Source: Candidatus Pelagibacter ubique HTCC1062
GTDB taxonomy: Bacteria; Pseudomonadota; Alphaproteobacteria; Pelagibacterales; Pelagibacteraceae
DNA length: 32,000 nt
NCBI RefSeq assembly: GCF_000012345.1
Contig: NC_007205.1
Location: forward strand, 750,001 to 782,000
Direction: 5' to 3'
Below the pieces are notes generated by a model. The model made no database searches. It was not told the DNA's origin and saw nothing but the letters and a program-made list of their open reading frames with translations. Made by a program: the position numbers and the translations under genes. Below are positions 1 through 32,000 of this stretch, one piece after another (positions within the stretch are counted from its first letter, which is position 1; every line of letters begins with the position of its first letter).

Positions 1-675
1 TTCTGTGAACAAGGTTCAGAAGTATATTTTATAGATATAAATGAGAAAGCATCAAATAAATTAGTTTTAGAATGTAAAAATAAAAATTTTTCTGTTCCTA
101 CTTTTATAAAGTGTGACCTATTAAATATAAAAGATTTACAAAATACTATATCAAAAATTATTGATAATAATGGAGCAATCGATGTTTTGGTAAATAATGC
201 AGCAAATGATGAGAGACATTCTATCGATGAAGTAACTGAGGAATTTTGGAACGAAAGAATGAATATTAATTTAAGACATTATTTTTTTACAGTTCAGTCA
301 GTTAAAAAAGCAATGATAGCAAATAAAAGTGGCTCCATTATAAATATTGGGTCTGTTTCATGGATGATTGGACAAGGTGGAATGGCTGCTTATACTGCTG
401 CTAAATCTGGCGTTGTGGGTTTAACGAGATCTTTTGCAAGAGACCTTGGTGAGTTTGATATAAGAGTAAATTCAGTAGTTCCTGGTTGGGTGATGACAGA
501 GAGACAAGTTGAGAAATGGTTAACACCTGAGTCTGAGGCAGATATGTTAAAAAAACAGTGTTTAAAACATAAGTTAATGCCCTCAGATATAGCTAAAACA
601 GTTCTATTTTTTGGTTCTGATGCTTCATCTGGATGTACTAATCAAGATTATGTAGTCGATAAAGGTTGGTTATAA
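1..675 (+). CDS. SDR-family oxidoreductase, 5' end outside the window (candidate sugar 1-dehydrogenase of the adjacent cluster)
   Basis: Frame 1 is open from base 1 (FCEQGSEVYFIDINEK...), so the track Met at 187 is internal. Classical SDR motifs are present: VLVNNAAN, S-x12-YTAAK and VVPGWV. Stop at 673-675. Confidence 0.85.
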   Translation, partial: FCEQGSEVYFIDINEKASNKLVLECKNKNFSVPTFIKCDLLNIKDLQNTISKIIDNNGAIDVLVNNAANDERHSIDEVTEEFWNERMNINLRHYFFTVQSVKKAMIANKSGSIINIGSVSWMIGQGGMAAYTAAKSGVVGLTRSFARDLGEFDIRVNSVVPGWVMTERQVEKWLTPESEADMLKKQCLKHKLMPSDIAKTVLFFGSDASSGCTNQDYVVDKGWL

Positions 676-689
676 TAAAATTCACAAAA

Positions 690-2465
690 ATGAAAAAAAA
701 AGAATTAAGAAGCAAACAGTGGTTTGATAATCCAAATGATCCAGCTCTTACTGCTCTATATTTAGAAAGATATCTAAATTATGGAATGACAAGACAAGAA
801 TTGCAATCTGGAAAGCCTATAATCGGAATTGCTCAATCTGGTAGTGATCTATCACCATGTAATAGACATTTTCAAGAATTAAGTAGTAGAATTAAGGATG
901 GGATTAGACAGGCGGGAGGAATACCCATTGAATTCCCAACTCATCCTATTCAAGAAACAGGTAAAAGGCCTACAGCTGGTTTGGATAGAAACTTATCTTA
1001 CTTGTCTTTAGTAGAAGTTTTATTTGGCTATCCTATAGATGGAGTAATTTTAACAACTGGTTGTGATAAAACTACGCCAGCAGCATTAATGGCTGCGGCA
1101 ACTGTAAATATACCAGCAATAGTTTTATCAGGTGGTCCGATGCTTGATGGAAGTTATAAAGGAAAAAAAGTAGGTTCTGGAACTGTAGTTTGGGAAGCGA
1201 GAAAACTGCACGCAAAAGGAGAAATTACATATGATGAATTTATGGACATGGTTGCTGCATCAGCACCAAGCATAGGTCATTGTAATACAATGGGAACAGC
1301 TTCATCTATGAACTCTATTGCAGAAGCATTAGGAATGTCTTTAACAGGCTGTGCGGTTATACCTGCTCCATACAGGGAAAGATCACAAATTTCATTTGAA
1401 ACAGGAAAAAGAATTGTTGATATGGTTCATGAAGATTTAACACCTTCAAAAATCATGACTAAAGAAGCATTCGAAAATGCAATATTAGTTGCAAGTGCAA
1501 TAGGAGCTTCAAGTAATTGTCCACCACATCTCACAGCAATAGCAAGACATATGGGTTTAGAATTAGATATAGAAAATTGGCAAACAATAGGTCACGATAT
1601 CCCATTACTTGTAAATTGTCAGCCAGCTGGCGAACATTTGATGGAAAGATTTTATAGAGCAGGAGGGGTTCCTGCAATTATGCAAGAATTATTAAAAAAT
1701 AATAAATTACACAAAAACGTACTTACAGTATCAGGGAAAACTGTAGAAGAAAATTTAAAGATTAAAATAGATGTAGATAGTGATGTTATTAAATCATTTG
1801 AAAATCCACTAGTAGAAAATGCAGGTTATATCGTTATGAGAAGTAATTTTTTTAGTTCTGCTGTTATGAAAACATCAGTTATTAGTGATGAGTTTAGAAA
1901 AAGATATTTATCAGATCCAAAAAATAAAAATGTATTTGAAGCTAATGCCGTAGTATTTGAAGGACCAGAGGATTACCATTCAAGAATAAACGACGAAAAG
2001 TTAAATATAGATGAAAAATCAATTTTGATGATTAGAGGCTGTGGACCCGTAGGTTATCCAGGTTCCGCTGAAGTTGTAAATATGCAGCCACCAGATAGAT
2101 TATTGAAAAAAGGGATTAACACTCTTCCAACATTAGGAGATGGCAGACAAAGTGGCACTTCAGAAAGTCCATCTATTTTGAATGTTTCACCAGAATCGGC
2201 TATTGGTGGGGATTTATTGATAGTTCAAACAGGAGATAAAATTAAGATTGATCTTAACAATAGAAGGATAGATTTGTTAATATCAGAGACTGAGATCTCA
2301 GATAGAAAAAAAAATACCAAGATCCCAGTATTAACAAACCAAACACCATGGCAGGAAATTTCCAGAAAAATGGTAGGTCAATTAGAAACGGGTGCTTGCC
2401 TAGAAACTGAATCTTTATATTTAGATATAACAAACACAAAAGGGATGCCCAGGCATTCACATTAA
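690..2465 (+). CDS. IlvD/Edd-family dehydratase, most like sugar-acid (pentonate-type, e.g. arabinonate/xylonate) dehydratases
   Basis: 591-aa ORF from the ATG at 690; the track start at 666 is a TTG overlapping the SDR stop. Family motifs: TTGCDKTTPAALMAA, LSGGPML, GHCNTMGTASSMN and LGDGRQSGTSESPSI. Length fits the family. Confidence 0.9.
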   Translation: MKKKELRSKQWFDNPNDPALTALYLERYLNYGMTRQELQSGKPIIGIAQSGSDLSPCNRHFQELSSRIKDGIRQAGGIPIEFPTHPIQETGKRPTAGLDRNLSYLSLVEVLFGYPIDGVILTTGCDKTTPAALMAAATVNIPAIVLSGGPMLDGSYKGKKVGSGTVVWEARKLHAKGEITYDEFMDMVAASAPSIGHCNTMGTASSMNSIAEALGMSLTGCAVIPAPYRERSQISFETGKRIVDMVHEDLTPSKIMTKEAFENAILVASAIGASSNCPPHLTAIARHMGLELDIENWQTIGHDIPLLVNCQPAGEHLMERFYRAGGVPAIMQELLKNNKLHKNVLTVSGKTVEENLKIKIDVDSDVIKSFENPLVENAGYIVMRSNFFSSAVMKTSVISDEFRKRYLSDPKNKNVFEANAVVFEGPEDYHSRINDEKLNIDEKSILMIRGCGPVGYPGSAEVVNMQPPDRLLKKGINTLPTLGDGRQSGTSESPSILNVSPESAIGGDLLIVQTGDKIKIDLNNRRIDLLISETEISDRKKNTKIPVLTNQTPWQEISRKMVGQLETGACLETESLYLDITNTKGMPRHSH

Positions 2466-2476
2466 AAAGGAAAAAC

Positions 2477-3220
2477 ATGAGCAATCGACTAGAAGGTAAA
2501 AATATTATTGTAACAGCTGCAGGCCAGGGAATTGGTAAAGCAACGGCTATAGCACTTCATAATGAAGGAGCAAATGTAACTGCAACAGATTTAAATAATA
2601 AAACTTTAGCTGAATTAAATAAAGAATATCCTAAAATTAAAGTTCAAACTTTAGATTCAACAGACAATAATGCTATTTCAGAATTTATGAAAAGTGTTGA
2701 TAAAGTTGATGTTTTATTCAACGCAGTAGGTTTTGTTCATCATGGAACTATTCTAGAATGTGAAGAAAAAGATTGGGATTTTTCTTTTGATGTAAATGTC
2801 AAATCTATGTATCAAATGTGTAAAGCAATTTTACCTTTAATGGTTAAACAAAATGGTGGAAGTATAATTAACGTTTCGTCATGCGCCTCTAGCCTTAAAG
2901 GTTTTCCAAATAGATTTGTTTACGGAACTACAAAAGGAGCAGTAATTGGCTTAACTAAATCAATAGCTGCAGATTTTGTAAAACAAAATATTAGATGCAA
3001 TTCTATTGCACCAGGAACAGTATTTTCACCTTCTTGGCAAGATAGAGTTAATCAAAGCCCGGACCCGGTACAAGCAAAGAAAGATTTTATAGCAAGACAA
3101 CCAATGGGAAGACTAGGAACAGCAGAAGAAATAGCTGCTGTAGCAGTTTATTTAGCTGGAGACGATGCAACATTTACTACAGGAACAACAATTTCTGTTG
3201 ATGGTGGAATTTCAATTTAA
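2477..3220 (+). CDS. SDR oxidoreductase of the DHRS6/BDH2 type (candidate 2-keto-3-deoxy sugar-acid 4-dehydrogenase)
   Basis: Motifs: TAAGQGIGKA Rossmann, VLFNAVGFVHHGTILECEEKDWDF, S-x12-YGTTKGAVIGLTKS and APGTV. As I recall the sequence, it aligns closely and colinearly with human DHRS6 and with bacterial 2-keto-3-deoxy-L-fuconate dehydrogenases. Confidence 0.85.
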   Translation: MSNRLEGKNIIVTAAGQGIGKATAIALHNEGANVTATDLNNKTLAELNKEYPKIKVQTLDSTDNNAISEFMKSVDKVDVLFNAVGFVHHGTILECEEKDWDFSFDVNVKSMYQMCKAILPLMVKQNGGSIINVSSCASSLKGFPNRFVYGTTKGAVIGLTKSIAADFVKQNIRCNSIAPGTVFSPSWQDRVNQSPDPVQAKKDFIARQPMGRLGTAEEIAAVAVYLAGDDATFTTGTTISVDGGISI

Positions 3221-3241
3221 TAAATTAAGAAAAGGTAAATT

Positions 3242-4084
3242 ATGAAACTATTAAGAGTAGGTGTTAAAGGAAAAGAAAAACCAGCAGCATTAGATAAAAA
3301 TGGAAAATTTAGAGATTTAAGTTCTCATATTACTGATTTAAATTCAGATACTGTAAATTTTGAAACTATTAAAAAATTAGAAAGTATAGATTTAGAAAGT
3401 TTAACTGAAATTTCAAATTCTGAGAGAATAGGAGCTTGTATTAATAAGCCAGGAAAGTTTGTAGCAATTGGTTTAAATTATTCTGACCATGCAGCAGAAT
3501 CTGGTATGGATGCTCCATCAGAACCTATTGTATTCATGAAAGCGACAAGCTCAATTAATGGTCCTAACGATGATATTGAAATTTCAAAAGATTCAAAAGA
3601 GCTTGATTGGGAAGTAGAATTGGGAATAATTATCGGAAAAGACACTAAAAATATTAGTGAAAAAGAGGCTGAAAATCACATTCTTGGATATTGTTTAGTA
3701 AACGATGTGAGTGAAAGAGAATGGCAACTTAAAAAAATGGGACAATGGGTTAAAGGAAAATCACATGATACTTATGGACCAATTGGACCTTATTTAGTTA
3801 CCAAGAATGAAATCTCCGACATTAACAGTCTTAATTTAAGCTTAGATGTTAATGGGCAAAGAATGCAAACTGGAAACACAGATAAAATGATTTTTAATGT
3901 GTTCTTTATTGTTTCATATTTAAGTAAGTACATGACGTTACAAGCGGGTGATATTATTACCACTGGAACACCTCCAGGAGTAGGTATGGGAAAAAAACCA
4001 CAGGTATTTTTAAAAGCAGGTGACACAATTAGATTATCAATTGATAATTTAGGTGAACAAAACTCAAAAGTTGTAGCTGAATAA
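3242..4084 (+). CDS. Fumarylacetoacetate hydrolase (FAH)-family protein (candidate 2,4-diketo-3-deoxy sugar-acid hydrolase)
   Basis: 280 aa. FAH-fold motifs: IGLNYSDHAAE, DWEVELGIIIGK, VNDVSEREWQ, GKSHDTYGPIGP and GDIITTGTPPGVG. Confidence 0.85.
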   Translation: MKLLRVGVKGKEKPAALDKNGKFRDLSSHITDLNSDTVNFETIKKLESIDLESLTEISNSERIGACINKPGKFVAIGLNYSDHAAESGMDAPSEPIVFMKATSSINGPNDDIEISKDSKELDWEVELGIIIGKDTKNISEKEAENHILGYCLVNDVSEREWQLKKMGQWVKGKSHDTYGPIGPYLVTKNEISDINSLNLSLDVNGQRMQTGNTDKMIFNVFFIVSYLSKYMTLQAGDIITTGTPPGVGMGKKPQVFLKAGDTIRLSIDNLGEQNSKVVAE

Positions 4085-4085
4085 T

Positions 4086-4967
4086 TTGAATATCATAACT
4101 TCAAAGCCCAAAGTTATATGGAATTCGAAAACAATATTAGGTGAAGGCACCTTATGGGTGCCATCACATAATTCAATTTACTTTGTTGATATTAAGAAAA
4201 AAAAGATTTTTACTTTAAATGTTAAAACTAATAAAAGAAGAATTATAAAGATTAATAAAGAAATTGGGTTTCTGGCTCACATTAAAAAAGATATCTTTAT
4301 ACTTGGTTTACAATCAGAGCTTAGAATTGTTAATCTAAAAAATAAAGAAACTATTAGATCTATTCCAATTGAAGAAGACAAACCTCTAAATAGAATAAAT
4401 GATGGAAAAATTGATCCTGAAGGTAGATTGTGGTTTGGTACTATGGATAATCTTGAGAGAAACATTAAAAATGGATCTTTATATTGCTTAGATAAAAAAC
4501 TTAATATTCATAAAGTCGATACAAAATACTATATTACAAATGGTCCTGCTTTTATTAACTCTGAAAACTTCTTACATACTGATAGTCGAAGTAAAACAAT
4601 TTATAAAATTAGAATAAATAAAAAACACAAGATAATTAAAAAGACAAAATTTTTAAAATTTTCAAAAATAGATGGCTCACCCGATGGAATGACAATTGAT
4701 TCAAAAAAAAATGTTTGGATTTGTCATTATGGTGGAGCATGTATTTCTGTTTATAATTCAAGAGGTAAAAAAATTCACAAAATTGAATTACCAGCAAAAA
4801 ATATTACTAATTGTACGTTTGGTGGATTGAGTAATAATGAAATTTATATATCAACTGCCTTAAAGGGTATGACTAAAAATGAAATTAAGAAATATAAACT
4901 TTCAGGCTCTTTTTTTAAAATTAAAACAAATGTTAAGGGGATTAAGTCAAAATCCTTTAAAATATAA
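4086..4967 (+). CDS. SMP-30/gluconolactonase/LRE-family protein (candidate sugar lactonase)
   Basis: TTG start 1 nt after the preceding stop. Motifs: LGEGTLW, NDGKIDPEGRLWFGTM, TNGPAF and SPDGMTIDSKKNVWICH, typical of six-bladed propeller lactonases. Confidence 0.75.
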   Translation: MNIITSKPKVIWNSKTILGEGTLWVPSHNSIYFVDIKKKKIFTLNVKTNKRRIIKINKEIGFLAHIKKDIFILGLQSELRIVNLKNKETIRSIPIEEDKPLNRINDGKIDPEGRLWFGTMDNLERNIKNGSLYCLDKKLNIHKVDTKYYITNGPAFINSENFLHTDSRSKTIYKIRINKKHKIIKKTKFLKFSKIDGSPDGMTIDSKKNVWICHYGGACISVYNSRGKKIHKIELPAKNITNCTFGGLSNNEIYISTALKGMTKNEIKKYKLSGSFFKIKTNVKGIKSKSFKI

Positions 4968-5022
4968 AAATTACAAAGTGATTAAGTGTAGTTTAAAAAT
5001 ATTATAGGATATAATAAATCAT

Positions 5023-5892
5023 ATGCAGAATATTAGCTTTATTGGAATTGGTCTTATGGGGTTTCCAATGGCAAAAAACCTTCTTAAATCAGGCTTTAAC
5101 TTAAGAGCTTATAATAGATCTCAAGATAAAGCAGATAGATTAAAAGAATTTGGAGCAGAAATATCCACATCCATCAAAGACGTTGTTACAAATTCTGATG
5201 TAATTATTACGATGCTTACAGATGATGCTGCAGTAGAAAAGGTAATGGGCAGTGATGAGTTTATATCTAATATTAAAGAGGGAGCGACTGTAATTGATAT
5301 GAGCTCAGTTAACCCCGTTATTACAAAAAAATATTTTAAGATTTTAAAAGAAAAAAATATTAATTATTTAGATGCACCTGTATCTGGCGGAACAATTGGT
5401 GCAGAAGAAGCCTCTCTTGCTATTATGGTAGGCGGTGATGAAGAAACATTTAAACAATGTTATGATCTTCTTAAAATATTAGGCAACCCAACACTAGTAG
5501 GCCCAGTGACATCTGGTCAAATTTCAAAACTAGCAAATCAAATAATTGTTGGTGTTACCATTGGAGCTGTAGCAGAAGCTGTTACATTATGTGAGAAATC
5601 AGGCACTAACCCAAATAAAATGATTGAAGCTTTATCAGGGGGTTGGGCTGATAGTAAAATATTGCAAACTCATGGAAAAAGAATGATCAACAAAGATTTT
5701 ACCCCAAAAGGAAAAACTACAACACAACTAAAAGATATGACTAACATTATTAATGCTGGAAAAGCAGCTGAAACTCATTTGCCTATTTCTAGTTTAGTTA
5801 AAGAAATGTATAAAGATTTAGTAGCAGATGGTCAGGGAAATACAGATCATAGCTCTTTATATAAAGCAATAGAAAAAATAAATAAAAAATGA
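5023..5892 (+). CDS. NAD(P)-dependent beta-hydroxyacid dehydrogenase (3-hydroxyisobutyrate / tartronate-semialdehyde reductase family)
   Basis: N-terminal FIGIGLMGFPMAKNL dinucleotide fold, DAPVSGG, and LANQIIVG in the C-terminal 6PGDH-like domain. 289 aa is typical. Confidence 0.85.
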   Translation: MQNISFIGIGLMGFPMAKNLLKSGFNLRAYNRSQDKADRLKEFGAEISTSIKDVVTNSDVIITMLTDDAAVEKVMGSDEFISNIKEGATVIDMSSVNPVITKKYFKILKEKNINYLDAPVSGGTIGAEEASLAIMVGGDEETFKQCYDLLKILGNPTLVGPVTSGQISKLANQIIVGVTIGAVAEAVTLCEKSGTNPNKMIEALSGGWADSKILQTHGKRMINKDFTPKGKTTTQLKDMTNIINAGKAAETHLPISSLVKEMYKDLVADGQGNTDHSSLYKAIEKINKK

Positions 5893-6734
5893 AATTTTTA
5901 AGAATTGGAAAGGCAGGTCAAGAAATTCCTGTAGCACTAGATAGAAATGGAAAATATAGAAATCTATCATCGATTATTAAAGATTTAAATTCAGAAACTA
6001 TTAATTTTGAAACTTTAGATAAAATTAAAGATATAAATTTAGAGAACCTGGAAGAGGTAAATCAAAATGAAAGAATAGGGTCTTGTATTTCTAAACCAGG
6101 AAATTTTTTTGCAATTGGCTTAAATTATGTTGAGCATGCAAAAGAAACAGGAGCAAAAACACCTGACAACCCAGTTCTATTTAATAAGTCAGTTCATTCT
6201 ATAGTTGGACCAAACGATAATGTGATTATTCCTAAGACTTCAAAAAAATTAGATCATGAAGTTGAAATTGCTTTTGTCATAGGAAAAAAAGCAAAAAGAG
6301 TTTTAGAAAAAGATGCACAAGATTATATTTTTGGTTATTGTATTTGTAACGATATCAGTGAACGTGAATGGCAAAAAGAAAAAGGAGGTCAGTGGGTAAA
6401 GGGTAAATCTGGTGATACATTTGGACCTTTAGGGCCTTATTTAGTAACTAAAGATGAAATTCAAGACGTTAATAATTTAAATTTAACGCTAGATGTTAAT
6501 GGTCACAGACATCAAACAGGTAACACCAATCAGATGATTTTCAATTTTAACTTCTTGGTAGCTCATATTACAAGTTTTATAACGTTAATGCCTGGTGATA
6601 TAGTGACTACAGGAACTCCTCCTGGAGTTGGACTTGGAATGGATCCTCCTGTTTTTCTTAAAGAAGGTGATGAGATGAAGCTAAATATTGACAGTTTGGG
6701 CTCTCAAAATTCAAAAGTTATTTTAGAACAATAA
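5889..6734 (+). CDS. FAH-family hydrolase, paralog of 3242-4084
   Basis: 281 aa, colinear with the first FAH ORF over the full length: shared IGLNY.EHA, HEVE, CNDISEREWQ, GKSGDTFGPLGP and GDIVTTGTPPGVG. Overlaps the upstream stop by 4 nt. Confidence 0.85.
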   Translation: MKFLRIGKAGQEIPVALDRNGKYRNLSSIIKDLNSETINFETLDKIKDINLENLEEVNQNERIGSCISKPGNFFAIGLNYVEHAKETGAKTPDNPVLFNKSVHSIVGPNDNVIIPKTSKKLDHEVEIAFVIGKKAKRVLEKDAQDYIFGYCICNDISEREWQKEKGGQWVKGKSGDTFGPLGPYLVTKDEIQDVNNLNLTLDVNGHRHQTGNTNQMIFNFNFLVAHITSFITLMPGDIVTTGTPPGVGLGMDPPVFLKEGDEMKLNIDSLGSQNSKVILEQ

Positions 6735-6744
6735 TTAAGACAAG

Positions 6745-9432
6745 ATGATCAAAAGAGACCTTTATTACGAACGAATACCAACAAAATCATTAAGAGAAGA
6801 TGTTAGATATCTAGGTGATGTTTTAGGAAGAGTAATAAAAAAACAAGAAGGACAAAGTTTTTTTAAACTAGTAGAGGATACGAGATTACTTTCTAAAGCA
6901 AATTTAGCCAACAAACATGTCAAAGATCCTTTTAAGAATATTTTAAATAAAATTAAAAATCTAAACCCTGAAAATACCTTTAAGTTAGCAAGGGCTTTTA
7001 ATCATTTCATGAACTTTATAAATCTGTCAGAAACTACAGATGCATCAAGAAAACTTGATGAATATGAAAATAATAAAAAAAACAGTAATAAAAATATTTT
7101 TATTGAAGAAATATTTGAAAAACTTTTTAAAGATAAAAAGATTACCAATAAAAAAATTTATGATGTTGCAAAAAAACTAAATATTGGAATTGTTTTAACA
7201 GCACACCCAACAGAAGTTAAAAGAAGAACACTAATACAAAAATATAACAAAATTATAAAAATTTTAGAACAAAGAGATTTATATAAAAAAAATCTATCAA
7301 AATTAAAAACCTTAGATAAAGATTTATATAATGAAATAACCATTATATGGAACACTGATGAGCTTAAAAGATCGAAACCTACACCGTCTGAAGAAGCAAG
7401 ATGGGGATTGGCAGTAATAGAAGACAGTCTTTGGGACTCTATTCCCAAAGTATATAGAAGACTAAATAACATCTTTCTTAAAAATATGGGAAAATCACTC
7501 CCAAGAAACTTTAATCCAATTGAATTTGGATCATGGATGGGTGGTGATAGAGACGGTAATCCAAATGTTACAGCTAAAGTTACTAGCGAAGCCTTACTTT
7601 TATCTAGATGGGAAGCTGCAAAACTATATGAAAAACAATTAACGAATTTAATACGTTCATTGTCTATGAAAAAGTGCTCTACACAAATATTAAATATAAC
7701 AGGTAAAACATTTGAACCCTATAGGGTTTTTTTAAGACCATTGAGGGACAAATTACGAGCAACACATATTTTGATAAAAGAACATCTGGTTAATAAAGAA
7801 CCATTGGATCATAAAAAACTTTTATCTAATACTGGTGAAATTTTAACACCTCTTAGAGTTGTAAGAGACTCACTAATCCAAAACCAAAGTGAAAATATTG
7901 CTGAAGGTGATTTACTGGACTTAATTAGAAGGGCTAGATGTTTTGGAATTAATTTAGCTAAATTAGATATTAGACAAGAATCATCAAGACATACCAAATT
8001 AATCTCAGAAATTGTAAAAAAGAAATACAATAAAGACTATTTTTTATGGAATGAAAGTGAAAAACTTGCTTTTCTATCTTCAAGAATTAAAAGTAAAAAA
8101 AATTTAATAAAAAATTCTTTACTTAAAAACAAAGAAAATAAAGAAGTTTGGTCTACATTTAATGTACTTGTTGATCAACCTAAAGAATGTTTGGGTGCCT
8201 ACGTTATCTCAATGACTTCAGCGGCATCAGATATATTATCTGTTGCCTATTTGCAAAAAGAAGCCAAAATTGTCAATAAATTAAGAGTAGTTCCTTTATT
8301 TGAAACTTTGGATGATTTGAGAAATGCCAAATCAATAATGAACAGTTTATTTTCGTTGCCTTGGTATAGAAAATCGATCAATTATAAACAAGAAATTATG
8401 ATTGGTTATTCAGACTCGAGTAAAGATGCTGGTAAATTATCTGCTAGTTGGCATCAATATAAATTACAAGATGAAATTTTGAAATTGGCCAAGAAGTACA
8501 AAATTGACATTACTTTTTTTCATGGACGAGGTGGATCTGCAGGGCGTGGTGGAGGACCAATTCAAGCAACATTAAAATCACAACCAGCAAATTCAGTTAA
8601 TGGAAAAATTAGAATTACAGATCAGGGTGAGGTTATCCAACAAAAATATGGTTATGAACCATTAGCAAAATATAATTTATGTAGCTATATAGGGGCAGTG
8701 GTTCAGGCAACGTTAAACCCTCCACCAGAACCTAAAATAAAATGGAAACAATTAATTGAAAAAATGTCAGAAATTTCCATGAAATCTTATAGGAGTAATA
8801 TTAATGAAAAATCAGATTTTATAAGATATTTTAGAACTGTAACCCCTCATAAAGCATTGGGTAAACTTTCAATTGGTTCTAGACCTTCAAAAAGAAAAAA
8901 TGTTGATAACATACAAAGTTTAAGAGCTATCCCTTGGGTTTTTGCATGGACACAAATTAGATTATTTTTACCTGCATGGCTTGGCACAACAGAAGCGTTA
9001 AATTATGCGTCATCCAAGGTATTTAAAAAAATATTAGTAGATATGGAAAAAAACTGGCCTTTTTTTAATTCAACAATGGATATTTTAGATATGGTAATTT
9101 CTAAAGTTGATCCAGAAATATCAAAAGTATATGAAAACCAACTAGCAGATAAAAAGCTTAAAATTGTAGGAAAAAAGTTAAGATCGCAATTTGAAACATT
9201 AAAAAGATTAAATAAAGTAATCACGCCATTTCAAATAAGAAAACAAAGAAAGGTATTTAGAACATCTGTTATTATTAGAAATATCTATTCTGAGGTGTTA
9301 CACATAACTCAATCAATAGTTATGAAAAAACTTACATTAAAAAAATTAAATAAAAATAAGAAACAACATCTTGCTGATGCATTAATGACTTCTATTGCTG
9401 GTATATCTGCAGCCATGAAAAACACAGGGTAA
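6745..9432 (+). CDS. ppc: Phosphoenolpyruvate carboxylase
   Basis: 895 aa with hallmark motifs VLTAHPTEVKRRT, GSWMGGDRDGNP, GYSDSSKDAG and FHGRGGSAGRGGGP, and a C-terminal ...NTG. Confidence 0.95.
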   Translation: MIKRDLYYERIPTKSLREDVRYLGDVLGRVIKKQEGQSFFKLVEDTRLLSKANLANKHVKDPFKNILNKIKNLNPENTFKLARAFNHFMNFINLSETTDASRKLDEYENNKKNSNKNIFIEEIFEKLFKDKKITNKKIYDVAKKLNIGIVLTAHPTEVKRRTLIQKYNKIIKILEQRDLYKKNLSKLKTLDKDLYNEITIIWNTDELKRSKPTPSEEARWGLAVIEDSLWDSIPKVYRRLNNIFLKNMGKSLPRNFNPIEFGSWMGGDRDGNPNVTAKVTSEALLLSRWEAAKLYEKQLTNLIRSLSMKKCSTQILNITGKTFEPYRVFLRPLRDKLRATHILIKEHLVNKEPLDHKKLLSNTGEILTPLRVVRDSLIQNQSENIAEGDLLDLIRRARCFGINLAKLDIRQESSRHTKLISEIVKKKYNKDYFLWNESEKLAFLSSRIKSKKNLIKNSLLKNKENKEVWSTFNVLVDQPKECLGAYVISMTSAASDILSVAYLQKEAKIVNKLRVVPLFETLDDLRNAKSIMNSLFSLPWYRKSINYKQEIMIGYSDSSKDAGKLSASWHQYKLQDEILKLAKKYKIDITFFHGRGGSAGRGGGPIQATLKSQPANSVNGKIRITDQGEVIQQKYGYEPLAKYNLCSYIGAVVQATLNPPPEPKIKWKQLIEKMSEISMKSYRSNINEKSDFIRYFRTVTPHKALGKLSIGSRPSKRKNVDNIQSLRAIPWVFAWTQIRLFLPAWLGTTEALNYASSKVFKKILVDMEKNWPFFNSTMDILDMVISKVDPEISKVYENQLADKKLKIVGKKLRSQFETLKRLNKVITPFQIRKQRKVFRTSVIIRNIYSEVLHITQSIVMKKLTLKKLNKNKKQHLADALMTSIAGISAAMKNTG

Positions 9433-9433
9433 T

Positions 9434-10141
9434 ATGATTGAATTAATTATAGCTTTTGGGGCTGGTTTAATCAGCTTTTTGTCTCCATGTGTTTTACCTT
9501 TAATACCTGGTTATGTTTCCTTTATTACTGGCAGTACATTAAGTGAAATTCTAGAAAAAAAGAAAATTGATTTATTACCGTTGATAGTTTTTTCATTAGG
9601 GTTTTCTTTTGTATTTATTATCTTTGGTGCAACTGCTTCTTTTTTGGGGCAAATTCTTTTACAAAATTCTCAAATTTTAAGAATTATTGCTGGAGTTATA
9701 ATAATCATATTTTCTCTTCAATTAATTGGTGTTTTAAATATTAAATTTCTTAACATTGAAAAGAAATTTTATACAAAAAAATCAAATAATATTTTCTTTA
9801 TATTTATTGTGGGAATGGCATTTGGCTTTGGATGGACACCATGTATTGGGCCTATTTTAGGGTCGATACTTGCCTTAGCCTCTACAGAAGAAACTATTTA
9901 CAAAGCAATTTTACTTTTAAGTTTTTACTCACTTGGGTTAGCGATACCTTTTATTTTATCAGGTTATTTGATGCAAAAGTTTTTATTATTTTCAAAAAAC
10001 TTCAAAAAAAATATTAATTTAGTCACAAAAGGTGGTGGTATAATACTTTTAATTACAGGAATTTTAATTTTAACAAATCAATTACAAGTTCTTGGCTACT
10101 ATATTTTAAACTATTTACCCTTTTTGCAAAACTTCGGTTAA
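9434..10141 (+). CDS. ccdA: Cytochrome c biogenesis thiol-disulfide transporter CcdA (DsbD-family membrane protein)
   Basis: Polytopic 235-aa membrane protein. The two conserved Cys-Pro motifs are present: FLSPCVLPLIPGY and GWTPCIGPILG. Confidence 0.85.
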   Translation: MIELIIAFGAGLISFLSPCVLPLIPGYVSFITGSTLSEILEKKKIDLLPLIVFSLGFSFVFIIFGATASFLGQILLQNSQILRIIAGVIIIIFSLQLIGVLNIKFLNIEKKFYTKKSNNIFFIFIVGMAFGFGWTPCIGPILGSILALASTEETIYKAILLLSFYSLGLAIPFILSGYLMQKFLLFSKNFKKNINLVTKGGGIILLITGILILTNQLQVLGYYILNYLPFLQNFG

Positions 10142-10164
10142 TAGGTTAATAACAATCTATACTT

Positions 10165-10746
10165 ATGAAAATTTATCAAATTGACTCAAGTGCCAGAAAA
10201 GAAGGATCAAGTTCAAGAGCATTAGCAAAAAAATTATTAAATAAAATCAAAAAACCAGGCGATGAAGTAATTTATAGAGATTTAGATGACGATATGCTTT
10301 TTGTTAGTGGTTTAACTGAGTCTGGAATGAAGATTGCAGAAAAAGACCAAACTGAAGAGCATAAAAAAATGTTTGAACTATCAGATAAACTTGTAAGTGA
10401 ATTAAAAGAAAGTGATATCATTATAATTTCAGCGCCAATTTATAACTATGGCCCTCCAGCAACTCTTAAAGCTTGGTGTGATCTAGCAGCAAGAATTGGT
10501 GAAACTTTCAAGTTTAAACCTAATGGGAGAAGAGAGGGATTACTTAAAAATAAACAAGCTTATTTAGTAATTACTTCAGGTGGAACTAAATTAAATAGCT
10601 CAGAGGATTTTTTAACTCCATGGTTAAAATTTATATTAAATTTCTTTGGAATTGAAAAAGTTGAAGTAATAAGTGCTGATCAAATGGCGTTAGATTATGA
10701 GAAATCAATTAAAGAAGCTGAAAAACAAATTGAAAATATAATTTAA
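10165..10746 (+). CDS. azoR: FMN-dependent NADH-azoreductase / flavodoxin-like fold reductase
   Basis: 193 aa, colinear with AzoR/AcpD: the SDKLVSELKESDIIIISAPIYNYG..ATLKAWCD pattern, LVITSGG and FLGF-like FFGIEKVEVI. Confidence 0.8.
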   Translation: MKIYQIDSSARKEGSSSRALAKKLLNKIKKPGDEVIYRDLDDDMLFVSGLTESGMKIAEKDQTEEHKKMFELSDKLVSELKESDIIIISAPIYNYGPPATLKAWCDLAARIGETFKFKPNGRREGLLKNKQAYLVITSGGTKLNSSEDFLTPWLKFILNFFGIEKVEVISADQMALDYEKSIKEAEKQIENII

Positions 10747-11552
10747 TGAATTTATTAAATAAAAAGGATTACAAGTTATATTCTAACTTTCTAAATACCT
10801 TAGCAAAATACTTAAATAAATTTTATTTTTCAAAACTTAATAAAACTTTCATGATATCTAACAAACTTAAAGGTAAAGGCTATGACCCAGTAACAACATC
10901 TGACAAAGCATTTGAAAAATTTATTAGATTAAAGATAAAAAAAAAATTTCCAAGTCATCAAGTTATAGGTGAAGAGTTTGGTCACAAAAAATCAACTAGT
11001 GATTACACATGGGTCATAGACCCAATTGATGGAACAAGATCATTTGTAATAGGCAATCCAACATGGAGTAATTTGATATCTTTAAATTTTAAAGGTATAC
11101 CCGTTATTGGTTTAGCAAACTTTCCAATACTAAATAAATATTATTTAAATTTTGATAATAAAAATTCTTTTGTTTTTGAAAAGGGTAAAAAAAGAAAAAT
11201 CTCTGTTTCAAAAAATATACCATTTAGTACGATAAAAGTATCAGGAGCATTTCATGGAGCGGTCTCTCTTAAACAACAAATGAAAATTCCAAAAGTTTTA
11301 AAATTAATGCAATTTCCAACTGCAGACGCATTAAGTTACTCCCATTTATGTGAGGGGAAAATTGATGTTGTCTTTCAGGCTACTAATAAAATTTGGGATA
11401 TTCACCCATTGATGCCAATTATAAAAGCTGCAGGAGGTATTGTTTCAACATGGGATAATAGAGACGCAGTTAATGCTGGAAATATTTTAGTTTCAGCTAA
11501 TCAATCTATTCATAATAAAATGCTTAAGCTTTTAAAACCAGTTTCAAAATAA
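10746..11552 (+). CDS. Inositol monophosphatase-family phosphatase (IMPase / possibly histidinol-phosphatase-like)
   Basis: Motifs: GEEFG, WVIDPIDGTRSF and WDIHP..PIIKAAGG. The start overlaps the azoR stop (TAATG). Confidence 0.8.
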   Translation: MNLLNKKDYKLYSNFLNTLAKYLNKFYFSKLNKTFMISNKLKGKGYDPVTTSDKAFEKFIRLKIKKKFPSHQVIGEEFGHKKSTSDYTWVIDPIDGTRSFVIGNPTWSNLISLNFKGIPVIGLANFPILNKYYLNFDNKNSFVFEKGKKRKISVSKNIPFSTIKVSGAFHGAVSLKQQMKIPKVLKLMQFPTADALSYSHLCEGKIDVVFQATNKIWDIHPLMPIIKAAGGIVSTWDNRDAVNAGNILVSANQSIHNKMLKLLKPVSK

Positions 11553-12113
11553 ATGCATACAAGAACTAAAAAGATATTAGATTTTTGGTTTAAAGAAACC
11601 CCACCAAAAAAAAGATTTCAAAGACATAAAGATTTTGATGCGCTAATAAAAAAGAATTTTTTAAAAGATTATGAGTTAGCAGGTTCAAATGAGTATGATG
11701 ATTGGCAAGATAGTCCCCTTGGTTCTTTAGCTCTAGTTATTTTATTTGATCAATTTTCAAGAAATATGTTTAGAGATGATCCGAAAGCTTTTATCCAAGA
11801 TCATAAAGCAAGGTTGATAGTTAACGATTCTGTTTATGCAGGCTTTTTAGATGAAATGGATCAAGATCAAAGATTGTTTATGATATTACCACTAATTCAC
11901 AGTGAAGAGATCACAGATCATGATATGGCCTATTATCTACTAGATAAATTCTTAAAAGATCATCCAGGTTTAATCTCTATAAAAAAATCTTGGAAAGATC
12001 ACACCTTAGTAATAAAGAAATTTCATAGATATCCTCATCGAAACTTAGTGTTAGTTAGAAAATCTACTCCTGAGGAAATAGAGTTTCTAGCTCAACCAAA
12101 TTCATCCTGGTAA
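11553..12113 (+). CDS. DUF924-family protein
   Basis: Typical DUF924 pattern: FWF......RF, ILFDQFSRNMFR and RYPHRN..L.R.ST.EE..FL. The ATG directly follows the preceding stop. Confidence 0.8.
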   Translation: MHTRTKKILDFWFKETPPKKRFQRHKDFDALIKKNFLKDYELAGSNEYDDWQDSPLGSLALVILFDQFSRNMFRDDPKAFIQDHKARLIVNDSVYAGFLDEMDQDQRLFMILPLIHSEEITDHDMAYYLLDKFLKDHPGLISIKKSWKDHTLVIKKFHRYPHRNLVLVRKSTPEEIEFLAQPNSSW

Positions 12114-12268
12114 AATGTTCACTAAATGAACAAATAAAATAAGCTATTCAATCTCTGCATTGCTGTAGTGACAATAAGTCATTTTAATATCTTAAAGTGC
12201 CGTCTATAAGGAGCCTACAAAATTCAAAAATTAACATTATCTTCTCTCTCTATTAGATAGTTAATATT

Positions 12269-12299
12269 AGCTTCCCTCGAAAGAGGGAAGTTTCTTATT
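12269..12299 (+). terminator. Rho-independent terminator-like hairpin with GAAA tetraloop
   Basis: The stem CTTCCCTC (12271-12278) pairs perfectly with GAGGGAAG (12283-12290) around the loop GAAA. TTTCTTATT follows on the + strand only. It is the most GC-rich stem in this AT-rich neighbourhood. Confidence 0.55.
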
Positions 12300-12332
12300 G
12301 TTAATATCCCCACTGAATAATATAAATTTTAA

Positions 12333-12677
12333 ATGAATTTCAAATTTGTTTATAAAATATGTACCAAATCTGAATGGCATGAAATTAAGAGCAAAGGTCA
12401 ATTAACAGGTTCTAAAAAAGATTTGGAAGATGGCTATATTCATTTTTCAGGTGATGATCAAGTTGCCGGAACTCTTAAAAAATTTTACCAAAACCAAAAA
12501 GATTTAATTTTATTAAAGGTAGATACTTTAAAACTAGATCATTTAGTTTGGGAACAAGCATCAGATGGAAATATGTTTCCACATTTATATTCACCACTAG
12601 ATATTTCTAATGTAGTAAATGAATTTGATATTACTTTAGATGATGAAGGCAATCATGTGTTGCCGGATATTTTTTGA
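12333..12677 (+). CDS. DUF952-family protein
   Basis: 114 aa with the DUF952 pattern: YKI....W......G......D...GYIHFS...Q...T..KF......L.LLK.D...L.....WE....G..FPHLY..L....V. Confidence 0.8.
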   Translation: MNFKFVYKICTKSEWHEIKSKGQLTGSKKDLEDGYIHFSGDDQVAGTLKKFYQNQKDLILLKVDTLKLDHLVWEQASDGNMFPHLYSPLDISNVVNEFDITLDDEGNHVLPDIF

Positions 12678-12744
12678 CCGCTTTTTTTTAAGGGGGTCAC
12701 CCTTTCGGTAAACTCCAAAAGAGTTCCCCTATAAGTCAGCGGTT
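12676..12744. other. GC-rich multi-stem structured element (candidate RNA structure; strand unresolved)
   Basis: Nested complementarity read by eye. GACCGCT (12676-82) pairs with AGCGGTT (12738-44), and GGGG (12693-96) with CCCC (12726-29). Two small hairpins lie inside: ACC/GGT at 12699-12709 and AACTC/GAGTT at 12711-12725. On the minus strand the first inner loop reads as a GAAA tetraloop. Confidence 0.3.
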
Positions 12745-12750
12745 TACGCT

Positions 12751-12779
12751 AAAATCTATAATAATAGATTTTTTATTTT
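12751..12779 (+). terminator. AT-rich hairpin plus T-tract (possible terminator of the DUF952 transcript)
   Basis: AAAATCTAT (12751-59) pairs with ATAGATTTT (12764-72) around the loop AATA, followed by TTATTTT. The stem is all A/T apart from one G-C pair, so it is weak. Confidence 0.35.
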
Positions 12780-13012
12780 CTATGGTCTTATCTAGTCTTT
12801 GATTATTTAATCACACCAGTTATGTGTCAGGTGGTGATAAATTCATAATCATCCTCCTTTATTGATATTCATATATTAGCATTTTTGAATACTCTATTCA
12901 AAATATTTATTTCACTTTATGTTAAATATATTTATTGAATGCAACCTAGCAAAACTGTAGGGTTTCGATAATTTTAGAAACTCTTCTAACTAATTTTATT
13001 TAAATAATTTTA

Positions 13013-13345
13013 TTAATTATTACCTAAAAGATTTACCATTAGTACACCCACAATAATAAAACATAAACCAACTATCGAATAAAGATTTGGAACTTGATTA
13101 TATTTGATTATGCCAACACCTACAGTTGAGATAATCGCAAGACCCGCAAATGATGCGTAAGTAATTCCCATTGGAATATTTTTCATCACCATTGATAAGG
13201 CATACATGCACAAAACTATAGTAATTGCCGTAATAATACTTGGAACAAGTAGAGTAAAACCTTCGGCGCTTTTTGCAAAACTATTTGAAGCAACACCTAG
13301 TACTACTGCTAAAGCTAGAAATAAGTAGGAAGTTGTCATATTCAT
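13013..13345 (-). CDS. SMR-like (small multidrug resistance fold) 4-TM membrane protein, subunit 2 of a pair; lacks the canonical TM1 glutamate
   Basis: 110 aa with four hydrophobic segments. It matches EmrE in register for L12-A13-x14-V15-x16-G17, KxxEGF, P.G..YA and a C-terminal ..G(V/I)L..N. Position 14 is Val. The start overlaps the upstream stop (TAATG). Confidence 0.8.
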   Translation of the reverse strand: MNMTTSYLFLALAVVLGVASNSFAKSAEGFTLLVPSIITAITIVLCMYALSMVMKNIPMGITYASFAGLAIISTVGVGIIKYNQVPNLYSIVGLCFIIVGVLMVNLLGNN

Positions 13346-13680
13346 TAATTAGTTTTTCCCATTGTATTTAATAATATAACACCAATAATAATTAAAGATA
13401 TTCCAAGAACAGCATAAAGGTTTGGTGTTTGATTGTATTTTACAACACCAAAGATTGTTACAGCTGTAATAGTGAGCCCCCCGTAAGTAGCGTAAGTAAA
13501 GCCAACGGGTATAATGGTCATTGCTTTAGATAAACAAAAGATACATGCAACAATTGTAATAATGCAAAAAATAGTAGGATAAATATTTGTAAAGCCATCT
13601 GTAGCTTTTAAGAAACCATTGGATGAAATACCAAGTATTATTGCTAATACTAGAAATATGTAGCCGCCAGTAAGATTCAT
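13345..13680 (-). CDS. SMR-like 4-TM membrane protein, subunit 1 of a pair; lacks the canonical TM1 glutamate
   Basis: 111 aa, paralogous to the downstream ORF, with the same SMR architecture. Position 14 is Ile. Confidence 0.8.
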   Translation of the reverse strand: MNLTGGYIFLVLAIILGISSNGFLKATDGFTNIYPTIFCIITIVACIFCLSKAMTIIPVGFTYATYGGLTITAVTIFGVVKYNQTPNLYAVLGISLIIIGVILLNTMGKTN

Positions 13681-13729
13681 CTAATTATCTTAAATGAAAT
13701 ATTGTTAGAGATATATAATTATTTAGATA

Positions 13730-13939
13730 TTACCACCAACCCATTACACGGCCGTTACCAGCAATAATTAATAGGCAAGTTAATACATGAAGTGCTATCC
13801 AAAATGTTCTAAAAGCTAATGCTTTTTTAACATCGTTTTGTTTTATAGGTAAAAATTCAGGTTTGTCTTTGTCATTAATACCTATGGGCATCCCAACTGT
13901 TCTTGCCCAAATTTTTAACCAACGTCTTTGACCAGTCAT
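13730..13939 (-). CDS. Hypothetical small membrane protein (69 aa, one C-terminal TM)
   Basis: ATG start 15 nt after the cysK stop and 49 nt before the SMR pair, on the same strand. It has a basic Trp-rich N-terminus and a TM segment FWIALHVLTCLLIIAG. I recognise no family, so coding status rests on operon position and ORF integrity. Confidence 0.45.
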   Translation of the reverse strand: MTGQRRWLKIWARTVGMPIGINDKDKPEFLPIKQNDVKKALAFRTFWIALHVLTCLLIIAGNGRVMGWW

Positions 13940-13954
13940 AATTTTTATCTAAAT

Positions 13955-14959
13955 TTAATCAATCCAATTGGGAAAAGGCAACCCTTTTTCCTCAAGAAAA
14001 GATTTGTTAAACATTTTGGTAGCGTATTTATCACTTTTATCACAAAGAATTGTTACAATAGTTTTTCCAGGACCCAACTCTTTACCCATTCTAATCGCAC
14101 CAGCAATATTAATTCCACAGCTAGTACCAAGGCTTAAGCCTTCATTTTCAATTAAATCATAAAGTATAGGAAGCGCTTCATGGTCATCAATAGAGTAGGC
14201 GTCATCTATCTTAGCATTTTCAAAGTTTTTTGTTACTCTACTTGATCCAATTCCTTCAGTAATTGAACCACCTTCAGATTTTAATTCTCCATTTTTTATA
14301 TAATTGTAAAGAGCAGATCCTTTTGGATCAGATAGAAATATTTTTATATCTTTATTTTTTTCTTTAAGAGCGTTACTTACTCCTGAAATCGTTCCACCTG
14401 TTCCAGATGAACATACAAAACCATCAACTTTACCTTCAGTTTGATCCCAAATTTCTTGTCCTGTTCCTTCATAATGACCCTTAGCATTTGCAACATTGTC
14501 AAACTGATTAGCCCAAACAACACCGTTATTATTTGATGGTCTTAATTCATCAGCAAGTTTTGCTGCAACTTTTACAAAGTTTGCATCATCTTTATAAGGT
14601 TTAGCTGGAACTAGTCTTAAATCAGCACCAATATTTCTAAGAAGATCTTTTTTTTCTTGTGTTTGGTTATCATTCATTACTATGATTGTTTTATAACCAA
14701 GTGAATTACCAAGTAGACATAAGCCAATACCAGTATTACCAGCAGTACCTTCAACAATTGTTCCACCTTTAGAAATTAATTTTTTGGTCTCTGCATCTTT
14801 AATTAAAGCAAGTGCCGCTCTATCTTTTACAGAGCCACCAGGGTTCATAAATTCAGCTTTACCATAAATATTACAACCAGTTATTTCTGATGCAGCTCTA
14901 AGTTTGATTAAAGGAGTGTTACCAATTCCAGAAATAAAATTGTCTTGAATATTTTTCAT
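13955..14959 (-). CDS. cysK: PLP-dependent cysteine synthase-family enzyme (O-acetylserine sulfhydrylase / CBS-like)
   Basis: 334 aa. Motifs: GNTPLI, the NPGGSVKDR PLP-lysine motif, EGTAGNTGIGL and SSGTGGTISG. It is translationally coupled to cysE (TAATG). Confidence 0.85.
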   Translation of the reverse strand: MKNIQDNFISGIGNTPLIKLRAASEITGCNIYGKAEFMNPGGSVKDRAALALIKDAETKKLISKGGTIVEGTAGNTGIGLCLLGNSLGYKTIIVMNDNQTQEKKDLLRNIGADLRLVPAKPYKDDANFVKVAAKLADELRPSNNNGVVWANQFDNVANAKGHYEGTGQEIWDQTEGKVDGFVCSSGTGGTISGVSNALKEKNKDIKIFLSDPKGSALYNYIKNGELKSEGGSITEGIGSSRVTKNFENAKIDDAYSIDDHEALPILYDLIENEGLSLGTSCGINIAGAIRMGKELGPGKTIVTILCDKSDKYATKMFNKSFLEEKGLPFPNWID

Positions 14960-15537
14960 TAGTTTGAAGTATCTTTATCTACCTCTTCTACCGCATAAGG
15001 TTTAAATTCTTCAGTTGCTGTACCAACATTTTTAGCGGGTATTCCAACCATTACTGCATTCTCAGGAACATCTTTAGTTACAACGGCGTTAGCTCCAATT
15101 TTAGCATGAGTGCCAATTATTACAGGGCCTAATATTTGTGCACCAGAACCAACTACAACACAATCACCTAATGTAGGGTGTCTTTTAACTTGTCTTTGGT
15201 CATTTGAATTAATACTTGGCGCAATCCCACCTAAAGTTGCCATATGATAAATGGTTACGTTATTTCCAATTGCTGAAGTTTCACCAATTACAACACCCAT
15301 ACCATGGTCAATAAATAAATTTTTTCCAATTTTAGCACCTGGGTGAATTTCTATTCCAGTTAAAAACCTAGAGAGTTGAGAAATCATTCTTGCAACCAAA
15401 TAAAATTTGGCTAGTTGAAAAAAATTTGCAATTCTGTGAAAAAAAACTGCTTTAACGCCTGGGTAAGTTAAAATTAAACTTAGTTTAGATTTTGCCGCAG
15501 GATCTCTATCAATTATAGATTGTAAAAAGTCGTTCAT
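14959..15537 (-). CDS. cysE: Serine O-acetyltransferase
   Basis: Motifs: [24 protein letters not shown]...[23 protein letters not shown] and hexapeptide repeats. Confidence 0.9.
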
Positions 15538-15611
15538 TATTTGCTAATGTTGATTATAAATTTATAGTGGTTTATATAAGCTTTAAATAAGTAATTTAAA
15601 GAGGAAAATCT

Positions 15612-16022
15612 ATGTACAAAAACACCAACTGTTTTCATTTAGCAATACCTTGTGGCGATTTAGAGAAAGCAAAACATTTTTACAGTGAAATATTAGGGTG
15701 CAGATTAGATAACTCAGCTCAAGAATGGGCAGATGTAGATTTTTGGGGAAATGAATTAACTCTTCACGCAAGCGAGCATAAACTTGAAAGCGAAAGACAT
15801 GATGTTGATATGGGTAACGTTTCTGTTCCTCATTTCGGTGTACATTTATCTAGAGAAAATTTTGATGCTCTTAAAAGTAGACTAAGAGAAAAAAATACTA
15901 AATATTATGACGAACCTTATTTAAGATTTAAAGGAACAAAATATGAGCAAGAAACATTCTTTGTTAAAGATCCTAATGAAAATATTTTAGAGATCAAAAC
16001 ATTAACTGCAAATCCTGGCTAA
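15612..16022 (+). CDS. VOC-family (glyoxalase/bleomycin-resistance/dioxygenase fold) protein
   Basis: 136 aa. FHLAIPCGDLEKAKHFYSEILGC is the typical beta-alpha-beta-beta-beta N-terminal module, and there is a C-terminal F.VKDPNENILEIK. AAAGAGGA sits 7 nt before the ATG. Confidence 0.7.
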   Translation: MYKNTNCFHLAIPCGDLEKAKHFYSEILGCRLDNSAQEWADVDFWGNELTLHASEHKLESERHDVDMGNVSVPHFGVHLSRENFDALKSRLREKNTKYYDEPYLRFKGTKYEQETFFVKDPNENILEIKTLTANPG

Positions 16023-16030
16023 ACTTTTAA

Positions 16031-16501
16031 ATGACAAATAAAGTAGCTGCATACAGTGAAATTTTATATCATTTAATAAATTTTCGAACAGACCAATTCC
16101 AACAATTAAAAAAGATGTTAGGAATTGATTACGATTCTTTCATGATACTTTCTGTTATGGGGGCCCATTATTTAAAACATAGTGATAAGTTAGGATCAGA
16201 TTGGGAAGCTGTATGGAAAAATTTAAGAACATCAAAAATAGAGGAGTTTTATATAGCACGTAAGTTAACAATTTATGCTGTAGCAAATATTTTAAATTTA
16301 CCAAAAGAAACTGTTAGAAGAAAAATAGAAATTTTAAAAAAAAAAAAATTAATAAGTCATTCAACTAAAATGGGTCTTTTACCAACAAACAAAACCGAAG
16401 AAATAATGAAACCTTTTGCTGAAATTGAATTAAAAACTCTTTCAAAATTTCTAAAAAATCTAAAAAAAAATAACACTTTAGAAAAAGTTTTAAATTTCTA
16501 A
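16031..16501 (+). CDS. Hypothetical protein with winged-HTH-like segment (possible MarR-like regulator)
   Basis: 156 aa. LTIYAVANILNLPKETVRRKIEILKKKKLI has the pattern of an HTH recognition unit. The family assignment is tentative. Confidence 0.5.
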   Translation: MTNKVAAYSEILYHLINFRTDQFQQLKKMLGIDYDSFMILSVMGAHYLKHSDKLGSDWEAVWKNLRTSKIEEFYIARKLTIYAVANILNLPKETVRRKIEILKKKKLISHSTKMGLLPTNKTEEIMKPFAEIELKTLSKFLKNLKKNNTLEKVLNF

Positions 16502-16516
16502 TATTTGTAATACCTT

Positions 16517-16553
16517 TAAAACCTATTTTGGGTCTATAAAACCTAAATTGGGT
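16517..16553. repeat. Tandem 17-nt direct repeat (20-nt period) between the HTH-like gene and the barrel gene; second copy doubles as a weak terminator stem
   Basis: TAAAACCTATTTTGGGT (16517-33) and TAAAACCTAAATTGGGT (16537-53) match at 15 of 17 positions. Each has AACC..GGT dyad character. The second is followed by T9 (16553-61). Confidence 0.4.
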
Positions 16554-16599
16554 TTTTTTTTATTATCAATTTTTTTTTATTTTTATAATAATCTGTTTA

Positions 16600-17475
16600 A
16601 TGAAATTTATAAAAATATTTTTAACATCACTCTGTTTAATAATCACAACTGTAGCTAATGCAGATGTAGCCTCTCAAGCTTTAAATAAAGTATCTGAAAA
16701 AATATCAAATTTAATCCCAGGTGAAGGAATTACTGAAGTATCTTTAGATTATAATGATGGTGATGAGGATCAGCTTAACTTCTCAATATTAGGGGTAAGA
16801 GATATTGAAACAACAGATAACTCTAATTTTTTTACTCAATTTAGTTTGATGAACCAGGAAATAAACAGTTCCGGAAGAATTATTGGAAACATAGGCTTAG
16901 GTTATAGAAAACTATCTGAAGATAAAAATTTTATGTTTGGCGCAAATACTTTCTACGATAGAGATTTAACAGAGGGTCAAGACAGATTAGGCCTTGGTAT
17001 TGAAGCTAAAGGTTCAATTTTAGATTTAACTGCAAATAGCTATACAAAAATTTCAAACTCTGAAGTTGTTAATGGTGATAGAGAGCAAGTTTTATCTGGT
17101 TGGGATTTTAACTTAACATCTCAAATTCCAAGAGCACCATGGGCTAGAATTAATTATAATGGTTATAAATGGGAAACTGAAAAAGGATCTGCTGATCAAA
17201 AAGGTAATATTTATTCTCTAGAACTAGATGTAACAAACTCAGTAGAAGTTGTTGCAAGTTTAGACAAATCCTCACTAAATGGTGTGGATGATGAAACTTC
17301 TTTAAGTATTAATTATATTTATCCACCAAAAGAAAAATCTATGGTGATGTCTGACGGTTTATCAAATGACATGTTTGAAAAAAGTAACATGGAACAAAAA
17401 TTAAAAGAAAAAGTTAGAAGAAGAAATAAACTAGTAATGGAAATTCAGGGAGCAGTCGTCATGACTAAAAAATAA
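16600..17475 (+). CDS. Inverse-autotransporter (intimin/invasin-type) beta-barrel domain protein without passenger domain
   Basis: Signal peptide MKFIKIFLTSLCLIITTVANA|DV. Its motif order matches the intimin beta-domain as I recall it: FFTQFSL, GNIGLGYR, GANTFYDRDL, RLGLGIEAKG..LDLTANSY, GWDFNLTSQIP..PWARINYNGYKWE, and a terminal RRRNKLVMEIQG linker-like segment. The ORF ends 7 residues later. Confidence 0.7.
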   Translation: MKFIKIFLTSLCLIITTVANADVASQALNKVSEKISNLIPGEGITEVSLDYNDGDEDQLNFSILGVRDIETTDNSNFFTQFSLMNQEINSSGRIIGNIGLGYRKLSEDKNFMFGANTFYDRDLTEGQDRLGLGIEAKGSILDLTANSYTKISNSEVVNGDREQVLSGWDFNLTSQIPRAPWARINYNGYKWETEKGSADQKGNIYSLELDVTNSVEVVASLDKSSLNGVDDETSLSINYIYPPKEKSMVMSDGLSNDMFEKSNMEQKLKEKVRRRNKLVMEIQGAVVMTKK

Positions 17476-17479
17476 TATT

Positions 17480-18199
17480 ATGATAAAAAATCTATTTTCT
17501 AAACTAATCATTTTTTCTTTTTATTTAATTTTCACAAATAGTTTATATGCAGCAGAAAATGTTAAAGGACCAGCAACAGAATATATAATAACAATGACTA
17601 AAGTCGAAATATGCGAAAGTGGCAGCACAATAGCAAATTGTTTAAATCCTATTGATATAACAACTGGTAATGGTGCAACAGCCGACATAGCTTCAGTAGA
17701 AGCTGGAGTAACAGCAGCAACAGTTGCAGATTTTGGAAAAGCTACATTAGGAAAAACTTATACGTATATTCAAACAACCATGTCAAGAGCAATGACGATA
17801 ACAGGAACTGCAGGAAATTGTAAAACTAAAGCAGGTATAAACGGGTCTTTAGGTGGTTCTGCAGGAGGTGCAGCAGTTGGTCATACTGGTACAGCGGGCT
17901 CTGCAATATTATATGTTCCGCACTTTACGCAGGATACTGCAAATTATTCTATGATGGAGGGATCAAATGCTGACGGTAGTTCATTGGCTACATTAGCAAC
18001 TGTAAGAACAACTGATACACATTTTAGATCAAGACAAATTTTAACATCACCTTACACTCCTGTTGCTGGATCAAGCCCTACAGTTTTTGTAGCATTTGAC
18101 ACTTCAGTTGCCGTAAATGAAGTTGATGATGCAAGTTGTACTGATGCTGGACTTCAAGCTGCACCACCTACAGTAACTCTAACAGTTCAAGGTCAGTAA
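17480..18199 (+). CDS. Secreted Thr/Ala/Gly-rich hypothetical protein
   Basis: Starts 4 nt after the preceding stop. Signal peptide ...FTNSLYA|AENV. The mature part has four Cys (45, 54, 114, 220). Its composition differs sharply from the Lys/Ile/Asn-rich neighbours. I recognise no family. Confidence 0.7.
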   Translation: MIKNLFSKLIIFSFYLIFTNSLYAAENVKGPATEYIITMTKVEICESGSTIANCLNPIDITTGNGATADIASVEAGVTAATVADFGKATLGKTYTYIQTTMSRAMTITGTAGNCKTKAGINGSLGGSAGGAAVGHTGTAGSAILYVPHFTQDTANYSMMEGSNADGSSLATLATVRTTDTHFRSRQILTSPYTPVAGSSPTVFVAFDTSVAVNEVDDASCTDAGLQAAPPTVTLTVQGQ

Positions 18200-18205
18200 T
18201 TTTCT

Positions 18206-19159
18206 TTGAAAAAATTATTAGTATTCTTTTTAACCTTCTTTTTTTCTAATTTAACTTTTGCAGCAGACGAAAAACCTGGAAGGTTTTTTGAAGACCAGCC
18301 TGATGTAACAGATGACCATCAAATTCACTTTATATATTTATTACCATCTGATGGTGAAGACAGAGAGCTAGATATAAATGGTAGCATGGAAAGTATTTTA
18401 GAAAAAGTAAACAATACAATGTTTGAAGCTACAAAAGCAAATAAGGGTTCAGGTGGGTTAGGTAAAAAATACAGATATGATTACAGAAAAGATGGAAAAC
18501 TAGATATCACATTTATTAGAACCAGTAAAAACTGGAAAGAATTACAAGATAAAAGTGTTAACACTCAAATGGGTCATTATTTCAATCAAGTTGGTGGTTT
18601 TAACAATAAAAAGAAAACATATTTCCTATGGACCGATGTTGATAGAGGAAATCATGGTGGAGATGCTGGTGTTGGAATAGGTGGAATATTTGTTAAAAGT
18701 AATGGTAGATCTGGAGATGTAATGAAACATGAAAAAGATTTTTTAAATATTAACCTTCATGAGATTTTGCATACTCAATTAATGGGAATTAAATGTATTA
18801 AAGGTATGGGAAAAATTCATTATTCAAATCATTCAAATAGTGGTGATAATCATATGCTTAGTAGTGGAACTAAGTTAAATAAAAATTTATATACCCATAA
18901 TATTGAAGGATGTCCTCAGCTTATAGATAGCGTTTATCTAACACCAACCTCAGAAGATCCATACAATCCTTATGAGATAATGTGTGAAAGAAATCTTGGA
19001 AAATACACTCACCCTAAGTTAGTTAAAATAATGCAAAAAGCTAAAAAATCTAACAAGTGGTATAAAAATAGAATTGCACCAACTTGCAATTGGAGAGACT
19101 GGACTGGAAAATTTGCAAAGTCTGGAGAAAAGTTTGGTTTCTTTGGTGAGATGAAATAA
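18206..19159 (+). CDS. Secreted hypothetical protein with HExxH motif (putative zinc metallopeptidase-like)
   Basis: TTG start 6 nt after the preceding stop. Signal peptide MKKLLVFFLTFFFSNLTFA|AD. HEILH lies at residues 185-189 (nt 18758-18772). Several Cys and His lie downstream. Confidence 0.65.
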   Translation: MKKLLVFFLTFFFSNLTFAADEKPGRFFEDQPDVTDDHQIHFIYLLPSDGEDRELDINGSMESILEKVNNTMFEATKANKGSGGLGKKYRYDYRKDGKLDITFIRTSKNWKELQDKSVNTQMGHYFNQVGGFNNKKKTYFLWTDVDRGNHGGDAGVGIGGIFVKSNGRSGDVMKHEKDFLNINLHEILHTQLMGIKCIKGMGKIHYSNHSNSGDNHMLSSGTKLNKNLYTHNIEGCPQLIDSVYLTPTSEDPYNPYEIMCERNLGKYTHPKLVKIMQKAKKSNKWYKNRIAPTCNWRDWTGKFAKSGEKFGFFGEMK

Positions 19160-19201
19160 ATCTTGCTTTAGCACACTTAAGATATTAGCTTTAAATCTTA
19201 A

Positions 19202-20683
19202 ATGACAATCGACTATAAAAAAATTTCTAAAAATCTAAAATTTGAAGGCAGAGCTTTTATTGATGGTAAATACGTTGATGCCATTGATGGTGAAAAATTT
19301 GAAAATATAAATCCTGCAACGGGTGAAACTCTTTGTTCAGTTTCAAAATGTAATCATAAAGATGTTGATTTAGCAGTTAAAGTTTCAAGAAAGGCTTTTA
19401 ATAGTGGTGTTTGGTCTAGAACATCTCCAGAATTTAGAAAAGATGTCTTACTGAAATTTGCAGAATTATTAAGAAAAACTGGTGAAGAAAATTCTGTTCT
19501 TGAATGTGTAGATACAGGAAAATTAATTGGAGACTGCATTAATGAGGTTGCAAATGATGCGCCAATGCATTTTCAGTGGTATGGAGAATTAATAGATAAA
19601 GTATTTGGTAAAGTTGGACCAACAGAACCATCACTAACTAGTTTAATTGTTAAAGAACCAATTGGTGTTGTTGCTGGAGTTGTTCCTTGGAATTTCCCTT
19701 TAATGATGGCAGTTTGGAAAATGGCACCAGCATTAGCTGCAGGATGCTCTGTTATAATTAAACCAGCAGAAGATACACCTTTAACAGCAATTAGAGTTGC
19801 TCAAATTGCAAAAGAAGCAGGTATTCCAGATGGAGTTTTAAATGTATTACCTGGCTTTGGTGATGTTGGTGAAGCACTTGGTAGACATGATGATGTTGAT
19901 GCAGTTTCATTTACTGGCTCAACAGAAGTAGGTGGACTGTTCATGAAATATTCTGGTGAAAGTAATTTAAAGACAATTGGTTTAGAGATGGGTGGTAAAA
20001 GTCCGTTCATCGTTTTAGAAGATGCAAAGATTACAGATAATTTAATTGATAATGCAATTAATTCTGCCTTTTGGAATGGTGGACAGAACTGCTCTGCAAA
20101 TATGAGGCAAATAATTCACACTAAAGTTAAAGATGAATTTTTAGATAAAGTTTCCAAAAAAGTAAAAGCTCTTAAAGCTGGAGATCCATTAGATCCAAGT
20201 TCAAACATGGGGTCAATGATTTCTAAAAAACATTTAGCAACAGTTGATGGTTATATTCAAAAAGGAATTGATGAAGGTGCCAAATTATTATTTGGAGGAG
20301 TTTCAAGTAAAGATCAAAAAGGCTTTTTTGCAAAACCAACTCTATTTGATGATTTAAAAGAGAACATGACAATTGCTCAAGAAGAAATTTTTGGACCAGT
20401 ACTTGGTGTTCTTACAATCAATAGTGACGAAGAAGCTTTGAAAATTGCAAGTAATTCAAAGTATGGATTGCACGCAAGTGTTTTTACTCAAGATATTGAT
20501 AGAGCTTTTCATATGGCAAAAAGTTTACCTTGTGGAACTGTTTCAGTTAATACTTTTTCTGAAGGTGATATTAAAACACCTTTTGGTGGATACAGACAGT
20601 CTGGTTCATTGAGTAGAGATCAAGGTACAGAAGCTCTGGACCAATACCTTCAAACCAAGACTATTTGGATTAGTCATTCATAA
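19202..20683 (+). CDS. NAD(P)-dependent aldehyde dehydrogenase, PuuC-like (gamma-glutamyl-gamma-aminobutyraldehyde dehydrogenase-type)
   Basis: 493 aa. Motifs: VPWNFPL, FTGSTEVG, the catalytic Glu in LEMGGKSP, the catalytic Cys in GGQNCSA, EEIFGPV and PFGGYRQSG. The C-terminal KTIWIS matches E. coli PuuC as I recall it. Confidence 0.9.
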   Translation: MTIDYKKISKNLKFEGRAFIDGKYVDAIDGEKFENINPATGETLCSVSKCNHKDVDLAVKVSRKAFNSGVWSRTSPEFRKDVLLKFAELLRKTGEENSVLECVDTGKLIGDCINEVANDAPMHFQWYGELIDKVFGKVGPTEPSLTSLIVKEPIGVVAGVVPWNFPLMMAVWKMAPALAAGCSVIIKPAEDTPLTAIRVAQIAKEAGIPDGVLNVLPGFGDVGEALGRHDDVDAVSFTGSTEVGGLFMKYSGESNLKTIGLEMGGKSPFIVLEDAKITDNLIDNAINSAFWNGGQNCSANMRQIIHTKVKDEFLDKVSKKVKALKAGDPLDPSSNMGSMISKKHLATVDGYIQKGIDEGAKLLFGGVSSKDQKGFFAKPTLFDDLKENMTIAQEEIFGPVLGVLTINSDEEALKIASNSKYGLHASVFTQDIDRAFHMAKSLPCGTVSVNTFSEGDIKTPFGGYRQSGSLSRDQGTEALDQYLQTKTIWISHS

Positions 20684-20724
20684 AAAGATAAATAATATTA
20701 GGGATTATAAGTAGATAATTTTCT

Positions 20725-20754
20725 TTGACTTGCTCAAAAGTTTTAAGTTATGCT
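20725..20754 (+). promoter_or_regulatory. Candidate sigma-70-type promoter of proX
   Basis: TTGACT (20725-30), an 18-nt spacer, then TATGCT (20749-54), about 30 nt upstream of the proX ATG. Such matches arise easily in AT-rich DNA. Confidence 0.3.
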
Positions 20755-20784
20755 AGTTTTTTTAAATTAATCGAGAGGGATATA

Positions 20785-21747
20785 ATGAAAATAATAAAAA
20801 CTACACTTGTAGCTGGTTTGATTTCTTTATTTGCTACTTTTTCAACATTTGCTGAGAAAGTTAAAATTGGAGATCCAGGTTGGACAGGTGCAACAGCTAT
20901 TGCAAATTTATTAGCAGCAGTTGTTAATGACAAAATGGGTGGAGAAGCAGAATTAGTTCCAGGAAATAATACTGCAATCTACGCAGCAATTGATAGAAGC
21001 AAAGGTGAGATAGAAGTTCACCCTGATATCTGGCTACCTAATCAACAGGCTTATACTAACGATCTAGTTCCTAAAGGAACTCTTAAGTTAAGTTCAAAAC
21101 CTTATGAAGGAAACCAAGGATATTGTGTGTCTCAACAATTTGCTAAAAAAATGAATATTACAGCAATTGAAGACTTAGCTAGACCAGAAGTTGTTAAAGC
21201 AATGGACAGTGACGGAAATGGTAAAGGTGAGTTTTGGATTGGTGCTGATGGATGGGCTTCTGCAAATGTAAACCAAGTAAAACTTAGAGATTACGGTTTA
21301 TACGATGCAGGCATTGAAGCAATCAGAGCTGCTGAAGCTGTAAAAAATGCAAGAGTGCTTGACTCTATTAAAAAAGGTGAAGGTTATGCATTTTATTGTT
21401 ACAAGCCACATGCAATTTGGGGAATGGCTGATGTAGTTATGTTAACTGAACCTAAGTTCGATGAAGCAAAATACAAAATGGTTCAGCCTAAAGAAGATGC
21501 TGATTGGTACAAAAAATCTTATGTTGCATCAAAAGATGCTCTTAAGCAAATCCAAATCGGTTGGGGAACTTCTTTAGAAGCAAAGTCACCAGCGATTGTT
21601 GATTTCTTTAAGAACTTTCAATTGTCAGCAGACGATGTTTCATTAATGGCTTTTCAAATTTCAGTTGAGAAAAAAGATCCAGCTGATGTTGCTAGAACAT
21701 GGATGAAAAACAATAAGTCTAAAGTTGATGGTTGGTTAGGCCTTTAA
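20785..21747 (+). CDS. proX: Glycine betaine/proline betaine ABC transporter substrate-binding protein
   Basis: The ATG at 20785 is preceded by GAGAGGGA; the track start at 20725 is an upstream extension. Signal peptide ...FSTFA|EKV. The segments GDPGWTGATAIANLL, DSDGNGKGEFWIGADGWASANVNQ and a C-terminal VDGWL parallel E. coli ProX. Confidence 0.85.
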   Translation: MKIIKTTLVAGLISLFATFSTFAEKVKIGDPGWTGATAIANLLAAVVNDKMGGEAELVPGNNTAIYAAIDRSKGEIEVHPDIWLPNQQAYTNDLVPKGTLKLSSKPYEGNQGYCVSQQFAKKMNITAIEDLARPEVVKAMDSDGNGKGEFWIGADGWASANVNQVKLRDYGLYDAGIEAIRAAEAVKNARVLDSIKKGEGYAFYCYKPHAIWGMADVVMLTEPKFDEAKYKMVQPKEDADWYKKSYVASKDALKQIQIGWGTSLEAKSPAIVDFFKNFQLSADDVSLMAFQISVEKKDPADVARTWMKNNKSKVDGWLGL

Positions 21748-21762
21748 GTTAAACTAAATTTT

Positions 21763-21789
21763 ACCCGGCAACCAAATTTGTTGCCGGGT
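21763..21789 (+). terminator. Intercistronic GC-rich hairpin (partial terminator / mRNA-stabilising element) between proX and proV
   Basis: Perfect 10-bp stem: ACCCGGCAAC (21763-72) pairs with GTTGCCGGGT (21780-89) around the loop CAAATTT. ATATTTCTTT follows. Confidence 0.6.
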
Positions 21790-21829
21790 ATATTTCTTTA
21801 AAAAATTATTAAATTTTCGAACGGACTTG

Positions 21830-22879
21830 ATGGACTCAGCTATAGAAATAAAAAATGTTTGGAAGATTTTTGGCAACACTTCTGTGGAAGCATTAAATGC
21901 CATTCAAAATAATCGTATTTCAAAACAAGAAGCTTTAGAAAAATATAATTCAGTAATTGGTGTATCAGATGTCTCTTTTGACGTTAAAAAAGGAGAAATA
22001 TTCTGTGTAATGGGTCTTTCAGGAAGTGGTAAATCCACTTTAGTGAGACATATCAATAGATTACTAGAACCTACTTCAGGACAAATTTTGATCGATAATG
22101 AAGATGTAATGAAGTTTGATCCAAAAAGTTTACAAGATTTAAGGAATAAAAAGATAGGCATGGTTTTTCAAAACTTTGCTCTAATGCCTCACCGATCAGT
22201 TTTAGACAATATAGCAATGCCGCTTGAAATAAGAGGTATTAGTAAAAATGATAGATTGGATGCTGCTAATAAGATTTTAGATATTGTGGAACTTCAAGGT
22301 TGGGGAAATAAATTTGCCCATGAACTTTCAGGTGGAATGCAACAAAGAGTAGGATTAGCTAGAGCTTTAGCAGCGGATCCTGATGTTTTATTAATGGATG
22401 AACCTTTTAGTGCACTAGACCCATTAATAAGAAGACAGCTTCAAGCAGAATTTATCAAACTTTCAAAACAAATGAAAAAGACTACAGTATTTATAACTCA
22501 TGATTTAGATGAAGCAGTAAGAGTGGGTCATAGAATTGCTATCATGAGAGATGGAAAAGTTATCCAAATAGGAACACCAGAAGAAATAGTAATGAAACCA
22601 GCAGATGATTATGTTGCTGATTTTGTAAAAGGAATATCTAGATTAAAAATTATTCAAGCAAAATCTATCATGCAGCCTGTTGAGAAATTTGAAAAAGAAT
22701 TTGGATTAATATCAAAAAATTTAGAAAGCGTTCATGAAAATGATTTACTAAATAAGTTGATAGAAAAATCCTCTATTAAGGATGAGCCGATATTAGTAAT
22801 TAATAATGAAAACAAAAATATTGGTATAATAACACAGGCAGAATTATTAAAAGCTGTTGTAGAGGGTAGTGATGGATAA
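21830..22879 (+). CDS. proV: Glycine betaine/proline ABC transporter ATP-binding protein with C-terminal CBS-like region
   Basis: Walker A GLSGSGKST, signature LSGGMQQRVGLARAL, Walker B LLMDEPFSALD, and ITHDLDEA. A C-terminal extension of about 80 aa is typical of ProV/OpuAA. A TTG at 21827 is an alternative start. Confidence 0.9.
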   Translation: MDSAIEIKNVWKIFGNTSVEALNAIQNNRISKQEALEKYNSVIGVSDVSFDVKKGEIFCVMGLSGSGKSTLVRHINRLLEPTSGQILIDNEDVMKFDPKSLQDLRNKKIGMVFQNFALMPHRSVLDNIAMPLEIRGISKNDRLDAANKILDIVELQGWGNKFAHELSGGMQQRVGLARALAADPDVLLMDEPFSALDPLIRRQLQAEFIKLSKQMKKTTVFITHDLDEAVRVGHRIAIMRDGKVIQIGTPEEIVMKPADDYVADFVKGISRLKIIQAKSIMQPVEKFEKEFGLISKNLESVHENDLLNKLIEKSSIKDEPILVINNENKNIGIITQAELLKAVVEGSDG

Positions 22880-24377
22880 TAAAGCAAACAGAAACCCATC
22901 AAGAGATGAATTAATTACTGACTTTGTAAAAAGTAATCCAGACTATTATATTAAAGAGTTTAAAAAAATTGGTAGCAAGCCTACTTACTCATTTTCATTT
23001 AATTTATTTGCATTCATATTTGGACCAATTTGGTTTGGAATGCGTAATATTTGGAATTGGACTTTAGCTTTTTTAATTATTGAAACTTTTTCAGTAGTAC
23101 AAATAATCAGAGGTTTATTTGGTAATATTACGGCAGAGGCCATTGCTAAAGTTGAACAAGTAAAAAGCACTATAGCCTTTAGAAATAAACAATTAGAAGC
23201 TGCGATAGAAAATAATCCAGACAAAATTGATGTCTTTGAAAGAAACATAAAATCCTTAGAGGATGCTATGCAAGGTTATTTAGATGAAATTACGAGAATA
23301 GAAGCTTCAGCAATTTGGATAGCAATTTTTGGTTTTATTTTATTGATAGGAATTAAAATTGTTCAGGGTGTTTTGGCAAATTCAATTTTAGAAAAGAAAT
23401 ATTCTGAATGGTTATCCGATAAATCTATTCATCCAGGGATGCAGATGAAAAATTATATTTTAAGTGGTGTTTTTACCTCTGTTATAATGATTTTTACAGT
23501 TATCCATTACAGTTTTCCGGGCTTACTTCAGATAATGGATACGTTCCCAACACATCCTGAAATAAGATTATTTTCAATTAAATGGATAGAAATTGTTTTT
23601 GATTATGCCGTTGTTAAAGGAGATTTAATTTTTACAGCTATAACAATTGGTATTAGGTCCGTATTAGATTTCTTAGAATTATTGTTTGTTAAAACTCCTT
23701 GGATTGTAATTATAACTGCAATTGTAACTTTAACTGGGTTATCTGCAGGACCCAGGGCTGCAATTTATTCTACAGGATTTTTATGTTACATGGGTTTTTT
23801 AGGTTTCTGGGTTAAAGCAATGACTACACTTGCCTTATTAGGAACTGCTGCAGTTTTAAGTATAGCAATTGGAATTCCGCTTGGAATTTTCTGTGCAAGA
23901 CGACAAAGATTTTATTCATTAATTAGACCGATAATGGATTTCATGCAAACAATGCCAGCTTTTGTATTTATGATTCCAGTAATAGCGTTTTTTGGAACTG
24001 GAAAGGTTGCAGCAGTAATTATTACAATGATTTTTGGTGGTACACCTGTTGTAAGACTTACAGTTTTAGGGTTACGTGGAGTGCCAGAAACAATTCGAGA
24101 AGCTGCTATCGCATACGGTGCAACTAAATGGTATTTGCTGAGAAAAGTAGATCTGCCACTAGCTACACCTTCAATTTTAGCAGGTGTGAACCAAACAGTA
24201 ATGTTAAGTTTAGCCATGGTAGTTGTAGCATCTCTAATCGGTGCAAAAGGTTTAGGTCAAGATGTTCTTGAGGCATTGCAATATGCTAATGTTGGACAAG
24301 GTATACTTGCGGGTATAGCTATTTTATTTGTTGCATTAATACTTGATAGGGTTGTTCAGGGTAAAAAAAGAGTTTAA
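22872..24377 (+). CDS. proW: Glycine betaine/proline ABC transporter permease with N-terminal DUF2628-like membrane domain
   Basis: The C-terminal 280 aa or so form a BPD-type permease with the EAA loop EAAIAYGATKWYLLRKVDLPLATPSILAGVNQ. The N-terminal 200 aa or so are an extra domain. The ATG at 22872 is preceded by GAGGG and overlaps the proV stop. Confidence 0.9.
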   Translation: MDNKANRNPSRDELITDFVKSNPDYYIKEFKKIGSKPTYSFSFNLFAFIFGPIWFGMRNIWNWTLAFLIIETFSVVQIIRGLFGNITAEAIAKVEQVKSTIAFRNKQLEAAIENNPDKIDVFERNIKSLEDAMQGYLDEITRIEASAIWIAIFGFILLIGIKIVQGVLANSILEKKYSEWLSDKSIHPGMQMKNYILSGVFTSVIMIFTVIHYSFPGLLQIMDTFPTHPEIRLFSIKWIEIVFDYAVVKGDLIFTAITIGIRSVLDFLELLFVKTPWIVIITAIVTLTGLSAGPRAAIYSTGFLCYMGFLGFWVKAMTTLALLGTAAVLSIAIGIPLGIFCARRQRFYSLIRPIMDFMQTMPAFVFMIPVIAFFGTGKVAAVIITMIFGGTPVVRLTVLGLRGVPETIREAAIAYGATKWYLLRKVDLPLATPSILAGVNQTVMLSLAMVVVASLIGAKGLGQDVLEALQYANVGQGILAGIAILFVALILDRVVQGKKRV

Positions 24378-24386
24378 TAAAACTTA

Positions 24387-24992
24387 ATGGATTATTTAAT
24401 ATTAGGTTTTTTAACTGGGTTAAGTTTAATTCTTGCAATAGGTGCTCAAAATATATTTGTCATAGAACAAGGCTTAAAAAAACAATATATTTTTATTGTA
24501 TGTTTAATTTGTTCAATTTCAGACTTTTTATTAATTTTTTTAGGAATTTTTTTATTTCAGTATCTAAATCATTTTTTTACTCCAACTATTGAGTTAGTTT
24601 TTAATATTTTACTTTTAATATTTTTATTACATTTTATTTGGGGAAAAATTAAAACTAAAGTTTCAGAAACTTCATTTGATGTGGATAGTAAAACTAATAA
24701 TTTATCTAACATTGTAGTTAAAACTTTAGGTTTTACTTTTCTTAATCCACATGTTTATTCAGACACTGTGTTTTTCCTTGGAAACTTCTCTAAAAGCCTT
24801 AGTCAAGTGGATAAGTATTACTTTGGTGCTGGGGCAGCCATTTCTTCATTCCTATTTTTTTTTATAATAGGATATCTTTCAAAATATTTTTCTAAATATC
24901 TTAAAAGTGCAACAGTGTGGAAAAGAATAAATTATTTGATTATTCTTTTTATGTCTATTTTGGCTTTAACAGTGCTAATGGAAATTATATAA
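24387..24992 (+). CDS. LysE/ArgO-family amino-acid exporter
   Basis: 201 aa with six hydrophobic segments. The N-terminal GFLTGLSLILAIGAQNIFVIEQG matches the LysE/ArgO signature. Confidence 0.8.
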   Translation: MDYLILGFLTGLSLILAIGAQNIFVIEQGLKKQYIFIVCLICSISDFLLIFLGIFLFQYLNHFFTPTIELVFNILLLIFLLHFIWGKIKTKVSETSFDVDSKTNNLSNIVVKTLGFTFLNPHVYSDTVFFLGNFSKSLSQVDKYYFGAGAAISSFLFFFIIGYLSKYFSKYLKSATVWKRINYLIILFMSILALTVLMEII

Positions 24993-24993
24993 T

Positions 24994-26280
24994 TTAACTA
25001 GAATAACCGTACTTTTTAAGCCTAACGTCGCCTGTTCTTGCATGTGCTTCCATTCCTTCATATCTAGAAATTCTTGCAGCTGCTGCACCAACTAATTCAG
25101 TAGATTCTTTTGTCATTCTTTGAAAACTTAAAGTTTTAACAAACTTACCAACGAATAATCCACCCGTATATCTTCCCGCACCTTTAGTTGGTAGTATATG
25201 ATTAGTTCCTGAACATTTATCTCCATAAGCAACAGTTGTTTCTTCTCCAATAAATAAAGAACCATAGTTTGTAAGTCTTTTGTGAAACCACTCTAAATTT
25301 TCTGTCTGAACTTCTAAGTGTTCTGGAGCATACTCATCACTAATAGTTGCCATTTCTTCATCAGTATCACAAAGGATAACTTCACCATAATCTCTCCAAG
25401 CAGCATCAGCGTTTGTTCTTGGAACTTCTGGTAGTTCAGCAATTAATTCTGGAACTCTTTTCATTACTTTTTCAGCAAGCTCTTTACTTGTTGTGTATAA
25501 CCAACAAGGTGAATTATAACCATGCTCTGCTTGACCCACTAAATCTACAGCAACTATCTCAGGGTCAGCTTTAGCGTCAGCAATAATTCCAATCTCAGTA
25601 GGACCGGCAAACAAATCAATACCCACTTTTCCAAATAAAATTCTTTTAGCTTCAGCAACAAATTGATTTCCAGGACCAACGATAATGTCTGCAGGAGGGT
25701 TATTAAATAAGCCATTAGTCATTGCTGCAATTGCAGGAACACCACCTAAATTTAAAATTACATCAGCACCACAAAGATCTGCGGTATAAATAATTGTTGG
25801 ATGTGCACCCACTCCTTCTTTTGGAGGACTACAGGCAATAACGTTTTTTACACCAGCAACCTTTGCTGTTGTTACACTCATAACAGCTGATGCAATGTGT
25901 GCATAACGACCTCCTGGTACATAACATCCAGCAGTATTAACAGGTATTAATTTTTGACCAGCAAAAAGTCCATCTGAAAGCTCTACTTCAAAATCTTGAC
26001 CATAATTTTTTAATTGAGCTTCAGCAAATTTTCTAACTCTTTCATATGAAAATTGAACATCATCTTTTGTTTTTTGATCTAATGTTTTTTTAATTTCTTC
26101 AATTCTTTCTTTAGAAACGATGATTTCTCCATCGTACTTATCAAATTTTTTTGTAAGATCGATACAACCTTGTTCTTTTGTAGTTTCGATATTTTTTAAT
26201 AAATCCTGAACAATTCCAGTTGTTTTAGTATCGTCTGTTGACGATGTTTTTGGTGATTTTTTTAAGTACGTTATAGCCAT
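24994..26280 (-). CDS. Histidinol dehydrogenase-family NAD-dependent dehydrogenase (HisD paralog; HpsN-like candidate)
   Basis: 428 aa. Motifs: VPGG, CSPP, GPGNQFVAEAK, GPTE, QAEHG, APEHLE and GDK.SGTNHILPT. It sits outside any his operon context in this window. Confidence 0.85.
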   Translation of the reverse strand: MAITYLKKSPKTSSTDDTKTTGIVQDLLKNIETTKEQGCIDLTKKFDKYDGEIIVSKERIEEIKKTLDQKTKDDVQFSYERVRKFAEAQLKNYGQDFEVELSDGLFAGQKLIPVNTAGCYVPGGRYAHIASAVMSVTTAKVAGVKNVIACSPPKEGVGAHPTIIYTADLCGADVILNLGGVPAIAAMTNGLFNNPPADIIVGPGNQFVAEAKRILFGKVGIDLFAGPTEIGIIADAKADPEIVAVDLVGQAEHGYNSPCWLYTTSKELAEKVMKRVPELIAELPEVPRTNADAAWRDYGEVILCDTDEEMATISDEYAPEHLEVQTENLEWFHKRLTNYGSLFIGEETTVAYGDKCSGTNHILPTKGAGRYTGGLFVGKFVKTLSFQRMTKESTELVGAAAARISRYEGMEAHARTGDVRLKKYGYSS

Positions 26281-26342
26281 TGTTTCCCTCTCTAATTTTG
26301 AAGCTTTATTTAAAACATTAATGTAATTATTTCAATGAAGAA

Positions 26343-27254
26343 TTAGTCTAAAGCAACAACAGCTGCAGCAATAGAGGCTAATCTAGCTTGTGCTTCATCA
26401 GATCTACTAGTAATTACTATTGGAACTTTACCACCCACTACCACACCAGCTGCACAAGCTCCCATAAAATAAATCATCATTTTAACCAAACTATTTCCAG
26501 TTTCAACACTTGGAACTAGCAATACATCTGCATCACCAGCTACAATATTTTTAACACCTTTTATAGCAGCAGATTTTTTTGAAATACTATTATCAAATGC
26601 CAAGGGACCAAAAACATCAGCATTTAAATTTTCTTCTTTTGCTAGTTTTGTAATTTCATCTGCATCGATAGAGCTTGGTACGCTATCTAAAATTTCTTCT
26701 GTTGCTGATAGAACTGCAATTTTGGGCCTTTCAATTCCTATACGGTTTGAAAAATCAATTACATTTCTTAAAATATGCATTTTTGTTTTTACGTTGGGTA
26801 AAACATTTAAAGCACCATCAGTAATTATAAGTGGCTTGTCATCTTTAGTATTTGTCATATGCCATATGTGACTAAGTCTAGTTTTACCAAGTAAATTGTA
26901 ATCTCTTTTTAAAATTTCTTTCATTAAGACATCTGTATGAATATGACCCTTAACAATAATTTTTACTTTATCTTGGCTAGCAAGTTTTGCAGCAATAGCA
27001 GCAGTATTATTTTCAATAGGTTCATCAATGATTTCAAATTTTGAAATATCCCATTTTAAATCTTCAGCACATTTAAGAATTTCTTTTTTATTCCCTATAA
27101 AGATAGGTGTTATTAAATTTTCATTAACAGCATCTTGAACTGAAAGCATTGGTAAAGGCAACCCTGCATTTACGATTGCAGCATTAACACCTTTTTTCTT
27201 ATGCGCATGATCCAGAAGGTTATTAGGACAAACAATTTCTTTATTTGAAAGCAT
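26343..27254 (-). CDS. Phosphate acetyl/butyryl-transferase family protein
   Basis: 303 aa. PTA_PTB pattern: PIFIGNKKEI, ITDGALNVLPN, IERPKIAVLSATEE and ADVLLVPSVETGNSLVKMM. Confidence 0.8.
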   Translation of the reverse strand: MLSNKEIVCPNNLLDHAHKKKGVNAAIVNAGLPLPMLSVQDAVNENLITPIFIGNKKEILKCAEDLKWDISKFEIIDEPIENNTAAIAAKLASQDKVKIIVKGHIHTDVLMKEILKRDYNLLGKTRLSHIWHMTNTKDDKPLIITDGALNVLPNVKTKMHILRNVIDFSNRIGIERPKIAVLSATEEILDSVPSSIDADEITKLAKEENLNADVFGPLAFDNSISKKSAAIKGVKNIVAGDADVLLVPSVETGNSLVKMMIYFMGACAAGVVVGGKVPIVITSRSDEAQARLASIAAAVVALD

Positions 27255-27303
27255 GAGGTATATTTAGTCTGAATTTTTAAAAAGTATATACTGTAAATTG
27301 ATA

Positions 27304-28446
27304 ATGATTAAGCCTTTTAAATTAGATATTCCCGATAAAGTACTTCAAGAAATATACACTAAAGTAAAAAATTATCCATGGCATGAAATGCCAGATGATG
27401 GTGGCTGGAAATATGGAAGTAATCTTGATTATATGAAAGAGATCTCAAATTATTGGATTAAAGATTTTGATTGGAGAAAACATGAGGCAGAAATAAATCA
27501 ATTTCCAAATTTCACAACTATTGTAGATGATATCGAAATACATTTTATTCATGAAAAGGGAAGTGGGTCCAACCCAACACCTTTACTTCTTATGCATGGA
27601 TGGCCTGGATCAGTAATTGAGTTTTTACATATTATAAAAAGACTTGCACACCCTGAAAAATTTGGTGGAAATATTGAAGATGCTTTTGATGTAGTGGTCC
27701 CATCATTACCTGGCTTTGGTTTTTCTGGGAGACCTTCAAGACCCATGGGACCAAGAAAAATAGCCAATACTTTAAATAAACTGATGACAAAAAACCTTGG
27801 TTATAAAAACTATTTAGCACAAGGAGGTGATTGGGGAGCAACTATTGCAAACTGGATTGGTTATGATTATTCAAAATCATGTAAGGCAATTCACATTAAT
27901 TGTTTAACAATGCGCCACCCTGATGGTCCACAAACAAAACAAGAGAAAGAATGGCAACAAAGATTTAATCAAGATCAAATAATGCAAGATGGATATAGAA
28001 CTCAACAAGCAACTAAACCTCAAACTTTAAGTTATGGAATGATGGACAGTCCTGTTGGAATTGCAGCATGGATTATTGAAAAAATGTACTCATGGTCTGA
28101 TTTAAAAGACAACAATATTGAAAGTGTTTATTCAAAAGATACACTCTTAGCTAATATTATGGTTTATGTAGTTACAAAAACTTTTAACACAGCTACTTGG
28201 ATTTATTACGGAAGAAGAGAAGAGGGTGGACGTTTTTTTCCTAAAGATTTTAAAAAAATAGAAATTCCAACAGCTGCAGCAATTTTTCCAGCAGAAATGT
28301 CTGAGTGGCCACCAAAATCTTATGCAGATAGAATGTTTAATATTACTCAATGGACAGAGATGCCGAGGGGTGGACATTTTGCAGCGCTTGAAGAACCTGA
28401 TCTTCTTGTTAATGATCTCGTAAAGTTTTCAAGATCTGTACGATAG
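27304..28446 (+). CDS. Epoxide hydrolase (alpha/beta hydrolase with N-terminal EHN domain)
   Basis: The N-terminal IKPFKLDIPD..L..I...V...PW is typical of microsomal-type EH. Other elements are the HGWPGS oxyanion motif, the GGDWG nucleophile elbow and the C-terminal GGHFAALEEP. ATG at 27304; the track TTG at 27298 is an alternative. Confidence 0.85.
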   Translation: MIKPFKLDIPDKVLQEIYTKVKNYPWHEMPDDGGWKYGSNLDYMKEISNYWIKDFDWRKHEAEINQFPNFTTIVDDIEIHFIHEKGSGSNPTPLLLMHGWPGSVIEFLHIIKRLAHPEKFGGNIEDAFDVVVPSLPGFGFSGRPSRPMGPRKIANTLNKLMTKNLGYKNYLAQGGDWGATIANWIGYDYSKSCKAIHINCLTMRHPDGPQTKQEKEWQQRFNQDQIMQDGYRTQQATKPQTLSYGMMDSPVGIAAWIIEKMYSWSDLKDNNIESVYSKDTLLANIMVYVVTKTFNTATWIYYGRREEGGRFFPKDFKKIEIPTAAAIFPAEMSEWPPKSYADRMFNITQWTEMPRGGHFAALEEPDLLVNDLVKFSRSVR

Positions 28447-29457
28447 TTAGATACTTTGTAAATATTCCAAGTCTTTTAAAACAGCTTTTGAAATATTAAT
28501 TTCTTTTTTAAGATTACTTTTAAACCTATTAAACTTACTTTGTCCTGGGTAAAGAATTTCTTTAACACCTTTTATCTTAGGTAGTTTTTTTATAGTTTTG
28601 ATATTGTCTTTTATTCTTTTATTGAAAGAATTTCCGACAAATAAATTAGGCTTTAAAACAAAAAATAGGTGACCAATATTTTGTGGACCACTAAAATCAG
28701 TAAATGGATCTTTAACTCTACCTGCATGATTACCACCTGTTAATACACCACTTAAAATATCAACCATCCAAGCTAATCCAGAACCCCTAAAACCAGCAAT
28801 TGGTAATTGAACACCCTCTAATGCTTTTTTAGGATCCGTTGTTGGTTTACCAAATTTATCTAAGGCAACTCCCTCAGGAATTTTAGTTCCTTCTCTTGCT
28901 GCAACTCTAATTTTTCCTCTATTAATCATTGAGATTGAAGTATCTAAAATAAAAGGAACCTTTGATCCAGTAGGTGTTCCAAAACAAATAGGGTTTGTTC
29001 CAAATAAACTTTTTAAAGCTCCATGAGGTGCAACTGCTGGAGGTGCATTAGTGAATACCATTACCATTAAACCTTTTTTAACTGCTTGCTCTGCGTAATA
29101 ACCAGATAAACCATAATGACCACTATTCTTAACTGCAACTAAGCCAATTCCAGTTTTCTTAGCATTGCTTATAGCAGTTTTAATAGCGGTATCTGCTGCA
29201 ACAAAGCCAATACTATTGTTACCATCAACATGGGCAATGGATTGAGAAATTTTTTTAACTTTAATTTTAGCTTTTGGATTAATAACTTTTTTAGAAATAC
29301 GATCACAGTACATCTTAAGTCTAGATAAACCATGTGATGGAGCACCAACTAATTCTGCATTGATTAAGGCTTCAGCACAAATAGTGGCATGATCTTTGTT
29401 TAATTTATACTTAATAAAGATATCTTTAATAATTCTTTTTAATTTCGAAGATTTCAT
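28447..29457 (-). CDS. Ldh_2-family (malate/L-lactate/L-sulfolactate-type) 2-hydroxyacid dehydrogenase
   Basis: 336 aa. Motifs: GAPSHGLSRLKMY, NSGHYGLSGYY and NPI.FG.P. Its stop abuts the convergent epoxide hydrolase stop with 0 nt between them. Confidence 0.85.
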   Translation of the reverse strand: MKSSKLKRIIKDIFIKYKLNKDHATICAEALINAELVGAPSHGLSRLKMYCDRISKKVINPKAKIKVKKISQSIAHVDGNNSIGFVAADTAIKTAISNAKKTGIGLVAVKNSGHYGLSGYYAEQAVKKGLMVMVFTNAPPAVAPHGALKSLFGTNPICFGTPTGSKVPFILDTSISMINRGKIRVAAREGTKIPEGVALDKFGKPTTDPKKALEGVQLPIAGFRGSGLAWMVDILSGVLTGGNHAGRVKDPFTDFSGPQNIGHLFFVLKPNLFVGNSFNKRIKDNIKTIKKLPKIKGVKEILYPGQSKFNRFKSNLKKEINISKAVLKDLEYLQSI

Positions 29458-29475
29458 AGTTTAATAAAAGTTTGA

Positions 29476-31389
29476 TTAACCTTTACCATGCCATGGAATT
29501 GTTTTGTCAATTATTTTTCTTAAAGCAACATCAAATAATAAACCTAACATACCCATTACAAAAATAGTTATCCAAATAACTTCATATTGGAAGTATTTTT
29601 TAGCAACGTTTTCAACAAATCCAATACCTGTAGTACCGGCTAAAAATTCAGCTGCAACCAAAGTTCCCCAACACATTCCAACAGCAACTCTAACCCCTGT
29701 TAAAATTTCTGGTAATGAGTTTGGAAATATTACATGTCTTAATATTTGCCATTTAGATGCACCAAGTGAGTGTGAAGCATGAATTTTAGACAACTGCGTA
29801 CCAGCAGCTCCTGCTCTAGCAGAGATGATCATAATTGAAAATGAAACCATAAATAATAAGAAAACTTTCCCAACATTATCAATTCCAAATACAGTAATAA
29901 CTAGAGGAGCCCAAGCTAATGGGGGTACCGGTCTATATAGTTCAATTAATGGATCAAAAAATCCTTTAGCAAATCTGTTTAAACCCATAAATAATCCTAG
30001 TGGTACACCAAAAATAATTCCAAGTACTAAACCTAGGAGAACTCTTAAAAAAGAATCCCAGATATGACCCATCGGAACTGGTATCTTAAATAATTTAAAC
30101 TCACCTGTAACAACACTTAAGACTTTACTCTTAAAGTTTGGAGTAACAGTTCCATCAGCATTATGAATTGGATATGCCCCAGGCATAGCATCTGCAATCC
30201 AATCAGGTAATATAAAACCAACTATTTTACTTACATCCATCATTTCATACCAAATTAGAGGTACGTTTTTAAATCCAATACTGGGTTTAAGGAGTAGCAC
30301 AAATTTATTAAAGGTATCAGACGGTTTTGGTAACCATCTTCCAGATCCTTGTTCAGAACAATTTGGTCCACTTGAAACAATTGTACCAGCAGGAAATAAA
30401 AAAATATCAACTAGTCTTAAAACACCTTGTTCTTTCTTTTGAACTTCATCAAACTCTATTATTGATTTTTGCATATCATCAAGAGTATTAGGTGGGAAAA
30501 TACTTGCGTATTCGATTCTTCGAGCAATTTTTAAAACATCTTTTGCTAATGCAGAAGCTACTTCTTGGGTATTATCTAAACTAGATCGATAAGCTTTAAT
30601 CTCATCCTTAATCTCTTTCATTAACTGTTTATATTTATAGTTATGATTTCTTATTTTGAAAAAGTCATTACTAATAAGAGTTAATTCTTTTGCAGCTGCA
30701 TCAAATTTTAAACCCATTTTTGTTTCAGGAATAGTTGGTATTTCAACTGTATTTTCTACAGCGGTTGCAGAGGCTCCCCATTTCCCTTGTTTTTTTAAAG
30801 CTTCAATTCTTGCGTTCTCTTCTTCAATACTTTTAATTGGTGGATAGCTTATTTTTTGAAAATCTTCTGTTAACCAAGTAATTCTATTTGTTAAATCTCG
30901 AATTTGACTTTTTGTTTCTTCTTCTAAAAGGTCAATATTGGTTAACAATGGAATTGATTGTTGAGTTTTTGCAATAAATTTTAAAAGAGTAGTTTTGTCT
31001 TGCTCTCTTATATTGGGTGAATTTTTAATTTCATTAGCTAGTTTTTGTATATTTTTGTTTTCACCTTTGATTATTGAAGTACTCTTAAATTCACGTTCTT
31101 CAATTGGAAATAAATATTTTAACGAAAGTAAAGAGTCGTTTACTTTTGCAACCTGACAAAGTTCATTTGCAGACTGGGGATAAAATGATTTCGCCATATC
31201 CCAAGAATAGTAAAGCCAAGTTAATAGTAAAAAACTACTACCAACAATAACCCAATGAACTCCACCTTTAGCTCTTTCAGGATTACCAAATACAGCATCT
31301 AATTTTTCAGTTTTTGCTAATTTTCTTCCATACAAAATAGATCCAATAACTGCAAAAATTACTACGAATGTTATAATACCTGTTAGCAT
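29476..31389 (-). CDS. NitT/TauT-type ABC transporter permease with ~430-aa N-terminal extension
   Basis: The C-terminal 200 aa or so form a TauC/SsuC-like permease with the EAA loop HSLGASKWQILRHVIFPNSLPEILTGVRV. The N-terminal part has two hydrophobic segments followed by a long polar region with heptad-like stretches. Confidence 0.85.
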   Translation of the reverse strand: MLTGIITFVVIFAVIGSILYGRKLAKTEKLDAVFGNPERAKGGVHWVIVGSSFLLLTWLYYSWDMAKSFYPQSANELCQVAKVNDSLLSLKYLFPIEEREFKSTSIIKGENKNIQKLANEIKNSPNIREQDKTTLLKFIAKTQQSIPLLTNIDLLEEETKSQIRDLTNRITWLTEDFQKISYPPIKSIEEENARIEALKKQGKWGASATAVENTVEIPTIPETKMGLKFDAAAKELTLISNDFFKIRNHNYKYKQLMKEIKDEIKAYRSSLDNTQEVASALAKDVLKIARRIEYASIFPPNTLDDMQKSIIEFDEVQKKEQGVLRLVDIFLFPAGTIVSSGPNCSEQGSGRWLPKPSDTFNKFVLLLKPSIGFKNVPLIWYEMMDVSKIVGFILPDWIADAMPGAYPIHNADGTVTPNFKSKVLSVVTGEFKLFKIPVPMGHIWDSFLRVLLGLVLGIIFGVPLGLFMGLNRFAKGFFDPLIELYRPVPPLAWAPLVITVFGIDNVGKVFLLFMVSFSIMIISARAGAAGTQLSKIHASHSLGASKWQILRHVIFPNSLPEILTGVRVAVGMCWGTLVAAEFLAGTTGIGFVENVAKKYFQYEVIWITIFVMGMLGLLFDVALRKIIDKTIPWHGKG

Positions 31390-31390
31390 A

Positions 31391-32000
31391 CTAAATATCT
31401 TTACCCATAATTTCTTCTTCCATATTCCAAATCATAGTTAGAATTTCTTCTCTAGTGCTTACAAAGTTAGGTGTTTTTTTTATCTCTCTTAAATCACCAT
31501 CAATACCCATTGATGCAAAAGGAAGATTATATTCTTTATGGATACGACCTGGTCTTGGTGCCATTACATACAATCTTTCACCTAGTAGTAAAGCTTCTTC
31601 AACTGAGTGGGTGATTAAAATAATTGTTTTTCCTGTTTCTTTCCAAATTTTTAAAACTAAAGACTGCATCTTCTCTCTTGTTAATGCATCTAATGCACCT
31701 AATGGTTCATCCATTAAAATTAGATCAGGGTCATTAATCAAGCATCTAGCAAGAGCAACCCTTTGCTGCATACCTCCAGATAATTGATAAGTAGGCGTGT
31801 TACCAAAACCTTGTAGACCTACTATATTTAACCACTCTTCAACTTTTTTTGCAGTTTTAACTGGGTCTTCTTTTTTCATTCTCAAACCAAAATCAACATT
31901 CTCTGCAACAGTTAGCCATTCAAATAAAGCACCTTGTTGAAAAACCATTCCTCGTTCAACACCAGGACCATCTATTTCATTACCATTAAGAGCAATAGCG
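31391..32000 (-). CDS. NitT/TauT-type ABC transporter ATP-binding protein, N-terminus outside the window
   Basis: The reading frame stays open upstream of the track Met to the window edge (..AIALNGNEIDGPGVERGMVFQQ). Motifs: signature LSGGMQQRVALARCL, Walker B LILMDEPLGALD and ITHSVEEA. Walker A must lie beyond 32000. Confidence 0.9.
   Translation of the reverse strand, partial: AIALNGNEIDGPGVERGMVFQQGALFEWLTVAENVDFGLRMKKEDPVKTAKKVEEWLNIVGLQGFGNTPTYQLSGGMQQRVALARCLINDPDLILMDEPLGALDALTREKMQSLVLKIWKETGKTIILITHSVEEALLLGERLYVMAPRPGRIHKEYNLPFASMGIDGDLREIKKTPNFVSTREEILTMIWNMEEEIMGKDI

Follow-up and report, generated by a model that had tools for sequence, protein, structure and literature searches.

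Two overlapping SMR genes of SAR11 belong to an apparently undescribed clade with glycine in place of the essential glutamate

SMR proteins are the textbook example of a minimal secondary transporter, with a mechanism centred on one membrane-embedded glutamate per subunit, located in TM1 (E14 in EmrE, E13 in Gdx). EmrE is inactivated by the loss of this residue. Among the known subtypes, only the lipid SMRs frequently lack the central Glu; they have Asn in its place and may be uncoupled (PMC9574504). In the Bacillus paired SMR YvaD/YvaE, YvaD has lost E14 and is reported to be poorly conserved and under weak selection (PMC2716321). The topology of SMR proteins is reflected in their Lys/Arg (K/R) bias, which is approximately 0 in dual-topology singletons and approximately +/-4 in paired heterodimers, with opposite biases of +/-4 in more than 95% of paired SMRs (PMC9574504).

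Here, we describe two adjacent SMR genes in a window of 32,000 nucleotides from the genome of Candidatus Pelagibacter ubique HTCC1062. The features of the locus are as follows.

13345..13680, minus strand: SMR-A gene, encoding 111 aa; subtype A within the central-Gly SMR clade; coordinates run through the TAA stop at 13345-13347
13013..13345, minus strand: SMR-B gene, encoding 110 aa; subtype B within that clade, from the ORF listing
13343..13347, minus strand: TAATG junction, a 1-base overlap of the A stop with the B start, read directly from the sequence
13630..13632, minus strand: codon GGT, Gly17 of A, aligned to EmrE Glu14 by phmmer, hhalign and MAFFT
13295..13297, minus strand: codon GGT, Gly17 of B, aligned to EmrE Glu14 in the alignments

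Both ORFs lie where the preliminary description had placed them, A running from 13680 to 13345 and B from 13345 to 13013 on the minus strand, and the final A of the SMR-A TAA is also the first base of the SMR-B ATG. An identical TAATG junction is found in the A>B loci L018, L028, L112 and L129. The two proteins share 47% pairwise identity and are ancient paralogues in this SAR11 (Pelagibacteraceae) genome. A promoter and terminator scan gave a site count not above that of shuffled sequence. Upstream of the pair, no riboswitch or leader was matched in Rfam at the gathering score, and lowering the threshold to E<=10 returned meaningless weak matches only.

The SMR fold that had been proposed for both products is borne out by the Pfam match, by ungapped alignment with EmrE, and by structural comparison of a predicted model of A. 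PF00893 matches A with 64.2 bits and B with 57.5 bits (gathering score 23.7), over model positions 2-93 of 93. In phmmer, A aligns with EmrE residues 3-106 (E 5.6e-12) and B with residues 3-105 (E 3.9e-11), both without a gap, and the clade profile aligns with EmrE in hhalign with a probability of 98.4% (E 5e-15), setting G17 opposite E14. The AF2 model of the A monomer has a pLDDT of 90.4 and contains helices at residues 3-22, 33-56, 59-81 and 88-107. Its best PDB matches in Foldseek are EmrE 8uoz_A (TM 0.78) and Gdx-Clo 6wk5_A (TM 0.79), and the top 13 PDB matches are all EmrE or Gdx-Clo, with TM values of 0.60-0.79.

The core claim of the preliminary description, namely that the essential glutamate is absent from both subunits, holds, although at a residue other than the one it named. 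Both N-termini had been read in exact register with EmrE, so that V14 and I14 were taken as the equivalents of Glu14. In the phmmer, hhalign and MAFFT alignments, however, query residue n pairs with EmrE n-3 without a gap. V14 and I14 both pair with EmrE I11 and, because of the offset of three residues, EmrE Glu14 corresponds to Gly17 in both proteins. The K..(E/D)GF landmark used in the same description (K22..E25-G-F in EmrE) already implies this offset of +3. When 512 family members were aligned with EmrE, the central column of the 513 sequences held Gly in 455, Glu in 41, Lys in 1 and a gap in 16. The glycine is present in 455/455 clade members, which is not a matter of chance, and in all 99 B-type sequences with the column aligned. 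The loss of Glu from both subunits is real but not specific to the pair; it is clade-wide, and A and B lack the residue by inheritance from a loss older than the A/B duplication. No acidic residue falls within TM1 in the profile alignment, and none is located in any helix of A or B, in agreement with the earlier statement that neither subunit has a membrane carboxylate. Each protein has a single acidic residue, as had been noted, D28 in A and E28 in B, which lies in loop 1 within K25-x-x-(D/E)28-G-F; His and Arg are absent from both.

The binding pocket has been rebuilt around the central glycine. In EmrE numbering, the clade differs by E14G, T18N, W63Y (A) or W63F (B), G67T or G67A, Y40I and S43C. 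According to the per-position table of the clade, the T18 to N change is found in 99-100% of sequences and the W63 to Y/F change in 100%, and G67 is replaced by Thr in 100% of the A, K and C subtypes and by Thr, Ala or Cys in B. As the preliminary description had it, W63 is represented by Tyr66 of A and by Phe66 of B, and the G67 equivalent is T70 in A and A70 in B; neither protein has the binding-site Trp (W63) or an intact GxG fulcrum G65-x-G67. G65 itself (G68) is kept in A and B and is Ala in the core K subtype. The tyrosine switch Y60 (Y63) and the TM4 dimerisation motif G90-x6-G97 (G93, G100) are kept at 97-100% in all subtypes, and the loop-1 Lys22 (EmrE numbering) is also kept. The polar TM1 stretch that had been written as S-(S/N)-N-(S/G)-F is in fact S19-S20-N21-G22-F23 in A and A19-S20-N21-S22-F23 in B, and N21 (EmrE T18) is the only one of these residues kept throughout the clade.

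In an NJ tree, the Gly-type proteins are monophyletic (bootstrap 88/100), and their sister group consists of E-type proteins from low-GC marine contigs. This large central-Gly branch is apparently undescribed: literature searches found no paper on Glu-less SAR11 SMRs, and a paper on SAR11 sulfur limitation makes no mention of these SMR genes. The close homologues with a named source bear the label Pelagibacteraceae or Ca. Pelagibacter, and the best 80 genome loci from a scan with the A-type pattern are all from Pelagibacteraceae/SAR11. The clade is abundant in SAR11, often with several copies per genome, and comprises at least four subtypes (core K, A, B and C), which may be mixed and matched in a hypervariable slot. 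A core copy is carried by the cultured SAR11 strain HIMB058. Beyond SAR11, the clade seems to have reached a high-GC, possibly eukaryotic genome as well as ORFan-rich, possibly giant-virus-like genomes; a tandem central-Gly pair is found on a non-SAR11 contig of 63% GC (L193). Scans of IMG/VR for viral carriage returned one weak E-type match and none for the P0272 type.

The genomic surroundings of these genes are diverse. An A gene standing alone is found after moaA-moaC, after a phnDCE-like ABC transporter that adjoins pst/phoR, and between an SDR gene and ugpBAEC. The conserved core SAR11 copy adjoins ugpB and has a 4-nt overlap with an SDR/epimerase-family gene, and near it the opposite strand carries a kdsD-like SIS+CBS gene and also a gene for a putative lptB-like ABC ATPase. 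The neighbourhood contexts (cysE-cysK, moaA-moaC, phnDCE-like near pst/phoR, and SDR-ugpBAEC) share no common theme and give no consistent substrate clue. The link to cysEK is loose because cysK is separated from the SMR genes by variable cargo genes. A role in O-acetylserine/cysteine export, analogous to that of EamA, was considered and set aside, as nothing was found for it beyond the cysEK adjacency.

Neither protein reaches the curated cut-off of any Qac, Gdx or MdtIJ model in NCBIfam. The best Qac scores are 81.4 bits for QacH (cut-off 205) and 80.5 bits for QacCGHJ (cut-off 160). The EmrE model gives 46-48 bits against 226, SugE (Gdx) 46-49 bits against 126, MdtI 55-57 bits against 103, and MdtJ 20-26 bits against 122. 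The opposite K/R bias of the MdtIJ style is not seen between A and B. For the guanidine riboswitch, there is no Rfam match at the gathering score in the window and none at E<=10 in 12600-15700. Since all these scores are below the cut-offs and no guanidine riboswitch was found, a canonical drug/H+ or guanidinium/H+ antiporter appears very unlikely on these profile comparisons, as the preliminary description had supposed.

What the proteins do instead can be proposed with graded confidence. We put at about even the chance that they are dual-topology, antiparallel-dimer facilitators in an SMR clade whose substrate/proton site has been rebuilt, with no carboxylate coupling. A and B would each insert in both orientations and form antiparallel dimers, as EmrE does. 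Each could act as a homodimer, and mixed A/B dimers from the TAATG pair would be possible without being required. Since their membrane part lacks ionisable residues, an exchange of 2 H+ per cation on a shared carboxylate would be impossible, and the proteins would most likely be uncoupled rocker-switch facilitators or efflux valves. The candidate substrate is an uncharged, zwitterionic or amphipathic small molecule, which might be held in a neutral hydrogen-bonding and aromatic pocket composed of Asn21, Ser20, Tyr63, Tyr/Phe66, Thr/Ala70 and Cys46. Several Tyr residues and the conserved Cys39, Cys46 and Cys49 could in principle be titrated, so that coupling through groups other than a carboxylate is conceivable. 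In addition, the altered GxG fulcrum (G67 to T/A) might impair alternating access, which would point to a channel-like or non-transport role. More tentatively, and at somewhat less than even chance, the central-Gly clade may constitute a fifth functional SMR subtype, that is, a proton-independent dual-topology facilitator with a neutral Asn/Tyr/Thr/Cys pocket for a non-cationic metabolite. A zwitterionic osmolyte or an amino-acid derivative, which would bring its own carboxylate, is a possible cargo, and a neutral metalloid or organosulfur species is a possible alternative.

The preliminary description had taken the pair for a heterodimeric unit. In its strict form, A and B would make up a classic paired SMR, in which the antiparallel heterodimer is obligate and functions as a transporter by a non-canonical mechanism. 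The conservation of the TAATG overlap in all A>B loci speaks for such an arrangement, and the strong purifying selection on the two genes would be consistent with a heterodimer dedicated to this role in the lineage. Tandem central-Gly pairs also recur (A>B, B>A and B>C, including the non-SAR11 pair on L193), the B pocket differs from that of A in a fixed way (F66, A67, S65 and T39), and an A or B gene found alone could pair in trans with the core copy beside ugpB. The charge distribution, however, is not that of paired SMRs with their opposite biases of +/-4. The K/R bias is 0 in A and +1 in B, approximately 0 family-wide, 0 in 215/232 A-type proteins, and +1 or 0 in 93/99 B-type proteins. Moreover, each subtype is also found singly at the genomic slot of the pair in other SAR11 genomes. 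A lone A-type gene is seen at 63 or more of the 80 genome loci, and the B-type gene is alone, at that slot, in 28 of 80 metagenome loci that have at least 345 nt on both sides, a flank sufficient to reveal a partner. No second SMR ORF was detected by hmmsearch in 11 spot-checked B-alone loci. Gene order at the slot varies between A>B, B>A and B>C, so that the partner (A, B or C) as well as the order differs between genomes. An obligate heterodimer is not supported by these data, and we consider this reading rather unlikely.

The remaining explanations seem to be less probable still. SAR11 glycolipids need to cross the membrane, and a flippase of the ArnE/ArnF kind for a lipid-linked sugar or glycolipid would pass the head group through the neutral cavity, with the tail in a membrane portal and no proton coupling. 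This would be in line with the lipid SMRs mentioned above (PMC9574504), with the Asn that is invariant across the clade and lies a single helical turn away from the central Gly, and with the SDR/epimerase-family, kdsD-like and putative lptB-like genes at the core copy. By sequence, however, the clade is Qac-like (QacCGHJ, ~80 bits) and not Arn-like. The NCBIfam ArnE model (PRK15051) matches B only (13.3 bits; cut-off 92), and hhalign gives a partial 41.7% over 51 columns for E. coli ArnE and 1.4% for ArnF; an ArnE/ArnF-like identity is thereby rejected. The copies are scattered over cysEK, moaAC and phnDCE contexts, not in glycan clusters, and their strain-variable number and subtype are more typical of solute transporters, which leaves the flippase distinctly improbable. 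We give very little credence to the idea that the usual proton-coupled antiport persists through another residue, either Asp/Glu28 in loop 1 or a Cys or Tyr of the cavity. D28 and E28 are aligned to the conserved EmrE E25, and Cys46, at the EmrE S43 pocket position, is invariant in the A, K and B subtypes. Nevertheless, position 28 is variable among A-type sequences (N, Q, D and E all occur, with Asn in 72%), 157 of the 232 A-type proteins have no acidic residue, residue 28 is in a loop of the AF2 model of A, outside helices 3-22 and 33-56, and the C subtype has Thr in place of Cys46. The inactivation of EmrE upon E14 loss, and the E14-less YvaD under weak selection (PMC2716321), might instead suggest decaying or non-functional relics left after the loss of the catalytic Glu. 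Purifying selection acts strongly on both genes, with dN/dS values of 0.04-0.13 for SMR-A and 0.03-0.11 for SMR-B. About 30 positions are conserved at 97-100% over hundreds of sequences, including the replaced pocket residues, and a streamlined genome has kept the genes, often in multiple copies. With selection and conservation of this kind, a pseudogene or relic is effectively refuted.

SAR11 is the most abundant marine bacterium, with a small genome and few dispensable genes. A large conserved clade without the glutamate and with a rebuilt pocket implies that the SMR scaffold supports a different chemistry, presumably without carboxylate proton coupling. Since many SAR11 strains have several copies, the substrate probably matters for the cycling of carbon, sulfur or phosphorus in the ocean. 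If the reading as a fifth subtype is true, a non-cationic metabolite crosses the membrane of this bacterium by such a route.

Among the known systems, EmrE (Qac subtype; PF00893; PDB 3b5d, 7mgx and 8uoz) likewise has ~110 aa and four TM helices, and its alignment with the SAR11 proteins is ungapped over ~104 residues with 28-30% identity. EmrE Y60, K22, G26-F27, P32, P55, G57, G90, G97 and N102 are kept, as is G65 in A and B, whereas the SAR11 proteins have no C-terminal His. The unbiased K/R distribution is also like that of the EmrE-type dual-topology homodimers. The Qac models are the best NCBIfam matches, yet they reach only ~80 bits against curated cut-offs of 160-226. The EbrA, EbrB and MdtI models match at 50-62 bits, and EbrAB, YkkCD and MdtIJ also consist of two adjacent SMR genes, which are often translationally coupled in such pairs. 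Those, however, are pairs of fixed opposite topology, with opposite K/R biases of ~+/-4 and at least one central Glu, whereas the SAR11 pair shows 0 to +1 and no Glu, and its subtypes each also occur alone. The undecaprenyl-phosphate-Ara4N flippase ArnE/ArnF, often an adjacent pair, resembles the SAR11 proteins in missing the central Glu and is thought to be uncoupled with a non-cationic substrate. Its centre is Asn rather than Gly, and the SAR11 genes, unlike those of ArnE/ArnF, are located outside any arn-like operon. YvaD is similar in being an E14-less SMR homologue beside a second SMR gene. In YvaD/YvaE, however, only one partner is Glu-less, whereas in SAR11 both genes and the whole clade lack the residue under strong purifying selection.

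The two adjacent minus-strand SMR genes A and B belong to a clade in which a glycine replaces the central glutamate of EmrE (Glu14).

13680-13345, minus strand: SMR-A, ORF of 111 aa
13345-13013, minus strand: SMR-B, ORF of 110 aa

The window has a GC content of 31%, and the A/B junction reads ...ACT AAT TAATG AAT ATG..., the final base of A's TAA being the first base of B's ATG. Both products match PF00893 (SMR, Pfam) over the whole model, with 64.2 bits for A and 57.5 bits for B against a gathering score of 23.7, and are 47% identical to each other. The AF2 model of the A monomer has four helices (pLDDT 90.4), and its best PDB matches are EmrE (8uoz_A, TM 0.78) and Gdx-Clo (6wk5_A, TM 0.79). 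Relative to four orthologous loci, dN/dS is 0.03-0.13, showing strong purifying selection on both genes. All source-named close homologues are labelled Pelagibacteraceae or Ca. Pelagibacter, and the best 80 genome loci all come from Pelagibacteraceae/SAR11 genomes, which identifies the window as SAR11 DNA.

The preliminary description, made from the sequence alone, had placed both proteins in exact register with EmrE, and thereby assigned Val14 and Ile14 to the position of Glu14. In phmmer comparison with PDB sequences, the alignments of A and B to EmrE are gapless and pair query residue 6 with EmrE residue 3; MAFFT and hhalign agree on this register. The numbering is thus shifted by three, and Gly17 of both proteins matches Glu14. 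Three other claims of that description hold: neither subunit has a membrane carboxylate, each has a single acidic residue in the loop motif K..(E/D)GF, and W63 is exchanged for an aromatic residue, Tyr66 in A and Phe66 in B. The sole acids are D28 (A) and E28 (B) in loop 1, with none in the helices, and His and Arg are absent from both proteins. The motif K25-x-x-D/E28-G-F corresponds to K22-x-x-E25-G-F of EmrE, and in place of the EmrE 'fulcrum' G65-V-G67, A has G68-L-T70 and B has G68-L-A70.

The absence of the glutamate is a trait of the family, not a peculiarity of this pair. With B as the query against 1.8 billion cluster representatives, 1360 matches were obtained, and the central column of the best 150 contains 62 Gly and 56 Glu. 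When the Gly-type proteins at the greatest distance were made into a profile, it found 992 proteins, with Gly in all matches listed. Protein searches and 190 fetched loci, aligned with one HMM, gave 512 distinct members (513 sequences with EmrE). In the central column, 455 of the aligned sequences carry G, 41 carry E and 1 carries K, while 16 have a gap. Database names for clade members are only 'SMR family transporter' or 'small multidrug resistance pump'. At least four subtypes occur in SAR11.

Subtypes of the central-Gly clade
A, resembling window A: n=232
K, the 'core' copy, sharing 4 nt with the end of an SDR/epimerase-family gene, upstream of ugpBAEC: n=73
C, resembling the search protein P0156: n=33
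B, resembling window B: n=99

Judged against the nearest Glu-containing relatives, the clade as a whole has undergone a coordinated switch at canonical SMR positions.

Replacements in the clade (EmrE numbering)
E14 to G: 100% of the clade
T18 to N: 99-100%
W63 to Y in A, K and C, to F in B: 100%
G67 to T in A, K and C (100%), to T/A/C in B
P86 to Y: 91-100%
Y40 to I or M: 97-100%
S43 to C in A, K and B, to T in C: 100%

Y60, K22, G90, G97 and N102 of EmrE are kept. The acid in the loop, too, is dispensable: Asn occupies position 28 in 72% of A-type proteins, and 157 of the 232 lack acidic residues altogether.

In a neighbour-joining tree, which is approximate and poorly supports relationships within the Gly clade (bootstrap 0-38), the clade is monophyletic (88/100) with B near its base, and the central glutamate was therefore probably lost a single time, prior to the A/B duplication. 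Homologues outside SAR11, found on contigs of 63%, 59% and 34% GC among others, nest within the Gly clade, suggesting horizontal transfer. On the 63%-GC contig a tandem central-Gly pair, one protein of which has a poly-Gln N-terminus, adjoins a Ser/Thr protein kinase gene. The single non-SAR11 genes lie on ORFan-rich contigs with a RING finger, a papain-like peptidase, an IQ motif and very large ORFs, which look eukaryotic (algal) or giant-virus-like. The nearest Glu-containing relatives (P0144/P0387 cluster, 44-47% identity to B) are single genes on 33%-GC marine contigs; they overlap an unannotated 142-aa ORF and adjoin BHMT-like, dimethylglycine-dehydrogenase-like and TauD genes, which hints at an ancestral tie to quaternary-amine metabolism.

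The preliminary view that the pair does not look like a drug/H+ or guanidinium/H+ antiporter is supported, as no cut-off of a curated cation-transporting NCBIfam subtype is reached. The best-ranked models, of Qac type, score about 80 bits, far under their cut-offs of 160-226; SugE/Gdx scores 46-49 bits (cut-off 126), MdtI 55-57 (103) and MdtJ 20-26 (122). An ArnE/ArnF-like identity, also considered there, is rejected: ArnE scores 13 bits with B only (cut-off 92), and in profile-profile comparison the probability is 1.4% for ArnF and 41.7% for E. coli ArnE, the latter across 51 columns, whereas EmrE is matched over its full length at 98.4%. Upstream of the pair, no guanidine riboswitch or other Rfam element was found.

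Genetic SMR singletons have Lys/Arg biases centred on 0, the mark of dual topology, whereas more than 95% of adjacent pairs have opposite biases with centres near +4 and -4 (PMC9574504). The biases of the window proteins are 0 (A) and +1 (B); by subtype they are 0 in 215 of 232 A, +1 or 0 in 93 of 99 B, -1 or 0 in K, and 0 in C. Gene arrangements were surveyed in two sets of 80 loci.

Arrangements per 80 loci (both sets seeded by subtype-specific patterns; frequencies are not population estimates)
Best 80 loci, species-representative genomes: A>B, 1; B>A, 16; A alone at the window slot, 9; K-type singleton, 54 (SDR-ugpB context confirmed for 50)
Metagenome loci from B-specific patterns: A>B, 5; B>C, 23; B alone with at least 345 nt on each side, 28

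In the B-alone metagenome loci tblastn found no A-type gene, and an HMM search of 11 of them found no second SMR ORF. Singletons of A type, 79-82% identical to window A, lie directly 3' of moaA-moaC; at one such locus (L022) the gene shares 4 nt with moaC and is followed by a gene for a non-SMR product with an N-terminal signal-like hydrophobic segment. Further A-type singletons lie 10 nt 3' of a phnDCE-like ABC transporter. A and B can each exist without the other in cis, which speaks against an obligate A/B heterodimer and in favour of proteins able to homodimerise. The heterodimeric unit proposed in the preliminary description is thus disfavoured by these singletons together with the balanced biases. 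Mixed A/B dimers are plausible in the window lineage because the TAATG coupling is conserved, and pairing of A or B in trans with the core K copy is possible.

A-type and K-type singletons end unrelated gene strings (moaA-moaC-SMR, phnD-phnC-phnE-like-SMR and SDR-SMR-ugpBAEC), two of the three contexts being phosphorus-acquisition loci; the second is followed by phoR-pstSCA in L014, elsewhere by aquaporin and LMW-phosphatase genes. The window locus itself is a variable slot, cysE-cysK-[variable cargo]-SMR gene(s)-<DUF952. Its cysK-DUF952 stretch (12678-13954) is hypervariable among SAR11 genomes: the central-Gly SMR genes in it number one or two, belong to subtype A, B or C and come in either order, and they are accompanied by cargo such as a 69-aa ORF, a SnoaL_2 protein, DUF2798 and other small membrane proteins, MR_MLE, GYD or DUF1330.

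13730-13939, minus strand: 69-aa ORF between cysK and SMR-A, with a C-terminal hydrophobic helix
12678-13012, read on the minus strand: 335-nt spacer from the SMR-B stop to the DUF952 stop
16600-17475, plus strand: 291-aa inverse-autotransporter beta-domain ORF (PF11924, E 1.7e-33)

The 69-aa ORF matches no Pfam or NCBIfam family, is 90-98% conserved at ten other loci and is annotated in L020; other genomes carry different genes instead. The long spacer is strongly conserved in about 35 distinct loci regardless of the upstream SMR genes. On its SMR-sense strand it has a strong Shine-Dalgarno, AAAGGAGG, at 12860-12853, and a mini-ORF, M(I)MNLSPPDT*, with synonymous variation among loci. Two hairpins follow, whose compensatory changes and G.U pairs fit this strand only, and then a 15-bp GC-rich hairpin (12730-12690). 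The spacer has no match in Rfam and may represent a new small RNA or leader-peptide element. The inverse-autotransporter ORF is barely more than a barrel, lacking a passenger domain.

The membrane carboxylates of SMR proteins are essential (PMC9574504). In the membrane, A and B have neither the central Glu nor any other ionisable side chain; the remaining pocket consists of near-invariant neutral hydrogen-bonding and aromatic residues, and the dimerisation helix and Tyr switch are retained. We suppose that antiparallel dimers with alternating access would persist, and that the cargo, presumably not a simple cation, would move without carboxylate coupling, by facilitated diffusion or as through an efflux valve. 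One reasonable guess for the substrate is a zwitterionic quaternary-amine or sulfonium metabolite, because of the BHMT-like and dimethylglycine-dehydrogenase-like neighbours of the sister Glu-type gene and the reported export of betaine and choline by EmrE (Bay & Turner 2012, as cited in PMC7240134). The main alternative is a lipid-linked substrate, by analogy with the lipid SMRs that lack this Glu.

In full-text literature searches, we found no account of a central-Gly clade, of the E14G/T18N/W63Y/G67T switch or of the SAR11 expansion, and the clade should interest both SMR mechanists and SAR11 biologists. Loss of the central glutamate has precedents in lipid SMRs, which often have Asn at this position (PMC9574504), and in YvaD, the poorly conserved member of one Bacillus pair (PMC2716321); the residue found here is Gly, in contrast to the Asn of the lipid SMRs.

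What the first reader, a model, noticed from the sequence alone, without database searches (positions are those of the whole stretch)
16600..19159. Passenger-less inverse-autotransporter barrel heading a three-gene operon of Sec-exported orphans: possible split surface-display or secretion module
**The barrel protein.** The 291-aa product of 16600-17475 has a cleavable signal peptide. It then shows a colinear series of motifs that I recognise from the intimin/invasin beta-domain:
- FFTQFSL
- GNIGLGYR
- GANTFYDRDL
- RLGLGIEAKG..LDLTANSY
- GWDFNLTSQIP..PWARINYNGYKWE

It ends with RRRNKLVMEIQG. This resembles the ..QRNNNIILEY.. linker that threads the barrel pore in intimin.

**What is missing.** In characterised inverse autotransporters the linker is followed by a long Ig-like or lectin passenger. 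Here the ORF stops 7 residues later. There is also no LysM or other periplasmic domain.

**The partners.** Two separate genes follow on the same strand after spacers of 4 nt and 6 nt. Each encodes a protein with its own signal peptide. One is a beta-rich-looking Thr/Ala/Gly protein and the other an HExxH protein.

**Interpretations.**
- The barrel is an outer-membrane pore or anchor for separately exported partners, i.e. a two-partner version of type Ve secretion.
- The barrel has been recruited as a porin.
- The module is a decayed adhesin.

Any adhesin-type machinery would be unexpected in a streamlined planktonic genome.
Basis: partly seen in the sequence, partly recalled or inferred. Interest (0 to 1): 0.8.

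Follow-up and report, generated by a model that had tools for sequence, protein, structure and literature searches.

The report
Passenger-less autotransporter barrel with hypervariable partner
A marine SAR11-type genome carries a small gene cluster in which an outer-membrane barrel of the intimin/invasin type, lacking its usual surface domain, is always paired with a separately exported, highly variable protein, which looks like a minimal two-piece cell-surface system in a very abundant ocean bacterium.

Summary
Gene 16600-17475 is a true inverse-autotransporter (type Ve) beta-domain: Pfam IAT_beta E 1.7e-33, and an AlphaFold model that matches invasin and intimin at TM 0.80. It ends about 7 residues after the pore linker.

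It is not a truncated adhesin. Its length is conserved in hundreds of relatives, and dN/dS is 0.05-0.20.

- **Regulator:** a winged-helix regulator-like gene (16031-16501).
- **Operator-like site:** a conserved palindrome 61 nt, and here also 81 nt, before the barrel start.
- **Barrel:** the passenger-less barrel itself.
- **g2:** a Sec-exported all-beta orphan. It follows the barrel in 69 of 70 loci, including organisms of 37-63% GC.
- **g3:** the HExxH protein. It is optional, following in 27 of 42 loci, and also occurs alone.

The new finding is that g2 is hypervariable. Barrels 95-98% identical pair with g2 proteins only 42-73% identical. The break falls exactly at the barrel's last 7 codons.

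My best reading (about 0.5) is a minimal two-partner type Ve display or secretion module for a variable surface protein. The two-partner idea itself is already published (ZirTSU; Heinz 2016), so this is a new variant of a known kind.

The parts
16031..16501 (+). hth: a 156-aa cytoplasmic winged-helix-like protein, the putative dedicated regulator of the module
   Evidence: - A homolog lies directly upstream of the barrel in 40 of 42 loci with enough upstream sequence.
- BLASTP to the upstream genes of L001 and L007 gives E 3e-23 and 4e-22.
- Only weak HTH/wHTH hits were found, all over residues ~76-117.
- No signal peptide.
- Two deep allelic classes track the two chromosomal sites.
16336..16348 (+). 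A13 homopolymer inside hth (codons for KKKK)
   Evidence: The tract is A13 and the frame intact in 20 loci of this hth class. It is A12 in L023 and A11 in L095, and both are frameshifted exactly there. This could be phase variation or assembly error; I could not resolve which.
16519..16533 (+). Palindromic 15-mer AAACCTATTTTGGGT, the distal copy, 81 nt before the barrel start codon; operator-like
   Evidence: It is present at -81 only in loci with the window-type hth class. The window holds 2 exact copies, both here.
16539..16553 (+). Palindromic 15-mer AAACCTAAATTGGGT, the proximal copy, 61 nt before the barrel start codon; operator-like
   Evidence: A copy (up to 2 mismatches) sits at -59 to -63 in nearly all loci. 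This holds for both hth classes and for barrels only 47-53% identical. In L007 it is a perfect inverted repeat, ACCTA-N3-TAGGT.
16600..17475 (+). Passenger-less inverse-autotransporter (type Ve) beta-domain, 291 aa.
- Signal peptide: aa 1-21 (16600-16662)
- Periplasmic helix: aa 21-38
- 12-stranded barrel: aa 43-241 (16726-17322)
- Helix plus pore linker: aa 264-283 (17389-17448)
   Evidence: - Pfam IAT_beta E 1.7e-33.
- AF2 model with pLDDT 86.6.
- Foldseek: invasin 4e1t TM 0.80 and intimin 4e1s TM 0.79.
- dN/dS 0.05-0.20.
- KVRRxNxI...E motif conserved across 33 diverse relatives.
17452..17472 (+). C-terminal tail AVVMTKK (aa 285-291), predicted to emerge at the cell surface; it varies together with the g2 allele
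   Evidence: - pLDDT below 50 in the model.
- The tail variant co-segregates with g2 class across 46 pairs.
- Against 9 loci with 95-98% identical barrels, nucleotide identity falls from 93-100% to 63-80% in the bin 17440-17469, and lower beyond it.
17480..18199 (+). g2: a 239-aa Sec-exported, all-beta, Thr/Ala/Gly/Ser-rich orphan with 4 conserved Cys. It is the obligate, hypervariable partner of the barrel. The signal peptide is about aa 1-25 (17480-17554). The most variable stretches are aa ~121-140, 151-180 and 211-220.
   Evidence: - Follows the barrel within 150 nt in 69 of 70 loci, and also in distant loci of 37-63% GC.
- AF2 model with pLDDT 83.2, all-beta, and no PDB or BFVD fold match.
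- Entropy 1.28 bits against 0.15 for the barrel.
- 17 classes among 46 pairs.
- dN/dS 0.16-0.50.
18206..19159 (+). g3: a 317-aa Sec-exported orphan with invariant HExxH (H185-H189 = 18758-18772) and 4 conserved Cys. It is a putative zinc hydrolase and an optional downstream member of the module.
   Evidence: - The family alignment has invariant H185, E186, H189, H205 and H231, plus C197, C236, C260 and C294.
- Follows g2 directly in 20 of 42 loci and within 700 nt in 7 more.
- Occurs alone in L009-L016.
- No Pfam, NCBIfam or PDB relative.
16016..18206 (.). Presence/absence segment (hth + barrel + g2) relative to otherwise syntenic genomes
   Evidence: L009 aligns to window 13961-16015 and 18207-24152 at 88% identity, with only about 20 nt between those blocks. 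In L009-L012 and 17 similar places, g3 follows the glyoxalase gene directly.

Best explanation
This is a self-contained cell-envelope module of four parts.
1. A winged-helix regulator-like protein, which I infer binds the conserved palindrome 61 nt (and here also 81 nt) upstream of the barrel gene.
2. A barrel-only inverse autotransporter. It inserts into the outer membrane and keeps its own helix and linker in the pore, so that only a 7-residue beta-strand-like tail shows at the surface.
3. g2, exported separately to the periplasm by Sec. I infer it is the barrel's cognate cargo or partner. It reaches the surface with the help of its own barrel and stays attached there or is released, as in ZirT/ZirS two-partner type Ve secretion. 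There it acts as a variable surface protein under diversifying selection, for example from phages or grazers.
4. g3, an optional accessory exported HExxH hydrolase.

**Shown:**
- the barrel's family and fold;
- the strict barrel-g2 pairing;
- the regulator gene and the palindrome;
- the hypervariability and cassette-like exchange of g2 plus the barrel tail;
- purifying selection on both genes.

**Inferred:**
- outer-membrane crossing and surface exposure of g2;
- contact between the tail and g2;
- DNA binding by hth;
- enzymatic activity of g3.
For: **Barrel identity and retained pore elements**
- Family and fold.
- The model keeps the loop hairpin (155-164) and the linker strand (280-283). 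Together these match the small extracellular beta-sheet that intimin needs for stability and secretion (PMC13078405).
- The barrel-only architecture is conserved and under purifying selection.

**Strict pairing**
- g2 follows the barrel in 69 of 70 loci that were recruited by barrel similarity alone.
- It also follows barrels of 26-37% identity in organisms of 37-63% GC.

**One barrel per partner**
- Tandem duplications copy the pair as a unit. Each g2 paralog keeps its own barrel, about 50% identical to the other (L001, L038).
- The relative reading frame of the two genes varies between loci, and g2 always has its own signal peptide. They are therefore separate proteins.

**g2 looks extracytoplasmic and exposed**
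- It has a Sec signal, 4 conserved Cys, 48.6% TAGS and 2.8% Lys in a Lys-rich proteome, and is acidic.
- It is hypervariable next to near-identical barrels.
- The switch point lies at the EIQG/tail boundary in 9 of 9 comparisons.

**Cassette exchange**
- The barrel-g2 pair is swapped between conserved hth and g3 arms. L092 has hth 96% and g3 79% identical, but barrel 49% and g2 38%.

**Precedent**
- ZirT is an outer-membrane inverse-autotransporter barrel required for secretion of the Sec-exported ZirS, encoded immediately downstream (PMC2270342).
- Heinz et al. generalise this to 'two-partner inverse autotransporters' (PMC4943183).

**Regulation**
- hth is upstream in 40 of 42 loci, and palindrome copy number tracks hth class.
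Against: - There is no experimental or structural evidence that g2 leaves the periplasm.
- In the model the 12-stranded lumen is filled by the barrel's own linker. How ZirT-type barrels pass a second protein is itself unresolved (discussion in PMC4943183).
- g2 has four conserved cysteines, two of them about 100 residues apart (C114, C220). From my own knowledge of type V secretion, large disulfide-closed loops block passage through autotransporter barrels. A protein oxidised in the periplasm would therefore fit badly.
- g2 shows no similarity to IgSF passengers or to anything in PDB or BFVD. The barrel has no IgSF domain, so the ZirT/ZirS feature of translocator-substrate homology is absent.
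- The tail-g2 association could be simple hitch-hiking, since the tail lies only 7 codons from g2 and is the first unconstrained sequence.
- Hypervariability is suggestive of surface exposure but does not prove it.
- Most loci come from one lineage (SAR11-like), so the counts are not independent events.
Confidence: 0.5

Rival explanations
1. Docking platform without translocation. g2 folds and forms its disulfides in the periplasm. It then either stays bound to the periplasmic face of the barrel (N-terminal helix, turns) or is exported folded by another route such as a type II system. In the second case it docks onto the barrel's surface tail and loops. The barrel is an anchor, not a channel.
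For: - g2 has conserved Cys pairs, including a long-range pair.
- The lumen is occupied by the linker in the model.
- The tail co-varies with g2 class.
- There is one barrel per g2 paralog in tandem duplications.
- A barrel-less invasin-like adhesin is known to be a type II secretion substrate in Acinetobacter (InvL; PMC9245377, title and abstract listing).
Against: - Strictly periplasmic proteins are rarely hypervariable.
- No type II secretion genes are linked to the module in the loci examined.
- The barrel's periplasmic parts are short: one helix and no LysM.
- Nothing here tests either route.
Confidence: 0.27
2. The barrel has been recruited as a small porin or channel. g2 and g3 are periplasmic or secreted proteins that work on the solute passing through it, such as a binding protein and a hydrolase. 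The clustering reflects a shared substrate rather than secretion.
For: - After invasin and intimin, the model's next Foldseek matches are 12-stranded channels (FapF, COG4313, KdgM-type porins) at TM 0.44-0.68.
- g3 carries a hydrolase-like HExxH.
Against: - The helix/linker motif KVRRxNxI...E that plugs the pore is among the best conserved parts of the family.
- A nutrient channel would not be expected to need a hypervariable partner exchanged as a cassette.
- g3 is dispensable.
- g2 resembles no known binding protein.
Confidence: 0.08
3. Decayed or truncated adhesin. The barrel is the remnant of a full-length intimin-like protein, and the downstream ORFs are fragments or unrelated genes.
For: None beyond the absence of a passenger.
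Against: - The 120 best relatives listed are almost all 288-292 aa.
- 94 of 116 representatives at 50% identity end within 15 residues of the barrel.
- dN/dS is 0.05-0.20 for the barrel and 0.16-0.50 for g2.
- g2 has its own conserved signal peptide, and the frame relation to the barrel varies.
- No barrel-g2 fusion exists among the 508 proteins held.
Confidence: 0.02
4. The clustering with g3 is the functional core. g3 is a secreted metalloprotease whose export or activation depends on the barrel and g2, so the first reader's three genes form one obligate system.
For: - g3-family genes follow g2 in 27 of 42 loci, at two different chromosomal sites, and next to barrels only 43-53% identical.
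- The spacer is 6 nt, and no terminator-like site was found between the genes.
Against: - g3 is absent from 15 of 42 loci, including long contigs (L001, L002, L036).
- It is disrupted in L071.
- It is present without hth, barrel or g2 in L009-L016 and 17 similar places.
- There is no profile similarity between g2 and g3 beyond the signal peptide.
Confidence: 0.1

Closest known systems
ZirT/ZirS/ZirU of Salmonella and the 'two-partner inverse autotransporters' of Heinz et al. 2016 (SinH/SinI, Yfr4/Rat-like)
   Same: - An inverse-autotransporter barrel gene is followed immediately by genes for Sec-exported proteins that lack a barrel.
- ZirS secretion strictly needs ZirT (PMC2270342).
- The concept of type Ve barrels serving separate substrates is published (PMC4943183).
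   Different: - ZirT is 660 aa and carries C-terminal IgSF domains homologous to its substrates. Here the barrel has a 7-residue tail, and the partner has no detectable IgSF or other known fold.
- The host is a free-living marine oligotroph, not an enteric pathogen.
- The partner is hypervariable and exchanged as a cassette.
- A dedicated regulator-like gene and an operator-like site accompany the pair.
Intimin and invasin beta-domains (PDB 4e1s, 4e1t)
   Same: - Pfam family IAT_beta.
- 12-stranded barrel.
- Periplasmic helix plus linker through the pore.
- A small extracellular beta-sheet formed by a loop hairpin and the linker end (PMC13078405).
   Different: - No LysM domain.
- No D00/Big passenger; the protein stops about 7 residues after the linker.
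- 17-21% identity to the two structures over the Foldseek alignments.
'invasin_beta-only' clade with very short C-terminal extension (Heinz et al. 2016, PMC4943183, sections 9-10)
   Same: The architecture is the same. My representative search shows this is the dominant architecture around the query, in 94 of 116 clusters.
   Different: In the sections I read, that paper does not describe a conserved downstream partner family, its hypervariability, or SAR11 members. I could not check which organisms its clade contains.
Classical two-partner secretion, type Vb (FhaC/FHA)
   Same: Logic only: a separate outer-membrane transporter and a Sec-exported cargo, encoded side by side.
   Different: TpsB proteins are 16-stranded Omp85 barrels with POTRA domains, and TpsA cargo carries a TPS domain. 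Neither was detected here.
FapF (Pseudomonas functional-amyloid secretion barrel)
   Same: - A 12-stranded plugged barrel that exports separately encoded, Sec-dependent, Thr/Ala/Gly-rich subunits, from an operon that also encodes a protease.
- It is the next-best structural match after invasin and intimin (TM about 0.5).
   Different: - No sequence relationship.
- g2 is predicted to be a folded, disulfide-containing beta protein. I saw no obvious repeats by eye and ran no repeat search.
- The analogy rests on my own knowledge of the Fap system.

Membership tests
Inverse autotransporter beta-domain (type Ve; Pfam IAT_beta PF11924) | Significant match to the family profile above the curated cutoff | tested here: met
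   E 1.7e-33, 116.8 bits against a 22.3 cutoff, profile positions 24-279 of 279. Partial NCBIfam hits to SinH, Inv and YchO models.
Inverse autotransporter beta-domain (type Ve; Pfam IAT_beta PF11924) | 12-stranded outer-membrane barrel fold like intimin and invasin | tested here: met
   The AF2 model has 12 long strands and pLDDT 86.6. Foldseek gives 4e1t E 6.8e-16 with TM 0.80, and 4e1s with TM 0.79. This is a prediction, not a solved structure.
Inverse autotransporter beta-domain (type Ve; Pfam IAT_beta PF11924) | Inverted order: signal peptide, then barrel, then helix/linker returning through the pore and pairing with an extracellular loop hairpin | tested here: met
   Helix 264-269, strand 280-283 and hairpin 155-164 in the model. 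The KVRRxNxI...E motif is conserved in 33 relatives. The tool returns no coordinates, so the position inside the pore is inferred from homology.
Inverse autotransporter adhesin (intimin/invasin/FdeC type) | Covalently attached C-terminal passenger (Big/IgSF, lectin) displayed on the surface | tested here: not met
   Only about 7 residues follow the linker. No further Pfam domain was found. The same holds in 94 of 116 related clusters.
Inverse autotransporter adhesin (intimin/invasin/FdeC type) | Periplasmic LysM or other peptidoglycan-binding domain (present in many members, not all) | tested here: not met
   No LysM hit. Only a helix at residues 21-38 precedes the barrel.
Two-partner inverse autotransporter (ZirTSU type) | Barrel gene directly followed by gene(s) for Sec-exported, barrel-less protein(s) | tested here: met
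   4-nt and 6-nt spacers. g2 follows in 69 of 70 loci. Signal peptides are conserved in the g2 and g3 alignments.
Two-partner inverse autotransporter (ZirTSU type) | Translocator carries IgSF domain(s) homologous to the substrates | tested here: not met
   The barrel has no C-terminal domain. g2 has no PDB or BFVD fold match and no Pfam hit. g2 and g3 are unrelated to each other.
Two-partner inverse autotransporter (ZirTSU type) | Secretion of the partner depends on the barrel | not testable with these tools
   This needs genetics and fractionation. Only co-occurrence, co-duplication and co-variation were measured.
Classical two-partner secretion (type Vb) | Omp85/TpsB barrel with POTRA domains, and a TPS domain in the cargo | tested here: not met
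   No such Pfam or NCBIfam hits in any of the four proteins.
Zinc metallopeptidase (for g3) | Conserved HExxH zinc-binding motif | tested here: met
   H185, E186 and H189 are invariant in 20 diverse homologs. Further invariant residues are H205, H231 and D241.
Zinc metallopeptidase (for g3) | Match to a curated peptidase family or a zincin fold | tested here: not met
   No Pfam, NCBIfam or PDB sequence match. Only single-member weak hits to DUF6782 and SprT-like.
Winged-helix transcription regulator (for hth) | Significant match to a curated HTH family | tested here: inconclusive
   Many weak hits, all over residues ~76-117: HTH_Crp_2 E 0.0017, and Csa3/CasR wHTH E about 1e-3. None reaches a curated cutoff. 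The conserved palindrome nearby supports the role indirectly.

The most novel reading that the evidence does not exclude
This would be a split inverse autotransporter. The barrel's 7-residue surface tail acts as a class-specific docking or donor strand. It holds a separately exported, hypervariable protein of a previously unseen fold on the cell surface.

That exchangeable barrel-tail/g2 cassette, present at two chromosomal sites and sometimes in tandem, would be a major variable protein surface determinant of SAR11 cells. It would be shaped by phage or grazer pressure and switched by its own regulator.
Probability: 0.2. Interest if true: 0.85.

Novelty: new variant of a known kind. Interest (0 to 1): 0.62.

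Why it matters
**For type V secretion.** How an inverse-autotransporter barrel can serve a separate protein (the ZirT problem) is unresolved. This family strips the system down to a 270-residue barrel with a 7-residue tail and one 215-residue partner. It also offers natural allelic series in which the tail and the partner change together. That makes the question directly testable by tail swaps, co-expression in E. coli, and structures of the pair.

**For marine microbiology.** SAR11 is the most abundant heterotroph in the surface ocean, and its known hypervariable regions mostly encode surface polysaccharide functions (PMC2217521). A widespread, recombining, protein-based variable locus with its own regulator would be a candidate determinant of phage or grazer susceptibility, and a marker of fine-scale population structure.

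**New families.** The analysis also defines two orphan families, g2 and g3, and a conserved cis element.

Tried and rejected
**An inference I made and then revised**
- From I first concluded that g3 was only a resident neighbour, with hth-barrel-g2 inserted upstream of it.
- The 80 metagenome loci showed g3-family genes after g2 at two different sites and next to very divergent barrels.
- I therefore now treat g3 as an optional member rather than an unrelated gene.

**Searches that gave nothing**
- Fold searches of the g2 model against PDB and BFVD: best E 1.2 and 0.28, TM below 0.2.
- Profile searches of g2 and g3 against PDB sequences.
- Pfam scan of 20 g3 homologs.
- PADLOC and PHROGs for all four proteins. 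The only notable hits were the wHTH part of hth and a partial barrel match to phrog_7803, of unknown function (E 3.1e-12).
- Rfam on the whole window.
- g2 in viral contigs.
- A distant g2 in plasmids.
- Terminator scan: none in 15400-19400.
- The promoter-like hits are not informative in such AT-rich DNA.

**Technical dead ends**
- Co-folding the barrel with g2 was not attempted.

**Other points**
- Entropy is only slightly higher in predicted extracellular loops than in periplasmic turns (1.05 against 0.91 bits). I draw no conclusion from that.
- I looked for barrel-g2 fusions as a Rosetta-stone link and found none among the 508 proteins held.
- HVR1 of strain HTCC1062 lists alternating 'autotransporter' and 'unknown' genes next to a regulator (PMC2217521, PMC2704228). 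I could not check whether these belong to this family. The regulator there is on the opposite strand.

Full report
**1.

ORFs at 16600-17475 (291 aa), 17480-18199 (239 aa) and 18206-19159 (317 aa, TTG start) lie on the + strand. The spacers are 4 nt and 6 nt.

The first protein hits Pfam IAT_beta (PF11924) at E 1.7e-33 over profile positions 24-279 of 279. It also hits the invasin beta-domain 4e1t by sequence at E 9.5e-11.

An AlphaFold2 model built on 33 diverse relatives (pLDDT 86.6, pTM 0.80) has these elements:
- a signal-peptide helix and a short helix at residues 21-38;
- twelve long strands between residues 43 and 241;
- a hairpin at 155-164 in one loop;
- a helix at 264-269 and a short strand at 280-283;
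- a disordered tail at 285-291.

Its best structural matches are invasin 4e1t (E 6.8e-16, TM 0.80) and intimin 4e1s (TM 0.79). Other 12-stranded barrels such as FapF follow far behind, at TM about 0.5.

The hairpin plus the linker-end strand correspond to the small extracellular beta-sheet that was recently shown to be essential for intimin stability and secretion (PMC13078405). No LysM or other domain is present.

**2. It is not a truncated copy**

- The 90%-clustered database holds 959 relatives. The 120 best are almost all 288-292 aa, and one cluster has 1026 member sequences.
- In the 50%-identity representative library there are 1465 hits.
- Among the 116 listed representatives whose match reaches the end of the barrel, 94 have at most 15 residues after it, 11 have 16-23, and 11 carry longer extensions of 63-1275 residues.
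- An alignment of 33 relatives down to 26% identity shows a conserved C-terminal KVRRxNxI...E motif followed by a short hydrophobic tail.
- Pairwise dN/dS for the barrel is 0.05-0.20.

Heinz et al. [quoted passage not shown]

**3. The real unit**

I recruited loci by barrel similarity alone: 4 from species genomes and 80 from metagenomes. I then scored all six-frame segments with HMMs for the four proteins.

| Test | Result |
|---|---|
| g2 follows the barrel within 150 nt | 69 of 70 barrels with at least 300 nt downstream |
| Homolog of the 156-aa ORF (16031-16501) directly upstream | 40 of 42 |
| g3-family gene directly after g2 | 20 of 42 |
| g3-family gene within 700 nt after g2 | 7 more of 42 |
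| No g3-family gene after g2 | 15 of 42 |

In the 7 'within 700 nt' cases the gene appears to be an N-terminally extended paralog, like the 445-aa protein of L003. Three of the 15 loci without g3 are first members of tandem barrel-g2 pairs.

The upstream protein matches its counterparts in L001 and L007 at BLASTP E 3e-23 and 4e-22. It has only weak winged-helix hits, over residues ~76-117.

The pairing extends far beyond SAR11. g2 homologs of 27-38% identity (P0233, P0236, P0238) sit directly after an IAT_beta barrel. Barrel-only relatives from contigs of 37-63% GC are likewise followed by g2 homologs (L101, L018, L005, and the partial L102 and L100).

**4. g3 is optional**

- The closest g3 homolog (P0241, 85% identity) lies in contigs syntenic with the window but lacking hth, barrel and g2.
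- L009 aligns to window 13961-16015 and 18207-24152 at 88% identity, so window 16016-18206 is a clean presence/absence segment.
- More distant g3 homologs also occur without the barrel.
- L070 at the window's site has g2 followed directly by the aldehyde dehydrogenase gene, and g3 is split in L071.
- Even so, g3-family genes follow g2 at two different chromosomal sites and next to barrels only 43-53% identical (L004, L083, L086, L092). The association is therefore recurrent.
- g3 has an invariant HExxH and four conserved Cys, but no Pfam, NCBIfam or PDB relative.
- g2 and g3 are unrelated to each other apart from their signal peptides.

**5. A conserved cis element**

The 98-nt hth-barrel spacer holds two copies of AAACCTAWWTTGGGT, at 16519-16533 and 16539-16553.

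- Across loci, a copy sits 59-63 nt before the barrel start in almost every case.
- This holds in both hth classes and before barrels only 47-53% identical.
- In L007 it is a perfect ACCTA-N3-TAGGT inverted repeat.
- The second copy, at -81, occurs only with the window-type hth class.

I infer that this is the operator of the hth protein.

**6. g2 is a hypervariable orphan**

- **Basic features:** g2 has a conserved signal peptide and four conserved Cys: C45, C54, C114 and C220.
- **Composition:** it is 48.6% Thr/Ala/Gly/Ser and only 2.8% Lys, with pI 4.7. Its gene is the most GC-rich of the seven genes I compared around it (0.372).
- **Fold:** its AF2 model (pLDDT 83.2, pTM 0.77) is all-beta with several 12-15-residue strands. 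It has no match in PDB or BFVD.
- **Variability:** barrels 95-98% identical to the window's are paired with g2 proteins only 42-73% identical.
- **Entropy:** in the 16 pairs whose barrels are at least 90% identical, mean column entropy is 0.15 bits for the barrel and 1.28 for g2.
- **Classes:** the 46 complete pairs hold 17 g2 classes at 70% identity.
- **Still functional:** g2 is under purifying selection within classes, with dN/dS 0.16-0.50.

The barrel's last seven residues co-segregate with g2 class. Examples are AVVMTKK or SVVLTKK, SVIVTKQ, SVILTRK, SIIMTKQ and SIILTSK on barrels that are otherwise 97% identical. In nine of nine nucleotide comparisons, identity drops from 93-100% to 63-80% in the bin 17440-17469. 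That bin covers the boundary between EIQG and the tail. Identity stays low into g2.

Larger swaps also occur. L092 shares hth at 96% and g3 at 79%, but its barrel is 49% and its g2 38% identical.

The module occupies two chromosomal sites, each in about two dozen loci:
- between the glyoxalase and aldehyde dehydrogenase genes, as in the window;
- between a hexapeptide-repeat or 380-aa gene and a pyridoxamine-oxidase-like gene.

Each site has its own hth class. Near-identical barrels are found at both sites.

L001 and L038 carry tandem barrel-g2 pairs. The two barrels are about 50% identical, and each is followed by its own g2.

**7. Interpretation**

The shown facts are:
- strict pairing;
- duplication and exchange as a pair;
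- one barrel per g2 paralog;
- a partner with extracytoplasmic hallmarks and cassette-like hypervariability;
- a variable tail at the only part of the barrel predicted to protrude from the cell.

These fit a two-piece type Ve system. In it, the barrel-only protein is the outer-membrane translocator and/or anchor for a variable surface protein. The precedent is ZirT/ZirS: ZirT is an outer-membrane barrel of this family, and ZirS is Sec-dependent and secreted only when ZirT is present (PMC2270342). Heinz et al. generalised this to two-partner inverse autotransporters (PMC4943183, sections 11-12).

The differences are substantial. There is no IgSF domain on the barrel and no homology between barrel and partner. 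The partner has a new fold, the organisms are free-living marine bacteria, and the locus has its own regulator.

The main objections are these:
- In the model the lumen is filled by the barrel's own linker.
- g2's conserved cysteines would, from general knowledge of type V secretion, hinder threading after oxidation.
- The tail-g2 linkage may be hitch-hiking.

I therefore give about 0.5 to barrel-assisted surface display or secretion. I give about 0.27 to a docking-only or periplasmic-complex variant, and small probabilities to the porin and g3-centred readings. The decayed-adhesin reading is rejected.

**8. Novelty**

These were already known:
- barrel-only IAT proteins;
- the two-partner concept.

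I found no mention of the following in the papers I searched and read:
- the conserved g2 partner family;
- its hypervariability together with the barrel tail;
- the regulator and palindrome;
- the optional HExxH family;
- the prevalence of the module in SAR11-like populations.

No paper in the library links SAR11 to inverse autotransporters. Source annotations say only 'hypothetical protein' or 'adhesin/invasin'. I rate this a new variant of a known kind.

Noticed in passing
window 16336-16348: There is an A13 run inside the hth gene (KKKK codons). It is A13 and in frame in 20 related loci. It is A12 in L023 and A11 in L095, and both are frameshifted exactly at the tract. This may be slipped-strand on/off switching of the regulator, or an assembly error.
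   Followed up: partly
L001 4253-7599; L038 306-3646: These loci carry tandem duplicated barrel-g2 pairs. The two barrels are about 50% identical, and each is followed by its own g2 of a different class.
   Followed up: partly
L003 8558-9895 (also L023, L034, L063, L088, L093, L098): L003 has a second, longer g3 paralog of 445 aa. It has an extra N-terminal region of about 140 residues and is 36% identical to the window's g3. In L003 it follows the 315-aa g3-like gene. In the other listed loci a similar partial g3-family match lies about 500 nt after g2, in some before a canonical g3 copy.
   Followed up: no
L004 90-200 versus window 16600-16710: L004 is labelled as a Rhodobacterales MAG. Its barrel is only 51% identical overall, yet its first 36 residues are identical to the window's, and it has the same pair of upstream palindromes. 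This points to a recombination breakpoint inside the barrel's N-terminal helix, and probably to a mis-binned SAR11-like contig.
   Followed up: no
window 16600-17475 versus 17480-19159 (comparison with L020): Synonymous divergence between the window and L020 is 0.09 in the barrel but 0.81 in g2 and 0.98 in g3. The barrel gene itself seems to have spread recently across diverged backgrounds, including between the two chromosomal sites.
   Followed up: partly
literature: HTCC1062 genes SAR11_0042-0047 (hypervariable region HVR1): Wilhelm et al. 2007 list alternating 'autotransporter' and 'unknown' genes next to a transcription regulator in HVR1 (PMC2217521). Meyer et al. 2009 give the strands (PMC2704228). 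This may be the same kind of module in the type strain. I could not test it, and the regulator there is divergently oriented.
   Followed up: partly
representatives P0378, P0382, P0384, P0386 (alignment A4): Several distant barrel-only relatives have N-terminal extensions of 50-150 residues, and some carry lipobox-like signal peptides (for example LVGCSS, LSGCSS). This suggests lipidated variants of the passenger-less barrel.
   Followed up: no
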